A stretch of DNA of 64,000 nucleotides from a virus (Duplodnaviria; Caudoviricetes): IMG/VR virus record IMGVR_UViG_3300032301_000913, positions 1 through 64,000 of that record; one strand, given 5' to 3'. The notes beneath the pieces were generated by a model, which was not told the origin of the DNA, ran no database searches, and saw only the letters and a program-made list of their open reading frames with translations. How positions within the stretch are numbered: the first letter of the stretch is position 1; each line of letters begins with the position of its first letter. Below are positions 1 to 64,000 of the stretch, piece after piece. Both the position numbers and the translations under genes were made by a program.

Positions 1-10
1 AAGAACTGAA

Positions 11-235
11 ATGACTGAAAAACAACCAGAAATTCCTTATGTGAATATTTCAATTGAAGATAAAGTTTTTATTAACCAACCAAACCAATCCAACTGGACT
101 TGTTATTTGTTTGGTGGTGATGCCTTATTTTCTCCTATCACTTGGACACCACAAGAAGGTAAAGTTCCTAATGCTTGGGTGAGGTTTTGGATGAAAGTAT
201 TTTTTGATTCTAAATGGGTGAAAAACGATGATTGA
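11..235 (+). CDS. hypothetical phage protein (74 aa)
   Basis: ORF track; stop overlaps next ATG. Confidence 0.7.
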   Translation: MTEKQPEIPYVNISIEDKVFINQPNQSNWTCYLFGGDALFSPITWTPQEGKVPNAWVRFWMKVFFDSKWVKNDD

Positions 236-476
236 CCTTGATAGTTTCGGTGGTCGGATTGGAAACATTCAATGGCAAAACACTTGGAACGAATTATGGG
301 GACACACTGGATTTTGGGAAAAAAATCCAGGAGAAAAAGGTCATTTCACTCTTTGGGGTATTCGTCCTCATCACAAAAACACTGGAGAAACCGGCACAAG
401 GACACTTTACAGGGGCACCAGATGCCGTACAATACACTCATACACACAAAAGACTGAAATGGGTGAAAAACGATGA
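228..476 (+). CDS. hypothetical protein (82 aa); 3' end runs through a promoter element
   Basis: Start overlaps the stop of 11..235 and stop overlaps the next ATG (ATGA); preferred over the 232..480 frame. Confidence 0.5.
   Translation: MIDLDSFGGRIGNIQWQNTWNELWGHTGFWEKNPGEKGHFTLWGIRPHHKNTGETGTRTLYRGTRCRTIHSYTQKTEMGEKR
376..433 (+). promoter_or_regulatory. palindrome-type early promoter element
   Basis: aaaacact-ggagaa-accggcac (376-397), 30 bp, TACAAT (428-433). Confidence 0.7.
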
Positions 477-688
477 TTGACTGGTTGTATAGTTTTGAAG
501 AAGAAACCAAACAAATTATAGAACGAACTAATCAACTTAAAAAAGAAAATGAAAGATTGAGAAAAGAAACTGAAGCACTTCGTTCCGTCACTCCCGAAAA
601 ACTATCAGAAATAGTGAAGAAATCTATGAGAAGGACACTTGACGAACTGGCACAAGGACTTCCTAAAGTCCCACCAGATGCCTTATAA
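473..688 (+). CDS. hypothetical coiled-coil protein
   Basis: ORF track; ATGA coupling. Confidence 0.6.
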   Translation: MIDWLYSFEEETKQIIERTNQLKKENERLRKETEALRSVTPEKLSEIVKKSMRRTLDELAQGLPKVPPDAL

Positions 689-689
689 T
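632..689 (+). promoter_or_regulatory. palindrome-type early promoter element
   Basis: aggacact-tgacga-actggcac (632-653), 30 bp, TATAAT (684-689). Confidence 0.8.
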
Positions 690-712
690 GGTCTCATACA
701 CACAGAAACCTG

Positions 713-910
713 ATGACTGAAGACATACAACAACCAAACGGAGACTTTCTAAAGCAATATCCAGATGTAACTCGTGTTGAAGTTATTGGTAACGATGGAC
801 GAGAGTTTATTCATTATGGGTGCTCTAATGTTAAGGTAAGTTTGCAGGACGACGGTAGAACAATTAAAGTATTTTTATACACTATGTTTCAACAAAAGGA
901 AAATGACTGA
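713..910 (+). CDS. hypothetical phage protein
   Basis: ORF track; follows promoter element and ACACAC leader. Confidence 0.7.
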   Translation: MTEDIQQPNGDFLKQYPDVTRVEVIGNDGREFIHYGCSNVKVSLQDDGRTIKVFLYTMFQQKEND

Positions 911-1370
911 AATTGAAAAAACAGAAGGAGAAATCAAAGTCCTTCAAGCAAAACTGGAACTACTCAAAGAAATGGAGAACCACAAATCACCAGCAGAAGA
1001 AGCATACAAAAGATTTTTTGGATGCTATCCTGATAGTGGTGTTTCTTGGAATGATGAAAATGAAATTTGCTGGTTTGCTTTCCTGGCAGGATATAATGCC
1101 TCACAAAAAGATTGTAAGGTAGAAGAAGAACCAAAACCTATGGATGATGCTATTAACAGGTTGTTAGAGAAATATAAATCTCAAAAACTTTGGAATATGG
1201 TAAGGAATGAACTTGGATATTCTATTGATTGTTGTGATGAGATTATATCCGCAGTAGAAGAATGGTTGCCGAAAGAACAAAATGCTCAAGGTTCTCAATC
1301 TGTTAATGTAGAACTTCTTGTAGATGGTTACAACGACTGCTTAAAGGAAATCAGGGGGAAACTACGATGA
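903..1370 (+). CDS. hypothetical phage protein (155 aa)
   Basis: ORF track; coupled to neighbours. Confidence 0.75.
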   Translation: MTEIEKTEGEIKVLQAKLELLKEMENHKSPAEEAYKRFFGCYPDSGVSWNDENEICWFAFLAGYNASQKDCKVEEEPKPMDDAINRLLEKYKSQKLWNMVRNELGYSIDCCDEIISAVEEWLPKEQNAQGSQSVNVELLVDGYNDCLKEIRGKLR

Positions 1371-1561
1371 CTTTGATTGACACTATCAACTACCTTATAC
1401 GAGAACAAGAAGGAGAACTTCAATGTCTTGAATGGGACATCAAGGAAGAAACAAATCACGAAGTTAATGATATTGATTGGTATGTTGAACGATATGATGA
1501 AACCAAACAACGATTAGAAAACCTTCAAGAAATCAAATCTATTATTGAGAATGTGAAATGA
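1367..1561 (+). CDS. hypothetical acidic coiled-coil protein
   Basis: ORF track; ATGA coupling. Confidence 0.7.
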   Translation: MTLIDTINYLIREQEGELQCLEWDIKEETNHEVNDIDWYVERYDETKQRLENLQEIKSIIENVK

Positions 1562-1770
1562 CTATTAGGGCAGAAAAAATCGTGAATGCTACTCTTGAAC
1601 TTACTCTCCGTCCTAAAAGTGAAAACAGAAAAAAAGTTGTTGCCTGTGTTCTTCGTGAGGTAGTTGATTTACTCCAATACTATCAGTTTTGTGAAGAAGA
1701 AGGTGTAGAAGATATGGTACTTGATGCCCGTACTATACTTGATGTTGCCGATGAGGTTGAAGCATTATGA
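1558..1770 (+). CDS. hypothetical protein, MTxRA...ADEVEAL paralog family
   Basis: Similar to 1767..1949 and 15846..16046. Confidence 0.75.
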   Translation: MTIRAEKIVNATLELTLRPKSENRKKVVACVLREVVDLLQYYQFCEEEGVEDMVLDARTILDVADEVEAL

Positions 1771-1949
1771 CGATTAGAGCAGAACAGATTATGAAAGCAT
1801 ACGAAGCAGAGGATACATACAACTTTCCAAAAGATGGAGTTGCTGCTGCTATTCGTGAGGTTGCTGATAGACTTTGTACGGATTTGGGAGAGTTGCAGTG
1901 CCCGATTGATGTATTGCGTGAAATTGCTGATGAGGTAGAAGCATTATGA
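1767..1949 (+). CDS. hypothetical protein, MTxRA...ADEVEAL paralog family
   Basis: Tandem paralog of 1558..1770. Confidence 0.75.
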   Translation: MTIRAEQIMKAYEAEDTYNFPKDGVAAAIREVADRLCTDLGELQCPIDVLREIADEVEAL

Positions 1950-2206
1950 AAATATTAGATAGATACAACGATTATTATAATGATGAGTGTGCTGCTGCTT
2001 CTTGGGGTTCAGTTTATAGTATGGAACATCTTCAAGCAACGGCAATTCGTTCAGCAGTTTATGCATTTGCCCGTAAGTATAACTACAAGGAAAGTATCCC
2101 AGTTGAAGACCTTTTGTATCTCGCAAAGGAACTTATGAGACAAGGTGAGGATACAGTTGAGAAACTGGCACAAGGACTTCCCAAATCCCCCGAAAATACC
2201 ATATAA
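1946..2206 (+). CDS. hypothetical protein
   Basis: ORF track; 3' end overlaps promoter element. Confidence 0.6.
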   Translation: MKILDRYNDYYNDECAAASWGSVYSMEHLQATAIRSAVYAFARKYNYKESIPVEDLLYLAKELMRQGEDTVEKLAQGLPKSPENTI

Positions 2207-2207
2207 T
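2150..2207 (+). promoter_or_regulatory. palindrome-type early promoter element
   Basis: gatacagt-tgagaa-actggcac (2150-2171), 30 bp, TATAAT (2202-2207). Confidence 0.8.
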
Positions 2208-2230
2208 ACACTTATACACACAAAGGACTG

Positions 2231-2437
2231 ATGATTGACAATAAAACTTATGTTGCTCTATTGATTTTTGTTCTTGTTCTCTGTACTTTTGCAGGAATAG
2301 AGGAAGTAGGCACACGACAACAAAAAATGATTAACTATCAACGAGCACTTACTATCACAACTGCGTGTAGAGTTCAGACAAAACTAAATCCTGATGAGAT
2401 TTGTGGTAAAATTCCTACTTGGGAGCAATACAAATGA
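2231..2437 (+). CDS. small membrane/secreted protein
   Basis: N-terminal hydrophobic segment YVALLIFVLVLCTFAG. Confidence 0.65.
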   Translation: MIDNKTYVALLIFVLVLCTFAGIEEVGTRQQKMINYQRALTITTACRVQTKLNPDEICGKIPTWEQYK

Positions 2438-2805
2438 TTTCTAAACCAGTATTAGCAACAGACAAAGAGAAAACCACACTCAACTGGTTTGAGTATTACT
2501 TTTCACACTGTTGGATGACTGGATGGCAGACTATTGGTGATGCATTCCGTATCTGGGCAGACCTGATGGGTAGTAACTATGAGGTTTATGCACTACCCAG
2601 AACAGCAGAAGACCCAGAAGCAGAATGTATTGAATGGTTCTGGGCAACTCTTGGAGAAGATGAAGTTTATCCCAAAGAGTTTCTTGAATATCTTATGGAG
2701 ATGGCAGAAGATGTAATGACAGGGAAGGTGGAAACTGTTCCACTTGATGATGATTTCTTTGATAGATTGGAAGACCTTACTGGTGATGTGGAGTTGGATG
2801 ATTAG
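2434..2805 (+). CDS. hypothetical acidic phage protein
   Basis: ORF track 2419..2805; ATGA-coupled start at 2434. Confidence 0.75.
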   Translation: MISKPVLATDKEKTTLNWFEYYFSHCWMTGWQTIGDAFRIWADLMGSNYEVYALPRTAEDPEAECIEWFWATLGEDEVYPKEFLEYLMEMAEDVMTGKVETVPLDDDFFDRLEDLTGDVELDD

Positions 2806-3032
2806 AAAACCTGGATTTGAAGAAGCATCAAGAATGTTTCCTGGATGGTCTCCATCTATAATGAAAAGAATGTTAGAAACCCCAGAAAAATGGGATGATA
2901 GAGACATTGCTAATATAAAAGAGTATATGAAAAACCTATGATTACTTTACTTGCGGCTCTGATTGTGCTATTATCTATAGGTATAACAGTTATAATTCCA
3001 CTGAAGGATGAGGATTACTGAAAGGAGAAACT

Positions 3033-3740
3033 ATGATGACTTATGATGCGGTCTTTATTTCTGATGTTCATTTGGGAACTGCTAGATGCAACACTGACAA
3101 GTTCTTGAAGTTCCTTAAAGAACTCAAGACCAAAAAACTTGTGATGGTTGGGGATATCATGGATATCTATTGTATGGAAAAATATAATACTCGATGGAAG
3201 AGGGAACATACTGAATGTGTTCATGCTCTTTTGGATTTGTGTAAGAAAGGCATCGAAGTTGTTTATGTTCTTGGCAATCATGAAGGAGCAATCCGAAGGT
3301 ATTGTACCTTTGAGCACAAGAACTTTATGATGTGTGATGAGTATGTTCATAAGGATAGTCAAGGTAATAAGTATCTCTGTACTCATGGAGATAAACACTC
3401 TGAGTTTTCTTCTGGTTCATGGAAGCAACTGATGTTTAATAAAGGTTATGAACTTATCACACCACTCAGTATTTGGTTGGAACAGTTCTTTAAGTTTTCT
3501 TTGGTGTATTTCTTGAAGAATACACAAAGAGGTAAAGGATACATTGATAAATATGAGAATGATATTGCTGGATATTGTGGACAACAAGATAAGAAGTATG
3601 ATGGCATTATCTGTGGACATATTCATCATGCAAACATTCGTAAGTTTGGTAAGATGACTTATATGTGCTGTGGTGATTTTGTAGATACTTGTTCTGCAAT
3701 CTTAGAAAAGAATGGTGTTTATTGTTTGGAAAAATACTAA
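3033..3740 (+). CDS. calcineurin-like metallophosphoesterase, LpxH (UDP-2,3-diacylglucosamine hydrolase)-like
   Basis: Motifs SDVHLG, GDIMD, GNHE, HGD, GHIH in canonical order. Confidence 0.88.
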   Translation: MMTYDAVFISDVHLGTARCNTDKFLKFLKELKTKKLVMVGDIMDIYCMEKYNTRWKREHTECVHALLDLCKKGIEVVYVLGNHEGAIRRYCTFEHKNFMMCDEYVHKDSQGNKYLCTHGDKHSEFSSGSWKQLMFNKGYELITPLSIWLEQFFKFSLVYFLKNTQRGKGYIDKYENDIAGYCGQQDKKYDGIICGHIHHANIRKFGKMTYMCCGDFVDTCSAILEKNGVYCLEKY

Positions 3741-3741
3741 A

Positions 3742-3972
3742 ATGAATACTGAAGAATTGGAAGAAATCGATTCCCAAAAACTTGAAATCAAGAAGCAGTT
3801 CGATGAGTGGATGTATGAACTGGAAGGATATTCTTTTCGGTATGAAAGATTCTGGGATGATGTTGATTCTGCAATAAATTCTAATGATAATCAACGTATA
3901 ATGATCTGGATGAGAACGGCTTTTCAAATGGGATATTGTGCAGGATCTAGAATCTATGGGGGAACGGAATGA
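3742..3972 (+). CDS. hypothetical protein
   Basis: ORF track (3712..3972); likely ATG at 3742. Confidence 0.65.
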   Translation: MNTEELEEIDSQKLEIKKQFDEWMYELEGYSFRYERFWDDVDSAINSNDNQRIMIWMRTAFQMGYCAGSRIYGGTE

Positions 3973-4283
3973 CTAAAGATGAGGAATTTCCTTATGATCA
4001 GTTTCCCTATAAACTGATACATAAAGATGGTAAGGATGGTAAAGATACTCGCAAATGTTATTTTCAAACAGAAGAGCACATGAATAAGCACATATTGCGC
4101 CATAATCTTAAAAAGAAGGATATCACTACTACTTATAAGTATGAGTGACACTGACCCTACTACTCCTTGGTACGAATTTATATCATACTGTCGCTGTTGT
4201 GAAAGTTTGAATGTAAAAGGTCAACCAAGTATTGGAAGATTTCTTAGGTATCGTCGTTATTTAAAAGAAGTTGGAGTAATCTA

Positions 4284-4562
4284 ATGTTTAAATGGTTTGA
4301 TAATTTTACAAAATCTTATAAAGTTCCTGAAAATTATGAACTTTTAGTTGCCGACACTAATGGAGAGAAACATAGTCTTGTTGGACTTTGTTCTTCACTT
4401 GCGAAAGAAGTTGTAAGACTGGAAGAACGTATCGCAAAACTGGAACAGGAGAATGTAGAACTCACAAATTCATTGTACGAAGTTGAGAACCGACTACAAT
4501 CAAAGATTGACAATATTCATCCAGTGACTTATAATCTTCGTGATTACGGACTTGACAAATGA
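4284..4562 (+). CDS. hypothetical coiled-coil protein
   Basis: ORF track; TAATG coupling. Confidence 0.7.
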   Translation: MFKWFDNFTKSYKVPENYELLVADTNGEKHSLVGLCSSLAKEVVRLEERIAKLEQENVELTNSLYEVENRLQSKIDNIHPVTYNLRDYGLDK

Positions 4563-4807
4563 CCACAGCAAAGCAAGCAAAGGAAGAGTTTTTATATCCA
4601 ACTCCTCCAATTAATCCTGATGCAAATATGTCCTTCTTGGATATTGCACAAATTAATAACCTGAATAATTTTACACATCATGTCAGTTATTTGACTAACT
4701 TGGCAATCGGTGGTAAAATCACAACAGAAGAAGCACATGCTGAAATTAAAAAACTTTATAAGGCAATGAGACAATCTCGCAAATCTCTGAAAGGTTCTTG
4801 GTTCTGA
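4559..4807 (+). CDS. hypothetical phage protein
   Basis: ORF track; coupled. Confidence 0.7.
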   Translation: MTTAKQAKEEFLYPTPPINPDANMSFLDIAQINNLNNFTHHVSYLTNLAIGGKITTEEAHAEIKKLYKAMRQSRKSLKGSWF

Positions 4808-4960
4808 TGGAAGACTCACTTAAGATCACAGAGAATGCCGATGGCACATTCCTGATGGAATGGGATAAGAACGACCAGAAGTGGAACTGGTTGAATGGTA
4901 AGACATCAGAAGAAATTTCTGCTATAATGACAGAAGCAATCCAACTCGCACTGAAGGAAA

Positions 4961-5533
4961 ATGACTGATTATAAAAAATACTCACTTGGTCAAGTTGAAA
5001 ACTTTCTGCATGATGCTATGAGTACAGAAGCAACACCACAAGAAATCTATGATGTGATTAAAGGTGTTGTTGAGGACAACTATTATACCTATAAACAGCA
5101 GACAGCAAATGCATATGAACTTCTTGCATTACTGAATGGTAATGGTAAGGGACATATCAAGGATTATGATGATACTGAATTGATGCCTTATCTTCAATGT
5201 GATGGTAATGATACATCAAAAGAAACTTTGAGTGGTTCAATTTCCCGAAAACATCAATTTCTTGATGAAATTGATGATTGTATGCGTCCTTGGGGTCATA
5301 GTGATATGGAAGCACTTAGATATACTGAAGAGGAAATGGATGAAATGTGTGCTGATGCCAAAGCAAAAGATAAGGTAAAGAAGTGGGTTCTTCCTGTTGA
5401 TAATGATGGTGTTGTTTTGTTTCCTGAAGATCTTCTAGAGCAAACTGGATGGAAGGAAGGAGATACTCTTCAGTGGATTCCCCAAGATGATGATAGTTTT
5501 ATTATGAAAAAAGTTATAAATAAAGATACCTGA
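4961..5533 (+). CDS. hypothetical protein with C-terminal AbrB/MazE-like domain
   Basis: C-terminus LPVDNDGVVLFPEDLLEQTGWKEGDTLQWIPQDDDSFIMKKV fits the SpoVT-AbrB pattern. Confidence 0.6.
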   Translation: MTDYKKYSLGQVENFLHDAMSTEATPQEIYDVIKGVVEDNYYTYKQQTANAYELLALLNGNGKGHIKDYDDTELMPYLQCDGNDTSKETLSGSISRKHQFLDEIDDCMRPWGHSDMEALRYTEEEMDEMCADAKAKDKVKKWVLPVDNDGVVLFPEDLLEQTGWKEGDTLQWIPQDDDSFIMKKVINKDT

Positions 5534-5618
5534 CTTGTTAGCACTTATCGGGTAGAAATGGTGTCTTCGGGCACCTTTTCTTGTATAAATAGTATTGCTA
5601 ACAAGTTAGAGTAGAACT
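5533..5618 (+). promoter_or_regulatory. terminator + T4 late promoter inside an RNA inverted repeat (HEG1 leader)
   Basis: acttgttagca 5533-5543 / tgctaacaagt 5596-5606; hairpin ggtgtc-ttcg-ggcacc-tttt 5560-5579; TATAAATA 5584-5591. Confidence 0.8.
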
Positions 5619-6491
5619 ATGGAACTCGCAGAGTATCACTATACCTATTATTCATATGAGGAATATAATAGAGGATATATTGGTAGTAGAACTTGTAAAT
5701 GCCTACCAGAAGAAGATATAAAATATTTTGGTTCTTATGTAGATAAAACATTTAAACCAACTCAAAAGATAATCTTAAAGGATGATTATGCTACAAGAGA
5801 AGAAGCATATGCTGATGAGATTATTTTACACGACTACTATGATGTAGCAAATAATCCTCATTTTGCTAATAAAGCAAAACAAACATCTACAAAGTTTTCT
5901 TTCAGTTCAAGTGAACAATCTAGAAAACTTGGAAAAAAAATGTTTGAAGAAAAAAGAGGTTGTTTCTCTTTAACTCCAGAACAGAAAAGTGAATTAGGTA
6001 GAGAAATTGGTTTAAGACATAAAGTAAATAAAACTGGATTTTGTGGAATGTCTTCAGAAAAAAGAAGTGAACTTGGCAAAAAAAATTCCAAAAGAAATGA
6101 AGAAAATAAAGTAGGAATATTTAAAATGACAAATGAAGAACTTTCTATATGTGGATCTAAAGGAGGTTCAAAAACATTTGAATTAAAAAAAGGTGCATTT
6201 TCTTTATCCAAAGAAGAAAGACTAGAAATTGCAAAAAAATCTGGAACTAAAGTTAAAGAACTTCGTTTGGGAATATTTGCAATGACTGAAGATGAAAAAA
6301 TAAAAATTGCAAAAAAGGGATATAAAAATGGTTTAGGAAAAATGAGTAAAGAGAAAAGAAGTGAAATTGCAACAAAAGTTAATTCGCAAAAATGGAAATG
6401 TTTAATAACAGGACATATATCAAATGCGAGAGGATTATCTAGGTTTCAAAATAAAAAAGGTATTGACAAATCATTTAGAGAACTGGTATAA
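5619..6491 (+). CDS. free-standing GIY-YIG (Seg-like) homing endonuclease-like protein with C-terminal ~25-aa repeats
   Basis: YHYTYYSYEEYNRGYIGSR...YFGS...NPHFANK; repeats GxFxMSxExRSELGKK. Confidence 0.75.
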   Translation: MELAEYHYTYYSYEEYNRGYIGSRTCKCLPEEDIKYFGSYVDKTFKPTQKIILKDDYATREEAYADEIILHDYYDVANNPHFANKAKQTSTKFSFSSSEQSRKLGKKMFEEKRGCFSLTPEQKSELGREIGLRHKVNKTGFCGMSSEKRSELGKKNSKRNEENKVGIFKMTNEELSICGSKGGSKTFELKKGAFSLSKEERLEIAKKSGTKVKELRLGIFAMTEDEKIKIAKKGYKNGLGKMSKEKRSEIATKVNSQKWKCLITGHISNARGLSRFQNKKGIDKSFRELV

Positions 6492-6492
6492 T
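6463..6492 (+). promoter_or_regulatory. sigma70-type early promoter
   Basis: TTGACA (6463-6468), 18 bp, TATAAT (6487-6492). Confidence 0.75.
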
Positions 6493-6510
6493 ATTAAAAG
6501 TTGATGGCAA

Positions 6511-6717
6511 TTGATGGCATTATCCGAAACTGTGGAAAGAAACCTAAAAGAAGCAGAATCTCATTTGAGAAATGCACTTGCATTTGCAGCTCGTCAAGAA
6601 TCTCCTTATGTATCTTGTGCAATCTCTAATATGATTGCCCAGATTGATAGTATTATTAAGACTGACAAACTATTTGATAATATTGATAGTATGATTGAGA
6701 AAAAAAATGGAAAATGA
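6511..6717 (+). CDS. hypothetical phage protein
   Basis: ORF track; downstream of promoter. Confidence 0.7.
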   Translation: MMALSETVERNLKEAESHLRNALAFAARQESPYVSCAISNMIAQIDSIIKTDKLFDNIDSMIEKKNGK

Positions 6718-7120
6718 AATGAACACTGGAGAACTGATTGACTCCCCTAAGTTTCAAGAGGAACTATCAAAACAAAATACTTTACGTGAAACATTGAACT
6801 CACCAGAAATGGTAAAAATGCGAGAAGACCTTGCAGATGCTCATAAGAAAAGTATTGAGGCATCTGTTGGGTGGTATTATATGCTTTCTGCCGAGGATAA
6901 GTATAAGGCAGTAGAAGCACTTTGCCATATTATATGTAAGGCAGAGCGTGAAGGAACTTCTCATAGAGGATTAATGAGTGTGCTTGGTGTTTATCCAGAA
7001 GCCTTTTTTATCGATGGACTTATGGATATTCACAATTCTTTATACACAGAGTATCAAGATAGGGAATCAAAAGAATGGAAACAAGATGTAGAAAACCTTA
7101 AGAATTCTTCATTATTATAG
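6695..7120 (+). CDS. hypothetical phage protein
   Basis: ORF track. Confidence 0.7.
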   Translation: MRKKMENEMNTGELIDSPKFQEELSKQNTLRETLNSPEMVKMREDLADAHKKSIEASVGWYYMLSAEDKYKAVEALCHIICKAEREGTSHRGLMSVLGVYPEAFFIDGLMDIHNSLYTEYQDRESKEWKQDVENLKNSSLL

Positions 7121-7133
7121 ATATTGTGTTAGA

Positions 7134-7346
7134 ATGCTAACACATCATCAAGGAATTATGACACTCACAAAAACAGGAACTTCACAACTTACTTCAGAAG
7201 AATGGAAGGAATTAAACTCTCTGAGAGAAGCAATTAATCTGAATCCGAGTCAGGTTCATCCGGATAAGATGGAAAAGTTTACCGAACTGTTTGTGCGTAG
7301 TCTTGAAGGAAAAGGTGACTGGGATTATGGTGTAAAATCTAAATAA
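7134..7346 (+). CDS. hypothetical phage protein
   Basis: ORF track. Confidence 0.65.
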   Translation: MLTHHQGIMTLTKTGTSQLTSEEWKELNSLREAINLNPSQVHPDKMEKFTELFVRSLEGKGDWDYGVKSK

Positions 7347-7367
7347 TTCGAATTCAATTAAACCAAA

Positions 7368-7529
7368 ATGTCTGAACATAATACTGCTTTTGATTTGCCA
7401 TTAGAACTACCCGATTCTCAAGATCCCATAATTGCAAATCGTGCAAGTCGCCATCGTCCAGGTACGGCATTTGAAGATTTTTGCTCACTGAATCCTGATT
7501 CTGAGGAATGTAGAGTTTTTGATTGCTAA
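7368..7529 (+). CDS. cp12: CP12-like peptide, C-terminal motif only (53 aa; below ORF-track cutoff)
   Basis: MSEHNTAFDLPLELPDSQDPIIANRASRHRPGTAFEDFCSLNPDSEECRVFDC; CxxxPxxxxC motif; TAAATA at 7340-7345. Confidence 0.72.
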   Translation: MSEHNTAFDLPLELPDSQDPIIANRASRHRPGTAFEDFCSLNPDSEECRVFDC

Positions 7530-7791
7530 TGCGGGAAACTGATAAAGATTATCCTTCGGGATATGTGGCGGAGTGACACCGACCTTCCCGCTTTATTTTA
7601 TATCTTTATGCAAAATTATTACTTTTCTTTCCTGGTGGTTTGTTGCATCAATCGGTGCAACAAGTATTAATTATGTTCTGATGCATTACACTGATTATGA
7701 CAACGACTGACAAACTGATCTTCATTTCATCTTTTATTTGGTTTCTTCATTGGGGAACACGATTGATACAAGTGATACTAAATAACATTAC

Positions 7792-7875
7792 CTGATTTGA
7801 CCGCAATCTGTCAGGAGGAGGGTGGAATTCCCTCCTTTGTCTTATAAATATATGTGCGGTCAAATTAGAATAGAA
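7792..7875 (+). promoter_or_regulatory. terminator + late promoter inside an RNA inverted repeat (HEG2 leader)
   Basis: ctgatttgaccgca 7792-7805 / tgcggtcaaattag 7855-7868; ggaggg...ccctcc-ttt hairpin; TATAAATA 7843-7850. Confidence 0.8.
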
Positions 7876-8550
7876 ATGAATTACTACACTTACGCATATT
7901 TGCGTGAAGACAGAACACCTTATTACATAGGAAAAGGAAAAGGTAATAGGGCACACAGAAGAAGTAAAAGAGATATTAAACCTCCAAAAGATAAATCAAG
8001 AATAATCTTTCTCAAACAAAATTTAACTGAAAAAGAAGCATTTAGGCACGAGGTCTATATGATTTCCGTGTTAGGTAGAAAAGATTTAGGAACTGGTATT
8101 CTTCGTAATAAAACTAATGGTGGAGAAGGAACATTAGGAATAGTAGTAACACCAGAGTTTAGACAAAAAATGTCTGAATTGACAAAAGGTAGAAAGCATA
8201 CACAGGAAGCAAAAGAAAAAGTAAGTAAAGCAAATAAAGGAAAATCGCCGTGGAATAAAGGCAAATCCCTCCCAGAAGAAGTTAAGCAAAAAATAAGTCA
8301 ATCAAACAAAAATAAACAAATTTCTCCAGAAACAAGAGAAAAACTGAAATTGTCTTCCAAAGGTGAAAACAATAGTTTCTATGGTAAAAAACATACCAAT
8401 GAAACAAAAAGGAAAATGAGTCAAAATCATGCTGATGTAAGTGGTGAAAATAATCCTATGATGGGAGTCAAGCACTCACCAGAAGCAAAGGAAAAAATGC
8501 GTCAAGCATGGTTAAAGAGAAAAGAAATGAAAAGAAAACCACTTCAATAA
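7876..8550 (+). CDS. GIY-YIG-type homing endonuclease-like protein with NUMOD3-like repeats
   Basis: YYTYAYLREDRTPYYIGKG...NKTNGGEG; HT/HSxExKxKMS repeats; ATG at 7876 follows the late promoter. Confidence 0.85.
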   Translation: MNYYTYAYLREDRTPYYIGKGKGNRAHRRSKRDIKPPKDKSRIIFLKQNLTEKEAFRHEVYMISVLGRKDLGTGILRNKTNGGEGTLGIVVTPEFRQKMSELTKGRKHTQEAKEKVSKANKGKSPWNKGKSLPEEVKQKISQSNKNKQISPETREKLKLSSKGENNSFYGKKHTNETKRKMSQNHADVSGENNPMMGVKHSPEAKEKMRQAWLKRKEMKRKPLQ

Positions 8551-8593
8551 CTGGCACACCATAGCGTTGAGAACAAAATATTGTGTGTATAAT
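8536..8593 (+). promoter_or_regulatory. palindrome-type early promoter element
   Basis: aaaccact-tcaata-actggcac (8536-8557), 30 bp, TATAAT (8588-8593). Confidence 0.75.
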
Positions 8594-8597
8594 ATGA

Positions 8598-9071
8598 ATG
8601 TGGTTATTGAATCCTATGAGCGCCATTTATTACAGTGGATATGGTTATCACAAACGGATCTGTGGGGATGTTGCCTCTTGGTTTCTGAATAAGTTTCTAC
8701 CCCGCCATAAAATATATGTTGAAATAGTTCATCGAGGTCTCAAACGTGAATGTGTGTATGGTTACTGTAATTATACTGGAGAATCCTATCGGCCTCGTGA
8801 GTTTCTGATTGAATTGGATACTCATATGAATCGGGAGTTGTACATTAAGACTCTGCTACATGAACTGGTTCATTTGCGCCAATGGGTAACTGGTACACTT
8901 CGCACAAAACGTGGTAAGAGGTATTATAACTCCATTAATGTGGAGGACATTGAATACTGGGATCAACCACATGAGGTAATTGCCAGAAGAGAAGAAATAT
9001 TGTTATATCAAGAATACATGAAATCAAAAAAACCTACTTCAAGATGTTTTGTTAATAGACTTTGTGAATAG
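8598..9071 (+). CDS. putative zinc metallopeptidase (HExxH, SprT/ImmA-like)
   Basis: TLLHELVHLRQW followed by PHEVIARRE. Confidence 0.75.
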   Translation: MWLLNPMSAIYYSGYGYHKRICGDVASWFLNKFLPRHKIYVEIVHRGLKRECVYGYCNYTGESYRPREFLIELDTHMNRELYIKTLLHELVHLRQWVTGTLRTKRGKRYYNSINVEDIEYWDQPHEVIARREEILLYQEYMKSKKPTSRCFVNRLCE

Positions 9072-9089
9072 TATTAAATGGGCAGCAAC

Positions 9090-9167
9090 TTGTGTCAGGG
9101 GTGATAAAAGTTGTGTAAGTCCCATTTTTATACCATAAATATTAATAAGTCATTACCCCTGACACAA
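9090..9167 (+). promoter_or_regulatory. late promoter inside an RNA inverted repeat (HEG3 leader)
   Basis: ttgtgtcaggggtgat 9090-9105 / attacccctgacacaa 9152-9167; CATAAATA 9134-9141. Confidence 0.75.
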
Positions 9168-9817
9168 TGGAAAAATATTACACTTACGCATATTTGCGTG
9201 AAGATAGAACACCTTATTACATAGGTAAAGGGTGTGGGAACAGGATTAATGAAAATAAAGGAAGACCTTGTAAAAAACCAAAAGATAAATCAAGAACTAT
9301 TTTTCTAAAACAAAACTTAACCGAAGAAGAAGCATTTAAGCACGAAATCTATATGATTGCTGTTTTTGGTAGAAAGGATTTGGGAACAGGTATTCTTCAT
9401 AATAAAACTAATGGTGGTGATGGTGCTTCTGGGATGATCCATTTACCAGAATCAAAACTTAAAATGGGAACATCAAAAAACACAAAATATTGGAATAATG
9501 GTCTAAAAACTGTTAGAAAAATTGATTGTCCTGATGAAGGTTGGGTTGAAGGTAGATTGAATATGAATTATGATAATTGTAGAAAAGGATTATATTGGTG
9601 GAATAATGGAGTAAAATTAAAAGTTTCTAAAGATTGTCCTGGTGAGGGATGGAATAGGGGAATTGGAAAACTAATTAATAGAAAAGGTGTTGGTAAAAAA
9701 TATAACGAAAATGGATTTTCAACAAAGGGATTATATTGGTGGAATAATGGGATAAAAAACACTATGAAAAAAGAATACCCTGGAGAAGGATGGGTAAGAG
9801 GTAAAATTAAAATCTAA
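9167..9817 (+). CDS. GIY-YIG-type homing endonuclease-like protein with 3x WNNG...PGEGW repeats
   Basis: N-terminal domain nearly identical to 7876..8550; different C-terminal repeats. Confidence 0.82.
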   Translation: MEKYYTYAYLREDRTPYYIGKGCGNRINENKGRPCKKPKDKSRTIFLKQNLTEEEAFKHEIYMIAVFGRKDLGTGILHNKTNGGDGASGMIHLPESKLKMGTSKNTKYWNNGLKTVRKIDCPDEGWVEGRLNMNYDNCRKGLYWWNNGVKLKVSKDCPGEGWNRGIGKLINRKGVGKKYNENGFSTKGLYWWNNGIKNTMKKEYPGEGWVRGKIKI

Positions 9818-9878
9818 AGTAGAGGCACGCGAACAAGAATCTAAACTATACCTCAAGTATTTGAGTGAAAGGACTCCT

Positions 9879-9935
9879 GTGCCAGTTCGTCAAGTGCTCT
9901 ACTACTTCCCAACCCCCTGCTTAAAGTGGTATAAT
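9879..9935 (+). promoter_or_regulatory. palindrome-type early promoter element (palindrome inverted relative to copy at 632)
   Basis: gtgccagt-tcgtca-agtgctct (9879-9900), 29 bp, TATAAT (9930-9935). Confidence 0.7.
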
Positions 9936-9962
9936 TGGGAAGTAATCAAGGTAAAGTTCTCA

Positions 9963-10211
9963 ATGAAACTGCAATCCACGACTGGTACTATGATTATTGA
10001 TTATCACCCAGTCATGTTTGATGACAATACTCCTTTGGAGGATTGGTTTCTCAAAATCGTATCTATGGAAGGTAGTGATGCAATGTCCAAGAAGTTTATT
10101 CGCAAGAATGACATGTTTGATGAGATCAATGAACGTGTGAACATAGGTTATGAAGTTATTGACTTTAATACCGATTATCAAGTAGGAAATCCCATTACTG
10201 GAGCTTGTTAA
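9963..10211 (+). CDS. hypothetical phage protein
   Basis: ORF track (9861..10211); likely ATG at 9963. Confidence 0.65.
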   Translation: MKLQSTTGTMIIDYHPVMFDDNTPLEDWFLKIVSMEGSDAMSKKFIRKNDMFDEINERVNIGYEVIDFNTDYQVGNPITGAC

Positions 10212-10212
10212 A

Positions 10213-10416
10213 ATGACTGAAGATTTTGTAAAACTGAATGTTCATGAGATTGGTATTATTCTATCTTCACTCGAATTATTGAGTGTGAGTGAAGAGAAAG
10301 TAATTGCCAAAGATTATGGAAGTGCTCCTGCACTTTATGATAAGTTGTATTCGATTTATTCTAAAATGGATACATCAAATACCAGATTAATATACGATTT
10401 CACACCTTCATTTTGA
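10213..10416 (+). CDS. hypothetical phage protein
   Basis: ORF track. Confidence 0.7.
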   Translation: MTEDFVKLNVHEIGIILSSLELLSVSEEKVIAKDYGSAPALYDKLYSIYSKMDTSNTRLIYDFTPSF

Positions 10417-10419
10417 ATC

Positions 10420-10632
10420 ATGGAATCTAAAGCAAGAATTCTTTCTAGCATTACAGTTCTCTTTGCCTTTTACATAACATTGTATCATGACGGTATGGTA
10501 GGTGCAAGATTGTATATGCTGGGAAATCTTCTGGCACTTCCGTATATGATTCGAAACAAATGTTGGGATGTGGTTGTTTTACTTACATTTTTAATTATAA
10601 TGGGACTACCAAAAGTTATTGGAGTACACTAA
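10420..10632 (+). CDS. small integral membrane protein
   Basis: Two to three hydrophobic segments. Confidence 0.65.
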   Translation: MESKARILSSITVLFAFYITLYHDGMVGARLYMLGNLLALPYMIRNKCWDVVVLLTFLIIMGLPKVIGVH

Positions 10633-10835
10633 TGAATAACGAAGACATTAAATCATTCATGGAAGCATTTGATGATTTTATGAAACACTTTGAAGTGGAA
10701 GAACTTTACTACGAAGGTTGTATGGTTCATGAAAAACATCGTTCCGAAGCAAGAAGGATTCAGGAAGAAGAGATTGAATCAAAAGCGGCGGCACTGCAAA
10801 TAACCTGTGATTATTATATGGCAGAATTCTTGTGA
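10632..10835 (+). CDS. hypothetical acidic protein
   Basis: ORF track; TAATG-coupled start. Confidence 0.65.
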   Translation: MNNEDIKSFMEAFDDFMKHFEVEELYYEGCMVHEKHRSEARRIQEEEIESKAAALQITCDYYMAEFL

Positions 10836-11015
10836 ATACAAAAACCAAACTTCTTCTTACACTTTCTCAAGTAGAAGATATTATTAAACTCGTCGAAGGT
10901 AATGAGTACGAGGACTATTTTACTTCACATCTCATTCCAATTCAAGTTGAACTGAATCGACAGTTGACAAATCTATCACATTATACTAAAATCAAGGAGT
11001 AATTTAACACAAGAA

Positions 11016-11246
11016 ATGAAATCACTTTACATTGTTGACTACTGGGTTCCTTTTCCATCTTCCGAGTATGGTGGAGTTGTGAGTCTAATTGCCGATTCAG
11101 ATGCCGAAGCATTTATCATCTTATCAGAAGAAGAGCAGTTTGATGATAGGTATGTGAATCTAATCATGCCAAATGTGGTCAATGCTCAGAAGTTTAAATT
11201 GCAAGATGATTATGAGTCTGGTATTATTGATTCCTTTACCACATGA
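11016..11246 (+). CDS. hypothetical phage protein
   Basis: ORF track. Confidence 0.7.
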   Translation: MKSLYIVDYWVPFPSSEYGGVVSLIADSDAEAFIILSEEEQFDDRYVNLIMPNVVNAQKFKLQDDYESGIIDSFTT

Positions 11247-11524
11247 TTCCAGAGTTTCCCCATAAAGCACCTAAAGGTTATTCTTACGAATTTGAGCAAT
11301 TTAATGTGAGCACTATTCGCATTATGCTCCGTTGTCACAAAAAATTCGATTATAATCTTGGTGCTCCTACCTCAACTGCATGGGGATTCTACAAACCAAA
11401 GAAACGAGTCTACTATGCACCAATCAATTCAAAAACGATTGGTGCTGAAGTAAATATAGAGGACACTCGCAATTATAGTGCGATGCAAATCAAATTCACA
11501 CCATTGGAGCAATTCTTTGTATGA
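11243..11524 (+). CDS. hypothetical phage protein
   Basis: ORF track; ATGA coupling. Confidence 0.7.
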   Translation: MIPEFPHKAPKGYSYEFEQFNVSTIRIMLRCHKKFDYNLGAPTSTAWGFYKPKKRVYYAPINSKTIGAEVNIEDTRNYSAMQIKFTPLEQFFV

Positions 11525-11706
11525 ATACATTTTATAGTGGTTTAAACGTTCGGTACAAAGAATATGTTGGTAAAATTTACTTTGTATCCGAACACTACAT
11601 TACTATTTGTATACAAACATTTGAAGATAGGTTGCGGGATGTTTGCTTTCTAGTTTATCCTCATCAATGGAAAGATATTAAACTCCTAAAAGAGTCTGAA
11701 AAGTGA
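11521..11706 (+). CDS. hypothetical phage protein
   Basis: ORF track; ATGA coupling. Confidence 0.65.
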   Translation: MNTFYSGLNVRYKEYVGKIYFVSEHYITICIQTFEDRLRDVCFLVYPHQWKDIKLLKESEK

Positions 11707-11969
11707 AATCCAAGACCGCATGGAGATGGTTTGCCCTAGCACTTGGTGAGAAGGCATCCAAATGTGACAAAGAATCTGATATTGTAGCAAGGATTCGTGC
11801 TGGCATTTTTCTCACATATCTAATCACAAACTGTTTCATAGTGGCAGGAGTAATTAAACATTGGAACGATAATCAACCTATTGAGATTTACATTGACAAT
11901 GAAGTACCAAGTAACCTATCTGAAACCAAAAAAGAAATCGTATTCAAGACAGGTGGTGACGTTCTATAA
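11703..11969 (+). CDS. small membrane protein
   Basis: GTGA coupling; TM segment GIFLTYLITNCFIVAGVI. Confidence 0.65.
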   Translation: MKSKTAWRWFALALGEKASKCDKESDIVARIRAGIFLTYLITNCFIVAGVIKHWNDNQPIEIYIDNEVPSNLSETKKEIVFKTGGDVL

Positions 11970-12033
11970 GATTGAAGATGCAGGATTCTGGGAGCAGATG
12001 GTAAAGAATCAGGGATGTAAAGACGTTGAGATT

Positions 12034-12092
12034 GTGCCAGTTCTTTAAGTGGCACACTGCCTACACCACATTTCAGATCCTACCTCTACAAT
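12034..12092 (+). promoter_or_regulatory. palindrome-type early promoter element
   Basis: gtgccagt-tcttta-agtggcac (12034-12055), 31 bp, TACAAT (12087-12092). Confidence 0.8.
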
Positions 12093-12137
12093 GGGGTCAA
12101 GCGGAACAAATCCGCACCATCGCTCGAAATTCAAATT

Positions 12138-12425
12138 ATGACTACCGCAACTCGTCATCCTTTTACTATCGCTCGCACCTTCACCAAAGAAGAATCGAGT
12201 GCCGTCAGCATGTTGGAACTGCTTCCTTCCACCGAAGGTAATGACTGCTATGATGTGCTGGTATCTTATCACAGTTCTGATAAGGTCTACCGTTATGAGG
12301 TAGACGACGATGCTACCGCACAACTGTGGTATAGCATCATGAACGATCCTGAAGTGTGCTCCCTGACCTCCTGGGGCACTCTGGTGAATCGTGCTCGTGC
12401 TCATGGCGACATCGTGGAGGCATAA
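12138..12425 (+). CDS. hypothetical protein, possibly KTSC-like
   Basis: ESSAVSMLE...VLVSYHSSDKVYRYEV...SWGTLVN resembles the KTSC pattern. Confidence 0.5.
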   Translation: MTTATRHPFTIARTFTKEESSAVSMLELLPSTEGNDCYDVLVSYHSSDKVYRYEVDDDATAQLWYSIMNDPEVCSLTSWGTLVNRARAHGDIVEA

Positions 12426-12482
12426 GACAGTCTAGGAACTGTCACAATAGGGACACTGAAGCGATTCGGTGTCCCTTATAAT
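12424..12482 (+). promoter_or_regulatory. palindrome-type early promoter element with stem-loop
   Basis: aagacagt-ctagga-actgtcac (12424-12445); gggacac...gtgtccc hairpin; TATAAT (12477-12482). Confidence 0.8.
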
Positions 12483-12820
12483 AAGCAAGTCATCATCACA
12501 CACACATTTCAAATGAAAACCACCTACATCTATCTTGGAGTCATTGCTATTCTAATGTGGAATGGTTTGGCAATTCGACGTGATAATGAACTGTGGAAGT
12601 CCTACAAACAAACTAAGGCACATCTGGAGTATTGTCAGGCATTTCCTACAAATTCCAGTTGTAAGCAATGAGATGTTCAACTTCATCTCTGGTACTATCT
12701 TTGGTATCATTGTTGCAACCATCGGATTCAATGGTGTTGCAACAGTACTGAACGGTATCATGTTTCAAATTCAGAAACAAACTCTTGAACTGACTCAACC
12801 CCAATTACCTCCCCCCACAA

Positions 12821-13051
12821 ATGACCAACGAAACCAGTTACTATGATACGACTCCTGTTACAATGGAGTTTACTGCTGATGAGCACGATCTGTTGAATAG
12901 TATTCTCAATCATGCCATTGATGGAATGGATCTTGCGATTCCGTGCATTTATGACTTGCCGGAAGATTCTGAGATTCGGCAGCGTTATGATACGCTTGAG
13001 CACATGAAAAACCATTCTTACAAACTCTGGGCAAACCGATTTGGTAATTAA
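12821..13051 (+). CDS. hypothetical phage protein
   Basis: ORF track. Confidence 0.7.
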   Translation: MTNETSYYDTTPVTMEFTADEHDLLNSILNHAIDGMDLAIPCIYDLPEDSEIRQRYDTLEHMKNHSYKLWANRFGN

Positions 13052-13053
13052 TT

Positions 13054-13320
13054 ATGAAATTCTCTGATCTTAACTTTGAACCACATCCAAACTGGGATGG
13101 TGTTCAAGCAAGACACTTCTTTGATAATGGTTATGGAGTATCTGTAATCAAATCTTCCAATTCTTATGGTGGTTCTGATGGTCTTTATGAGGCAGCAGTA
13201 CTGAAAGTAACTGATGAAGATTTGGAGATAACTTATGATACTCCAATCACCAGTGATGTTCTTGGACATCAAACTGTAGAAGATATTGATTCTCTTCTTT
13301 TTGAAATTGAAAAACTTTGA
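13054..13320 (+). CDS. hypothetical phage protein (paralog of 29972..30223)
   Basis: MKFSDLNF...FDNGYGVSVI...YEAAVL. Confidence 0.75.
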   Translation: MKFSDLNFEPHPNWDGVQARHFFDNGYGVSVIKSSNSYGGSDGLYEAAVLKVTDEDLEITYDTPITSDVLGHQTVEDIDSLLFEIEKL

Positions 13321-13328
13321 GGTAAATT

Positions 13329-13655
13329 ATGAGACCTTTTCTTACTATTTTCGGGGCTGTTGTTGGCATTGCTGGTGCTGGTGCCATTGGATGGGGACTC
13401 ACCTATCACGACCTTATCTTCACCTCATTCTTTGCACCGAAGTATGAAAATGTTCGTAGGAATACATTTGAGCAATCAAAGTCATTCCGAACTGGTGCTG
13501 TTCAAGAACTGCAAAATATGCAGTTTGAATACATCAAAGCATCCCCCGAACATAAGAAAGCACTTGCTGATATTATTCGGCATCGTGCTCTCGAAGTTCC
13601 TGCCGATGCAATGCCCACCGACCTTCAATCCTTTATCTCTAATCTTCCTAACTGA
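13329..13655 (+). CDS. membrane-anchored protein
   Basis: N-terminal TM segment. Confidence 0.75.
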   Translation: MRPFLTIFGAVVGIAGAGAIGWGLTYHDLIFTSFFAPKYENVRRNTFEQSKSFRTGAVQELQNMQFEYIKASPEHKKALADIIRHRALEVPADAMPTDLQSFISNLPN

Positions 13656-13657
13656 TT

Positions 13658-14155
13658 ATGAAAACTGCTATTGCTATTGCTTCCATTGCCGTTCTTGGTG
13701 TTGCTCTTGTTGGGTGTGATTATACTCCCAATTCTGATGAGGCACAACGAGTACAACAAGAACGAATTCTACAAGAAGGCACAGCACAAACTGGTATGCC
13801 TGCCATCAAGAACTTCCGTGAACGCAAACTCTTGAAGCAAATCATTGAGATGCGTGACCAAGATGGTCTTGTGACTTATACTTACACTGTTCCTGAAACT
13901 ACTGGTCGTCCAGTGTTTCTGTGTAACTCTATTGGTTATGGTCTTCCTGCTGCCACACAATATACTAATCCCAAAAAGATTAGTTATCATAATGATGCTG
14001 GATATGAGGTTCTTCCTCAGGCAGATCCTAATGGACTGTTCTCTCCTGATAGTGCAGAAGGTACTTGGGTGATGTGTTCTGAACCCAATGGTAGTGGTAA
14101 GACCCGTCCAGTGTATGTTGAACCTCGTGTTATTGTATCACCCTTCAAACTTTGA
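13658..14155 (+). CDS. putative lipoprotein
   Basis: Signal peptide II with lipobox ALVG-C. Confidence 0.8.
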   Translation: MKTAIAIASIAVLGVALVGCDYTPNSDEAQRVQQERILQEGTAQTGMPAIKNFRERKLLKQIIEMRDQDGLVTYTYTVPETTGRPVFLCNSIGYGLPAATQYTNPKKISYHNDAGYEVLPQADPNGLFSPDSAEGTWVMCSEPNGSGKTRPVYVEPRVIVSPFKL

Positions 14156-14577
14156 TTATGAAACCTGACAACACTCTTCGTAACGCTTCTATTATTGGCG
14201 TTTCTTTTATTCTCTCCCTGTTTATCATTAATGCAGTGGTTGGTCCTCTCTATAATGTGTGGGCACAATCTCTTGATGGTAAGGCAGAACTGCAAAAGGC
14301 AGAATTCACGAGGCAGGTAAAAGTTCTTGAGGCAAAGGCACTTAAAGATGCTTCTGTACTACAAGCAGAAGCGGAAGTTGAAAGGGCAAAAGGTGCTGCA
14401 TCTGCTAACAAAATTCTTGGAGAAAGTCTGAAAGGAAACTCAGAATATTTGCAATATCTTTACATTCAAAATCTTGAAAATTCAGATAATAGCAAGGAAA
14501 AAACTGTAATTTATGTTCCAACAGAAAGAGGTATTCCCATTCCTATTACGGAAAGTCAGCGCCTAAAACAAAACTAA
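14152..14577 (+). CDS. single-TM coiled-coil protein resembling the SPFH/band-7 C-terminal region
   Basis: TM then AEAEVERAKGAASANKILGESL...YLQYLYI...VIYVPTE. Confidence 0.65.
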   Translation: MIMKPDNTLRNASIIGVSFILSLFIINAVVGPLYNVWAQSLDGKAELQKAEFTRQVKVLEAKALKDASVLQAEAEVERAKGAASANKILGESLKGNSEYLQYLYIQNLENSDNSKEKTVIYVPTERGIPIPITESQRLKQN

Positions 14578-14587
14578 ATAATTATAC

Positions 14588-14667
14588 CTGAATGACGGCA
14601 ATCTTCAGGGGAGGGTGAAAGACCCTCCTTTTTAATATAAATAATAATGCCGTCATTTAGAGTAGAA
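14588..14667 (+). promoter_or_regulatory. terminator + late promoter inside an RNA inverted repeat (HEG4 leader)
   Basis: ctgaatgacggca 14588-14600 / tgccgtcatttag 14648-14660; ggagggt-gaaag-accctcc-tttt; TATAAATA 14636-14643. Confidence 0.8.
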
Positions 14668-15252
14668 ATGAAAGGACTCATTTATTGTGTCTATTGTATT
14701 CCAACAGGAAAGAAATACATAGGACAAACAACACAAATATTAGAAAAAAGAATAAACAGACACTTTTGCGATAGTGAAAAAACAGATTATCATTTTCATC
14801 GTGCTATAAAAAAATATGGTAAAGAAAACTTTATATTTGGTGTCGTTGAAGAATGTAATTTAGAAGAATTAAATTTAAAAGAAATATATTGGATTGATAA
14901 GTATAATACTTTTAGTAATGGATACAATAGTGATACTGGTGGGTTGAATGGTAGATTAATTAGTGAAGACACCAAAGAAAAAATAAGTAATTCTCTAAAA
15001 AATAGAACTTTTACCCCAGAACATCTTGAAAAAATAAAGAAGTCACTTACTGGCAAAACTCTTTCAGAAGAAACCAGAAATAAAATAAGTCAAAGTAAAA
15101 TAGGTAAATCCAGAGGTCCATTAAGTGAGGAACACAAAAAGAAAATTGGAGATGCTAATAGAGGCAAAAAACTTGGACCTTTAAGTGAAGAACATAAAAG
15201 AAAAGTTGGTGAAGCACTAAAAGGTAAAAAGTATAAGAAAAGAATTAAGTAA
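14668..15252 (+). CDS. GIY-YIG homing endonuclease-like protein with NUMOD3 repeats
   Basis: GLIYCVYCIPTGKKYIGQT...GYNSDTGG; LSEEHKxKI repeats; likely ATG 14668 (track 14647). Confidence 0.88.
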   Translation: MKGLIYCVYCIPTGKKYIGQTTQILEKRINRHFCDSEKTDYHFHRAIKKYGKENFIFGVVEECNLEELNLKEIYWIDKYNTFSNGYNSDTGGLNGRLISEDTKEKISNSLKNRTFTPEHLEKIKKSLTGKTLSEETRNKISQSKIGKSRGPLSEEHKKKIGDANRGKKLGPLSEEHKRKVGEALKGKKYKKRIK

Positions 15253-15253
15253 G

Positions 15254-15312
15254 GTGACACTCTGACAACTGGCACACGGGGGCATCCGGATTCGTCTGGA
15301 TGCCACTAGACT
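15254..15312 (+). promoter_or_regulatory. palindrome-type early promoter element with stem-loop
   Basis: gtgacact-ctgaca-actggcac (15254-15275); ggcatcc...ggatgcc hairpin; TAGACT (15307-15312). Confidence 0.8.
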
Positions 15313-15335
15313 AACAAAGTAATTCACCAACGATC

Positions 15336-15506
15336 ATGACTTCCAATTCCTACGTCGCTCAACTGATGGAGAAAGGTTACACCGAACAGGAGTGCCGGTC
15401 TGCCCGTGCTTCAAAGATGACCTTCCCTTGCACCATTGGATCACGCACCTTTCATACTGAAGAGGCATATCAAGAGGCACTGCACGACTTTCTGAACAGT
15501 ATCTGA
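15336..15506 (+). CDS. hypothetical protein (56 aa)
   Basis: Read manually: MTSNSYVAQLMEKGYTEQEC... Confidence 0.55.
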   Translation: MTSNSYVAQLMEKGYTEQECRSARASKMTFPCTIGSRTFHTEEAYQEALHDFLNSI

Positions 15507-15648
15507 TGACTTGTGGAATCTTGGTGCTCCTGGCATATTCTCTGGGAGCACTTCAAGTTATGCTTATTCATTATCTTCATAAAACAAAATGAGCAAACTT
15601 CTTGATCTCATTGAACAAAACGCAATCAAACAATCACGTTCCAAAACT

Positions 15649-15849
15649 ATGTCTTCCTCATCTTCATCTTCTGGTGGCATCGGTTTCACCGGCGCACTGA
15701 CCATTCTGTTCATTGGACTGAAACTCACTCATGTGATTAACTGGTCATGGTGGTGGGTATTATCTCCCATCTGGATTAGTCTTTTAATTCTGTTGTTTAT
15801 TCTTCTAGTCATTGCTATTATTTTCCTGATCTCGGAGTTGAGCAAATGA
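15649..15849 (+). CDS. small phage membrane protein
   Basis: SSSSGGIGFTGALTILFIGLKLTHVINWSWWWVLSPIWI; likely ATG 15649. Confidence 0.75.
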   Translation: MSSSSSSSGGIGFTGALTILFIGLKLTHVINWSWWWVLSPIWISLLILLFILLVIAIIFLISELSK

Positions 15850-16046
15850 CCGAACGAGCTCAAAATGTAATGAACGCTATCTGGGAATCCAGAAATCAGG
15901 GAATTGATACTGAGAATAGATTAACTGCATCTATTCTTCGGATTGTGTCTGAAAACGTCACACACTACAATGCCCAGAATGATTTGGTTGTACTGGATAA
16001 GAATGATTTATTAAATCTTGCCAATGAAATCGAATCTCTAAACTAA
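15846..16046 (+). CDS. hypothetical protein, MTxRA paralog family
   Basis: Similar to 1558..1770 and 1767..1949. Confidence 0.7.
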   Translation: MTERAQNVMNAIWESRNQGIDTENRLTASILRIVSENVTHYNAQNDLVVLDKNDLLNLANEIESLN

Positions 16047-16472
16047 TTTCCACATATTTCCATCCCAACTCCAGGTATTATTTTTCCAGGTGTACTCATC
16101 CCCAACTTTCTTGTCTATGGGGAATTGAGGAACATCTGGATTTTCTATTTGTGGATTTTCAATTTGATTCATTACTTCATCAAAGTTTTGATTGACCCAA
16201 TCTTCCTTTGATTCAGTCCATTTTTGAATGGGACAAGAATCTAGGGCAAATCCTGCCTTGTGTTCTAACATACAACCACAATGCTTGCATCTAACTTGTT
16301 CCGAATCGTACCATTCACAAGTTTTACATATATCCAATCTTGCTTTCTTGACTTCCGGAGATACTATTAGTGCTCCGGTTCTGAGACTTGATTTGACAAG
16401 ATCAAATGCAAATGTTGCTAAATTCTTTCCTTGTTGTTGAAATGAAGGATAAGATTTGTTATCTTCTGTCAT
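16038..16472 (-). CDS. Cys-rich putative metal-binding protein
   Basis: CKTC...CKHCGC...CPIQKW; co-oriented with 16508..17725. Confidence 0.7.
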   Translation of the reverse strand: MTEDNKSYPSFQQQGKNLATFAFDLVKSSLRTGALIVSPEVKKARLDICKTCEWYDSEQVRCKHCGCMLEHKAGFALDSCPIQKWTESKEDWVNQNFDEVMNQIENPQIENPDVPQFPIDKKVGDEYTWKNNTWSWDGNMWKLV

Positions 16473-16507
16473 GATGATTTATAATTTAATTACCAATTAT
16501 ATATTAT

Positions 16508-17725
16508 TCAATCAGTGCCAGAGGTATTGCCTTTACAGTTACTCGAATTTTTGCCATTTAATGAATAACCACTTCCAACAGTTCCAATAATTGCAGATCC
16601 TGCCTGACCAGTATTATCTGAGGCATCTTTTCCCCAATCACCACCATTTCCTCCTGCCCTCCCATCTTCACCACTACCACCATAAGTTGGGCATCCTCCT
16701 TGTGTTCCTGATGTTCCTCCACTACCATCAGTTCTGGGGTGATTGTATCCTTGCCCATTTCCACCGGCACCACCAGTTCCGCCAGGAGCACCAGAAACTG
16801 CTACACTTGACTCTACCCAATCTGTTCTCGATCCAGTTGCAGTATATCCACAATACATAAAATAACTAGGACCATTTCCACGTCCACAGTCGCCGAAGAA
16901 ATCTTGTTCTATTTTTCCACCACGAGTATTCCATTCGGGACAATTTTGTTGCAGATATCCTAGCGGATTATCACTATTACAACGGGTGCCCACGTACTGA
17001 TAACCTGTATATGTGTAGTTTGTAGTCACATATCCACTTGTATCACATGTTCCGTCTGCACCTTTTGCACCATCTGCACCTTTTCCACCACCTCCACCAC
17101 CACCATAAACTTTAGCGCCTTGACTAATATTTACTGTGATATTCTTTCCATCCGTACTACGAACTTCGAGTGCTGGTCCTCCATTTGTACCACCGCCACT
17201 GGATGATCCATCTCCCCCTGCACCTAGAATTGATCCTGATACATTAATTGTTAAGTTATAGACAGTGCCAGCATCTAATTGTGCTGCCGGTCCTCTTGTA
17301 TCTACTGATCCACATGTTCCGGTAATATTCACAGTCTTCTTAATGTTCTTACCTAAATTACCATTCCAGTGTATTCCTGTTCCTGCTGGTCCATATTGAT
17401 TGTCACTATCAAAATAATTACCCATTCTAAATCCAGGATGATCGGGATAAGTATTATGATTAATTCCTGAATTATTATCAGTTCCACTTTGTGTTGCAGT
17501 ATAACTCTTTATACTATTTCTAAATGCACCAAATCTTAGATTCTTATCATCCGAAATGTTTGCATTCTCCGTTGCATCAGGTACGATTGGATTTGTTGCA
17601 TCAGTGGAAGTATTCCTTTTGTATGAACCAAAATTATTACCACCACCAAAGGCACTCTTTATATCACTGAATTTGATTGGGCCAGATGCAAAATATGGAC
17701 CATCAATGCTAAGAAGAACTGACAT
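16508..17725 (-). CDS. glycine-rich virion/tail-fibre-like protein (405 aa)
   Basis: GGGGGGKG and GxGGxGG repeats; minus-strand TAAATA at ~17756-17761. Confidence 0.65.
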   Translation of the reverse strand: MSVLLSIDGPYFASGPIKFSDIKSAFGGGNNFGSYKRNTSTDATNPIVPDATENANISDDKNLRFGAFRNSIKSYTATQSGTDNNSGINHNTYPDHPGFRMGNYFDSDNQYGPAGTGIHWNGNLGKNIKKTVNITGTCGSVDTRGPAAQLDAGTVYNLTINVSGSILGAGGDGSSSGGGTNGGPALEVRSTDGKNITVNISQGAKVYGGGGGGGKGADGAKGADGTCDTSGYVTTNYTYTGYQYVGTRCNSDNPLGYLQQNCPEWNTRGGKIEQDFFGDCGRGNGPSYFMYCGYTATGSRTDWVESSVAVSGAPGGTGGAGGNGQGYNHPRTDGSGGTSGTQGGCPTYGGSGEDGRAGGNGGDWGKDASDNTGQAGSAIIGTVGSGYSLNGKNSSNCKGNTSGTD

Positions 17726-17766
17726 TATTTCAGGTTTGTGGTAAGACTGTTTCTTTATTTAGAATT

Positions 17767-17910
17767 ATGAGAGGCAAAATGAGAGTTCCGATCTTTCCGG
17801 TTTCATATTATAAGGATAGTATTGAAAACAATCAAGAACTTAAGAATCCGATTGTACTGGACAAGAATGGTGTCATGAATCTTGCATCCGAAATTGAATC
17901 TTTACCATAA
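17767..17910 (+). pseudogene. chimeric remnant ORF repeating the 3' end of 15846..16046
   Basis: IVLDKNGVMNLASEIESLP vs VVLDKNDLLNLANEIESLN. Confidence 0.45.
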
Positions 17911-17936
17911 ATAACTGAAATAGAAATTCAGTTAGG

Positions 17937-18494
17937 ATGAAGTCATATTCAGAGTTTATCGCCGAAGCAAGAAAAAAAGTTAGAGTTCTTCGCACGGCGC
18001 ATTATACTTCCCCCGAAAATAAAAAGAAAATAATGGATACAGGTTTTAAGGACTCACCTTCTTCGGGAACTTATCACCCTGATGATCGTAAGGGAATTGT
18101 TTATACCACACCATCATCCAGAGTTGGTAATGATTATGGAACAAGACCAGTAAGTCTTAGAATTGTAAATCCAAAAATTCATTCAACAGATTCTCCAAAA
18201 AATTATAGATCAAAACTTAAATCTTGGATGAGAGATGCATCTGATGAAGATTTAGTAAAAGATAAAAATAGACCAACAGATCCAAGAAAACAGTCAAAAT
18301 CTGCAATTGAATCTGGAAAGAAAATTGTAAGAGTTCCTGATGCTCACGAAAATCCGTTGAGAAAAGTTCCAAAAGGTTCTTATATTATGGTGGATAAAGA
18401 AGTTGCAAATAAGTCGATTGATAAGAATCCACAACCAACAATGAGAGCATCAGACAAACCAAAAAGAACAAGGATTGCACCTAAAAGAAAATGA
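17937..18494 (+). CDS. putative capsid-packaged ADP-ribosyltransferase-like protein
   Basis: N-terminus MKSYSEFIAE (T4 CTS-like); AHYTS...GF...IVYTT...YG; CATAAATA at 17907-17914. Confidence 0.6.
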   Translation: MKSYSEFIAEARKKVRVLRTAHYTSPENKKKIMDTGFKDSPSSGTYHPDDRKGIVYTTPSSRVGNDYGTRPVSLRIVNPKIHSTDSPKNYRSKLKSWMRDASDEDLVKDKNRPTDPRKQSKSAIESGKKIVRVPDAHENPLRKVPKGSYIMVDKEVANKSIDKNPQPTMRASDKPKRTRIAPKRK

Positions 18495-18946
18495 AGTCAT
18501 ATACTCAGTTCATCACCGAAGCAAATAAAAGAATTCATATGGTGAAATTACATCACGGTACATCAGCATCGAATGCTGAAAAGATTAACAAGTCTGGATT
18601 TAGTGGTGATGAGGTACATGCATCTACTTCATCTGATATTGCAAAATCATTTGGACAAAGAAAAGGTGAAGATACTCGTATCATAAGGATGAATGTACCA
18701 AAGAATAATGTTAAGTCTGATGCTCCTACAAAGGTACTGAAAACTCGGGGACAAAGAGGAACTGATAATTATGGAAGAGAACATTATTCAGTGATCATGA
18801 GTCCTGATTATGCAAGTAAAAAGATTTCTAAAGGAACACCAGTAATTCCTGCTCCAAGACTTGGGAAAGAATTTAAGAAGTACCAAGACAGAATGCCAAA
18901 AGCATTTCAGAAAAGAACCAAGACGCAACCAAAGAAGGACACTTGA
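18491..18946 (+). CDS. putative capsid-packaged ADP-ribosyltransferase-like protein
   Basis: N-terminus MKSYTQFITE; LHHGTS...INKSGF...VHASTS...AKSFG. Confidence 0.62.
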   Translation: MKSYTQFITEANKRIHMVKLHHGTSASNAEKINKSGFSGDEVHASTSSDIAKSFGQRKGEDTRIIRMNVPKNNVKSDAPTKVLKTRGQRGTDNYGREHYSVIMSPDYASKKISKGTPVIPAPRLGKEFKKYQDRMPKAFQKRTKTQPKKDT

Positions 18947-18994
18947 ACAACTGGCACAAGAGACCAACACACCATTCTCTTCTGCGCTTATAAT
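18936..18994 (+). promoter_or_regulatory. palindrome-type early promoter element
   Basis: aggacact-tgaaca-actggcac (18936-18957), 31 bp, TATAAT (18989-18994). Confidence 0.8.
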
Positions 18995-19028
18995 ACAAAG
19001 GTAATCAGCAAACTCTCAACCACTCATC

Positions 19029-19472
19029 ATGTTTGACACTGCATTTTTTGGTTATTCTGATCTTCCTGATTGTATTGAAATTGAAGGAAAATCTTATGTT
19101 CCGTTAAAAGCAATTCGTGTGAAATATCATGGAACTCATCCCAAAGAAACTCCGTTTGATGTTGAAAATTTAAAGATGCTTTGTAAAGTTTTAGGAATCG
19201 ACATTTATCGTCCTGTTAAGGGATTGTATTGTATTGAGAAACTTTATGCTAAGTTCTTTGATGCTTTGTATCATTTTTATTGTGAGAAAAAAACAGAACT
19301 GACGAAAACAAAAGAATATTTTCTTTGGGGTTGGGGAACAAAATACTATAATTATTATGGAGATTTGATGACTTGTGGTAATCATTATGGAAATTCCTTT
19401 TATCAAGTTCTAATTGCTAAAAATGAAATCAGTAATCTTTATGATAATTTTCTGAGGTGTACCAGTTCATGA
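19029..19472 (+). CDS. hypothetical protein (147 aa)
   Basis: ORF track; bracketed by two promoter elements. Confidence 0.75.
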   Translation: MFDTAFFGYSDLPDCIEIEGKSYVPLKAIRVKYHGTHPKETPFDVENLKMLCKVLGIDIYRPVKGLYCIEKLYAKFFDALYHFYCEKKTELTKTKEYFLWGWGTKYYNYYGDLMTCGNHYGNSFYQVLIAKNEISNLYDNFLRCTSS

Positions 19473-19517
19473 AGTGGCACAAGGACTCTTCATCCCGTAC
19501 CAGTTTGCCCTTATAAT
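19459..19517 (+). promoter_or_regulatory. palindrome-type early promoter element
   Basis: gtaccagt-tcatga-agtggcac (19459-19480), 31 bp, TATAAT (19512-19517). Confidence 0.8.
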
Positions 19518-19542
19518 ACAAAGGTAATCAACGAAACCACCC

Positions 19543-19773
19543 ATGACCAAGGAAGAACTCAACCACTTTATTGATTATGTGATGTCATTCTATGGTCCTG
19601 GTAAATTGTATCCTATCACTGGTATCAATCGCACGATTGCTCGCAAAGCAACCAGTGATGTGATGCGAATTTCCAAGATCAAAGGCGAACCTTTTTTTGG
19701 TGACAGTTATGATCGTGAGCAAGTAAGAGACCTTATGTGTGACAAGTACAACCTTTCTCCCACTAAATCATGA
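19543..19773 (+). CDS. hypothetical phage protein
   Basis: ORF track. Confidence 0.7.
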   Translation: MTKEELNHFIDYVMSFYGPGKLYPITGINRTIARKATSDVMRISKIKGEPFFGDSYDREQVRDLMCDKYNLSPTKS

Positions 19774-19982
19774 TTACCGACACCGTTCAAGACAAAAGAA
19801 CTCGCCGCTTGGTTCAAAAATCGGTTGAAGACATGTCTCTTCGACTCTTGCAACGTATCGCCTATGAATGCCGATGTGAAGAACTTGGTATTCATCCTGA
19901 CTCCTGGAAACTTTATCTTGAGGATTCATCAAATGACTGACAAAGAACTCCAATCACCAAACATCACTGAAATCACACTACT

Positions 19983-20351
19983 ATGAATCTGACACAAATT
20001 CACCCAGCAATTGCCCTTCAATTTGGTTATGATCTTGATGCTTTGAATGATTCTGAAAAAGTTACTGTTGTTCGTCGCCGTGTTGTTTATGAAGAACTGG
20101 TGATGAGCAAAGATGAGTTTGATAAAATGAATTGTAGTATTAATAATCGTGATCAAGAGTCTTGTGAGTATGAGTTTTATCTGTCAGAGTTAAAAATGGA
20201 TGATATTGGTCTTCCAGACTTTACGGAGTATGAAACTTTATATACGGCATTTCCTGGCGATGTGACTTCTTGTACTGATGATGCGATTGCATTTATGTTT
20301 AAGAATAAGGAATGGACCGATTCTTATGAACCTGTAACTCTTGCATCATGA
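19983..20351 (+). CDS. hypothetical acidic protein
   Basis: ORF track. Confidence 0.7.
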   Translation: MNLTQIHPAIALQFGYDLDALNDSEKVTVVRRRVVYEELVMSKDEFDKMNCSINNRDQESCEYEFYLSELKMDDIGLPDFTEYETLYTAFPGDVTSCTDDAIAFMFKNKEWTDSYEPVTLAS

Positions 20352-20593
20352 AACAAATGAATCTCTACATTATGAATGATGTTCTTTACAACTACACACC
20401 AGGCATGTGTGTAGTCGTTGCCGAATCACTTTCCCAGTGCAAAACTCTCTTTATGAAAGAGTTTGGATCCAAATGTGATTCTGAATGGATCAATCAGAAT
20501 AGACAAAAAGAGTTTGATAATGCAAGCATCAAGGTGATTGAAGGTGTAAATCATCCTGCTGGTGTTGTGGATTATGTGTATGGTGGAGGTTGA
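20348..20593 (+). CDS. hypothetical phage protein
   Basis: ORF track; ATGA coupling. Confidence 0.7.
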   Translation: MKQMNLYIMNDVLYNYTPGMCVVVAESLSQCKTLFMKEFGSKCDSEWINQNRQKEFDNASIKVIEGVNHPAGVVDYVYGGG

Positions 20594-20594
20594 A

Positions 20595-20762
20595 ATGAAA
20601 CAACTGACACTTTATGATGAAGTAAACATGGACGGTAAAGATTGTGAGATGTGTGATGATGGAACATATCAAACCACAGATTTGAATGATGAAATTCATG
20701 TTGAACTTCATTGTAACAAATGTGGACACTATACCAGATTATGGAGAGAGGTTTGGCCATGA
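20595..20762 (+). CDS. small CxxC...CxxC zinc-ribbon protein
   Basis: CEMC...CNKC. Confidence 0.6.
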   Translation: MKQLTLYDEVNMDGKDCEMCDDGTYQTTDLNDEIHVELHCNKCGHYTRLWREVWP

Positions 20763-20965
20763 TTATTCAAATTGTAAGGTGGGAGAAACCAGGACCCACA
20801 CTTAAACTTAAAATCTATCGGTTCATTCAACCTTATGCTAAACTGCTAGATGCACTCATTTCGATTGTAACTCTTTCACAGGTGATTAGTAACTTTGAAC
20901 TTGAGATTACCGAAAAGAGTGTGAACGCTTGGTTCAAATATCTAATTGCACAAAAGAACAAATGA
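20759..20965 (+). CDS. hypothetical protein
   Basis: ORF track; ATGA start. Confidence 0.55.
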   Translation: MIIQIVRWEKPGPTLKLKIYRFIQPYAKLLDALISIVTLSQVISNFELEITEKSVNAWFKYLIAQKNK

Positions 20966-21162
20966 CTCAAGAACAACTGATTCGCAGTATTGAACAACTG
21001 CTTGAGAATCTAATGACTATTGATGAGGATCTTGCTTATGAGTATGAGTGTGAGTTGTATTATGATTGTAATGATGATGAAGAACCAGTTCCGATTGTAG
21101 AAAACTTTACTCCTGAACTTCTTGCCGAATTGGAGAAAGTTGTTTATGGTAATGAGGTTTAG
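20962..21162 (+). CDS. hypothetical acidic protein
   Basis: ORF track; ATGA start. Confidence 0.6.
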   Translation: MTQEQLIRSIEQLLENLMTIDEDLAYEYECELYYDCNDDEEPVPIVENFTPELLAELEKVVYGNEV

Positions 21163-21319
21163 TGATGATTCTACCACTGTGCTTTTGGACTGAAGAAGAA
21201 CTACAATCAATTCCATCAGAAGATCTGTGGTGTGAGATTGCCGACGCCATGTTCTGTTCATCACCAGAGGTTGATGCTTATGTTCAATTACTCAACACTG
21301 AATTAAAAGGAAGAAACTC

Positions 21320-21613
21320 ATGAAAACCTATCAATTTGATTTGTTTGATGGATCCCCTGATTTGAATGAACAGGAACATACATTTATCAATCTTTGCCAT
21401 AATCATCCAACTCTTCAATTTGCACGACAAAACTATGTGAATAAGAGATTTAATAATAAATTCTTCTCTCTTTATGAAGGTTGTCATGTTGTAGGATTTA
21501 CTCTGAATAGAACTAAAACAAAAGTCATTCGAATCTTTTTTAATAAAGGTAATACTCCAGAAGGAGATCGTGTTGTTGAGAGCGTAAAGTATCCAATTCA
21601 ATTATCATCATAA
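21320..21613 (+). CDS. hypothetical protein
   Basis: ORF track. Confidence 0.65.
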   Translation: MKTYQFDLFDGSPDLNEQEHTFINLCHNHPTLQFARQNYVNKRFNNKFFSLYEGCHVVGFTLNRTKTKVIRIFFNKGNTPEGDRVVESVKYPIQLSS

Positions 21614-21637
21614 ATTACTTCAAAAGGTACAATTTCC

Positions 21638-22048
21638 ATGAAACTTAAACTAATCGCTTACAAAACTGAATATGGTATTTGGGCATTCGATCATGAACAT
21701 CAGAATACAGTCGCAGAAGCACTGTGTAATGGTACTGAAACTGTGATTGATTGGTATTTTGAAATAGTAAATGGTATTAAACCAGTATCTGGTGATAAGA
21801 TTAATTTTTATCTTGATACTGATTCATTTGATGGTGCGATCACTGACATTAAATTGATTGAGACTGATCAGTCTGGTTCATATTATAAGGATAAACTGAG
21901 TTCAATGAAACTGTGGTTGTGTCCATGGTTACAAGGATACTTTGGTAGTGTTCCAGAAAAGATCTATGTTTATTGTGAAAAGCATGAAGAACCTGTAATT
22001 GATCCTGAGTTTGAGGCCTTACTTGACGAACTGATTGATAATAAATAA
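21638..22048 (+). CDS. conserved hypothetical protein (DUF6717-like)
   Basis: WAFD...G...WLCP...YF...PEKIYV pattern, recalled rather than searched. Confidence 0.6.
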   Translation: MKLKLIAYKTEYGIWAFDHEHQNTVAEALCNGTETVIDWYFEIVNGIKPVSGDKINFYLDTDSFDGAITDIKLIETDQSGSYYKDKLSSMKLWLCPWLQGYFGSVPEKIYVYCEKHEEPVIDPEFEALLDELIDNK

Positions 22049-22073
22049 GATTATGTAAATAAAAAAGACGGGA

Positions 22074-22823
22074 ATGAAAACATATTCTCAATTCATATCT
22101 GATCTTCAGGAGCGATATTATAAACCAGATGAGAAGTTACCATCAGGAAAGACTCCAGTTGAAAAAGCAACGAGGAAGAGTCGTAGTAGATCAAAAACAA
22201 TAGGATCTGAATCTCCAGAAAATCAAGAGCGTTGGGGAAAACAATATGATCTGACACAAACCAAAGTTAAACATGGTGCCGATAATCCAGAACCTAATGC
22301 TAGAGTTTCTTTTAAAGATAAGGATGATGTAAAAGTATCATCTTCTAGAGATGAATTAGATGTATATCATAAACCATCAGGTGTTTATTATTCAGTTCGT
22401 AAGTCTGAAGAGTCTCCATATGATGGCGTTCGAACTATTGAATGGAATCATGATAAGCAAAGACAAAAAAATAAACTTTCACCACTTGAAAGAGTAAGAA
22501 TTGCGAGAGATGCACAGAAAGTTTGGGATCAACATGTTTCCCCAAGATTACCAAATAACTCAATCGTTCATAATACTCCTGCTACTTCATATGATGATAG
22601 AGGTAATGCTAAACCAGTGAATCGTAGAGCAGAATTGTATAAGAGAGCAGGTTTTGGAGAAACAGATAATGAAGGAGATCAGTTTGCTCAAGTAGGAAGA
22701 GAACCATCACCAAAACAAAAGGCAACAGGAAAAACAAGACTTAAACCATTAGATCCAAGAAAGGCAAAGGATTATATTGAATGGGATAGAGATGAGGATG
22801 ATAATTGGGAGATGAGAGATTAA
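22074..22823 (+). CDS. putative capsid-packaged protein with GNAT-like C-terminal motif
   Basis: N-terminus MKTYSQFISDLQE; NRRAELYKRAGFG; AATAAATA 22040-22047. Confidence 0.6.
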   Translation: MKTYSQFISDLQERYYKPDEKLPSGKTPVEKATRKSRSRSKTIGSESPENQERWGKQYDLTQTKVKHGADNPEPNARVSFKDKDDVKVSSSRDELDVYHKPSGVYYSVRKSEESPYDGVRTIEWNHDKQRQKNKLSPLERVRIARDAQKVWDQHVSPRLPNNSIVHNTPATSYDDRGNAKPVNRRAELYKRAGFGETDNEGDQFAQVGREPSPKQKATGKTRLKPLDPRKAKDYIEWDRDEDDNWEMRD

Positions 22824-23137
22824 AACTGATTTCAATGAAGAATTAGGAATAGAACTATCACCAGTATCACAAGTAATACGATACCACCTAGATCAATACC
22901 AGTACTTCGACTACCACAGTTATAACACATGTTTTGTGGTCTTTTAGTAATACGACTCATGATTATTGTTACTTTTGTTAAATTAATGTTAATTAAATAA
23001 ATGTATTAAAAAACATATAGTGCTATTTTGTTTAGTTGTGGAAAAACTGTGGAAAACTATTGTATTTTGTATCTTATAATACCTTATAATGCTCTTCAAT
23101 GCCTTATAAGTGGTCAGTTCTTTATGCAAGTTAAGGC

Positions 23138-23166
23138 AGTTTAGCATAAGACGCGCAGTTTGTCAA
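23138..23166 (-). promoter_or_regulatory. counter-oriented sigma70 promoter
   Basis: Minus strand TTGACA, 17 bp, TAAACT with TGn extension; no ORF downstream. Confidence 0.6.
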
Positions 23167-23330
23167 GCCCCCACCCCCCGCAAACGCCCAAAAGACCCAT
23201 AAGATCTCCTTATGCTTCATTATATTACGATTTCTTATGAGATCTCGTCGAGAATCATGCAAAAGCACATAAATCTCGACTAGATTGCATATATACCTAT
23301 CATGATTCTCGACGAGATCAGGCATCATAC

Positions 23331-23359
23331 TTGCATCTCGTCGAGAATCATGCTATAAT
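23331..23359 (+). promoter_or_regulatory. sigma70 promoter with CTCGTCGAG palindrome in the spacer
   Basis: TTGCAT-ctcgtcgagaatcatgc(17)-TATAAT. Confidence 0.7.
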
Positions 23360-23390
23360 CACACAGTAAGCACAAGGATCTCGACGAGTT

Positions 23391-23528
23391 ATGTACGACG
23401 ACTACGAATTCGACTACACGGACAATGATTATGGGCGAGATCTTGGTGATTATGCACAGGATCTCGATGAGGATTATGCACGAGACGGGCATGATTATGA
23501 AGTGCTTGCATATAAGCATTATGCATGA
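23391..23528 (+). CDS. acidic Asp/Tyr-rich peptide (45 aa)
   Basis: MYDDYEFDYTDNDYGRDLGDYAQDLDEDYARDGHDYEVLAYKHYA, read manually. Confidence 0.55.
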   Translation: MYDDYEFDYTDNDYGRDLGDYAQDLDEDYARDGHDYEVLAYKHYA

Positions 23529-23813
23529 TATGATCTAGTACACAATGCACGAGAATCACATGTTAGCACAGAAGCGTATGGTACGTGTCACATTAGATAT
23601 CATGTGTTATGATGATCTGAATGTGGAGGATATGGACTGGAGAGACATGCTAGACCTGCAGGGGGATGAGGAAGTGCATGTTAGCACAAAGGATTATGTT
23701 GATCTGTTCTAGTGTGACACTCTAAGAACTGCCTGTGGAAAACTTTTTTTCCACAGGTTGTTTGCTATCTACTAGGTCTATTGCCTGTGGAAAAAAAGTT
23801 TTCCACAGGTTCT

Positions 23814-23872
23814 GTGCCAATTATGAGACTGTCCACTACCTATTGACCTATCTGGTTCTGATGCCTTATGTT
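23814..23872 (+). promoter_or_regulatory. palindrome-type early promoter element
   Basis: gtgccaat-tatgag-actgtcca (23814-23835), 31 bp, TATGTT. Confidence 0.65.
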
Positions 23873-23914
23873 GTGTTCGTGGTTGAGAGACCACCTACCA
23901 CTTACACAAACCAC

Positions 23915-24076
23915 ATGGAACTGATCAACCGATCTGACTACAGTGCTCTTGACACCATTGCTATGATTCTCAAAACCTATGGGGACAACTTCCCTGGTCT
24001 GTCTGAGGAGGAGAATTCTCTGTGGGTAATTGGGATGATTCGCCATGAGGTTGAGCAAACTGGTAGGACACTCTGA
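23915..24076 (+). CDS. hypothetical protein
   Basis: ATG after C/A-rich leader; 3' part of track ORF 23735..24076. Confidence 0.55.
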   Translation: MELINRSDYSALDTIAMILKTYGDNFPGLSEEENSLWVIGMIRHEVEQTGRTL

Positions 24077-24124
24077 CAACTGGCACAATGGGGGTTGCGC
24101 AACACCGTGACCCCGTGCCATACT
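24065..24124 (+). promoter_or_regulatory. palindrome-type early promoter element
   Basis: aggacact-ctgaca-actggcac (24065-24086), CATACT (24119-24124). Confidence 0.75.
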
Positions 24125-24157
24125 GAACTCGTTCAACACACACCACCTGAACACACC

Positions 24158-24325
24158 ATGAGCATCTACACTGAGAACGGTTACGCCAACCGCAAGGAGT
24201 ACCTGAAGGAACTTGCCGATGAGTATGGCAAGGATCTGGTGCATACTCTGACCAGTGTTCTTCCTGCATCAGAAGACTTCGATGGTCTTGTGACTGCACT
24301 GGAAGATGCGATGGACGGTTACTAA
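24158..24325 (+). CDS. hypothetical phage protein
   Basis: MSIYTENGYANRKEYLKELADEYG; ATG after leader. Confidence 0.65.
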   Translation: MSIYTENGYANRKEYLKELADEYGKDLVHTLTSVLPASEDFDGLVTALEDAMDGY

Positions 24326-24399
24326 ACTGTCCACTGGGGGGTTGCAAAATCCCCCAATCCATGTCATACTGAACTCGTTCACCACACCCCCACCACATC

Positions 24400-24867
24400 A
24401 TGGGAACTCGCTCACGCATCGGTTATGAACTTACTAACCATTCTGTGGTTAGTGTCTACTGCCACTGGGATGGTTATGTAGAGCACAACGGCAAAATCCT
24501 GGTAGAACACTATCAGAACCGGGATGATGTGCAAGAATTGATTGATGGCGGTTCGATGTCATGTCTTCGGACTCGCAACACATGGGAATCAAATACTTCT
24601 CTGCGTGATGAACGTGGAGAGTATATTACAGATTGTGAGGGTAATATCATGTCTGAGAATGATCGTGAACCTCAACCACTGTATCACACAGAGCGTGGTG
24701 AGGATATTAACGTAGAGCACACCAGTTTCGATAAGTTTGTCTCTGGTGATCTTGGTGGGGAAGAGTATGCTTACCTGTTTGATCTCAATGATAACTGGAA
24801 AGCATACAAGATCAACTGGAAAGGTCCAGTGGATCGTGTCGAAATCCCCAACTATGTGACAGCATAG
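24400..24867 (+). CDS. conserved phage early protein, MGTRSRIG/YCHWDGY family
   Basis: Motifs MGTRSRIG, YCHWDGY, EEYAYLF. Confidence 0.8.
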   Translation: MGTRSRIGYELTNHSVVSVYCHWDGYVEHNGKILVEHYQNRDDVQELIDGGSMSCLRTRNTWESNTSLRDERGEYITDCEGNIMSENDREPQPLYHTERGEDINVEHTSFDKFVSGDLGGEEYAYLFDLNDNWKAYKINWKGPVDRVEIPNYVTA

Positions 24868-25457
24868 GAACTGGCACAAGAGGGCACTAGGATCGCCTCC
24901 AGTGCCCTTATACTAGACAAGTCAACCACACACACATCAACCAACCCGACACCTCTCATGTCCTTCACCCAATTTGTTTCCACTGCTACTCTGACTGTGG
25001 TGGATGATTTCAATTTGCTATCTTATCTGGATGCACTCTCTGAGCGTTGCGTGAAAGAAGAAAACTTCCTGTTTGAAGAGTATGGTGAAATTGATGGTAA
25101 GGTTGACATAGAGTTCGGTGAGTATGTTCGTCAAGTCGGCAGCAACATTCTGATTGAATGTGACACTGAAGAATCTAATGGTAACAGTGAAGTCTATGAT
25201 TGGTTGATTGACCAATTCCTGCCTGTTATGACTTCGGAGTTTGCTGAAATTAAATCCGCATCGGTTGATAGTCGTTCTGGTGTGGATGTGAACGTAGAAT
25301 TTTACACTAAGGATAGAAAGTGTATCAGCACTGATGACATCAGAAACATTCTGAAACAGTATATCAAGATGTTTGCTTGACCACTTTCTGAACTGGCACA
25401 AGAGGGCACTAGGATCGCCTCCAGTGCCCTTATACTAGACAAGTCAACCACACACAC
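24868..25457 (+). repeat. 68-bp perfect direct repeat (24868-24935, 25390-25457) flanking ORF 24958..25380
   Basis: gaactggcacaagagggcactaggatcgcctccagtgcccttatactagacaagtcaaccacacacac occurs twice. Confidence 0.95.
24958..25380 (+). CDS. hypothetical acidic protein
   Basis: ORF track. Confidence 0.75.
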   Translation: MSFTQFVSTATLTVVDDFNLLSYLDALSERCVKEENFLFEEYGEIDGKVDIEFGEYVRQVGSNILIECDTEESNGNSEVYDWLIDQFLPVMTSEFAEIKSASVDSRSGVDVNVEFYTKDRKCISTDDIRNILKQYIKMFA

Positions 25458-25767
25458 CTAAACCACATGGAAGACACTCTCTGGTCCGAAATCGCTGATG
25501 CTCCTGGTGAAATCTTCGACATCCCTGAAGACTTTGATCGTAGCAAGTTTTATGATCCTGATGAGCAACTAGAGCAATCCTTTGAATCTAAACTCAACTC
25601 TAACTTCGACTTCTGATGGAAACTATCACCAGCATCAAAGACTTCTTCACTGAGCAACAGTGGGATCTTATCTACAACTTCGTAGGTAATGCTCTGGATG
25701 ATGATGAATTCAATCCAGATGATGTCTATGCAATCCGCAACAAAATCCACTCACTCTACGAAGATTC

Positions 25768-26013
25768 ATGAACCGCACACTACAACAACTCAAAGAGACC
25801 GTAGAGCGTCTCATTGAACAACAAGGTCCAGACGCATCTTGTGCTGCGTTCATCTTCACTAAGGAGGATGTATTTGAGATGGATGATGATGGTAATGAGG
25901 TCCATTGTGATGCAAAAATTACTAACAAAGTCCTTAATGATTTGGACGAAACTGATTACATTTTAGAAAAAGCATTCGATTGTATCGAGGATTTTATTAA
26001 AGAATATGCCTGA
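25768..26013 (+). CDS. hypothetical protein
   Basis: ORF track. Confidence 0.7.
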   Translation: MNRTLQQLKETVERLIEQQGPDASCAAFIFTKEDVFEMDDDGNEVHCDAKITNKVLNDLDETDYILEKAFDCIEDFIKEYA

Positions 26014-26294
26014 CACTTACACTTTCACTGGCGACGCTGTGACAGTTCTAGGACTGGTCGGTGTCATCTCCACCGGCATCATCCTGGTGCTATGCTTCAC
26101 TCGTTACTTCAATTCTCCCCTAAGGAAATGAATCCCAAACTTGAAATGTTGAGTGCTCGTGAACAACTTATGAGCGACATTGAATGTATCGTTGAATCGT
26201 TGTTTTGGGATACCTGGGGTGATGAATACGTTAATACACAGAATGAATTGATAAAAACTCTGTGTGATTCTGTTTGTGCTAACTTTCCCTCTAA

Positions 26295-26537
26295 TTGATG
26301 ATGGCAACCCTCACTCTCCAAGTTACTGAAGTTCAGTTTGATTTTGATGACTTAGACTTCGGACCCGAAGAACAACAAGCAGTTCTGGATGATGTGCTTG
26401 GTAATGTCTTTGAAGTGGAAGTTCTCAATCCAAATGATGATGATGAGATAGCAGATGTTATAGTTGAAGAGGTGACAGATTATGCCGGTTGGTGTGTCTG
26501 TTCTCTGGATTTCGTTCACGTTCTCAACACTCACTAA
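26295..26537 (+). CDS. hypothetical acidic protein
   Basis: ORF track. Confidence 0.7.
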   Translation: MMMATLTLQVTEVQFDFDDLDFGPEEQQAVLDDVLGNVFEVEVLNPNDDDEIADVIVEEVTDYAGWCVCSLDFVHVLNTH

Positions 26538-26713
26538 TGACTTACAGCGTAGCACCAAACTTCAACTCTGAACGTGAAGAGTTATTGTATGAATCCTGCC
26601 TCAAAGATCCCGACCTATTGGCAACAGTAATCACCGAGTACATTACTCGGTTGAGTGATACTGACCTGACTGAACTTGACGACTTTCTTACCAACAACTT
26701 CGGAGACAACTAA
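26537..26713 (+). CDS. hypothetical protein
   Basis: TAATG coupling. Confidence 0.6.
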   Translation: MTYSVAPNFNSEREELLYESCLKDPDLLATVITEYITRLSDTDLTELDDFLTNNFGDN

Positions 26714-26892
26714 TGACATTCGACCGAGCACAAGTCACCGAAGATTACATCCAGCAACTCATTGAGGGCATGGATTATAAAACAATGGAGTGTCTGGTTT
26801 ATGACACTCTGAAGGACAATCTTGCATCCTACACTGATGAAGAATTGATTACAGAGGTTACAGACTATTATCCAGAACTGTTGGGAGAATAA
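26713..26892 (+). CDS. hypothetical protein (59 aa)
   Basis: Read manually; TAATG coupling. Confidence 0.6.
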   Translation: MTFDRAQVTEDYIQQLIEGMDYKTMECLVYDTLKDNLASYTDEELITEVTDYYPELLGE

Positions 26893-27007
26893 AATCTAGT
26901 CTAGACAATCTCGTCGAGATCATGTACCAGTTACACAACCGGCCCACAGATCTCGACGAGACACACAATCTAAACTAGATTGCACACATACAAAACGCAT
27001 CGAGATC

Positions 27008-27196
27008 ATGAGTACCGCAACAGTCACACCTATCTCGCGTAAAGCAAAGAATCGCTTCGCCAATCTTATGCAGTGTGATGGCACATGTATCATCGAGCAA
27101 CACATAGGTGATCGTGTGTTTCTTACATCTGCAAATGGACGTAATCACTTCTGGGCAACACTTGACACAGACGCACATTGGATGGTAGAATTATAA
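27008..27196 (+). CDS. hypothetical phage protein
   Basis: ORF track. Confidence 0.65.
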   Translation: MSTATVTPISRKAKNRFANLMQCDGTCIIEQHIGDRVFLTSANGRNHFWATLDTDAHWMVEL

Positions 27197-27287
27197 GACA
27201 AAGACGGAAGGGGTTTGCCGTCGCTCAATGTTAAAGTCACCCTGCGCGAACGAGAACAGATAATCTTAGCATAGGTGAGTGGTTCTT

Positions 27288-27320
27288 GTGGATCGGGGTG
27301 GTGCCTGATCCACTTTTTTT
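27288..27320 (+). terminator. intrinsic terminator
   Basis: gtggatcggg-gtggtg-cctgatccac-T7. Confidence 0.8.
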
Positions 27321-27591
27321 AATTATTACATTTCATTATAACAGTAGCGTTATATGATAGGTTTTTTTAGATATTTATAAGTAAGCAGGTTCCGTGGCGA
27401 TGGATTGTTCAGTAGAGATACCCTTCTCCCGTTGGTGCTGGTTGTCCCCTTAGGATACAGCAAACTAGGACAGAATCGCCACCCTTAGGACAGTCTGCAC
27501 AGTGGCACAATGGCGCTGGATCTGACCCGTTCGGACGTGGCATCATTCATTCAACGGCGCACCACTGACGCCGACCACCACCACCAGACAA

Positions 27592-28068
27592 ATGACGAAC
27601 GCCACCATGCAAGTTGTTATCAACGGTAACACTGTCGAAGGTACAGCGTCACAAATTGCTCTAATTATTGGCAATTTTTCTGATGTAATGGGGCAAAAAG
27701 TTGCTCCTGTCACTATTACTCAGGAGGAGAAGTCTATCAAGTTTGTTGAGTTTTTTGGTGCAACGCTTGAGTCACACATTAAGGGTGGCAAGTTGTTTGT
27801 ATCGGAACTCAACAAGTTGCGCCACCAAGGTAATGACTACCGCGCCATGATTCGTCTATACCACGACCTTGTAGATGCTCCTACTAAAGGATGGGCAAAG
27901 CGCCGCCAGTTGTTGTTAACTACTAGCGCAATCTGGCGTTATACTTTCAAGGTTAACAAAGGCGGTCTTAAGTATAAAATTGCCGCTGTTACAGAGTGTG
28001 AAGATTGTGGCGAATTTGCCAAATCTATGGTAGAGCGTATGATTGCTGAGAAACTCTGGGTTGCATAA
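27592..28068 (+). CDS. hypothetical protein (158 aa)
   Basis: ORF track; follows palindrome element 27487-27508. Confidence 0.7.
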   Translation: MTNATMQVVINGNTVEGTASQIALIIGNFSDVMGQKVAPVTITQEEKSIKFVEFFGATLESHIKGGKLFVSELNKLRHQGNDYRAMIRLYHDLVDAPTKGWAKRRQLLLTTSAIWRYTFKVNKGGLKYKIAAVTECEDCGEFAKSMVERMIAEKLWVA

Positions 28069-28151
28069 GCAACACTGATCAGTCGGGGGGTGGCAACGCC
28101 CCCCTTCCGTGCTATTCTTTAGGAGTCAACCACCACCACCGGCACCGACCC

Positions 28152-28823
28152 ATGCAAGTCGCTCTCACCATCGCATCCGGAAACTCTAAAACCGGTGTTA
28201 TCCCAACTTCCATAAGTGAGCAATCATCCTGCGCTCCATCTTGTCCCTTTATTAATAAGGGTTGCTATGCAAAGTATGGTCACCAGGTTATACACTGGCG
28301 CAAAGTTTCTAATACTGAGCGCGGTGTAGTTTGGGAGGAGTTTGTTACACTGATTCGCAAACTTTCCAAGGGTCAACTATGGCGCCACAATGTCGCGGGT
28401 GATCTTCCCCACAATAATGGTGAGATTGATTATCTCAAACTGCGCCAACTGATTGATGCTAACCGTGGGCGTAAGGGTTACACTTACACACACCACACGC
28501 TAAATGATCACAACCGCGTGTGCTTAGAGAATGCAAACTCTATGGGGTTCACGGTTAACGTTAGCACCGAATCTATTGAAGATGCTGACCGTGTGATGAC
28601 TGAGTATAACCTACCCGCCACGGCAGTTGTTCACTCTGAAAAAACTGACCGATTCTATACAACAGAATCCGGTCGGAAAGTTATCACCTGCCCCGCTGCA
28701 CTTTTCCCAGGTAAGGTAACCTGTGCAACTTGCGGTTTGTGTCAAGTAGCGGACCGCAAGTTCATTGTAGCGTTCCCCGCACATGGCACCGCTAAAAAGA
28801 CAGTCAACCAGATCGTAGGTTGA
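28152..28823 (+). CDS. Cys-rich Gp88-like / radical-SAM-related protein
   Basis: NSKTG, SCAPSCPFINKGCYA, RHNVAGD, YTYTH, CPA...CATCGLC, FPAHG. Confidence 0.6.
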   Translation: MQVALTIASGNSKTGVIPTSISEQSSCAPSCPFINKGCYAKYGHQVIHWRKVSNTERGVVWEEFVTLIRKLSKGQLWRHNVAGDLPHNNGEIDYLKLRQLIDANRGRKGYTYTHHTLNDHNRVCLENANSMGFTVNVSTESIEDADRVMTEYNLPATAVVHSEKTDRFYTTESGRKVITCPAALFPGKVTCATCGLCQVADRKFIVAFPAHGTAKKTVNQIVG

Positions 28824-28831
28824 TAACATTT

Positions 28832-28859
28832 AAGGGGGGGCAATCCTCCCCCTTTTTTT
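28832..28859 (+). terminator. intrinsic terminator
   Basis: G-run/C-run hairpin followed by T tract. Confidence 0.75.
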
Positions 28860-29029
28860 ATATTTTATCCCCACCTAAAATAGGGTCTGCCTCTAATCTA
28901 GCACGGGACCCGGACCCCTTGTCAACCCATAAAACCCCAGCAGTGGACAGTCTGCACAGTGGCACAATGGCGCTGGACTTAACTGGTTTCCCGGTGGTAT
29001 TGTATGGGAGTCAACCACCACCGGCACCA

Positions 29030-29218
29030 ATGGCAACCGTATTGACTGGCGAAGCGATCAATTCCTTCCGCGCTAAAGTGTTATTGGGGGCACTTAAGTT
29101 AGAGTGCCTGGGTATGAAAAAAAGTGGACCGTCAGCATACTCTATCGCTAAAAAGGAGTATAACCTAAAAGGAAGCAAGCAGAGTGTATACAATCAACTT
29201 AAATCTATCATCGGTTGA
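29030..29218 (+). CDS. hypothetical basic protein
   Basis: ATG after ACCACC leader. Confidence 0.65.
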   Translation: MATVLTGEAINSFRAKVLLGALKLECLGMKKSGPSAYSIAKKEYNLKGSKQSVYNQLKSIIG

Positions 29219-29226
29219 GTATACTT

Positions 29227-29255
29227 AAGGGGGGCAACATCTGCCCCCTTTTTTT
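29227..29255 (+). terminator. intrinsic terminator
   Basis: aagggggca-acatc-tgccccctt plus T tract. Confidence 0.8.
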
Positions 29256-29470
29256 ATACTTACTTGTAACAATTATTTTATGGCAGGGGCGGTGGCGATA
29301 GTTGGTCAACCGGCGACCCTGCCGGTGTTGGTGCTGATTGTCCCCATATTCTACAGGCCCGCGATGCCCATAAAACCCCAGCAGTGGACACTCAAAAAAT
29401 TGGCACAAGGTCGGCAGACTTAACTGGTTCCCCGGTGGTATTGTATGGGAGTCCACCACACCAGACACCA

Positions 29471-29668
29471 ATGGCACTACTCTCTCAGGCATCCGATCTT
29501 AAGACCCGTCAGCGGGTCTGGGTCAGCACCAACACTAGCACGGGTGAACAGACACACTCACATAGTGAAGGTGATTATTTTCACTATGATGGCATGAGCG
29601 CTGCCACCATCGCGGGCATGAGTGCTCATGCCCACTGTAAGGATGTTAAGGGTATTGTGTGGGGGTGA
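29471..29668 (+). CDS. hypothetical protein
   Basis: ATG after leader of element 29367-29453. Confidence 0.6.
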   Translation: MALLSQASDLKTRQRVWVSTNTSTGEQTHSHSEGDYFHYDGMSAATIAGMSAHAHCKDVKGIVWG

Positions 29669-29712
29669 CCTAATTCCATGCTATGATTCTCAAGTCCCCC
29701 ACCATTGGCACC

Positions 29713-29901
29713 ATGAGCACCACCTTTCCTCAGATCCTTTGGAACTGCACCAACCCCGACAATGGCACCATACAGTGGTCCACTGCTTGTCAGGCGGCAA
29801 AGGAGCACGGTCTTTGGGATGATTTCCGGACCGATTACGGTACTACTGCATCCTTTGGGGGAGTGGATACCGGCGAATTTTTAGTCTGGTTAGGATATTA
29901 A
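29713..29901 (+). CDS. hypothetical protein
   Basis: ORF track. Confidence 0.6.
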   Translation: MSTTFPQILWNCTNPDNGTIQWSTACQAAKEHGLWDDFRTDYGTTASFGGVDTGEFLVWLGY

Positions 29902-29971
29902 TTTCAACCGGGGGGCACCATTGCCCCCCATCCGTGCTACAATTTAGAAGTCCCCACCACTGACCCGACCG

Positions 29972-30223
29972 ATGAATTTCTCCGATCTCACCTTCTACAA
30001 TCACCCGATCAGAGGCGCCACTAGGGCAGAATATACTTTCCGTAACAATTGGACTATTTCAGTTGTATCTGGTCCGAAGGATTCGGGACTCTACGGTGAT
30101 ATTGAGCACGACACTTTTGAGGTTGCTGTGATGCGCTCCAATGGCAATATGCTTGATGATGTCTTCAATTGGCAGACTCCAGTTCAGATCACTACACTAA
30201 TGCACCTAATTGAGATGCTGTAA
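29972..30223 (+). CDS. hypothetical protein (paralog of 13054..13320)
   Basis: MNFSDLTF...FRNNWTISVV...FEVAVM. Confidence 0.7.
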   Translation: MNFSDLTFYNHPIRGATRAEYTFRNNWTISVVSGPKDSGLYGDIEHDTFEVAVMRSNGNMLDDVFNWQTPVQITTLMHLIEML

Positions 30224-30588
30224 AGTATTAAAATCTCGACTAGATTGCGCCCATACAATCTCGTCGAGATGCGCACACATTTCACACATTAACATCTCGA
30301 ACACATTCACACAATGAACATTCAAGCGCTTAATTCACGCGAACTAGACGCCATATATGATGCGCTACGTATGCATATTCAGTGTATAGATGATGATGAC
30401 ATTATAGATGTATGTCACAATATTATTAGTAAGATGCACATACATTGTATAATGAATCCGGATGAAGTATGAATTATAAAGTATAAAGAATTAAGAATGA
30501 ATCAATAGTAGTTCTTAATTCTTTATACTTAATCCTGAGTATTAAGAATTACACAGGATTGAATGTAAGTTATTGTCAGTGGTGTGGT

Positions 30589-30727
30589 TTATTCTTTACA
30601 TTCAGTCCTGTCTAATTCTTTATACTTAGTGCTGTTTAATTCTTTATACTTAGTGCTGTTTAATTAGATTTAATCAGTGCTGTTTAATTCTTTATACTTA
30701 GTGCTGTCTAATTCTTATTACTTAGTG
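30589..30727. repeat. six tandem 24-bp units (TAATTCTTTATACTTAGTGCTGTT), iteron-like
   Basis: Units at 30589, 30613, 30637, 30661, 30685, 30709; related 19-bp inverted repeat 30479-30497/30512-30530. Confidence 0.9.
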
Positions 30728-31018
30728 GGATCCGGGAGGGTACAGTAGCGGGTGCCGATCTGTCAAGATGTGATCGATCAGAATATCTTATCTAATAAGT
30801 TTCGATTTTTGTATCAAGGCGATACAGTTTACCGGTTGACCGATTCGGCATTGCCGCCTAATCTAGGTTCGAACCTAGAAAACCTAATAAATGATCGGAG
30901 CGGTGCCGGAGGCATCGCTAGCAGCGGGTCGGGCGGGTCTACCGTTGCGCCGGTCATTTATTTACATAAATTCTAGGTTTAGTTTAGTTTACACTCTGTC
31001 CTTTCAGTTCTTTTCACA

Positions 31019-31306
31019 ATGGATCTGCAAAACGCTTCCAAGGTTGTCGAACTTGACGCCAAGATTAAGAAACTTTCTGAGCAATTTGCTGCTCTTAAAG
31101 TGGATTTAATGCAGCAAATGATCGCTGAGAATCTTAGTGAGATTGTCATTAAGAGAAAAAAAGTTGTACTCTGCCATCGCCAAAATAAAGACTTTGGCGC
31201 TGAAATTGCAGCAGCAGAGTTACAAATTAAAGCAGAGAAAAAGAAATTAGAAACTCTTGGAGAGTTTACAATCTCCAGCGTCACGAACTTCATTCAAGTT
31301 CGCTGA
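31019..31306 (+). CDS. hypothetical coiled-coil protein
   Basis: ORF track. Confidence 0.7.
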   Translation: MDLQNASKVVELDAKIKKLSEQFAALKVDLMQQMIAENLSEIVIKRKKVVLCHRQNKDFGAEIAAAELQIKAEKKKLETLGEFTISSVTNFIQVR

Positions 31307-31364
31307 CAATCAAGGGGGCGATCTTTCGCCCCCTATTTCACCCTAACCCATTGCACTTATTATC

Positions 31365-31598
31365 ATGTTTCTTTACAATCAAGGTCGCAACTTTTCTTCC
31401 GTTATGGTTAATCCAAACGGCGGTTACATCGTTATGGCAACTAATATCGCCAAAGGTGTGACGATTGAAGTATCAAATGTCATCGAATCTATTGAAACTG
31501 CTACATTGAGGGCGATGCGATTTGCCGGTCACAGTGTAAATCAACCGCTCGATCCTGATGCAGTTGAGCAATACCTTTCAGAACGATTAGGTTTCTGA
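31365..31598 (+). CDS. hypothetical protein
   Basis: ORF track. Confidence 0.65.
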   Translation: MFLYNQGRNFSSVMVNPNGGYIVMATNIAKGVTIEVSNVIESIETATLRAMRFAGHSVNQPLDPDAVEQYLSERLGF

Positions 31599-31600
31599 TC

Positions 31601-31980
31601 TACACTTAGGGGGAGACAATCTCCCCCCTTCATTCACTCAAACCACCCACACTTTCTTCCCATGCTTTCTACTTTCGACCAAAACTTTCAGAGAATTCGT
31701 GACGTTGAACAGTTTGCACTTAACGTCCTAGATTCTAAACTTAAGCGGGACGTTGATCCTATCGGTGAGGCAGAATATCACTGCCAGGGTTATGCTGGCG
31801 AGGGCAATCCGCCGCACGATGTCATAATCGGTTGCCGAGTTAGTGTAACGCAGAAAGGCAAGTTACGCTCTGATTTTAAGTTGAATGGCAAGCGGATTGC
31901 CTGCCACAAGATTACACTTAGACTCGGAGAATTAGGAGTCTGAGTTACACTTAGGGGGAGACAATCTCCCCCCTTCATTC
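31601..31980 (+). repeat. 35-bp perfect direct repeat (31601-31635, 31946-31980) with hairpin, flanking ORF 31662..31943
   Basis: tacacttagggggagacaatctccccccttcattc occurs twice. Confidence 0.92.
31662..31943 (+). CDS. hypothetical protein
   Basis: ORF track. Confidence 0.7.
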   Translation: MLSTFDQNFQRIRDVEQFALNVLDSKLKRDVDPIGEAEYHCQGYAGEGNPPHDVIIGCRVSVTQKGKLRSDFKLNGKRIACHKITLRLGELGV

Positions 31981-32431
31981 TTACAAACCCATTGCACCTA
32001 AACTAATGTTCACTATCCGCTACTTTGCTCCCTACGGTGGAGGTTGGCGCCTGCAATCGTTCGCCACAAAATGTGAAGCAGAGCGCATGATTCGCTTCTA
32101 TAAATCATGCGGATCCCCGGCAAGTTTTGTATAATTGTTGTTAGTTAGTGGGGGCGCAGTTCTTATTAGATTGCGCCCCTATTCGTGATTGATCAGTATA
32201 TCTGATCGGTCCATTCGTTCGTATTTGCAGTCCTTATGGGTCGGCGGGATGGCGCCCCGCCGTGCCATGGGCGGTTTAAGCCCAAGGAACCTTCCCAATC
32301 TATAAACGACCCAGATCGACCTCGATATATCACTCTCTATAAAAATTCCGCGCCCCATAAAAATTCTCCCAGACCCACACAAAAATCAAAAATAATATAT
32401 AAATTGAAATAGCAAATTTAAATACAAAAAG

Positions 32432-32605
32432 ATGAAAAAAAATTCCGGGGAAATTTTTGAGTCCGTACAGGTCGATCCAATCAGTGGCGACTATTACCTC
32501 ATAATTCCGGAGAGTATCGCCAATGAACTCTCATGGTACGAAGATACTGAAATTAGTTTTAAAGTCGAAGGAAATGATGTTATCCTCACCGAACGCGCAG
32601 ATTGA
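32432..32605 (+). CDS. AbrB/MazE-like DNA-binding protein (57 aa)
   Basis: VQVDPISGDYYLIIPESIANELSWYEDTEISFKVEGNDVILTE, read manually. Confidence 0.65.
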   Translation: MKKNSGEIFESVQVDPISGDYYLIIPESIANELSWYEDTEISFKVEGNDVILTERAD

Positions 32606-32630
32606 CAATTCATATATAATGAGGTATGAT
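32602..32630 (+). promoter_or_regulatory. sigma70-type promoter
   Basis: TTGACA, 17 bp, TATGAT. Confidence 0.75.
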
Positions 32631-32654
32631 ACTTTAGTAATCACTTGAAATTTA

Positions 32655-33131
32655 ATGGAGTTGATTGAACGAATTAATAAAAATCTTCAAGATATTCTCA
32701 ATGAAAATCATTGTTGGATATGGAATGGAACAAAAGATAAAAATGGTTATGGAATAATTTCACATAATAAAAAATTATTTAAAGTTCATCGTTTACTGTA
32801 TGAAATTCATTATGCAGAACCATTAAAATCATTACATTGCCTTCACAAATGTGATAATCCTTCTTGTGTAAATCCATTACACTTACTTGCAGGAACAAAC
32901 TTAGATAATGTAAGAGATAAAGTCAATAAGGGAAGATGTTATACTGGATACCAAAAAGGTGAAAGTAATGGATCATCTAAACTCAAAGATGCTGATGTAA
33001 TTGTAATTAGGAAGTTGTATAAGAGCAAAAATTATACAACTATTAAACTTGGAAAGATGTATAAAGTTCATCGCTCCACAATTTCTCACATCGTAAACAA
33101 CAAAACTTATACGCATTTATTAGAGAATTAA
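32655..33131 (+). CDS. HNH homing endonuclease with C-terminal HTH
   Basis: CWIWNG...GYG...HR...CLHKCDNPSCVNPLHL...N; IRKLY...LGKMYKVHRSTISHIV. Confidence 0.9.
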   Translation: MELIERINKNLQDILNENHCWIWNGTKDKNGYGIISHNKKLFKVHRLLYEIHYAEPLKSLHCLHKCDNPSCVNPLHLLAGTNLDNVRDKVNKGRCYTGYQKGESNGSSKLKDADVIVIRKLYKSKNYTTIKLGKMYKVHRSTISHIVNNKTYTHLLEN

Positions 33132-33136
33132 TTAAA

Positions 33137-33895
33137 ATGGCTCGTGGATTTACAGTAAAAGCAAAGGCACCAGTTGCCGGAAATAGCACAGAAGAGTGGG
33201 ATTATAATCTCGCCAAGGAACTAGTAAGGGGAAAGTCAGTTGTATTTTGCCTTCCAGGTCGTGGAGTTTCTTATACTTACCTGAAGAGTTTTGTACAACT
33301 CTGTTTTGATCTTGTACAAGCAGGTGCAAGTATTCAAATCTCTCAAGATTATTCATCAATGGTCAACTTTGCCCGATGCAAGTGTCTTGGGGCAAATGTT
33401 CTCAGAGGCCCTGATCAAATTCCCTGGGACGGTAAACTAAATTATGATTGGCAACTTTGGATCGACTCGGATATTGTCTTCAATACTGAGAAGTTCTGGC
33501 AGTTGATTCTCATGAACAAAGATATCGCCGCCGGGTGGTATGCAACCGAAGATGGTGTAACTACATCCGTCGCGCACTGGTTGGAAGAAGATGATTTCCG
33601 CAACAATGGGGGAGTCATGAATCATGAGACCGTAGAAAGTATCTCCAAGCGTCGTAAGCCCTTCACCGTAGATTATACGGGTTTTGGATGGGTTCTGATT
33701 AAGAACGGCGTATTCGAGCACTCTGAGATGAAGTATCCTTGGTTCGCGCCCAAGATGCAAGTATTCGACTCAGGAGATGTGCAAGATATGTGTGGGGAAG
33801 ATGTTTCATTCTGTCTCGATGCAAAGGAAGCAGGATTTGAGATCTGGTGTGATCCTCGCATTCGCGTTGGACACGAAAAGACTCGGGTGATCTGA
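33137..33895 (+). CDS. cyanophage glycosyltransferase (GT-A fold)
   Basis: WIDSD (DxD), TGFGWVLIK, GEDVSFC...WCDPRIRVGHEK. Confidence 0.8.
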   Translation: MARGFTVKAKAPVAGNSTEEWDYNLAKELVRGKSVVFCLPGRGVSYTYLKSFVQLCFDLVQAGASIQISQDYSSMVNFARCKCLGANVLRGPDQIPWDGKLNYDWQLWIDSDIVFNTEKFWQLILMNKDIAAGWYATEDGVTTSVAHWLEEDDFRNNGGVMNHETVESISKRRKPFTVDYTGFGWVLIKNGVFEHSEMKYPWFAPKMQVFDSGDVQDMCGEDVSFCLDAKEAGFEIWCDPRIRVGHEKTRVI

Positions 33896-34207
33896 TGACC
33901 ACGAAGTATCATATCCTCATTAATAAAAGTAAGATTTACACAAATCTTACAGAGGAACAATACTTCAATATTATGGAGGACCTGGCAGATGATTTCTATC
34001 AGACAGGTTCTCCAAATCCAAATGAAATTGAAACTGAAATTTTTGAAGAAACTGAGGTAACTGAAAATGGCTAAGTCTCATAGTGATATTCAATCAATCC
34101 CAAAGAAATCCCTTCAAGGAAACGGGGATCATACGAAATACTCCGCTACGTCTCGTAATAAAGCTAAGAAGAAATCCAGAGGACAAGGAAAATAGAATAT
34201 AACCAAG

Positions 34208-34229
34208 GCGGGCAGAGGCCCGCTTTTTT
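34208..34229 (+). terminator. intrinsic terminator
   Basis: gcgggc-agag-gcccgc-T6. Confidence 0.8.
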
Positions 34230-34264
34230 ATGCAATAAATACTCAGTTATTTGTCACCACAGAA

Positions 34265-34606
34265 TTGGAAAAATTTTCAATGGGCAGACATCTTCTATTA
34301 GAGGTGTACGAAGTTAACTCCGATCTTATCAATGATGCAATTGCTCTTGAAAAAGTAATGGTTGATGGAATTCAATTTGCTGGAATGACAATCTTAAATA
34401 TTTTTAGGCATTGTTTTGTTCCCCAAGGATGTACCATTGTAATCGCTCTTTCCGAAAGTCATGTGTCGTGCCATACTTGGCCGGAAGAGGGTTGTGTGGC
34501 AATAGATGTTTATACCTGTGGTGAAGGTAATCCAAAGTTTATTGCACTAGAACTATTAAAATACTTAAAGTCAACTACCTATTCTTTGCGCGAAGTAAAT
34601 CGTTAA
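34265..34606 (+). CDS. speD: S-adenosylmethionine decarboxylase proenzyme (class 1b)
   Basis: GRHLL...PQGCT...LSESHVSCHTWPE...DVYTCG; ES autocleavage site. Confidence 0.92.
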   Translation: MEKFSMGRHLLLEVYEVNSDLINDAIALEKVMVDGIQFAGMTILNIFRHCFVPQGCTIVIALSESHVSCHTWPEEGCVAIDVYTCGEGNPKFIALELLKYLKSTTYSLREVNR

Positions 34607-34670
34607 ATATGATTAGGAGATAGCAACCTCCTTCATAAAAGTTCTGTTTTTACAAAAAACAGGAGCTAAA

Positions 34671-34910
34671 ATGTCAAATTTACCGGTAGATAGAGATTCA
34701 GATTACATGAGAAAGATGTGGGGAACCACTAGATTGGTTACTGATTATGAAAAACCAAAGACCATTCAAGAAATCATGCACGATGAAATTCCATCAAGAA
34801 AGAAATATTTGAAAGAGCAACAGGAATTGCATGAAAAAATTCGCAATGATGAGGACTATGATGATTGGGAATATGGTACAGAACCATCCTATGGTTCTTC
34901 CTGGAAATGA
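34671..34910 (+). CDS. conserved cyanophage hypothetical protein
   Basis: ORF track; position upstream of gp25. Confidence 0.7.
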   Translation: MSNLPVDRDSDYMRKMWGTTRLVTDYEKPKTIQEIMHDEIPSRKKYLKEQQELHEKIRNDEDYDDWEYGTEPSYGSSWK

Positions 34911-34911
34911 G

Positions 34912-34919
34912 CATAAATA
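34912..34919 (+). promoter_or_regulatory. T4-type late promoter
   Basis: CATAAATA before gp25. Confidence 0.6.
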
Positions 34920-34942
34920 AAATATAGAAATTTTATTCCCGA

Positions 34943-35344
34943 ATGGTAGTACAAAGGATATCTAGATCATTTAAAGATATTAGTCTATCCTTTGTACCTC
35001 ATCCGGTGACAAAGGATCTACCTATACTTAAAAATGAAAGAGCGATTATCAGATCAATTCGAAATCTGGTAGAAACAATTCCAACAGAAAGATTTTTTAA
35101 TTCTCTTATTGGATCTGATATTCGCTCTAGTTTATTTGAATTTGTGGATTATGGTACTGCATCTATTGTGCAGAATCAAATTAAAACCACAATTACAAAC
35201 TATGAACCAAGAGTCAATAATGTTAAGGTGTCCGTAAATCCTAAACCAGATGATAATGCATTTGAAGTTACCGTTATATTTGATATTATTGGGCAAGAGA
35301 TTCCAACACAGCAATTCACATTCTTATTAGAGGCAACCAGATAA
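34943..35344 (+). CDS. g25: baseplate wedge subunit gp25
   Basis: FKDISLSF..HP...AIIRSIRNLV...ERFFN...YEPRV; synteny. Confidence 0.92.
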   Translation: MVVQRISRSFKDISLSFVPHPVTKDLPILKNERAIIRSIRNLVETIPTERFFNSLIGSDIRSSLFEFVDYGTASIVQNQIKTTITNYEPRVNNVKVSVNPKPDDNAFEVTVIFDIIGQEIPTQQFTFLLEATR

Positions 35345-35345
35345 A

Positions 35346-37244
35346 ATGCCTTTTACTAAATTTACCAATCTAGATTTTGATCAGATAAAGACATCCATCA
35401 AAGATTATCTCCGTGCTAACTCTACATTCACGGATTTTGACTTTGAGGGATCTAATTTTTCAGTACTATTAGATACGTTAGCATATAACACTTATATTAC
35501 TGCATTTAATTCGAATATGGTTGTAAATGAATCCTTTCTGGATTCTGCAACTCTGAGAGAGAATGTAGTTTCACTTGCAAGAAATATTGGATATGTTCCA
35601 CGTTCTAGAACTTCTTCGAAGGCTATTATATCATTCAGTGGTTTAGTTTCTTCAGAATTATCCACACCAACAATTACTTTAAATGCAGGTTTAGTTTGTG
35701 TAGGAACTGCAGATAATACATCATATACGTTTTCAGTACCAGATAACATTACTCGTCCAGTAGTAGACGGTATTGTAAAATTTAATAATATTGAAATTTA
35801 TCAAGGAACATTTCTAACAAAACAATTTGTAGTTGATGGATCTTTGGATCAAAGATTTCTTTTGGATAATACGAATATTGATACATCCACAATTTCAGTT
35901 TATGTTAAAGGTATCAATGATAGTGGACTTGGTTTAGAATATTCTTTGGTCGAAAATATTCTGAATATTAATTCAACGTCCGAAATCTATCTAATACAAG
36001 AAGTTCAAGATGAGAAGTATGAACTTCTCTTTGGTGATGGAAGATTTGGCAAAAAATTGGAGAATAATGCAGTTGTAACAGTTCATTATATTGTAACTAA
36101 TGGTTCCGAAGGAAATGGGTGTTCAAACTTTTCTTTTCAAGGAAATTCAAGATCATCCTCAGGTCAACCAGTATCATTGGGAACAGTAACTGTTACAACA
36201 AATCAGTCTTCTCAAAATGGTGCAGAAATTGAGGATATTACTTCAATCAAATATTTTGCACCAAGAATTTATTCTGCACAGTACAGAGCAGTAACTGCAA
36301 GAGATTATGAAGTAATTATCAAAAAAATATATCCAGATACCGAGTCTGTTGCAATTATTGGTGGAGAAGAATTAGATCCACCAGAATTTGGTAATGTCAT
36401 TATTAGCATTAAACCTAAAAATGGAACTTATGTGTCAGATTTTAATAAAGAATTGATTAAAAGTAAACTAAAGCAATATAGCATTTCTGGAATCAATCAA
36501 AAAATAATTGATCTCAAGATACTATATGTTGAAGTCGATTCTTCAATTTATTACAATACATCGCAGATATCTTCAATTGAGGATTTAAAGAGTAAAGTAT
36601 CAAACTCTTTGACAAAATATTCAGAATCATTAGACTTCAATAAATTTGGAGGAAGATTTAAATATAGTAAAGTACTTCAAATCATTGATAATACTGATAG
36701 TGCAATAACATCAAATATTACTAAAGTTAGAATAAGAAGAGATCTTAAGGCAATAACAAATCAATTTGCTCAATATGAAATATGTTTTGGAAATAAATTT
36801 CATGTCAATCCTGAAGGATATAATATAAAGTCCACTGGATTTAAAATTTCTACCGAAGTGGATACTGTGTATCTAACTGATATTCCTAATCCCGATAATT
36901 TGACTGGAATATTATCAATTGTTAAACCAACCACAATTGAAGGTAAAGTTCAGGTTGTTGTAAAATCTGCAGGTACTATAGATTATACGAAAGGTGAAAT
37001 TAAGTTAGGTACTGTTAAGATTGTTTCAACAAGTTTATCAAACGAGATTATTGAAATTCAAGCATTTCCCGAATCAAATGATGTGATTGGATTGAAAGAT
37101 TTATATTTAGTTTTTAATACTTCAAAAAGTTCAATAAATATGGTTAGAGACGTAGTTGCTTCTGGCGATGAAATATCTGGAACAGTATTTTCTAGAGATT
37201 TCTATACGTCAAGTTATCCAAATAGTAATCTGATACGAGCATAA
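35346..37244 (+). CDS. g6: baseplate wedge subunit gp6
   Basis: LDFDQIK...DFDFEGSN...LDSA.LRENVVSLARNIGYVP; RAVTARDY. Confidence 0.95.
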   Translation: MPFTKFTNLDFDQIKTSIKDYLRANSTFTDFDFEGSNFSVLLDTLAYNTYITAFNSNMVVNESFLDSATLRENVVSLARNIGYVPRSRTSSKAIISFSGLVSSELSTPTITLNAGLVCVGTADNTSYTFSVPDNITRPVVDGIVKFNNIEIYQGTFLTKQFVVDGSLDQRFLLDNTNIDTSTISVYVKGINDSGLGLEYSLVENILNINSTSEIYLIQEVQDEKYELLFGDGRFGKKLENNAVVTVHYIVTNGSEGNGCSNFSFQGNSRSSSGQPVSLGTVTVTTNQSSQNGAEIEDITSIKYFAPRIYSAQYRAVTARDYEVIIKKIYPDTESVAIIGGEELDPPEFGNVIISIKPKNGTYVSDFNKELIKSKLKQYSISGINQKIIDLKILYVEVDSSIYYNTSQISSIEDLKSKVSNSLTKYSESLDFNKFGGRFKYSKVLQIIDNTDSAITSNITKVRIRRDLKAITNQFAQYEICFGNKFHVNPEGYNIKSTGFKISTEVDTVYLTDIPNPDNLTGILSIVKPTTIEGKVQVVVKSAGTIDYTKGEIKLGTVKIVSTSLSNEIIEIQAFPESNDVIGLKDLYLVFNTSKSSINMVRDVVASGDEISGTVFSRDFYTSSYPNSNLIRA

Positions 37245-37245
37245 T

Positions 37246-40200
37246 ATGGTAGGGACTGGGTTTGAATCTAGAGTTAAAGTACAACAAATAATTCAAAATC
37301 AACTTCCAGAATTTATACTGGATGAGAGCCCTAATACGGCAGAATTTTTAAAGCAATATTATATTTCTCAGGAATATCAGGGAGGACCTGTAGATATTGC
37401 TGAGAATCTAGATCAGTACTTAAAACTTGACAATCTTACTCCAGAAGTTATTATAGGTAAAGTTGGACTTACTACTAATATTGATTCTAATGCAGGAATT
37501 ATTACAGTAACAAGTACAAAGGGATTTCCTCAAAAATATGGTTTAATTAAAATTGATGACGAAATTATTACCTATACCGGAATAACAACAAATACATTTA
37601 CCGGATGTATTCGTGGATTTAGTGGGGTTACTAATTATCATCAAGATTTAAATTATGAAGAATTAGTATTTTCTGAGTCTGAGAAGGTATCACATACCAA
37701 AAATACTTCAGTAGAAAATTTAAGTTCACTATTTTTAAAGGAATTTTATAAAAAGTTAAAATCATCATTAACTCCAGGATTGGAGAATAATGATTTTGTT
37801 TCTGATTTAAATGTTGGAAACTTTATAAAAAATGCAAGATCATTTTATCAATCTAAAGGTACTGATGAATCTTTTAGAATTTTATTCAATGTTCTCTATG
37901 GAGTAACACCAAAAGTAGTAAATTTAGAAGAATTTCTAATTAAACCATCCTCCGCAGATTTTATAAGAAGAGAGGTTGTGGTGGCAGAAAGAATTTCTGG
38001 AGATCCTACAAAATTAGTTGGACAGACTATTAAAAAATCTACAGATACCATTACTAGTGCATCAGTATCCGAAGTAGAAACATTTACTAGAAAAAATAAG
38101 CAATATTTTAAAATTTCACTTTTTGTTGGATATAATGAATTTTCTGCGGTAGAAGGTAATTTTACAATTACACCAAATACAAAATGTTTGGAAGATGTTC
38201 AAATTGGATCTTCCATAATCAGTGTAGATTCTACAATAGGATTTCCAAAATCTGGAACTCTTTTTTCTGGAAATAATGTAATTTCATATACAAGTAAAAG
38301 TATTAATCAATTTTTTGGTTGCAGTGGAATTAAATATGCAATTTCATTGAGTGCTGATATAAGATCTGATGAGATTTATTATGGGTATGAGGATGGTGAT
38401 GTTACTAATGTTACTAAAAAGGTAGAATTTCGGTTGACGGGAGTATTATCCAAATTTAAACAAATTTCAGAATCTTTAACTGTTAGTGAGGGTGATGAAA
38501 TTTATGTCAAAAATCTTGGCGAAATTATTAAAAATCCATCAGAAAATAAATCATATAAACAAATTTTTGCAAATTCCTGGATATACAATACAAGTTCTAG
38601 ATATAAAGTAACTAGCATAAATGGATCTGCATTCGTATTAAGTAGTTCAATTGATAAGTCCAGTTTAAAAGTCGGAGATCAAGTAGAAATTGTTGAAAGA
38701 GGTACTAATAATATACTTTCAAATCCATTAAATTTGCCTTATGTTTCAGTAATTGTTTCTGATACACAAGTCAATTTAAATAATCTTTCTGGATTTGTTG
38801 TAAATGATAAGGAAGAATATGATTTAAGAAGAAAGATTAATAAGGCAAGCAGTTCAGTAGTTCCTATTGAATTTGGAAATAATGCAATTATTTCTGATAT
38901 ACAAAATGTATATAATCAAAATGATGAGTATATGTATGTTGCATCAAATTCATTACCATCAAATAATAATGGATTAACAATTCCCTATACATATCAGATA
39001 ACGAAAAACATTAATACTGTTAATGTTAGTGGATTGAGTGATCAGATTTCTAGTGGAAGATATTCTACATTATTATTCAATGATACTGTACCATTCATAA
39101 ATGGTGATAGAGTTTATTACTCTCCCCCAGAAAATTCTACTTTGGATCTGGAAACTGGGAGTTATTATGTTCAAGTATTGTCGCCAGGAAATAAGATAAG
39201 ATTATATGGATCAAAAGCATTTGTTGGTGGAAATCAAAATGTAACTTTTGCTAATGTCAATTTCACATCCGAAACACATGAATTGGTATTGTATTCTCAA
39301 AAGTCATCAGAAATATCTGCTCAAAAACTTCTCAAAAAATATCCATTAAATCCAAATATTAAAAATGGTGGTAGTGAGGTGACGATTCCTGGGTCGATTG
39401 GAATGTTAATTAATGGTGTTGAGATTAAGAATTATAAATCCGATAATAAGATTTACTATGGTCCATTAGAATCGGTTAGTGTATTGAATGGTGGAAATAA
39501 ATATGATGTTATCAATCCACCATTAGTTACTGTATCTTCTGGAGAGGGAATAACTGCATTAGTTCAACCAGTAATCAGTGGAAGCATTGATAGAGTTTAT
39601 ATTGATAGCCAGGATTTTGACATTGGTAAAATAATTTCAATTGATGTAACTGGTGGAAATGGTGGAGGAACTAATCTAGAACCAATAATTAAAAAGAGAG
39701 CACGAGAAGTTTATTTCGATGCCAGAATGACTAAAGGTATTAATATTTCAAATGATACAATTCAATTTTTAACCAATCACAATTTTACAAGTGGTGATCC
39801 AATAATTTATAATTCAAATGGAAATTTGCCTTTGGGAATAGGAACATATTTGGGATCAAATCAAGATCAAAATAAAACTTTAACAAATAATGCTACTTAT
39901 TATGCAAAAGTTGATAACAGTAGTACAATAAGATTATACTCAACTTTTTCAGATTATTCTTCAGGAATTAATACTGTTGGATTTACCACAACAAATACTT
40001 CAGGTATTCATAAGTTTATAACCATATCAAATAAAAACACTCTTTCAGAAGTTAAAGTAATTAGTGGTGGAAGTGGATATACAAATAGAAAATTAATTGT
40101 AAATCCAACGGGAATATCTACAATTAATCATACCATTAGTTTCAATAATCATGGATTTAATGATGGAGAACTAGTTGTATATAATTATCAAACATCGACA

Positions 40201-43200
40201 ATATCCGGAATTTCAACCACAAATCAATATTATATTTTAAAATTTGATAATAATTCTTTCAGATTATGTGATGCTGGAATTGCGGGTACAAATAGAACTA
40301 ATTACATTAGAAAAAATTATATAAAATTTTCTTCTATTGGATCTGGATATCAGTATTTCAATTATCCAAAAATTTCAGTTTCTATACAATATTCTCCAGT
40401 AGGAATTGAAGATTCTATACAATCTATTACTGCAACTCCAGTAGTTAGAGGGAGTATTATTGATGCATACCTATATGAGAGTGGGACGGGATATGGATCG
40501 TCAATATTAAATCTTCATAAAAAACCTATTATAAAAATAAAGACCGGAAAAGAGTCTCAAATAAGTCCAGTTATTATAAATGGATCAATTTCTGCAGTAA
40601 ATGTAAAATACGGAGGATATGAGTATTATTCAATTCCAGATTTAATTGTGGAAGATTTTAGTGGATCTGGATCTGGAGCAGAACTTAGAGCAATTGTAAT
40701 TGACAATAAAATTAGATCAGTAAGTATTATAAATCCTGGAATTGGTTACTCTAGTTCATCAACTACTGTTAAAGTTGTACCTGCAGGATTAAACGCAATT
40801 TTTGACTCAACAGTTAGAGCCTTAAGAGTAAATAATGTTGAAAGATTTGGAGATGAATTATTAATTGAATCTGATAATAAATTGCAATATTCAATTTGTG
40901 GATATTACAATACTCTAAGATTGTCTCTGAATGATGATGGTACGCAACATTCCCCGATAATTGGATGGGCATATGATGGTAATCCAGTATATGGTGCATA
41001 TGGGTATACTGATAAAGAAGATCCCAATACGCAACAAAAATTATTAACTTCTGGATATGAATTGAATACTTCCAATATATTCAATAGACCTATAGGATTT
41101 TCTGATGGATTTTTTGTAGAAGACTACCGATATACGAATTCTGGGGATTTGGATCAAAATAATGGAAGATTTGGAAAAACTCCAGAATTTCCAAATGGTG
41201 TTTATGCATACTTTGCACCAATTGCTGAGGGAACTTTTAAATCAATATTTCCTTATTTTATTGGAAATACTTATAGATCAAATATAATTAAAGAAAACTT
41301 GAATATTAGTCAAAATTATGACTTTAATAATTCAACCTTATTAAGAAATACTTTCCCATATAAAATTTCTGATCGATATGCAGATTACGATTTCCTAGTA
41401 GAATCTGACGAAATTTTAAATCAAAAGACAATTATAGAATCTGTATCCGATGGATATGTTAATTCGATTGATATTCTAAATTCGGGATCAGATTATAAAG
41501 TAAATGATATATTACAATTTGATGATACTGGAACTGATGGTGGAGGATTAATTGCAAAAGTATCCTCATTAAAGGGGAAGGATATTGTAAAAGTAGATAC
41601 TACAGTAGAAAGTTATGAAAATGCTATTTTCAATTGGGTTGATAGTAATCAAATAAAAGTTTCAATCTTACCAAATCATAACTTGGTAGATAATGATTAT
41701 GTCATAATTTCCGGATTTTCAACAGATTTATCAAATTTAAATGGATCATATAAAATAGGAATTACATCACAATATTCAAATGTATTAAAGGACATTCCAG
41801 CATCTACTGTAGGATTATCTACTGAAATATATGTGACACAATTACCTTCTGAGGCAGTGTCAGTAGGAAGTAGCATCAAAATTGGTTCAGAAACATTACA
41901 AATTTTGGAAGTATTTAAAAATCTGAATATATTGAAAGTGCAGAGAGGATTGACTGGAATATCACATACCGCAACTACACCAATTTATTTTACTCCAGAT
42001 TCATTTATAATTTCCAAGAATATTGATTATTTCGAATCAAATCTTAATAGTAAAATTTATTTTAATCCAACAAAATCAATTGGGATTGGAACTGAAGTTG
42101 GAATTACATCATCAATAACATTTCAATTTGGAGATTCAAATATTACAAGAACTATTCCTACTCAAGGAATTTATATTGATAATCATGGATTTAAAACAAA
42201 TCAACAAATTATTTTCAGAAGATCAATATCGGAGTACATTTCAGTATCAACCTCCCCGACTGGAATTCCAGTAAATATACCTACTAGTGGAAATTCTCAA
42301 ACTTTTTATGCAGTAAATAAAAATAAAAATACTATTGGAATAAAAACTTCTATTAATTCTCCAGAATTATTCTTTATTAGTCTTAATAGTGGGAATGATG
42401 ATGAGAAATATTCATTTGAAAGTACATATTCGCAAGTAGTTGGAAAGGTTGAAAGAATAAAATCAACAGTTTCAGTTTCAACTTCTCATGAATTATCAAA
42501 TGGCGATAATATACTTCTTAAAGTACAACCAAGTCTTTCAGTAGGAATTGGTACATCAATATCAGTATATGTCAAAAGAAATTCAACTACTGGAAATATT
42601 CTAATTAATCCCATTGGATTTAACTCTACTGGAATTAATACCTTAACGAGCACAATTACAATCAATTTACACAATTTGAATACTGGGGATAAGGTACATT
42701 ATTCATCAGATTTGGTTGCCTCAGGATTATCAACTAATTCATACTATGTTTATAAGATTAATGATAATAAGATTAAACTTTCCGAAACCTACATTGATTC
42801 CAAAACTATTCCCCCAATTACGATAAGTATTGGAAGCACTGGAGGAAAAAATCATATAATCTCTCCAATAAATCCACAAATCATATCGATAAAAAATAAT
42901 AATCTAATATTTAATCTAAGCGATTCGTCTTTGAGTGGATATAAATTTAAGATCTATTATGATCAAGAATTTAATAATGAATTTGTTTCTACTGCAAAAA
43001 CAACTGGTTTTACTCTTTCTGGTGTAGGAACTGTTGGGGTCTCTTCTACAGCATCACTAAAGATTAATTATGATTCATCATTGCCAACAAAATTATATTA
43101 TAGTCTAGAAAAAAATGGATACATAAGCACTTCTGATACTTCGGTTGATAATTATTCTGAAATATTATTTACAAATAGTGCATATGATTCCCATTTAAAT

Positions 43201-46200
43201 CGCAATATTTTTGGAGTTGGATCAACTACTTTTAGTTTTTCTTTAAATAGAATTCCCGAAAAATTATCATATTTTCAAAATGAATGTGAAACTTTAGAGT
43301 ATAGTACAAACTCCGTATCAGCAAAAGGTCCTATCAATAAAATTAATATTATTTCTGGAGGAACTGACTATAAAAAATTGCCAGTTTTCAAAGGATCTAA
43401 TTCGGTTAGTGGTAAAGATGCATATCTCATTCCAAAATCAAATACAATAGGAAATATAAAAGAATTTAGAATTACAAACGAAGGATTTGAATATTCTTCG
43501 GATAAAACATTACAACCATTTGCACACATATCACCACTAATTACAATAGAAAACTCAGATACTATTGGAGTTGTTACAGTAACTAATGGTGGAACAAATT
43601 ATATAAACTCACCAACAATAGTAATTGTAGATACTATAACTGGGAAAAAAATTGATAGTGGTGTATTAGAAGCAAAATTAGCAGACAATACCATTTCTTC
43701 AGTAAATATATTACAAAGTCCAAAGGGATTGCCTTCCACATCAGTTAGATTGTCTGCCACAAATAATACTAATGGAGTTAGCATACGAAGTGTAGAATCA
43801 TCTTCTACTGGAATTTTTACTTGTTATATAACTACACCAATATTGGGATACTCAACTCCACCATTTAGTATTGGTGATAAAGTTTTCATTGAGGGAATAG
43901 TAAAATCCGGAACTACTGGTACGGGATTTAATTCGGAAGATTATGGATATGAATTCTTTACAGTATCAAATTACCAACAAACTAATCCGGATAAAGTAAC
44001 AATTAATATTTCTAAATTAACATCAAATACTGGAGTAGCAAATGTAATTCAAGATTCATTTGCATCGATTATACATTCTAATAATTATCCAAGTTTTGAG
44101 ATAACTCAAGAACCATCATACTTTTTAGTTGGTGAAAAAATTATTTCAAATAATATTGAAAGAGATTTAATTATTACTAATAGTAGTGAGACATCTATTA
44201 AAGTATTTGGTTCTTATGAATTATCTCCGGAAGAAGTTATTAAAGGTAAGGAATCTGGAAATATAGCAACTATAAAAAAAATTGAAAATAATCTAGGAAT
44301 GTTTGATGTTGGATATTCTATAAGAAAGGATATTGGTTGGTCGAATGATATTGGAAAATTGGATTATGATAATCAATCAATACCAGATAATGATTACTAC
44401 CAAAATCTTTCCTATACGGTAAAAAGCCCCTTAGAGTATGAAAAGTTGAAAACTAGTATCAATAATTTACTTCATACTAGTGGACTCAAAAACTTTGCAG
44501 ATACTGGAATTACATCTACTGCAAGTTCTCAAATAACCGGAAATACTGTAGATTCACTTATACTCGATGTTGTCAATGAGACGAGAGTTGACACTGTATA
44601 TAATTTTGACCTTGTGAAGGATATTGATGTATTAGATACATACTCCAAAATGATAAAATTGGAAAATACTATATTAACACCTTATATTAAATGTGGAAAT
44701 AATGTAGTTTTGGCAATTGATAATATAAATCGAGAATTTTCTAATTTGGAAACGGAACCTAGCGAATTTTTAAATATTTTAAAATTGGAATCGAGCGATT
44801 CATACAATAATATATTATTCAGAATTTCAAATATTGATAATACAAAAATTCAATTAACAGAATTGGTAATATTGAATAATACAATTGATACTTTCTTATT
44901 GACTAAGAATTCTATATCAAATACTGGAGAACAATTTGGAGAATTTTCAATATTTACTGATGAATTTGGAGACTCTTATTTGAGATTTAATCCAACTAAT
45001 CCATATGACAATGATTATGATCTAAAGAACATTAAAACTAGATTCAATACAATTTTTGCAGGAATAGGAACACAATCAATAGGATTTGTTGATCTGATCG
45101 GGTCGAATTCTGAGGCACAATCTGGAATAACGACATCAATCATATCAGTACAAAAAAATAAATTAGAATCTTTATATGCTGATATACAAGTGATTGATCC
45201 TATAACAAATAAGATGAATTTTGTAGAATTGTATCTTGCTCATGATGGAACTAATACTTATATTTCAGAATATTATGTTGATTCAGAATCTCAAACAGGA
45301 AATTATTCTGGAAATTTTATAGGATCATTTAGTTCAACAATATCTTCAGGAATACTGTCTTTAAATTTCAATAATACTAGTACAAATAAAGTTAAAATTG
45401 GATCAAAAATTGTTGGATTTGGATCAACCGCAATTGGCATTGGTACTTATAGGTTTAAACAAAGTGGACAAATTGCAGGAAATGAGAGAACGGCAAAATA
45501 TGAGTCAAAATATCAATCTAATGTCTCTACAGCATCAACAGATATAATTTCACTGAACAAAAATGATTTTAATGCTGTCAAATCATTAGTAAAGGTAAGT
45601 TACGGATCTACAATTTCTCTTCACCATGTTTCATTGCTTCATGATACTATTAATATCTTTATAGAGCAGTCGCCATTTCTTTCTGTAGGAAGCATTACTG
45701 GAATAGGAACATTTGGTGGAGAATATTCTGGAAGTAATGTTATATTAAAATTTTACAAATCTCCAGAAGTTACCGATACTGTTAATGTTTCATCATTTAA
45801 TCAATGCTTGTATACAGTAATTGATGGTGTAAATATTCCACCAAATTTAATCTATGGTACTCTAACTGACTCAGTTGAAGTTAATTCATATAATGCAATT
45901 AATGGGGGTAGGATTAATAAAACTGCCTTCAGTATGACTTCCAATCAATATCCAATTTTTGCAAAAACGTTCAATCCATCAAATACATCAATATTAAACA
46001 CATCTACTGGAACATTTACAATAGATAATCATTTCTTTAGTAACGGTGAAAGATTAATATACACTCCAAAATCAACTTATATTGGAGTTTTTGCTAGTGC
46101 CCTTATGGTTGGAGTCTCACCACTTCCATCCGAAGTTTATGTTATTAGAGAGGATTCGAGTAATTTTAGATTGGCGCTTACAAAAAATGATGCTTTAACT

Positions 46201-48870
46201 GGAAATGGTGTAGTATTTTCTTCCATTGGTTCTGGAAATGCACATCAACTTGAAATGTATAAGAAAAATGAAAAGGCAATTATTACTTTGGATAATGTTG
46301 TACAGTATCCTATAATTAGAACTCCAATTGTACATACATTATCCGGAAATGGTGGCACAATTTCAATAGCATCTTCAATATTTGCTTTGAGTGGAATATC
46401 TACAATAGTACCAAATGATATTCTCAAAATTGATAATGAATATATGAAAATTGAAAATGTTGGATTGGGAACTACAAATAAAGGTCCAATAACAAATATT
46501 GGAACAATTCCTTTGGTAAAAGTTTCTAGAGGATTTGTGGGATCATCAGCAACAACTCATACCGATTCCTCATCTGCAAGAATATATAAGGGTTCATACA
46601 ATATAGTTGACAACAAGATTCATTTTGTAGAATCTCCAAGAGGAAATCCACAAATAATTACTGATAATAGCAACTTACCATTCCAGACATCAGATTTTAA
46701 TGGAAGAGTATTTTTGAGAAATGATTATGAAACAAATGTAGTTTATGATGATATTTCCAATCAATTTAATGGAATAGGTAGAACATTTACATTAACTATT
46801 GATGGAAGTAATACTGTTGGATTAGGAAGTACTGGTGGAAATGGTATTTTGTTCATTAATAATGTTTTTCAAACGCCAACAACAGATAATAATACAAACA
46901 ATAATTTTAAAATAATTGAGAACTCTATAGCAGGAATTACAAGTGTTGTATTTTCGGGAATTCAAGATCCACAAACCAAAAATATAATAACATCAAAATA
47001 TGATGTAAATCAAAATCAGACTCCAAGAGGCGGAATAATAATTTCTCTCGGATCATCTGCTGGTCTAGGTTATGAACCTCTAGTTGGAGCATCAGTAACT
47101 GCTGTAGTTGGTGCTGGTGGATCAATCGTTTCAATTGGTATTGGAACTATGGGAAATTATGGGTCTGGATATAATGGATTAGTTTCTATAGGCGTATCGG
47201 TCTATGAAAATGGACATACTGGTACATCAGCAACAATAACTGCATCCGTAGGGGCAGGTGGTATATTATCTTTCCGGGTAGTAGGTGGTGGAACTGGATA
47301 CATAAATCCTAAAGTATTTGTTTCAGAACCTTCTTACGAAAACCTTGAAGTTGTTGGAATATCCAGATATGGAATAGGAGCAACCACATCCACTGGAACA
47401 GGACTTTTGATGAATGTTGTAGTTGGAGCAAGTTCTACAACTGGAATTGGATCTACCTATTTTGAAGTAACTGGATTCAATATTTCTAGACAAGGATATT
47501 CATTCAGGCGTGGAGATGTATTTACTCCAGTTGGATTAGTTACTGATAGAAGGTTAGCGTCCCCGCTGGCCAAATTTAGTCTGACAGTAATTGATACTTT
47601 TACAGATTCTTTTGCGGCTTGGCAATTTGGAGAATTGGATTATATCGATTCAATTAAAAAATATCAAGATGGTGTTCGTCAGAGATTTCCATTATTTTAC
47701 AATGGAGATTTGCTCAGTTTTAATAAAAATGAAGAATCCGATCCATTATTGGAATTGGATAAATGTTTATTAATATTCATTAATGGAATTATTCAAGAAC
47801 CCGGATTTGCATATGAATTTGAAGGTGGTACATCATTTAAATTTACTACAGCACCAAAAAAAGAAGATAATGTTGCAATATTCTTCTATAGGGGAACAAA
47901 AGGTGCTGATAGTGATTTGGTCACAAATGTTGACCAATCATTAAAGGAAGGTGATACTGTTCAAGTATTGAAGAATAATAGCATTCCTGGAACAATTACG
48001 CAGGATCAGAGAACTATAACAAATTTAAGTTTTTCTGATAAGTTTGAAACAGATCTATATTCTGGGCAGGGGGTTGACGTTAATAATTATAAACCATTAA
48101 GTTGGTTAAAACAGAAAGTTGATAAGACTCTGAATGGACAAATAGTTTACAAGTCCAGAGATTCAATTGAATCTCAAGTATACCCAACTGCAAATATTAT
48201 AAGAACATTTTCATCTACAGATACTGAAATTTTTGTCGATGATGTAAGATTCTTTGATTATGGGGATGCAACTATAGAATCTTTTGATGCTTTAATTGTT
48301 AATGGAATTTCCACAACTCCACAATCTTCAGTTGAATTAATTTCTAATATTAATACAATTAATGGATTTTCAGGAATTATTACCGGAATAACAACTACAA
48401 CAGGAACCTTAGGAAATCCTTTAGCAATTAAGTTTTTCTTAAAATCCAATACTCCACAATTTACTGGATTAGATACCGGATATCCAATTTATATCTTTGA
48501 TACTTGTGTTGGAAATGGAGTTACTTCTATTAATAATTCAAATTCTTCTATAGTTGGTATCGGATCATCATTCCTAGATAATATATACAGCATACATCAA
48601 CTGAATTCATCCGGATCTAATGGTAGTATTACTTGCAATATTCACTCATCATCTTCAATAGTTGGAATTGCAACTACTGGAAGTACAACAAATCCTGTAG
48701 GAAAATTCTCTTGGGGCAAAATGTCCGGATTTTCCAGATCGAGTTCACCAATTTCTATTGGTGTTTCTGGAAATATTGTTACTTCTGGACTATCCACATT
48801 TGCAACAATTCAAAGAAGAGGTACTGGATTGAGACAAACCGGAGCACTAAATAAAGGCAACGTTATCTAA
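37246..48870 (+). CDS. g7: baseplate wedge initiator gp7, cyanophage long form (3874 aa)
   Basis: N-terminal IKNARSFYQSKGTDESFRILFNVLYG; HSPIIGWAYDGNP; position between gp6 and gp8. Confidence 0.85.
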   Translation: MVGTGFESRVKVQQIIQNQLPEFILDESPNTAEFLKQYYISQEYQGGPVDIAENLDQYLKLDNLTPEVIIGKVGLTTNIDSNAGIITVTSTKGFPQKYGLIKIDDEIITYTGITTNTFTGCIRGFSGVTNYHQDLNYEELVFSESEKVSHTKNTSVENLSSLFLKEFYKKLKSSLTPGLENNDFVSDLNVGNFIKNARSFYQSKGTDESFRILFNVLYGVTPKVVNLEEFLIKPSSADFIRREVVVAERISGDPTKLVGQTIKKSTDTITSASVSEVETFTRKNKQYFKISLFVGYNEFSAVEGNFTITPNTKCLEDVQIGSSIISVDSTIGFPKSGTLFSGNNVISYTSKSINQFFGCSGIKYAISLSADIRSDEIYYGYEDGDVTNVTKKVEFRLTGVLSKFKQISESLTVSEGDEIYVKNLGEIIKNPSENKSYKQIFANSWIYNTSSRYKVTSINGSAFVLSSSIDKSSLKVGDQVEIVERGTNNILSNPLNLPYVSVIVSDTQVNLNNLSGFVVNDKEEYDLRRKINKASSSVVPIEFGNNAIISDIQNVYNQNDEYMYVASNSLPSNNNGLTIPYTYQITKNINTVNVSGLSDQISSGRYSTLLFNDTVPFINGDRVYYSPPENSTLDLETGSYYVQVLSPGNKIRLYGSKAFVGGNQNVTFANVNFTSETHELVLYSQKSSEISAQKLLKKYPLNPNIKNGGSEVTIPGSIGMLINGVEIKNYKSDNKIYYGPLESVSVLNGGNKYDVINPPLVTVSSGEGITALVQPVISGSIDRVYIDSQDFDIGKIISIDVTGGNGGGTNLEPIIKKRAREVYFDARMTKGINISNDTIQFLTNHNFTSGDPIIYNSNGNLPLGIGTYLGSNQDQNKTLTNNATYYAKVDNSSTIRLYSTFSDYSSGINTVGFTTTNTSGIHKFITISNKNTLSEVKVISGGSGYTNRKLIVNPTGISTINHTISFNNHGFNDGELVVYNYQTSTISGISTTNQYYILKFDNNSFRLCDAGIAGTNRTNYIRKNYIKFSSIGSGYQYFNYPKISVSIQYSPVGIEDSIQSITATPVVRGSIIDAYLYESGTGYGSSILNLHKKPIIKIKTGKESQISPVIINGSISAVNVKYGGYEYYSIPDLIVEDFSGSGSGAELRAIVIDNKIRSVSIINPGIGYSSSSTTVKVVPAGLNAIFDSTVRALRVNNVERFGDELLIESDNKLQYSICGYYNTLRLSLNDDGTQHSPIIGWAYDGNPVYGAYGYTDKEDPNTQQKLLTSGYELNTSNIFNRPIGFSDGFFVEDYRYTNSGDLDQNNGRFGKTPEFPNGVYAYFAPIAEGTFKSIFPYFIGNTYRSNIIKENLNISQNYDFNNSTLLRNTFPYKISDRYADYDFLVESDEILNQKTIIESVSDGYVNSIDILNSGSDYKVNDILQFDDTGTDGGGLIAKVSSLKGKDIVKVDTTVESYENAIFNWVDSNQIKVSILPNHNLVDNDYVIISGFSTDLSNLNGSYKIGITSQYSNVLKDIPASTVGLSTEIYVTQLPSEAVSVGSSIKIGSETLQILEVFKNLNILKVQRGLTGISHTATTPIYFTPDSFIISKNIDYFESNLNSKIYFNPTKSIGIGTEVGITSSITFQFGDSNITRTIPTQGIYIDNHGFKTNQQIIFRRSISEYISVSTSPTGIPVNIPTSGNSQTFYAVNKNKNTIGIKTSINSPELFFISLNSGNDDEKYSFESTYSQVVGKVERIKSTVSVSTSHELSNGDNILLKVQPSLSVGIGTSISVYVKRNSTTGNILINPIGFNSTGINTLTSTITINLHNLNTGDKVHYSSDLVASGLSTNSYYVYKINDNKIKLSETYIDSKTIPPITISIGSTGGKNHIISPINPQIISIKNNNLIFNLSDSSLSGYKFKIYYDQEFNNEFVSTAKTTGFTLSGVGTVGVSSTASLKINYDSSLPTKLYYSLEKNGYISTSDTSVDNYSEILFTNSAYDSHLNRNIFGVGSTTFSFSLNRIPEKLSYFQNECETLEYSTNSVSAKGPINKINIISGGTDYKKLPVFKGSNSVSGKDAYLIPKSNTIGNIKEFRITNEGFEYSSDKTLQPFAHISPLITIENSDTIGVVTVTNGGTNYINSPTIVIVDTITGKKIDSGVLEAKLADNTISSVNILQSPKGLPSTSVRLSATNNTNGVSIRSVESSSTGIFTCYITTPILGYSTPPFSIGDKVFIEGIVKSGTTGTGFNSEDYGYEFFTVSNYQQTNPDKVTINISKLTSNTGVANVIQDSFASIIHSNNYPSFEITQEPSYFLVGEKIISNNIERDLIITNSSETSIKVFGSYELSPEEVIKGKESGNIATIKKIENNLGMFDVGYSIRKDIGWSNDIGKLDYDNQSIPDNDYYQNLSYTVKSPLEYEKLKTSINNLLHTSGLKNFADTGITSTASSQITGNTVDSLILDVVNETRVDTVYNFDLVKDIDVLDTYSKMIKLENTILTPYIKCGNNVVLAIDNINREFSNLETEPSEFLNILKLESSDSYNNILFRISNIDNTKIQLTELVILNNTIDTFLLTKNSISNTGEQFGEFSIFTDEFGDSYLRFNPTNPYDNDYDLKNIKTRFNTIFAGIGTQSIGFVDLIGSNSEAQSGITTSIISVQKNKLESLYADIQVIDPITNKMNFVELYLAHDGTNTYISEYYVDSESQTGNYSGNFIGSFSSTISSGILSLNFNNTSTNKVKIGSKIVGFGSTAIGIGTYRFKQSGQIAGNERTAKYESKYQSNVSTASTDIISLNKNDFNAVKSLVKVSYGSTISLHHVSLLHDTINIFIEQSPFLSVGSITGIGTFGGEYSGSNVILKFYKSPEVTDTVNVSSFNQCLYTVIDGVNIPPNLIYGTLTDSVEVNSYNAINGGRINKTAFSMTSNQYPIFAKTFNPSNTSILNTSTGTFTIDNHFFSNGERLIYTPKSTYIGVFASALMVGVSPLPSEVYVIREDSSNFRLALTKNDALTGNGVVFSSIGSGNAHQLEMYKKNEKAIITLDNVVQYPIIRTPIVHTLSGNGGTISIASSIFALSGISTIVPNDILKIDNEYMKIENVGLGTTNKGPITNIGTIPLVKVSRGFVGSSATTHTDSSSARIYKGSYNIVDNKIHFVESPRGNPQIITDNSNLPFQTSDFNGRVFLRNDYETNVVYDDISNQFNGIGRTFTLTIDGSNTVGLGSTGGNGILFINNVFQTPTTDNNTNNNFKIIENSIAGITSVVFSGIQDPQTKNIITSKYDVNQNQTPRGGIIISLGSSAGLGYEPLVGASVTAVVGAGGSIVSIGIGTMGNYGSGYNGLVSIGVSVYENGHTGTSATITASVGAGGILSFRVVGGGTGYINPKVFVSEPSYENLEVVGISRYGIGATTSTGTGLLMNVVVGASSTTGIGSTYFEVTGFNISRQGYSFRRGDVFTPVGLVTDRRLASPLAKFSLTVIDTFTDSFAAWQFGELDYIDSIKKYQDGVRQRFPLFYNGDLLSFNKNEESDPLLELDKCLLIFINGIIQEPGFAYEFEGGTSFKFTTAPKKEDNVAIFFYRGTKGADSDLVTNVDQSLKEGDTVQVLKNNSIPGTITQDQRTITNLSFSDKFETDLYSGQGVDVNNYKPLSWLKQKVDKTLNGQIVYKSRDSIESQVYPTANIIRTFSSTDTEIFVDDVRFFDYGDATIESFDALIVNGISTTPQSSVELISNINTINGFSGIITGITTTTGTLGNPLAIKFFLKSNTPQFTGLDTGYPIYIFDTCVGNGVTSINNSNSSIVGIGSSFLDNIYSIHQLNSSGSNGSITCNIHSSSSIVGIATTGSTTNPVGKFSWGKMSGFSRSSSPISIGVSGNIVTSGLSTFATIQRRGTGLRQTGALNKGNVI

Positions 48871-48884
48871 TCCCAATAATACAG

Positions 48885-48892
48885 TATAAATA
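48885..48892 (+). promoter_or_regulatory. T4-type late promoter
   Basis: TATAAATA before gp8. Confidence 0.75.
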
Positions 48893-48909
48893 TAGAAAAA
48901 ACAATTAAT

Positions 48910-50472
48910 ATGTCTGCAATTGTAACAGATCAATTTAGAATTTTAAATGCTAATAATTTCGTTGATTCCGTACTGAACACTGCGAATTCATATTATGTAT
49001 TTGTAGGTCTTCCCAACCCATCATCGGATGGATTTGGTAGATCCGATAATTGGAATCCGGTTAATAGTGGGGATTTGGATATTCCAGATCCTATAGATAA
49101 TATCCAATATTTAAATCATTATCGAGATACTGCAATATTTGGAAAAAGAGTAACTAGTTCAAATATTAGAAGAATTATAAGAAGAATTGATTGGACTGCA
49201 AATGTAAAATATGAAATGTATAGGCATGATTATAGTATTCTAAATCAGTCGCCAATATCAAACTCAAGTAGACTTTATGATACTAGTTATTATGTGATGA
49301 ATAGTGACTATAAGGTTTATATTTGCATTGATAATGGTTCTTCTGGAGCAAATCTTAAAGGAAATGGTTCTAAAGATGAACCAACATTTACTGATTTAGA
49401 ACCATCGGCGGCCGGAGTAAGCGGAGATGGGTATTTGTGGAAATATTTATTTACTGTTTCGCCAAGTGATATTATAAAATTTGACTCTACTGAATATATT
49501 GCCGTTCCGAATGATTGGGGAACTACATCAGATTCTCAAATTGTTTCCGTTAGAGAAAATGGAAATTCTTCGGTAAACTATAATCAAATTAAGAAAGTTT
49601 ATATTGCAAATGGTGGGAAAGGTTATTCTCCAGGAGAAGTCAATATTTTGGGTGATGGTTCTGGAGGAAAAGTTCTGATAGAAGTTGATAGTACTGGATC
49701 AATAATTTCCACAACAGTAACTTCTGGTGGAAGTGGATATACTTATGGGATAGTTGATTTGGGTAGTGTACAACCTGCGGGAAGTCTTCCAAATCCAGCA
49801 AAACTTATACCAATCATTCCACCATCAAAAGGGCATGGTTACGATCTCTACTCCGAATTGGGAACTGATAAAATATTAATATATGCCAGATTTGATGATT
49901 CTACAAAAGATTTTCCAACTGATACAAAATTTTCCCAGATTGGTATTTTGAAAAATCCTACCTCATACAGTTCTACTTCAGTTTTTACTCAGAATCAATA
50001 TTCTTCACTATATTCAATTAAACTTACATCATCATTTAGTGGAAGTCCTGCTATTGGGGAAGAAATTTCTCAAATAGTGACTGGAGGAAAAGCGAGAGGA
50101 TATGTGGCATCTTATGATAGTACAACTAAAGTTTTGAAATACTTTAGAGATAGATCATTATATTTTGGCACAACAGGTTATATTGATGAAACCGATTACA
50201 TATCCTCGGATACTAGAATACCTGAAGTATTAGAATTTCAATCATCAACAAATACTATTAGTCCATTTTCTGGACCTATTGACACCACATTTAATAGTGA
50301 TAAGGTTACTATTGGGACTAAAGTTATTAATTTGGGAGTATCCTTTTTGGGAGGTCTTGCAAATCCGGAGATAAATAAAGAATCGGGAGATGTTATCTAT
50401 ATTGATAATAGACCTTTAGTTTCTAGAAGCTCCAGACAAAAAGAAGACATTAAAATTATCCTGGAATTTTAA
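48910..50472 (+). CDS. g8: baseplate wedge subunit gp8
   Basis: MSAIVTDQFRILNANNF...YKVYICIDNG...DGYLWKYL...QKEDIKIILEF. Confidence 0.92.
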   Translation: MSAIVTDQFRILNANNFVDSVLNTANSYYVFVGLPNPSSDGFGRSDNWNPVNSGDLDIPDPIDNIQYLNHYRDTAIFGKRVTSSNIRRIIRRIDWTANVKYEMYRHDYSILNQSPISNSSRLYDTSYYVMNSDYKVYICIDNGSSGANLKGNGSKDEPTFTDLEPSAAGVSGDGYLWKYLFTVSPSDIIKFDSTEYIAVPNDWGTTSDSQIVSVRENGNSSVNYNQIKKVYIANGGKGYSPGEVNILGDGSGGKVLIEVDSTGSIISTTVTSGGSGYTYGIVDLGSVQPAGSLPNPAKLIPIIPPSKGHGYDLYSELGTDKILIYARFDDSTKDFPTDTKFSQIGILKNPTSYSSTSVFTQNQYSSLYSIKLTSSFSGSPAIGEEISQIVTGGKARGYVASYDSTTKVLKYFRDRSLYFGTTGYIDETDYISSDTRIPEVLEFQSSTNTISPFSGPIDTTFNSDKVTIGTKVINLGVSFLGGLANPEINKESGDVIYIDNRPLVSRSSRQKEDIKIILEF

Positions 50473-50477
50473 CAAAA

Positions 50478-53400
50478 ATGGCACAAAAAACAGATTTAAA
50501 TATCAGTCCATATTATGATGACTTTGATTCTAAGAAAAATTTTTATAAAGTACTGTTTAATCCTGGGCGACCTATTCAAGCAAGGGAATTAACAACTTTA
50601 CAATCAATTCTACAAAATCAAATAGAAACTTTTGGTAGTCATATGTTTAAAGAGGGATCAATGGTGATTCCAGGAAACATTGCATATGATGGACAGTTTT
50701 ACTCAGTAAAACTTAATCCAACTAATTTTGGTATTGATATTTCTGTTTATATTAATAGTTTTATTGGTAAAAAAATAATTGGACAATCTTCAAGAACAAC
50801 AGCAACTATTCAATATGTTGCTCTTCCAGATAATATTAATGTAGAAGATTTAACAATATATGTAAAATACTTAGAATCTGATAAGAACTTCGTATTCAAT
50901 CCATTTGAAGATGGTGAATCATTAATTGCTGAAGAAAATATAACTTATGGAAATACTACCATTAATGCAGGAACCCCTTTTGCATCTCTAATTTCATTGG
51001 ATGCAACTTCAGTGGGATCTGCAGCATCTATTGGTGATGGAGTATACTTTATCAGAGGTTATTTTGCAAATGTATCCAAACAAACTATATTGCTTGATAA
51101 TTATACAAATACCCCATCATATAGAGTTGGATTGAAGATTGATGAATTAATAATTAATCCAAAAGATGATAATTCCCTATATGATAATGCAAAGGGTTTT
51201 ACTAATTATGCAGCTCCGGGAGCAGATAGATTTAAAATTAATTTAACTTTAACTAAAAAATTAATAAGTGATACAAATGATACTGATTTTGTAGAATTAT
51301 TGCGGGTTCAAGATGGAAAAATTAAAAAAATTGAAGAAAAAACTCAATACAACAAAATTAGAGATTATTTGGCAGAAAGAACCTATGATGAATCTGGAGA
51401 TTATTCGGTAACACCATTCACCACAACTATACACAATTCACTAAATGACAGATTGGGCAGTAATGGATTATTTTTTGATAATGAAACCACAGATCAAAAT
51501 AATTCACCATCAAAAGATTTGATGTGCATCAAAATATCCCCAGGTAAAGCATATGTTAGGGGATATGATGTAGATAAAACTTCAACAACAATTATTGATG
51601 TTGAAAAACCCAGAGATACTGAAACTATATCTACAGTAAATATTCCCTTTGAAATGGGAAATATTTTAAGAGTTAATAGAGTATCGGGAACACCAAAACA
51701 GAATGCCATTGTTAATTTGTATGGTCAATTAAATACTGATGGGGAAATAATTGGTGGGGCAAGAGTTTATAGTCTAAAATTGACCGATTCTGCATATAGT
51801 AGGGATGCCACTAATTGGGACTTATGTTTATACGATATTCAAACTTATACTAAATTAGAATTAAATAAATCTATATCAGATAGTGAACTTCCTAAATCAT
51901 CTTTTGTGAAGGGAAAAAGCAGTGGTGCTAGCGGTTATGCCGTTGATTCTGGTGGAGCGTCAACAATTATAAAATTGAGTCAAACTTCAGGAACATTTTC
52001 CAAAGGTGAACAACTAATAATTAATGGCATAAATTCTTCAACATCTATTAAAACCATCACATCATATGGAACTCAGAATATAAAATCAGTAAAACAACCT
52101 ACTGCTATCTCTGGTCTTCCTATAGAATTTAGTGCAAATGCTTTTCTTGAAAGATTTAACTTTCAAAATAATATAACTACAGTAACTATCAATGGCAGTA
52201 CTATAACCTCTGCGGGGAAACAATTTAGTGGTGTACGCGAAAATACAATTATTCGATACCAAAAACCAGGATCTACTGTCGAAACATATAATAGAATATC
52301 TTCAGTTTCTGCTAATGGATTAACACTAACTGTTTCACCAATTACTACTTCAGTTTCCGGTGTTTTTGATGGGACATTATCTGGAGCAGGATCTACTACT
52401 ACAAATATTCAAATTGGAGCTCCAATTGTAAGAAACGAGTCTAAGGGATACTTATATGCACAATTACCAGATTCAAATGTATCTTCAGTAAATCTTTCAG
52501 ATTCTTTATTGACAATTTCTACACAAATTACAGGAGAAACGACAGATATTACTGGAAAATTAGTTCTCAATTCTTCAGATATTATTGGAATTTCGAGTGC
52601 ATTTTTTACTGCATTTGATGAAGAAAGATATTCTGTTCACTATTCTGGAGGTGGAATTGGTACAATAACTCAAGATTCATTTAGTATAAATCCAAGTTTG
52701 AATCAAGTAACAATTAGTGGATTAAATGCAAATGCTACTGGTGTTGTAGTGAATGCAACGGTCGTTAAAAATGGAATTCAAAGTAAGAAAAAGACTTATA
52801 ATAGAAGTAATACATTAGAAGTAGCATTTTCAAAATATCCGCAGTCTGGAACTGGGATAAGTTCTTCAATAGGTGATGGATTAACATATAACCAATTCTA
52901 TGGATTGAGAGTTCAGGATCAAGATATAAGTTTGAATTATCCGGATGTCTGTAAAGTTTTAGCAATTTATGAATCCTATGATACATCAAGTCCTTCATTA
53001 GATAAGGTACAATTTACATCCAGTGCCAATGTAACTACCAATGCTATTATTGGTGAAAATATAATTGGAAATATTAGTAAAGCAATTGCCAGAGTTGTTT
53101 CGAAACCATTAACAAATATTCTGGGGATTGTTTATCTAAATTCAGAAAGATTTTCTGAGGGAGAAACTGTAAAGTTTGAAGAATCCAATATGACTGTAGA
53201 TATTGAATCAATTACTGTAGGAAGTTATAAAGACCTCACATATACTTATCAATTGGATAAGGGGCAGAAAGATCAATATTATGATTATTCTAGAATTGTT
53301 AGAAATAAAAATGTTCCAGAACCTTCAAAAAAATTACTAATTGTATTTGATTATTATTCAGTACCATCTAATGATAGTGGTGATGTATTTACAGTTTTAA

Positions 53401-56400
53401 GTTACGATCAAGAAAGATTTACAAATGATATTCCAAATATTGGGAGAATGAATGTAAGGTCTTCGGATACTTTGGATTTTAGGCCAAGAGTTCAACCATT
53501 TTCTACCAATGATAAGTCTCCATTTGACTTTCTATCTAGAGATTTTGGTACTGGAAAGCAAATTAACCTATCATCAAATGAAAGTTCTCTGATCGGATAT
53601 GATTATTATCTACCAAGAATTGATAAATTATATCTCGATAAATTAGGCACTTTTGTAGTAGAAAAGGGTATTCCGTCAAAAAAACCAAAAGTTCCCAGTA
53701 AAAACGGCGACTCAATGGTTATTGCCACTATTACATTACCACCATATCTGTATCACCCATCAGACGCTAGGGTAACACCAGTAGATAATAGAAGATTCAC
53801 TATGCGTGATATTGGGGGAATTCAAGATAGAGTTGCTAATTTAGAAAGAGTTACTTCATTATCATTATTAGAGGTAAATACACAAACTCTACAAATTCAA
53901 GATTCTGATGGAAGAAATAGATTCAAAACCGGATTCTTTGTTGATGATTTTAAGGATTATTCATCAATTAATACCAAATTATCAGCAATTGAAATAACTC
54001 CAGCATCTGGAGAATTGCATCCGATTACTAATAGGAATTCTCTAAAATCACAACTTGCTCCAGCAACAGCACTTATTGATGAACAGTTAGACCTATCCAC
54101 AAATTATGAATTACTTGATCCAAATGTACAAAAAACTGGGAATTGTGTAACTTTAAAATACGAATCTGTAGGTTGGATAGAACAACCTTTTGCGACAAGT
54201 GTTGAGAATGTAAATCCTTTTTCGGTTCTTGCATATGTTGGAGATATTAAATTAGATCCAGATAGGGATTATTGGGTCAGAACTATACAACTTCCAGATA
54301 AGCATGTATCAAATACTTTAACAAATCCATCAATAAATCTTACTAATAATGTTCAGGTAAATCAATTTACTACAAGTAATACCAATACAAATAATGTTGT
54401 TGAAAATGTAATTTTTGGTATGGGAAATTGGAGGGAATCCAGTACTACTGCTCCAGTAGCTTCTTTATCAAGTTCATCTGCATCCTCAACTCAATCAAGT
54501 ACTTCTAGTTATTCATTATCAGATTATGATACTACTATTCAAAATATAAAGGTAGCTTCAGCAGAAGAAAAATTTATAAGATCAAGAAATATTGAGTTCT
54601 CAATATCAAATATTAAAGCTTCCACACAATTCTATCTATTCTTTGATTCAAGTAGTGCTGTTGATTTTATTCCAAAATTGGTAGAAATTTCTAACACTAC
54701 AACTTTGACAAATTATGGATCTTCTGGATCATTTATTGTTGGTGAAGAAGTCATTGGTACTAGTAATGGACAAAATCTAATTACATTCCGTGTTGCGACT
54801 GCAAATCATAAATATGGGGCATTCAATTCACCATCTAAAACCTATACAATAAATCCATATCTTAAGGATGAATCATTACCATCAACATATAGTTCATCAT
54901 CAAAAGTTTTAAATATTGACACATATTCTCTAGCACAAGAGGCACAAGGAAAATATTATGGATACTTGGTGAAGGGAATGAGACTAGTTGGACAAACTAG
55001 TGGAGCAGTTGCATATGTTAAGGATCTTAGATTAATTAGTGATAACTATGGAGATTTGATTGGGACAACTTTCTTAAGAGATCCCAATTCAACTCCAGTA
55101 CCATCAGTTAGAATTGAAACTGGAACTAAAACATTTAAAGTATCTTCAAGTTCAACAAATTCTCTAGGTCTTCCTGGAAGTACTTCAATTTCATATGCAG
55201 AAACTAATTATACTGCAGATGGTATGGTTGAGCAATGGGAAAATCTAATAACAACTACAATAAGAACAACTGATATAAACACAACTACAAATACAACTAC
55301 AACAAATACTAATATAAATTTAAATAATCATACTACAACAACGGAAACCAGATATGTAGATCCTCTTGCACAAACATTTATTGTTGGTGGAAATGTTGAA
55401 GCACCTTCACCAACAAACACCAATGATGATGTAAATGGGGCATTCTTAACATCCGTTGATTTATATTTTGCATCAAAAGATGATGGAAATTCTCCAGTAA
55501 AGGTTGAAATAAGAACCGTAGAATTGGGAACTCCAACTAGAATTAGAATTGGAAATGCAGTCACATTAAAACCCGATCAGATTAATATATCCGATGATGC
55601 AGAAACTCCAACTAAAGTTACTTTCGATTCACCAATTTACTTGGCTCCCGGAAAAGAATATGCAATAGTAGTTATTGCAGAAACAAGTCTTAAATATGAA
55701 CTATGGGCTGCAACCATGGGAGAAAAGACGGTAAACACAAAATCATTACCAGATGCAAATAGTGTAAGGTATACTACACAATTCTCTATGGGAAGTTTGT
55801 TTAAATCCCAAAATGGATCTATATGGACAGCAAGTCAGTATCAAGATCTTAAGTTTAAACTTTACAAGGCAGAGTTTACATCTCCCACAGGAACTGCATA
55901 TTTCTATAATCCAACATTAGATAAAAGTAATGGATATATTTCAAAATTATCCAATAATCCATTATCAACATCACCAAAAACTGGAACTCTTGGAATTACA
56001 ACAACATCATTAACTAGCACATTATCAGTTGGTAGAAAAATTTCAGGATCAAATTCTTCCACATATGGATATATTGTTGGTTCAGGAAGTTCGGTTGCAT
56101 CAGTATCACTTACTTCTGGAGGAAGCAATTATGTTACAGATACGGATGTAGAAACTTATAATATTATTGGAAAAGGTTCAGGTCTTAGATTGAATATTAG
56201 TGCAACAAATGGCGTAATTACTGGAACTCCAACTATTGTAAGTCTCGGTAATGGTTATTCTGCTGGTGATGTTGTTGGTATAGTAACATCATCAGTATCA
56301 AGTAATACTGGTACTGGTGCAAATATTACAATAACTGGAAATGGTAGCACTATTGACACATTATACCTATCAGGAATTCAGGGTCAGGCATTTGCAGTTG

Positions 56401-57839
56401 GTGCTGGGGTAAGTTATTATGACAATTCTGGACAAATTGTATCACTTGCTTCAACAACTATTAGAAGTTTTGTACCTCCAGGAGATCAAAATTCTGGAAA
56501 TTCTATTAGGGTTGACCACTTTAATCACGGAATGTATTCAAATACAAATAAAGTAGTAATTAGTGGTGCAGAATCTAGTGTTCCTGCAACTACACTTTCA
56601 ACGAAATTACTAAAAACGGATGGTTCCACCATCAGTATTGCAAATACTTCAAACTTTGGAACTTTTGAAGGAGTTGCAATTGGATTAAATAATCCTGGAT
56701 ATGTTGGATATGTAAAAATTGAAAATGAAATTATTTCATATACTTCAGTTGGTACTGGAACATTGAATGGAATAACTAGGGGAATTGATTCAACTTTACC
56801 ATTAGATTATGAAATTGGCAATTTAGTATATAAGTATGAATTAAATGGAGTTTCCTTAAGAAGAATTAATACTACTCATGATATTAGTGATTCGGATATT
56901 GGAATAGATCACTATTCCATTCAAATTGATAAATCCACAAATGGTGTTAATAGGTCTTCAGATAATTTGAGAATTCCAGAATTATCTTTTGTAACTGGAT
57001 CTTCTATGGGAGGATCTAATGTATACGCAACAACAAACATAAATTATAGTTCATTAATACCAGTTTATGATGTAATTACTCCAGGATCTTCTACTTCAAT
57101 TAGTGCAACAATTAGAACTGTTTCTGGAACTAGTGCTGGTGGTAATGAAACATCATTCCTAGATAATGGATTTGAACCAGTTCAATTGAATACAATAAAT
57201 GTTTTGCCAACAGTAAGAATGGTTTGTTCTAAGAAAAATGAAACCGAATATCTGAGCAATTTACCTAGAAATAGATCATTTACTACTGGAATAACTTTAA
57301 ATAGTTCAGATAAAAATTTGTCTCCAGTAATATATTTGAATAATTCCTCCACGGAATTTAGAAATAGTAGAATTGATAATCCAATTTCAGATTATGTGAC
57401 AGACTCTAAAGTTAATTCAATAATTAATGATCCTCATGCATCCTCTTATGTATCAAAACTAGTATCATTAAAGCAACCTGCTACATCATTAAAGATCATT
57501 TTATCTGCTTATAGACACGAATCTGCAGATTTTAGAGTTCTCTATAGTTTAGTTAGAGCAGATTCTAGTGAAATTCCACAAGCATTTGAATTGTTCCCAG
57601 GATATAATAATTTACAGTATACTGATACAAGTCAGTATTCAGTTATAGACCCTTCAAAAAATAGTGGACTATCAGATATATTTGTTTCACCAAGTTTGGA
57701 GAATGAATTCTTAGAATATGAATTTACTGCCGATGGTTTAGATTTGTTTACTGGATATGCAATTAAAATTGTTATGTCCAGTACAAACCAGGCATATCCA
57801 GTAAGAATTAAAGAACTTAGAGCAATTGCAATAAGATGA
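50478..57839 (+). CDS. large virion structural protein, VrlC/DUF4815-like (2453 aa)
   Basis: PYYDDFD..KNFYKVLF.PGRPIQARELT.LQSILQNQ; DPLAQTF; C-terminal P.RIKELRAIA. Confidence 0.85.
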   Translation: MAQKTDLNISPYYDDFDSKKNFYKVLFNPGRPIQARELTTLQSILQNQIETFGSHMFKEGSMVIPGNIAYDGQFYSVKLNPTNFGIDISVYINSFIGKKIIGQSSRTTATIQYVALPDNINVEDLTIYVKYLESDKNFVFNPFEDGESLIAEENITYGNTTINAGTPFASLISLDATSVGSAASIGDGVYFIRGYFANVSKQTILLDNYTNTPSYRVGLKIDELIINPKDDNSLYDNAKGFTNYAAPGADRFKINLTLTKKLISDTNDTDFVELLRVQDGKIKKIEEKTQYNKIRDYLAERTYDESGDYSVTPFTTTIHNSLNDRLGSNGLFFDNETTDQNNSPSKDLMCIKISPGKAYVRGYDVDKTSTTIIDVEKPRDTETISTVNIPFEMGNILRVNRVSGTPKQNAIVNLYGQLNTDGEIIGGARVYSLKLTDSAYSRDATNWDLCLYDIQTYTKLELNKSISDSELPKSSFVKGKSSGASGYAVDSGGASTIIKLSQTSGTFSKGEQLIINGINSSTSIKTITSYGTQNIKSVKQPTAISGLPIEFSANAFLERFNFQNNITTVTINGSTITSAGKQFSGVRENTIIRYQKPGSTVETYNRISSVSANGLTLTVSPITTSVSGVFDGTLSGAGSTTTNIQIGAPIVRNESKGYLYAQLPDSNVSSVNLSDSLLTISTQITGETTDITGKLVLNSSDIIGISSAFFTAFDEERYSVHYSGGGIGTITQDSFSINPSLNQVTISGLNANATGVVVNATVVKNGIQSKKKTYNRSNTLEVAFSKYPQSGTGISSSIGDGLTYNQFYGLRVQDQDISLNYPDVCKVLAIYESYDTSSPSLDKVQFTSSANVTTNAIIGENIIGNISKAIARVVSKPLTNILGIVYLNSERFSEGETVKFEESNMTVDIESITVGSYKDLTYTYQLDKGQKDQYYDYSRIVRNKNVPEPSKKLLIVFDYYSVPSNDSGDVFTVLSYDQERFTNDIPNIGRMNVRSSDTLDFRPRVQPFSTNDKSPFDFLSRDFGTGKQINLSSNESSLIGYDYYLPRIDKLYLDKLGTFVVEKGIPSKKPKVPSKNGDSMVIATITLPPYLYHPSDARVTPVDNRRFTMRDIGGIQDRVANLERVTSLSLLEVNTQTLQIQDSDGRNRFKTGFFVDDFKDYSSINTKLSAIEITPASGELHPITNRNSLKSQLAPATALIDEQLDLSTNYELLDPNVQKTGNCVTLKYESVGWIEQPFATSVENVNPFSVLAYVGDIKLDPDRDYWVRTIQLPDKHVSNTLTNPSINLTNNVQVNQFTTSNTNTNNVVENVIFGMGNWRESSTTAPVASLSSSSASSTQSSTSSYSLSDYDTTIQNIKVASAEEKFIRSRNIEFSISNIKASTQFYLFFDSSSAVDFIPKLVEISNTTTLTNYGSSGSFIVGEEVIGTSNGQNLITFRVATANHKYGAFNSPSKTYTINPYLKDESLPSTYSSSSKVLNIDTYSLAQEAQGKYYGYLVKGMRLVGQTSGAVAYVKDLRLISDNYGDLIGTTFLRDPNSTPVPSVRIETGTKTFKVSSSSTNSLGLPGSTSISYAETNYTADGMVEQWENLITTTIRTTDINTTTNTTTTNTNINLNNHTTTTETRYVDPLAQTFIVGGNVEAPSPTNTNDDVNGAFLTSVDLYFASKDDGNSPVKVEIRTVELGTPTRIRIGNAVTLKPDQINISDDAETPTKVTFDSPIYLAPGKEYAIVVIAETSLKYELWAATMGEKTVNTKSLPDANSVRYTTQFSMGSLFKSQNGSIWTASQYQDLKFKLYKAEFTSPTGTAYFYNPTLDKSNGYISKLSNNPLSTSPKTGTLGITTTSLTSTLSVGRKISGSNSSTYGYIVGSGSSVASVSLTSGGSNYVTDTDVETYNIIGKGSGLRLNISATNGVITGTPTIVSLGNGYSAGDVVGIVTSSVSSNTGTGANITITGNGSTIDTLYLSGIQGQAFAVGAGVSYYDNSGQIVSLASTTIRSFVPPGDQNSGNSIRVDHFNHGMYSNTNKVVISGAESSVPATTLSTKLLKTDGSTISIANTSNFGTFEGVAIGLNNPGYVGYVKIENEIISYTSVGTGTLNGITRGIDSTLPLDYEIGNLVYKYELNGVSLRRINTTHDISDSDIGIDHYSIQIDKSTNGVNRSSDNLRIPELSFVTGSSMGGSNVYATTNINYSSLIPVYDVITPGSSTSISATIRTVSGTSAGGNETSFLDNGFEPVQLNTINVLPTVRMVCSKKNETEYLSNLPRNRSFTTGITLNSSDKNLSPVIYLNNSSTEFRNSRIDNPISDYVTDSKVNSIINDPHASSYVSKLVSLKQPATSLKIILSAYRHESADFRVLYSLVRADSSEIPQAFELFPGYNNLQYTDTSQYSVIDPSKNSGLSDIFVSPSLENEFLEYEFTADGLDLFTGYAIKIVMSSTNQAYPVRIKELRAIAIR

Positions 57840-58042
57840 TAAGAGTAGAAGGACATCCAAATCTTTATAGAGATGAAGCATCAGGCGCAATTATAAATTG
57901 CGATTCTGTGGCATATAATCAATATGTTAATTCATTACACTCCAGAGATTTGCAAAAAAAAGAAATTGATAATATGAAAAATGATATAAATGAGATAAAA
58001 TCTTTACTTAAACAATTATTGGAGAAAAATGGATCCATCTAG
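57836..58042 (+). CDS. conserved cyanophage hypothetical protein
   Basis: VEGHPNLYRD..SGAIIN; synteny. Confidence 0.75.
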   Translation: MIRVEGHPNLYRDEASGAIINCDSVAYNQYVNSLHSRDLQKKEIDNMKNDINEIKSLLKQLLEKNGSI

Positions 58043-58202
58043 CATTATATTAAATAGTACACATAAATTATTCCAATATGAGAGGATTTCTAGAGAAATC
58101 GATACTTGTAATGATATTACAGAATTAAAAAATATTGCAAAATCTTATGTTAAACTTCATTTAGCACAACAAGAAGTTATTTCAACTCTTGGAATAGAGT
58201 AA
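58029..58202 (+). CDS. small helical protein (57 aa)
   Basis: Read manually: MDPSSIILNSTHKLFQYERISREID... Confidence 0.6.
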   Translation: MDPSSIILNSTHKLFQYERISREIDTCNDITELKNIAKSYVKLHLAQQEVISTLGIE

Positions 58203-58203
58203 A

Positions 58204-58211
58204 TATAAATA
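58204..58211 (+). promoter_or_regulatory. T4-type late promoter
   Basis: TATAAATA. Confidence 0.75.
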
Positions 58212-58234
58212 GACTTAAGGAATATATTAAAAAA

Positions 58235-58585
58235 ATGGCAGTTTATGTTTCCAATATTGTCATTGAACAGGGATTTGACTATTCTAGTATCTTCAGTTTA
58301 GAAGATGCTAGGACAAATTCATATCTAAACATTGTTGGTTATGCCGTAACTGCACAAATGAGAAAGAGTCCTTCCAGTTCAACTGCCGTTGCTTTTGCTT
58401 CCACAATTATAAATGCTGAAGTTGGTGCAATACGCATTTCACTAACAAGTGCTCAAACTCTAAATTTAAAACCCGGAAGATATGTTTATGATGTGATGTT
58501 AGAAAATGGTGGTTTGGGATCGGGTGGACAAAAATATAAAGCTATTGAAGGAATGGTTCTAGTACGAGCAGGAGTCACACACTAA
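58235..58585 (+). CDS. putative virion protein (beta-sandwich)
   Basis: NIVIEQG...AQMRKS...GRYVYDV...EGMVLVRAGVT. Confidence 0.7.
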   Translation: MAVYVSNIVIEQGFDYSSIFSLEDARTNSYLNIVGYAVTAQMRKSPSSSTAVAFASTIINAEVGAIRISLTSAQTLNLKPGRYVYDVMLENGGLGSGGQKYKAIEGMVLVRAGVTH

Positions 58586-58917
58586 TGCCAAACATATCAG
58601 ACAGAATTGGCAATCAAAACGTTATTAGAGTCCTTTCTAATATAGGAGCATCGGCAACACGATTAGTAGATTTAAGTGATGTTGATGTATCTTCATTAGC
58701 AGATGGATTTGTGCTTGAATATAAGGCACAAACTTCAAAATTTATTACAACTGATTCATTTAGATTCCTAAAGAATGTAAATGTAACTGGAATATTAACT
58801 ACTTACAATCTTGATGTTATCGGCGCAACAACATTTCGCGGTGATTTATATGTTGGTGCGGACTTATATGTGGCAGGTGATATAAACCTTAAGCAAATTG
58901 ATGGGGGAGAATACTAA
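58585..58917 (+). CDS. putative virion/fibre-associated protein
   Basis: LVDLSDVD...DGFVLEY; IDGGEY end. Confidence 0.65.
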   Translation: MPNISDRIGNQNVIRVLSNIGASATRLVDLSDVDVSSLADGFVLEYKAQTSKFITTDSFRFLKNVNVTGILTTYNLDVIGATTFRGDLYVGADLYVAGDINLKQIDGGEY

Positions 58918-59744
58918 TGGCAAAACCAGCAAGTAGACAAGAACTTGTAAATTACTGTCTAAGGCGTCTAGGTGCTCCTGTACTGGAGATTAATGTTGAT
59001 GATGATCAAATAGATGATCTAGTCGATGATGCCCTTCAACTGTTCTATGAGAGGCACTTTGATGGTGTCGAAAGAATGTATTTGAAGTATAAATTGACAC
59101 AGGAAGATATTAATAGAGGAAAATCTACCGGTACAACCGGAGTCGGAATTGTAACAACTACTGGAACTTCACAAGGAAAAACTTTTAATTTTTATGAGAC
59201 TTCAAATTTTATCCAAGTTCCAGATTCTGTAATTGGAATTGAAAAGGTATTTAAATTTGATACTAGTGACATTTCTGGTGGAATGTTTAGTATCAAATAC
59301 CAATTATTTTTAAATGATCTTTATTATTTCAACTCAGTTGAATTGCTACAGTTTGCAATGGTGAAATCATACTTAGAAGATATCGATTTTCTATTAAAAA
59401 CTGATAAGCAAATCAGATTTAATAAAAGACAAAACAGAATGTATCTTGATATAGATTGGGGCGCACAAAAAGAAAATACATTTTTTGTGATTGATTGCTA
59501 TAGAATATTAGATCCTAATGATTTTACTAAAGTTTATAATGATAGTTTTATCAAGAGGTATCTTACTGCACTGATTAAGAGGCAGTGGGGTCAAAATCTA
59601 ATTAAATTTAGAGGTGTTAAATTACCTGGTGGTGTTGAATTGAATGGTAGAGAAATATATGATGATGCCGAAAGAGAAATTCAGTCAATACTAGATCGAA
59701 TGTCAATGGATTATGAACTTCCACCGTATGATTTCATTGGATAA
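58917..59744 (+). CDS. g13: neck protein gp13
   Basis: SRQEL..YCLRRLGAPVLEINVDDDQ; LPGGVELNG. Confidence 0.95.
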   Translation: MAKPASRQELVNYCLRRLGAPVLEINVDDDQIDDLVDDALQLFYERHFDGVERMYLKYKLTQEDINRGKSTGTTGVGIVTTTGTSQGKTFNFYETSNFIQVPDSVIGIEKVFKFDTSDISGGMFSIKYQLFLNDLYYFNSVELLQFAMVKSYLEDIDFLLKTDKQIRFNKRQNRMYLDIDWGAQKENTFFVIDCYRILDPNDFTKVYNDSFIKRYLTALIKRQWGQNLIKFRGVKLPGGVELNGREIYDDAEREIQSILDRMSMDYELPPYDFIG

Positions 59745-59746
59745 TT

Positions 59747-61204
59747 ATGGCATTAAATCCATTTTTTCTTCAAGGTTCTCCAACAGAACAAGGTTTAGTT
59801 CAAGATTTGGTCAACGAACATTTAAGAATGTTTGGAATTGAAGTTTATTATATTCCTAGAAAATTATTAAAGACTGATAATATCATCAGAGAAGTACAAT
59901 CTTCAAAATTTGATGATAATTTTATTATTGAGGCATATTTAAACAATCATGAGGGATATTCTCCCGGTAGCGATATTATGTCTAAGTTTGGAATTACTTT
60001 GAAAAATGAGTTATCATTAATAATTTCTAGAGAGAGATTTGAGGAATTTATAAGTCCATTTTTGTCAGAAATAATTGCAGGAGAACCTAGTTATTCTCCC
60101 GGAGAGAAACTAGTGTTTGCGACCAGACCAAAAGAAGGAGACTTAATATTTTTTCCATTGGGGGAAAGACTATTTGAATTAAAGCACGTAGAATTTGAAA
60201 ATCCATTTTACCAATTGGGAAAAAATTATGTTTATGAGTTGAAATGTGAATTGTTCGAATATGAGGATGAAGAAATTAGTACTGGTATTGCTGAAATAGA
60301 ATCCACATTATCAGATACTGGTTATATAACAGATCTAAAACTTGTTGCATTTGGCGGATCTGCACAGTGTCAAGCAATTGTGAGTCCATATGCAGGAGTT
60401 AATGAAATCATAATTACTAATGATGGTTATGGATACACAAGAACACCTACAGTAACTATAGATCCACCACCAGATTTTACATTAGATCGTAGTTTACTTT
60501 TGGGTGCTACTAGTTTGAATAAAGACATTTCTAAAGCAACTGCGGTAGCAATAACAACCTCTGTTGGTGGAGTTAAGTCTATAAGTAAAATTTTAATTAC
60601 AAATAGTGGATATGGTTATATTGATCCACCAAAGGTGAGAATCTCTGGTGGTGGTGGAACAGGTGCTACTGCCATCTGCGGAATTACTACCAATTTAATT
60701 ACAAGAATTCATATTGTAGATAAAGGTGATAGGTATTATCAACCACCAACCATAGACATATCTCCACCAGTGGGAGGTGGGACGACTGCCACGGCCGTTG
60801 CAAAGATTTATTCAGGAAGACTTTCTGAAGTTTTACTTGTAAATGCAGGATCTGGATACACATCTTTACCAACAATCACAGTATCTGCACCACCAATAGT
60901 TGGATTTGGAACTTATATTGTATCCGAAGAAGTTACTGGAACTTTATCTGGTACTTCTGCAATCGTGAAGTATTGGGAAAATCCAGGAAAAGATATTGAC
61001 AAAATATTAAGAGTTTACCTAAATAATGGAACATTTAATGTAGGTGAAAATATTGTAGGTTCTGCATCCTCTGCAATATATACATTAAAATCATACGATT
61101 TAGATACAACAACTAGCGACAACTATTCTCAGAATGATGAAATACAGCAAGAAGCAGAGTTGATAGTTGATTTTAGCGAATCGAATCCATTTGGTACTTA
61201 CTAA
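59747..61204 (+). CDS. g14: neck protein gp14 (extended form)
   Basis: MALNPFF...EQ.LVQDL..E...YYIPR...RPKEGDLIFFP; DFSESNPFG end. Confidence 0.9.
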   Translation: MALNPFFLQGSPTEQGLVQDLVNEHLRMFGIEVYYIPRKLLKTDNIIREVQSSKFDDNFIIEAYLNNHEGYSPGSDIMSKFGITLKNELSLIISRERFEEFISPFLSEIIAGEPSYSPGEKLVFATRPKEGDLIFFPLGERLFELKHVEFENPFYQLGKNYVYELKCELFEYEDEEISTGIAEIESTLSDTGYITDLKLVAFGGSAQCQAIVSPYAGVNEIIITNDGYGYTRTPTVTIDPPPDFTLDRSLLLGATSLNKDISKATAVAITTSVGGVKSISKILITNSGYGYIDPPKVRISGGGGTGATAICGITTNLITRIHIVDKGDRYYQPPTIDISPPVGGGTTATAVAKIYSGRLSEVLLVNAGSGYTSLPTITVSAPPIVGFGTYIVSEEVTGTLSGTSAIVKYWENPGKDIDKILRVYLNNGTFNVGENIVGSASSAIYTLKSYDLDTTTSDNYSQNDEIQQEAELIVDFSESNPFGTY

Positions 61205-62001
61205 TGTTAGGAACTTACTACTATCACCATATTATAAGAAAGACAATAGTTGCTTTCGGTACAATTTTTAATGACATTCATATTCAGCATCAAAATAGTG
61301 CTGATGAAGTAATTTCTGATATGAAAGTTCCATTGGCATATGGACCAATGCAGAAATTTCTTGCAAAAATTCAACAACAGGAAAAATTAAATAAACCGGT
61401 TGCAATTACTTTACCAAGAATGTCATTTGAAATGACTTCAATTAGATATGATTCAACCAGGAAAGTGGGAGTAACTCAATCTTTTAAAGCATCTGATGGT
61501 GATAAATTGAAGAAGGTTTATATGCCTGTTCCATATAATATTGGATTTGAATTAAATATTCTTACAAAATTGAATGATGATTCATTACAAATTGTTGAGC
61601 AGATTTTACCATATTTCCAACCAGCATTCACATTAACAGTGGATCTTATAGATTCTATTGGAGAAAAAAGAGACATCCCACTAAATTTGGATGATGTTTC
61701 TTTTAGGGATGATTATGAAGGAGATTTTTCTGAAAGAAGAGCACTAATTTATACATTAAAATTTACGGCAAAAACTTACTTATTTGGTCCTATCGCAGAC
61801 ACTACTGATGGACTCATCCGTAAGGTTCAGGTTGATATGTATACAAGTACAGATATTGTAAATGCAAAGAGAGAGATGAGGTACACTGTCGAACCAGATC
61901 CAATTGATGCACAACCAGGCGATGATTTTGGATTCAATGAAAATTGGGAATTCTTCAATGATTCCAAAACTTATAGTCCAACGCAACAAACGGATATTTG
62001 A
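61204..62001 (+). CDS. g15: tail sheath stabilizer/terminator gp15
   Basis: YYYH.IIRKTIVAFGTIFNDI...VPLAYGP.QKFLA...TLPRMSFEM. Confidence 0.95.
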   Translation: MLGTYYYHHIIRKTIVAFGTIFNDIHIQHQNSADEVISDMKVPLAYGPMQKFLAKIQQQEKLNKPVAITLPRMSFEMTSIRYDSTRKVGVTQSFKASDGDKLKKVYMPVPYNIGFELNILTKLNDDSLQIVEQILPYFQPAFTLTVDLIDSIGEKRDIPLNLDDVSFRDDYEGDFSERRALIYTLKFTAKTYLFGPIADTTDGLIRKVQVDMYTSTDIVNAKREMRYTVEPDPIDAQPGDDFGFNENWEFFNDSKTYSPTQQTDI

Positions 62002-62010
62002 TGAGTAGAT

Positions 62011-62436
62011 ATGGCAAATGATTTCGAATCTATAGACAAAGCACTGAATACTGAAAGTATTGTTGAGGTTAAGGCAAAAACATCGGAAATAGAATTAATA
62101 GAATCAACTCCAAATGATGTACAAAAAGACTATGAATATAGTAGAGCACAGTTATATTCACTTATAGAGAAAGGGCAGGAAACATTAAATGGTATTATGG
62201 AATTGGCAGCAGAAACTGATAGTCCAAGAGCATATGAAGTTGCCGGACAAATTTTAAAAAGTGTTGGAGATACTGCAGATAAATTAATTGATCTACAGAG
62301 AAAAATGAGACTCATTGAAGATGAGGCAGTAAAGACTACAAACAATGTGACAAATAATGCAGTATTTGTTGGATCAACTTCAGAACTACAGAAATTACTC
62401 AAACAAGGTTTTCTAAATAATAAAGATAAATCTTAA
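62011..62436 (+). CDS. g16: terminase small subunit gp16
   Basis: DYEYSRAQLYSLIEKGQE...SPRAYEVAGQ...NNAVFVGSTSELQK. Confidence 0.93.
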   Translation: MANDFESIDKALNTESIVEVKAKTSEIELIESTPNDVQKDYEYSRAQLYSLIEKGQETLNGIMELAAETDSPRAYEVAGQILKSVGDTADKLIDLQRKMRLIEDEAVKTTNNVTNNAVFVGSTSELQKLLKQGFLNNKDKS

Positions 62437-62444
62437 GTATATAA

Positions 62445-64000
62445 ATGCAACTGAAGTCTCATAGAACAGTTGAACAAATTGCAAAGAAGCATCGTCTTGA
62501 AGTTTCTTTTATAAAGAATCAACTCAAAATGGGAATTTCTATTGAGCACGAACATACTCAGGATAAAGTTCTAGCGACTGATATTGCTCTTCAACATTTG
62601 GATGAGATTCCAGATTATTATACTCGTCTGAAAAAGATGGAAGCAGATGCAAAGAAAGAACATAAAAAGTTCAAGGATGTAAAAGAAGATGCAGTAACTG
62701 ATCTTCAAAGAGGTATTACTGAATTACCTGATGCATCTTATGATTCGATTGATAATTTAATGAGACGTATTATGAAGAAAAGAAAAGTAACCGCTAAACA
62801 ACTTCATAATGATTTTGTTGACAAGCACAATCAAACTCCAGATACTTGGGCAAAGAAGAATATGAAAGAAGAAAATGGTCTTTGGGACAATATACATGCT
62901 CGCAGAGAAAAAGGACTTCCTAGAAAAAAACCAGGACAAAAGGGATATCCAAAAACTTTAAAAATTGAAGAAGATTTAAAGCAAGCACGTAAAAATGTTG
63001 GTGCAAGTAAGTGCTGGACTAATAAGAAAATTGGAAATCCTCCAACAAAAATGAAAGATGGTGAAGAAGTTCCAAATTGTGTTCCTGTAAAAAAAGCATC
63101 AACTTCAAGAACACAATCGGAAAGTACCGATTCACTTGGTGATGATTGGCACACCCCAATTCGTGAAAGAGCAGATAGATATTGTCCAAAATGTGAAAAA
63201 CTTGAAAGAAGAAGTGAATGTAAATATGGTGCAAAATATTGGGATATGTTCTCTTTACCAGCAGAAGTAATTAGTTCTAAAAAAGATTATAACATAACAA
63301 TGCCACATCCTGGAAATATGCCAGAAGAAAAGGATCATGAGTATTCTATGGCTCGTTCAGAACTTTCAACTATTATTTCTGCAGTAAAAAGATTACAGAA
63401 AAAAATTAATAAAGGTGAAGGTAATATTGAAGCATGGGTTCAGTCGAAGATTACAAAAGCGGCAGATTATATTGATACTGCAGCAGATTATATTGATACT
63501 GCAGCAGATTATGTTGATAGTGGTGAAATGAAAGTGGAAGGTGTAAGTTTTGATATTGGTTCAAATCACAGACAAATACAAAGAAGAGCAAAAATTCACA
63601 ATAAAACTAGAGAAAACACTAATTCTAATGAAGTATCTGTGGCACAAAGTAAATTAAATGAACCAAAGTGGTCAAAACCAAAATTAGAAAAAGAATCAGT
63701 AACTATTCAAGATGCTAATGGTAATGATTACGTAGAATTTATTGATTTAATCAAACCAGAAAAACTGAAAACATTTAATCAATTTGTGGCTGAAGCAAAG
63801 AAATCTGAGATGAAGTGCAACTCCCCAAAGGCCGAACCCGTGGGTGATTCACTCACGGGAAAATCTCACGTAGTTAAAGCGTGTGAGGGTGGAAAAGAAA
63901 AACTCATTCGTTTTGGTCAAAGAGGTGTAAAAGGTTCTCCAAAGAAAAAAGGTGAATCAAAGGAGTATGCAAGTCGTCGTCATAGATTTCAAACTAGACA
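62445..64000 (+). CDS. modular head-associated protein, runs off the window end (N-terminal DUF5661-like module)
   Basis: Open frame from ATG 62445; GISIEHEH...IALQHLDEIPDYYTRL; GLWDNIHARR; WVQSKITKAADY; internal KTFNQFVAEAKK. Confidence 0.75.
   Translation, partial: MQLKSHRTVEQIAKKHRLEVSFIKNQLKMGISIEHEHTQDKVLATDIALQHLDEIPDYYTRLKKMEADAKKEHKKFKDVKEDAVTDLQRGITELPDASYDSIDNLMRRIMKKRKVTAKQLHNDFVDKHNQTPDTWAKKNMKEENGLWDNIHARREKGLPRKKPGQKGYPKTLKIEEDLKQARKNVGASKCWTNKKIGNPPTKMKDGEEVPNCVPVKKASTSRTQSESTDSLGDDWHTPIRERADRYCPKCEKLERRSECKYGAKYWDMFSLPAEVISSKKDYNITMPHPGNMPEEKDHEYSMARSELSTIISAVKRLQKKINKGEGNIEAWVQSKITKAADYIDTAADYIDTAADYVDSGEMKVEGVSFDIGSNHRQIQRRAKIHNKTRENTNSNEVSVAQSKLNEPKWSKPKLEKESVTIQDANGNDYVEFIDLIKPEKLKTFNQFVAEAKKSEMKCNSPKAEPVGDSLTGKSHVVKACEGGKEKLIRFGQRGVKGSPKKKGESKEYASRRHRFQTR

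What the first reader, a model, noticed from the sequence alone, without database searches (positions are those of the whole stretch)
5526..14670. Four homing-endonuclease-like genes share a covarying upstream RNA switch: antisense arm, terminator, late promoter, target arm
Seen: upstream of all four GIY-YIG-type ORFs, one arm (5533-43, 7792-7805, 9090-9105, 14588-14600) is complementary to the translation-start region (5596-5606, 7855-68, 9152-67, 14648-60), with a TATAAATA/CATAAATA late promoter between the arms. In three copies the frame is ACCTGA-N6/7-GCA...TC(A/G)GG, a GC hairpin plus T tract, the late promoter, then TGC-N6/7-TTAGA(G/A)TAGAA..ATG. The variable core differs per gene (cttgtta, tttgacc, atgacg) yet each matches its own partner, and the only mismatch is G:U-compatible, which points to RNA-level pairing. 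Established: T4 I-TevI/II/III, segB, e and soc are silenced by RBS-occluding hairpins on early transcripts, and late transcripts lack the 5' arm. Inference: because a terminator lies between the arms, early transcripts may end as a small hairpin RNA (CCTGA/TCAGG stem presenting a gene-specific seed) that binds the late nuclease mRNA in trans. That would be a modular, sequence-coded antitoxin/antisense switch.
Basis: partly seen in the sequence, partly recalled or inferred. Interest (0 to 1): 0.9.

Follow-up and report, generated by a model that had tools for sequence, protein, structure and literature searches.

The report
Portable RNA lock on phage nucleases
Four selfish DNA-cutting genes in a lake cyanophage each carry a portable ~100-base control cassette that hides the gene's ribosome site until a late promoter bypasses it, a known T4-style trick, here in a widespread, strongly covarying form that may also make a tiny antisense RNA.

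Summary
All four inverted repeats lie at the stated coordinates. Three copies (5515-5613, 7777-7872, 14573-14664) belong to one family, of which I collected 122 distinct variants from IMG/VR and phage S-SRM01. The fourth (9076-9167) belongs to a second family.

Covariation is strong. The long-range helix has 17 pairs, 15 with compensatory changes, and is 98.5% paired. As a control, 0 of 120 matches to the same pattern in bacterial genomes have complementary arms.

The best-supported mechanism is the known T4-type one: a terminator insulates the gene, read-through RNA has its ribosome site locked, and a consensus late promoter starts the mRNA exactly at the 3' arm. Dassa et al. 2009 already reported such hairpins in metagenomic endonuclease genes.

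- An invariant second late-promoter-like box (P1) sits 5 nt before the 5' arm.
- A covarying 5' hairpin starts at P1's predicted start site.
- Together these predict a ~50-nt late RNA complementary to the first ~17 nt of the nuclease mRNA.

Action in trans is plausible (~30%) but untested. The core is not hypervariable.

The scan noted this cassette before in another genome (e1-5377383, e1-5377394).

The parts
5515..5522 (+). Copy 1, P1: late-promoter-like box (TATAAATA). The predicted start is A5528.
   Evidence: The TAAATA box is invariant at this spacing in 122 unique family members.
5528..5543 (+). Copy 1, 5' arm: flank ACCUGA, then core, then GCA. The stop codon of the upstream ORF (5531-5533) lies inside it.
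5548..5553 (+). Copy 1, local partner of the 5' flank. It closes the 5' hairpin with one U.G pair.
   Evidence: Fold of 5528-5582; family covariation.
5560..5582 (+). Copy 1, terminator-like hairpin with a UUCG loop (5560-5575) plus T tract (5576-5582).
5584..5591 (+). Copy 1, P2: consensus late promoter TATAAATA. The predicted start is G5597.
5596..5613 (+). Copy 1, 3' arm covering the leader up to 5 nt before the ATG at 5619.
5619..6491 (+). Nuclease-like gene 1 (290 aa), family unassigned. A relative with the same N-terminal type carries NUMOD3. A perfect sigma-70 promoter overlaps its 3' end (6463-6492).
7777..7784 (+). Copy 2, P1 box (ACTAAATA). The predicted start is A7790.
7790..7805 (+). 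Copy 2, 5' arm.
7810..7815 (+). Copy 2, local partner closing the 5' hairpin.
7817..7842 (+). Copy 2, terminator-like hairpin (7817-7835) plus an interrupted T tract (7836-7842).
   Evidence: The consensus scan did not flag it.
7843..7850 (+). Copy 2, P2 TATAAATA. The predicted start is G7856.
7855..7872 (+). Copy 2, 3' arm.
7876..8550 (+). Homing-endonuclease gene 2 (224 aa): NUMOD3 x3, with a GIY-YIG-like N-domain below threshold.
9076..9129 (+). Copy 3 (second family), scaffold hairpin. The outer stem is 9076-9082 with 9121-9127, and the inner stem presents the 5' arm 9090-9105. A T run lies at 9125-9129. Only a degenerate P1-like box (9064-9070) lies upstream.
9134..9141 (+). Copy 3, late promoter CATAAATA (TATAAATA in S-SRM01). 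The predicted start is A9147.
9152..9167 (+). Copy 3, 3' arm, ending on the A of the ATG.
9167..9817 (+). Homing-endonuclease-like gene 3 (216 aa). Its N-domain is 59% identical to that of gene 2.
14573..14580 (+). Copy 4, P1 box (ACTAAATA). The predicted start is A14586. The stop codon of the upstream ORF (14575-14577) lies inside the box.
14586..14600 (+). Copy 4, 5' arm.
14604..14609 (+). Copy 4, local partner closing the 5' hairpin.
14610..14633 (+). Copy 4, terminator-like hairpin (14610-14628) plus T5 (14629-14633).
14636..14643 (+). Copy 4, P2 TATAAATA. The predicted start is G14649.
14648..14664 (+). Copy 4, 3' arm.
14668..15252 (+). GIY-YIG plus NUMOD3 homing endonuclease gene 4 (194 aa). 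The ORF list starts it at an in-frame ATG at 14647 inside the 3' arm. By family register the start is 14668.

Best explanation
Each nuclease gene carries a portable expression cassette of about 100 nt that restricts its translation to late infection.

How it works in family 1 (copies at 5515, 7777 and 14573):
1. An intrinsic-terminator-like hairpin stops most transcription arriving from upstream.
2. Any RNA that reads through contains both arms. These form a 14-17 bp helix that buries the leader and the weak Shine-Dalgarno-like GAG up to 3-6 nt before the ATG.
3. A consensus T4-type late promoter (P2) lies between the terminator and the 3' arm. Its predicted start is the first or second base of the 3' arm, so late mRNA lacks the 5' arm and is predicted to be unstructured and translatable.

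The copy at 9076 belongs to a second family that uses the same cis logic, with its helix reaching the ATG itself.

Family 1 has two further conserved parts: a second late-promoter-like box (P1) and a 5' hairpin that begins at P1's predicted start. Together they most likely specify a two-hairpin RNA of about 50 nt. Its 5' 16 nt are complementary to the first ~17 nt of the P2 mRNA.

Shown here: the sequence anatomy, the covariation of both helices and the conservation of both boxes.
Inferred: promoter activity, termination efficiency, timing, and any action of the small RNA in trans.
For: Anatomy and folds:
- The arms, boxes and hairpins are at verified coordinates.
- Full-length leaders fold into the long-range helix at -27 to -35 kcal/mol, z -2.9 to -6.0.
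- Predicted P2 leaders are unstructured around the start, z +1.0 to -1.1 for family 1.

Covariation in family 1, on 62 distinct sequences:
- The long-range helix has 17 pairs, 15 with changes on both sides, and 98.5% of cells are paired.
- 0 of 500 shuffles reach the observed values, and slid controls give 38-57% paired.
- A conserved G.U pair points to RNA of the + strand.

Covariation in family 2: RNAalifold finds the long-range helix on its own, with 6 of 12 pairs compensated among 9 sequences.

Negative control: 0 of 120 pattern matches in prokaryotic genomes have complementary arms, against 75 of 98 in viral contigs.

Promoters:
- P2 is TATAAATA in 109 of 117 unique elements, with a purine at the predicted start in 113 of 117.
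- NATAAATA is the cyanomyovirus late promoter (PMC2984593), and CTAAATA is that of phage Aeh1 (PMC1524935).
- In this genome ATAAATA and CTAAATA are depleted on the antisense strand: 2 observed against 16.9 expected, and 2 against 9.3.

Terminator: non-homologous hairpins replace each other at the same place, each followed by a T run, which is 4 or longer in 85 of 117 elements.

Precedent: I-TevI/II/III, segB and Aeh1 mobE work in this way (PMC2988022).

P1 and the small RNA:
- The TAAATA box is invariant in all 122 unique elements. It is present in 41 of 41 elements found by a pattern that did not require it.
- The sequence just upstream of the box is random, with entropy 1.8 bits.
- The predicted start is a purine in 113 of 117.
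- The MFE fold of the predicted RNA begins pairing at nt 1 or 2 in 115 of 117, with at least 10 compensated variants of that hairpin.
Against: - There are no expression data. The only isolate found to carry the cassette is S-SRM01, and I found no transcript map for it.
- The consensus terminator scan flagged only copy 1.
- T tracts are short (mostly 3-5), so termination efficiency is unknown.
- If termination were complete, the cis helix would be redundant.
- The P1 box also supplies the stop codon of the upstream gene in many contexts: 54 of 86 upstream ORFs end inside the cassette. Part of its conservation could therefore have another cause.
- Family 2 has neither a conserved P1 nor a conserved T tract, so the small-RNA layer is not general.
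Confidence: 0.75

Rival explanations
1. The main function is in trans. P1 drives a late RNA of about 50 nt, made of a 5' hairpin that shows the core in its loop plus the terminator hairpin. This RNA pairs with the extreme 5' end of the cognate P2 mRNA and blocks or destabilises it, much as IS10 RNA-OUT acts on RNA-IN. Different cores would give each nuclease gene in a multi-copy genome its own address. This does not exclude the cis lock.
For: - P1 is invariant, with a purine at the predicted start and the hairpin flush with it.
- The local hairpin covaries, and cis occlusion alone does not require it.
- The helix ends within one nucleotide of both predicted start sites.
- In silico, cognate pairs gain -14 to -16.5 kcal/mol after unfolding costs, against -5.8 or weaker for non-cognate pairs.
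- No contig, nor S-SRM01 with six copies, holds two copies with the same arm.
- Functional copies are almost always perfectly complementary: 38 of 41.
- Precedent for a small RNA made from a late promoter followed at once by a terminator: StxS (PMC7547250).
Against: - No transcript evidence exists.
- The core is no more variable than unpaired spacers, at 1.04 against 0.9-1.4 bits, so there is no sign of diversifying selection.
- Distinct arms within genomes are not significant. My rough estimate, computed by no tool, is P about 0.04-0.15, using the core frequencies and the 38 within-genome pairs.
- The pair that involves the nucleotide just before the P2 start covaries, which fits the cis form.
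- Orphan 5' modules without a nuclease gene are decayed.
- Family 2 has no P1.
Confidence: 0.3
2. P1 and the 5' hairpin are not a small-RNA gene. On this view the TAAATA(A) box and the TGA in the flank are kept because they close all three reading frames of whatever gene lies upstream, and mark the cassette junction. The 5' hairpin would help the terminator fold, or stabilise the 3' end of the upstream mRNA. Only the cis lock would regulate the nuclease.
For: - 54 of 86 upstream ORFs of 60 codons or more end on cassette-supplied stops: 32 in the box, 16 at its end and 6 at the TGA of the flank.
- This includes window copies 1 and 4.
- The hairpin abuts the terminator stem directly.
Against: - Any one cassette needs a stop in only one frame, yet all six box positions are invariant in 122 variants. 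That includes the 59 contexts where no upstream ORF uses a cassette stop.
- Some divergent copies lack the third-frame TGA but keep the box.
- The motif is selected against on the antisense strand of this genome, which implies that it is active wherever it occurs.
Confidence: 0.3
3. The inverted repeats act at the DNA level, as recombination or cruciform sites that shuffle cassettes. This would resemble the PeSL promoter-terminator motifs of T4-type phages.
For: - The same core precedes many unrelated ORF types, and the same ORF type follows many cores. The cassette and the gene therefore recombine.
- PeSL precedent: PMC2839356, PMC4122927.
Against: - A conserved G.U pair and occasional U.G pairs would be C.A mismatches on the other strand.
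- The pairing partner is always the translation-start region of the gene.
- Both helices respect predicted transcript boundaries.
- Shuffling can be a side effect of repeated conserved sequence.
Confidence: 0.08
4. The arm downstream of P2 is an operator bound by the nuclease itself, giving I-TevI-like autorepression, and the variable core reflects each enzyme's DNA specificity.
For: I-TevI represses its own late promoter through an operator that resembles its homing site (PMC2988022).
Against: - Core type and nuclease type are uncoupled. One core is found with nine different N-terminal types, and one nuclease type is found with up to five cores.
- The hypothesis does not explain the complementary upstream arm.
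Confidence: 0.04

Closest known systems
RBS-sequestering hairpins with a nested late promoter in T-even phages (I-TevI, I-TevII, I-TevIII, segB, Aeh1 mobE; review PMC2988022)
   Same: The gene is a homing endonuclease in a T4-like phage. A stable helix hides the ribosome site on transcripts from upstream. A TATAAATA late promoter inside the structure gives a shorter, open mRNA.
   Different: - Here the element is one conserved, portable cassette family, with 122 variants on GIY-YIG, HNH, NUMOD3 and unassigned genes.
- It encloses a terminator-like hairpin.
- It has a second conserved late-promoter-like box in front of the 5' arm.
- It has an alternative, covarying 5' hairpin.
5'-UTR hairpins of metagenomic free-standing endonuclease genes in 'fractured genes' (Dassa et al. 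2009, PMC2677866)
   Same: The hairpins lie upstream of the start codon in 15 of 16 endonuclease 5' UTRs, and ten contain TATAAATA. Two conserved motifs usually pair with each other. The loci come from marine and freshwater metagenomes.
   Different: That paper mentions no terminator, no second promoter, no alternative hairpin and no variable core. Its motif figures were not available to me, so identity with this family is likely but unverified.
IS10 RNA-OUT / RNA-IN antisense control
   Same: Under the trans reading, a short stem-loop RNA of a mobile element presents a loop that pairs with the extreme 5' end of the element's own nuclease or transposase mRNA and covers the translation start.
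   Different: RNA-OUT is transcribed from the opposite strand of the same DNA. Here the antisense arm is a same-strand inverted repeat with its own promoter-like box, so complementarity must be kept by selection. No transcript has been shown.
PeSL promoter-terminator cassettes of T4-type phages (PMC2839356, PMC4122927)
   Same: Both are short conserved regulatory cassettes, repeated within a genome, that combine a promoter with a terminator stem-loop and are associated with modular shuffling of accessory genes.
   Different: PeSLs carry early promoters, are not tied to nuclease genes and have no arm that pairs with the ribosome site. The 2014 PeSL paper (PMC4122927) does not mention cyanophages.
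StxS, a small RNA made by early termination of a phage late transcript (PMC7547250)
   Same: A phage late promoter is followed at once by a terminator and yields a short regulatory RNA.
   Different: StxS is a by-product of antitermination control in a lambdoid prophage and acts on host targets. There is no sequence or structural relation to this cassette.

Membership tests
T-even-type translational mask with nested late promoter | The regulated gene is a homing endonuclease (or late gene) of a T4-like phage. | tested here: met
   - Gene 4 is GIY-YIG (TIGR01453 98 bits) plus NUMOD3.
- Genes 2 and 3 match PHROG homing-endonuclease families.
- The window encodes T4-type baseplate wedge proteins.
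- Part of the examined stretch (8627-9839) is 87% identical to Kyanoviridae phage S-SRM01.
- The nuclease family of gene 1 is unassigned.
T-even-type translational mask with nested late promoter | A stable RNA helix sequesters the ribosome binding site or start codon. | tested here: met
   Folds. Covariation in family 1 with 15 of 17 pairs compensated, and in family 2 with 6 of 12.
T-even-type translational mask with nested late promoter | The late promoter lies inside the structure, so that late transcripts lack the 5' arm. | tested here: met
   The TATAAATA or CATAAATA box ends 5 nt before the predicted start, at the first or second base of the 3' arm in family 1 and 5 nt upstream of that arm in copy 3. 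This is by sequence only.
T-even-type translational mask with nested late promoter | Translation is shown to be delayed to late infection. | not testable with these tools
   No transcript or protein data.
Intrinsic (rho-independent) terminator | A GC-rich hairpin is followed directly by a U tract. | tested here: met
   Copies 1, 2 and 4. In the family the T run is 4 or longer in 85 of 117 elements. The scan tool flagged only copy 1. In relatives of copy 3 the T run is not conserved.
Intrinsic (rho-independent) terminator | Transcripts end at the U tract. | not testable with these tools
   3'-end mapping is needed.
Trans-acting antisense small RNA (IS10 RNA-OUT-like) | It has its own promoter. 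| tested here: inconclusive
   The P1 box N(A/C)TAAATA is invariant, stands at late-promoter spacing and has a purine at the predicted start. Its activity has not been shown. The box also serves as an upstream stop codon.
Trans-acting antisense small RNA (IS10 RNA-OUT-like) | A discrete, stable short transcript exists. | not testable with these tools
   A two-hairpin RNA of 47-70 nt is predicted. No RNA data.
Trans-acting antisense small RNA (IS10 RNA-OUT-like) | The seed is exposed in a loop and complementary to the 5' end or translation start of the target mRNA. | tested here: met
   Predicted folds. Cofold energies for cognate against non-cognate pairs. The complementarity covaries.
Trans-acting antisense small RNA (IS10 RNA-OUT-like) | It is encoded antisense to its target on the opposite strand. 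| tested here: not met
   Both arms are on the + strand as an inverted repeat.
PeSL mobile regulatory cassette | An early (sigma-70-type) promoter is joined to a terminator stem-loop. | tested here: not met
   The boxes are late-type. No conserved -35 element exists, because the upstream sequence is random.
Any Rfam family | A match to a curated covariance model. | tested here: not met
   There is no relevant match at E up to 1 in 5000-15500.

The most novel reading that the evidence does not exclude
Each cassette may encode, from its own late promoter, a two-hairpin RNA of about 50 nt whose loop-presented, freely re-codable core addresses only the mRNA of the nuclease gene next to it. That would be a same-strand, selection-maintained counterpart of IS10 RNA-OUT. 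It would let several competing selfish nuclease genes in one phage genome each throttle themselves without cross-talk.
Probability: 0.3. Interest if true: 0.8.

Novelty: new variant of a known kind. Interest (0 to 1): 0.55.

Why it matters
Free-standing homing endonucleases must be expressed just enough to spread without harming the phage they ride in. This cassette looks like a ready-made, transferable answer to that problem. It brings stop codons for the gene upstream, a terminator, a translational lock and a late promoter. In the window the nuclease genes also carry a sigma-70-like promoter at or after their 3' ends.

The cassette is abundant in freshwater viral metagenomes, is absent from Rfam and has unusually clean three-way covariation. 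It would therefore make a good new RNA family.

If the predicted P1 RNA exists and acts in trans, it would be a rare case of a lytic-phage small RNA with a known target. It would also be a natural scaffold-plus-seed design with orthogonal variants, and it can be tested directly with swapped and compensatory cores. If not, the finding remains a well-documented but ordinary extension of T4-type translational masking.

Tried and rejected
- Hypervariable core (my own early impression): rejected. Core entropy is 1.04 bits, against 0.9-1.4 bits for unpaired spacers and loops.
- Orthogonality within genomes: no two copies share an arm in 12 contig types or in S-SRM01. By my rough estimate from pool frequencies (computed by no tool), this is only marginal, P about 0.04-0.15, so I make no claim.
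- Conserved orphan small-RNA genes: the 5' modules without a 3' arm (L110, L125, L161, L042:11221) have lost the T tract or P2 and look like remnants.
- Operator hypothesis: rejected, because core and nuclease type are uncoupled.
- Rfam: no family.
- Isolate genomes: three BLAST queries found only S-SRM01.
- Prokaryotic genomes: 120 pattern hits, all chance.
- Nuclease fold of gene 1:
  - Pfam and NCBIfam found nothing relevant.
  - hhalign against a GIY-YIG alignment gave probability 0.1.
  - The AlphaFold model had pLDDT 42.6 and was not searched further.
- Supplement of Dassa et al. 2009, which shows their motifs: not held.
- The covariance model R1 did not detect window copy 3 at E up to 1. 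I treated that copy as a separate family and tested it through protein-anchored loci.

Full report
**What the window is.**
The window comes from an 83-kb contig of a T4-like cyanomyovirus.
- It encodes T4-type baseplate wedge proteins.
- Part of the examined stretch (window 8627-9839) is 87% identical to Synechococcus phage S-SRM01, a freshwater member of the Kyanoviridae.
- Genes run almost entirely on the + strand.

**Observation.**
Copies 1, 2 and 4 share one frame, in this order:
1. a late-promoter-like box (P1);
2. 5 nt of spacer;
3. a 5' arm made of the flank ACCUGA, a 6-7 nt core and GCA;
4. a short linker;
5. a partner (UCRGG) that can pair with the flank;
6. a GC hairpin with a T tract;
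7. TATAAATA (P2) and 5 nt of spacer;
8. a 3' arm (UGC, complementary core, UUAG-A-GUA);
9. 3-6 nt, then the ATG.

RNAfold places each full leader in the long-range helix, z -4.3 to -6.0; copy 3 gives -2.9. Only these three copies of the frame occur in the 83-kb contig.

**The genes.**
- Gene 4 (14668-15252) is a bona fide GIY-YIG plus NUMOD3 endonuclease.
- Genes 2 and 3 share a 59% identical N-domain that matches PHROG homing-endonuclease families, but reaches GIY-YIG models only below threshold.
- The nuclease family of gene 1 is unassigned. A relative with the same N-terminal type carries NUMOD3.

'Four GIY-YIG-type ORFs' is therefore only partly verified.

**Comparative evidence for the long-range helix.**
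- A pattern that fixes only the flanks and leaves the core and its partner free found 98 sites in IMG/VR. Of these, 75 have a complementary partner (2 mismatches or fewer, nearly all perfect), with at least 13 different cores.
- A second pattern anchored only on the 5' half raised the count to 22 canonical core types. It found a perfect 3' arm in 72 of 81 unique 5' modules.
- The same first pattern in 596 Gb of prokaryotic genomes gave 120 hits, none complementary. This is a clean negative control.
- A covariance model built from 41 unique elements recovered more divergent copies in the fetched loci and six full copies in S-SRM01. That makes 122 unique sequences.
- On 62 distinct rows the helix has 17 pairs, 15 with changes on both sides, and 98.5% of cells are paired. 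No shuffle out of 500 reaches the observed values, and slid controls give 38-57% paired.
- The helix extends, across one bulged A, into the GAGUA just upstream of the ATG. That part covaries too (A-U to G-C in 9 sequences).
- A conserved G.U pair, and occasional U.G pairs, would be C.A on the other strand. The constraint therefore acts on + strand RNA.

First, the box N(A/C)TAAATA (P1) is present in every one of the 122 variants, always 5 nt before the first base of the 5' arm.
- This includes the 41 elements found without requiring it.
- The sequence immediately upstream of the box is random, at 1.8 bits per column.
- NATAAATA is the late promoter of cyanomyoviruses (PMC2984593), and CTAAATA is that of phage Aeh1 (PMC1524935).
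- In this genome both motifs are strongly depleted on the antisense strand: 2 against 16.9 expected, and 2 against 9.3. This suggests they are active wherever they stand.
- The predicted start is a purine in 113 of 117 elements.

Second, the 5' flank has an alternative local partner.
- The predicted RNA from the P1 start to the T tract (47-70 nt, median 54) folds into a 5' hairpin plus the terminator hairpin.
- That fold begins pairing at nt 1 or 2 in 115 of 117 elements.
- Divergent copies change the flank and compensate in both partners, local and distal. I saw at least ten compensated local stems.
- The formal support for the local stem is weaker than for the long helix. In the model-fitted alignment only a few double changes are counted. 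Taking one representative per flank class, 16 of 19 have 5 or more contiguous pairs, against 44% of cross-pairings.

**Mechanism.**
The cis reading matches the established T-even scheme for I-TevI/II/III, segB and Aeh1 mobE (PMC2988022).
- Transcripts from upstream are mostly stopped at the terminator.
- Those that read through are locked.
- P2 is the full consensus in 93% of elements. It starts the mRNA at the 3' arm, giving a short leader that is predicted to be unstructured.
- Non-homologous terminator hairpins replace each other at the same position, so the hairpin's function rather than its sequence is what is kept.
- T tracts are short, so some read-through is likely. That explains why the lock is maintained.

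Dassa et al. 2009 reported hairpins with TATAAATA and two mutually complementary motifs in the 5' UTRs of metagenomic free-standing endonuclease genes (PMC2677866). The cis element is therefore not new in kind. Their text mentions no terminator.

**The trans hypothesis.**
With P1 it does: a late RNA of about 50 nt whose 5' 16 nt are complementary to the first ~17 nt of the P2 mRNA.
- In silico, cognate pairs gain -14 to -16.5 kcal/mol net, against -5.8 or weaker for non-cognate pairs.

Three tests that could have favoured the trans model did not do so clearly:
- The core is not more variable than unpaired spacers.
- Arms are always distinct within a genome, but this is only marginally unexpected.
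- Orphan 5' modules are decayed.

The pair that involves the nucleotide just before the P2 start covaries. That fits the cis form, unless initiation is one base earlier than predicted.

P1 also has a second possible role. In 54 of 86 distinct contexts the upstream ORF ends on a stop codon supplied by the cassette, as in window copies 1 and 4. This cannot explain invariance of all six box positions in every variant, but it weakens the inference.

I put an active P1 at about 0.6, a discrete small RNA at about 0.5 and regulation in trans at about 0.3.

**Copy 3.**
This copy belongs to a second family.
- It has a conserved scaffold hairpin carrying a variable 5' arm, then a late promoter, then a 3' arm that reaches the ATG.
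- Eight relatives found through the nuclease protein carry several different, compensated arm pairs.
- RNAalifold recovers the long-range helix by itself, with 6 of 12 pairs compensated.
- These relatives have no conserved P1 and no conserved T tract. The S-SRM01 orthologue is 96% identical to the window copy.
- Family 2 therefore looks like plain cis occlusion.

**Portability.**
- One core is found in front of nine different N-terminal types.
- One nuclease type follows up to five cores.
- The downstream genes include GIY-YIG, HNH and NUMOD3-only proteins.
- Of 64 distinct upstream regions of relatives of genes 2 and 3, 61 have a late-promoter box within 45 nt of the ATG, and 49 have a strong upstream complement to the leader.

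The cassette is thus a module exchanged among selfish nuclease genes, comparable in spirit to PeSL cassettes (PMC2839356, PMC4122927) but late-type and coupled to translation.

**Distribution and prior notes.**
- Among 50,697 isolate phage records only S-SRM01 was found to carry the cassette. It is common in IMG/VR contigs.
- It matches no Rfam family.
- Earlier notes of this scan describe the same cassette in another genome and reached the same 'variant of the T4 trick' verdict. One of them also mentions the upstream ATAAATA.

**Verdict.**
The trans-acting RNA is unproven and should be re-framed as a late RNA driven by P1. This is a new, widespread and unusually well-supported variant of a known regulatory kind, with one open and directly testable question.

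Noticed in passing
window 6463-6492, about 8567-8595 and 9906-9935: Sigma-70-like promoters lie at or just after the 3' ends of the nuclease genes. The one overlapping the end of gene 1 is a perfect TTGACA-18-TATAAT with an extended -10 TG. They would restart early transcription of downstream phage genes after the cassette's terminator.
   Followed up: partly
window 5531-5533 and 14575-14577; IMG/VR loci L001-L163: The gene upstream of a cassette usually stops on a codon supplied by the cassette. Of 86 upstream ORFs, 32 end on the TAA in the P1 box, 16 on the TAA at its end and 6 on the TGA of the 5' flank. Together these three codons close all three frames in canonical copies.
   Followed up: yes
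L285, L295, L319, L327, L341, L349, L350, L355 (about 290-406) and window 9076-9167: A second cassette family has a sequence-conserved scaffold (GGGCAGCAAC ... GUUGCGUAAGUCCC) around a variable 5' arm. Why the scaffold is conserved in sequence, and not only in structure, is unexplained. A protein binding site is possible.
   Followed up: partly
L099 3044-3745 (S-SRM01 gp297): The annotated start of this homing endonuclease lies inside the cassette's terminator region. By family register the real start is the ATG at L099 3099. In the same way, the window ORF list starts gene 4 at 14647, inside the 3' arm.
   Followed up: partly
whole contig (G000, 83 kb): The late-promoter cores ATAAATA and CTAAATA are depleted five- to eight-fold on the antisense strand but not on the sense strand. 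This is consistent with selection against antisense late transcription.
   Followed up: yes
L110 14206, L125 (- strand), L161 1259, L042 11221-11318: These are cassette remnants. They keep P1, the 5' arm and the local hairpin, but have lost the T tract, P2 or the 3' arm, and no nuclease gene follows. They are probably scars of endonuclease loss.
   Followed up: partly
L041, L077, L033, L079 (upstream of the cassette): In L041 and L077 the cassette sits directly after what looks like the 3' end of a tRNA gene (a GGTTCGAATCC-type arm). L033 and L079 may be similar, but no such arm was seen there. This recalls T4 segB in the tRNA cluster. No tRNA scan was run.
   Followed up: no
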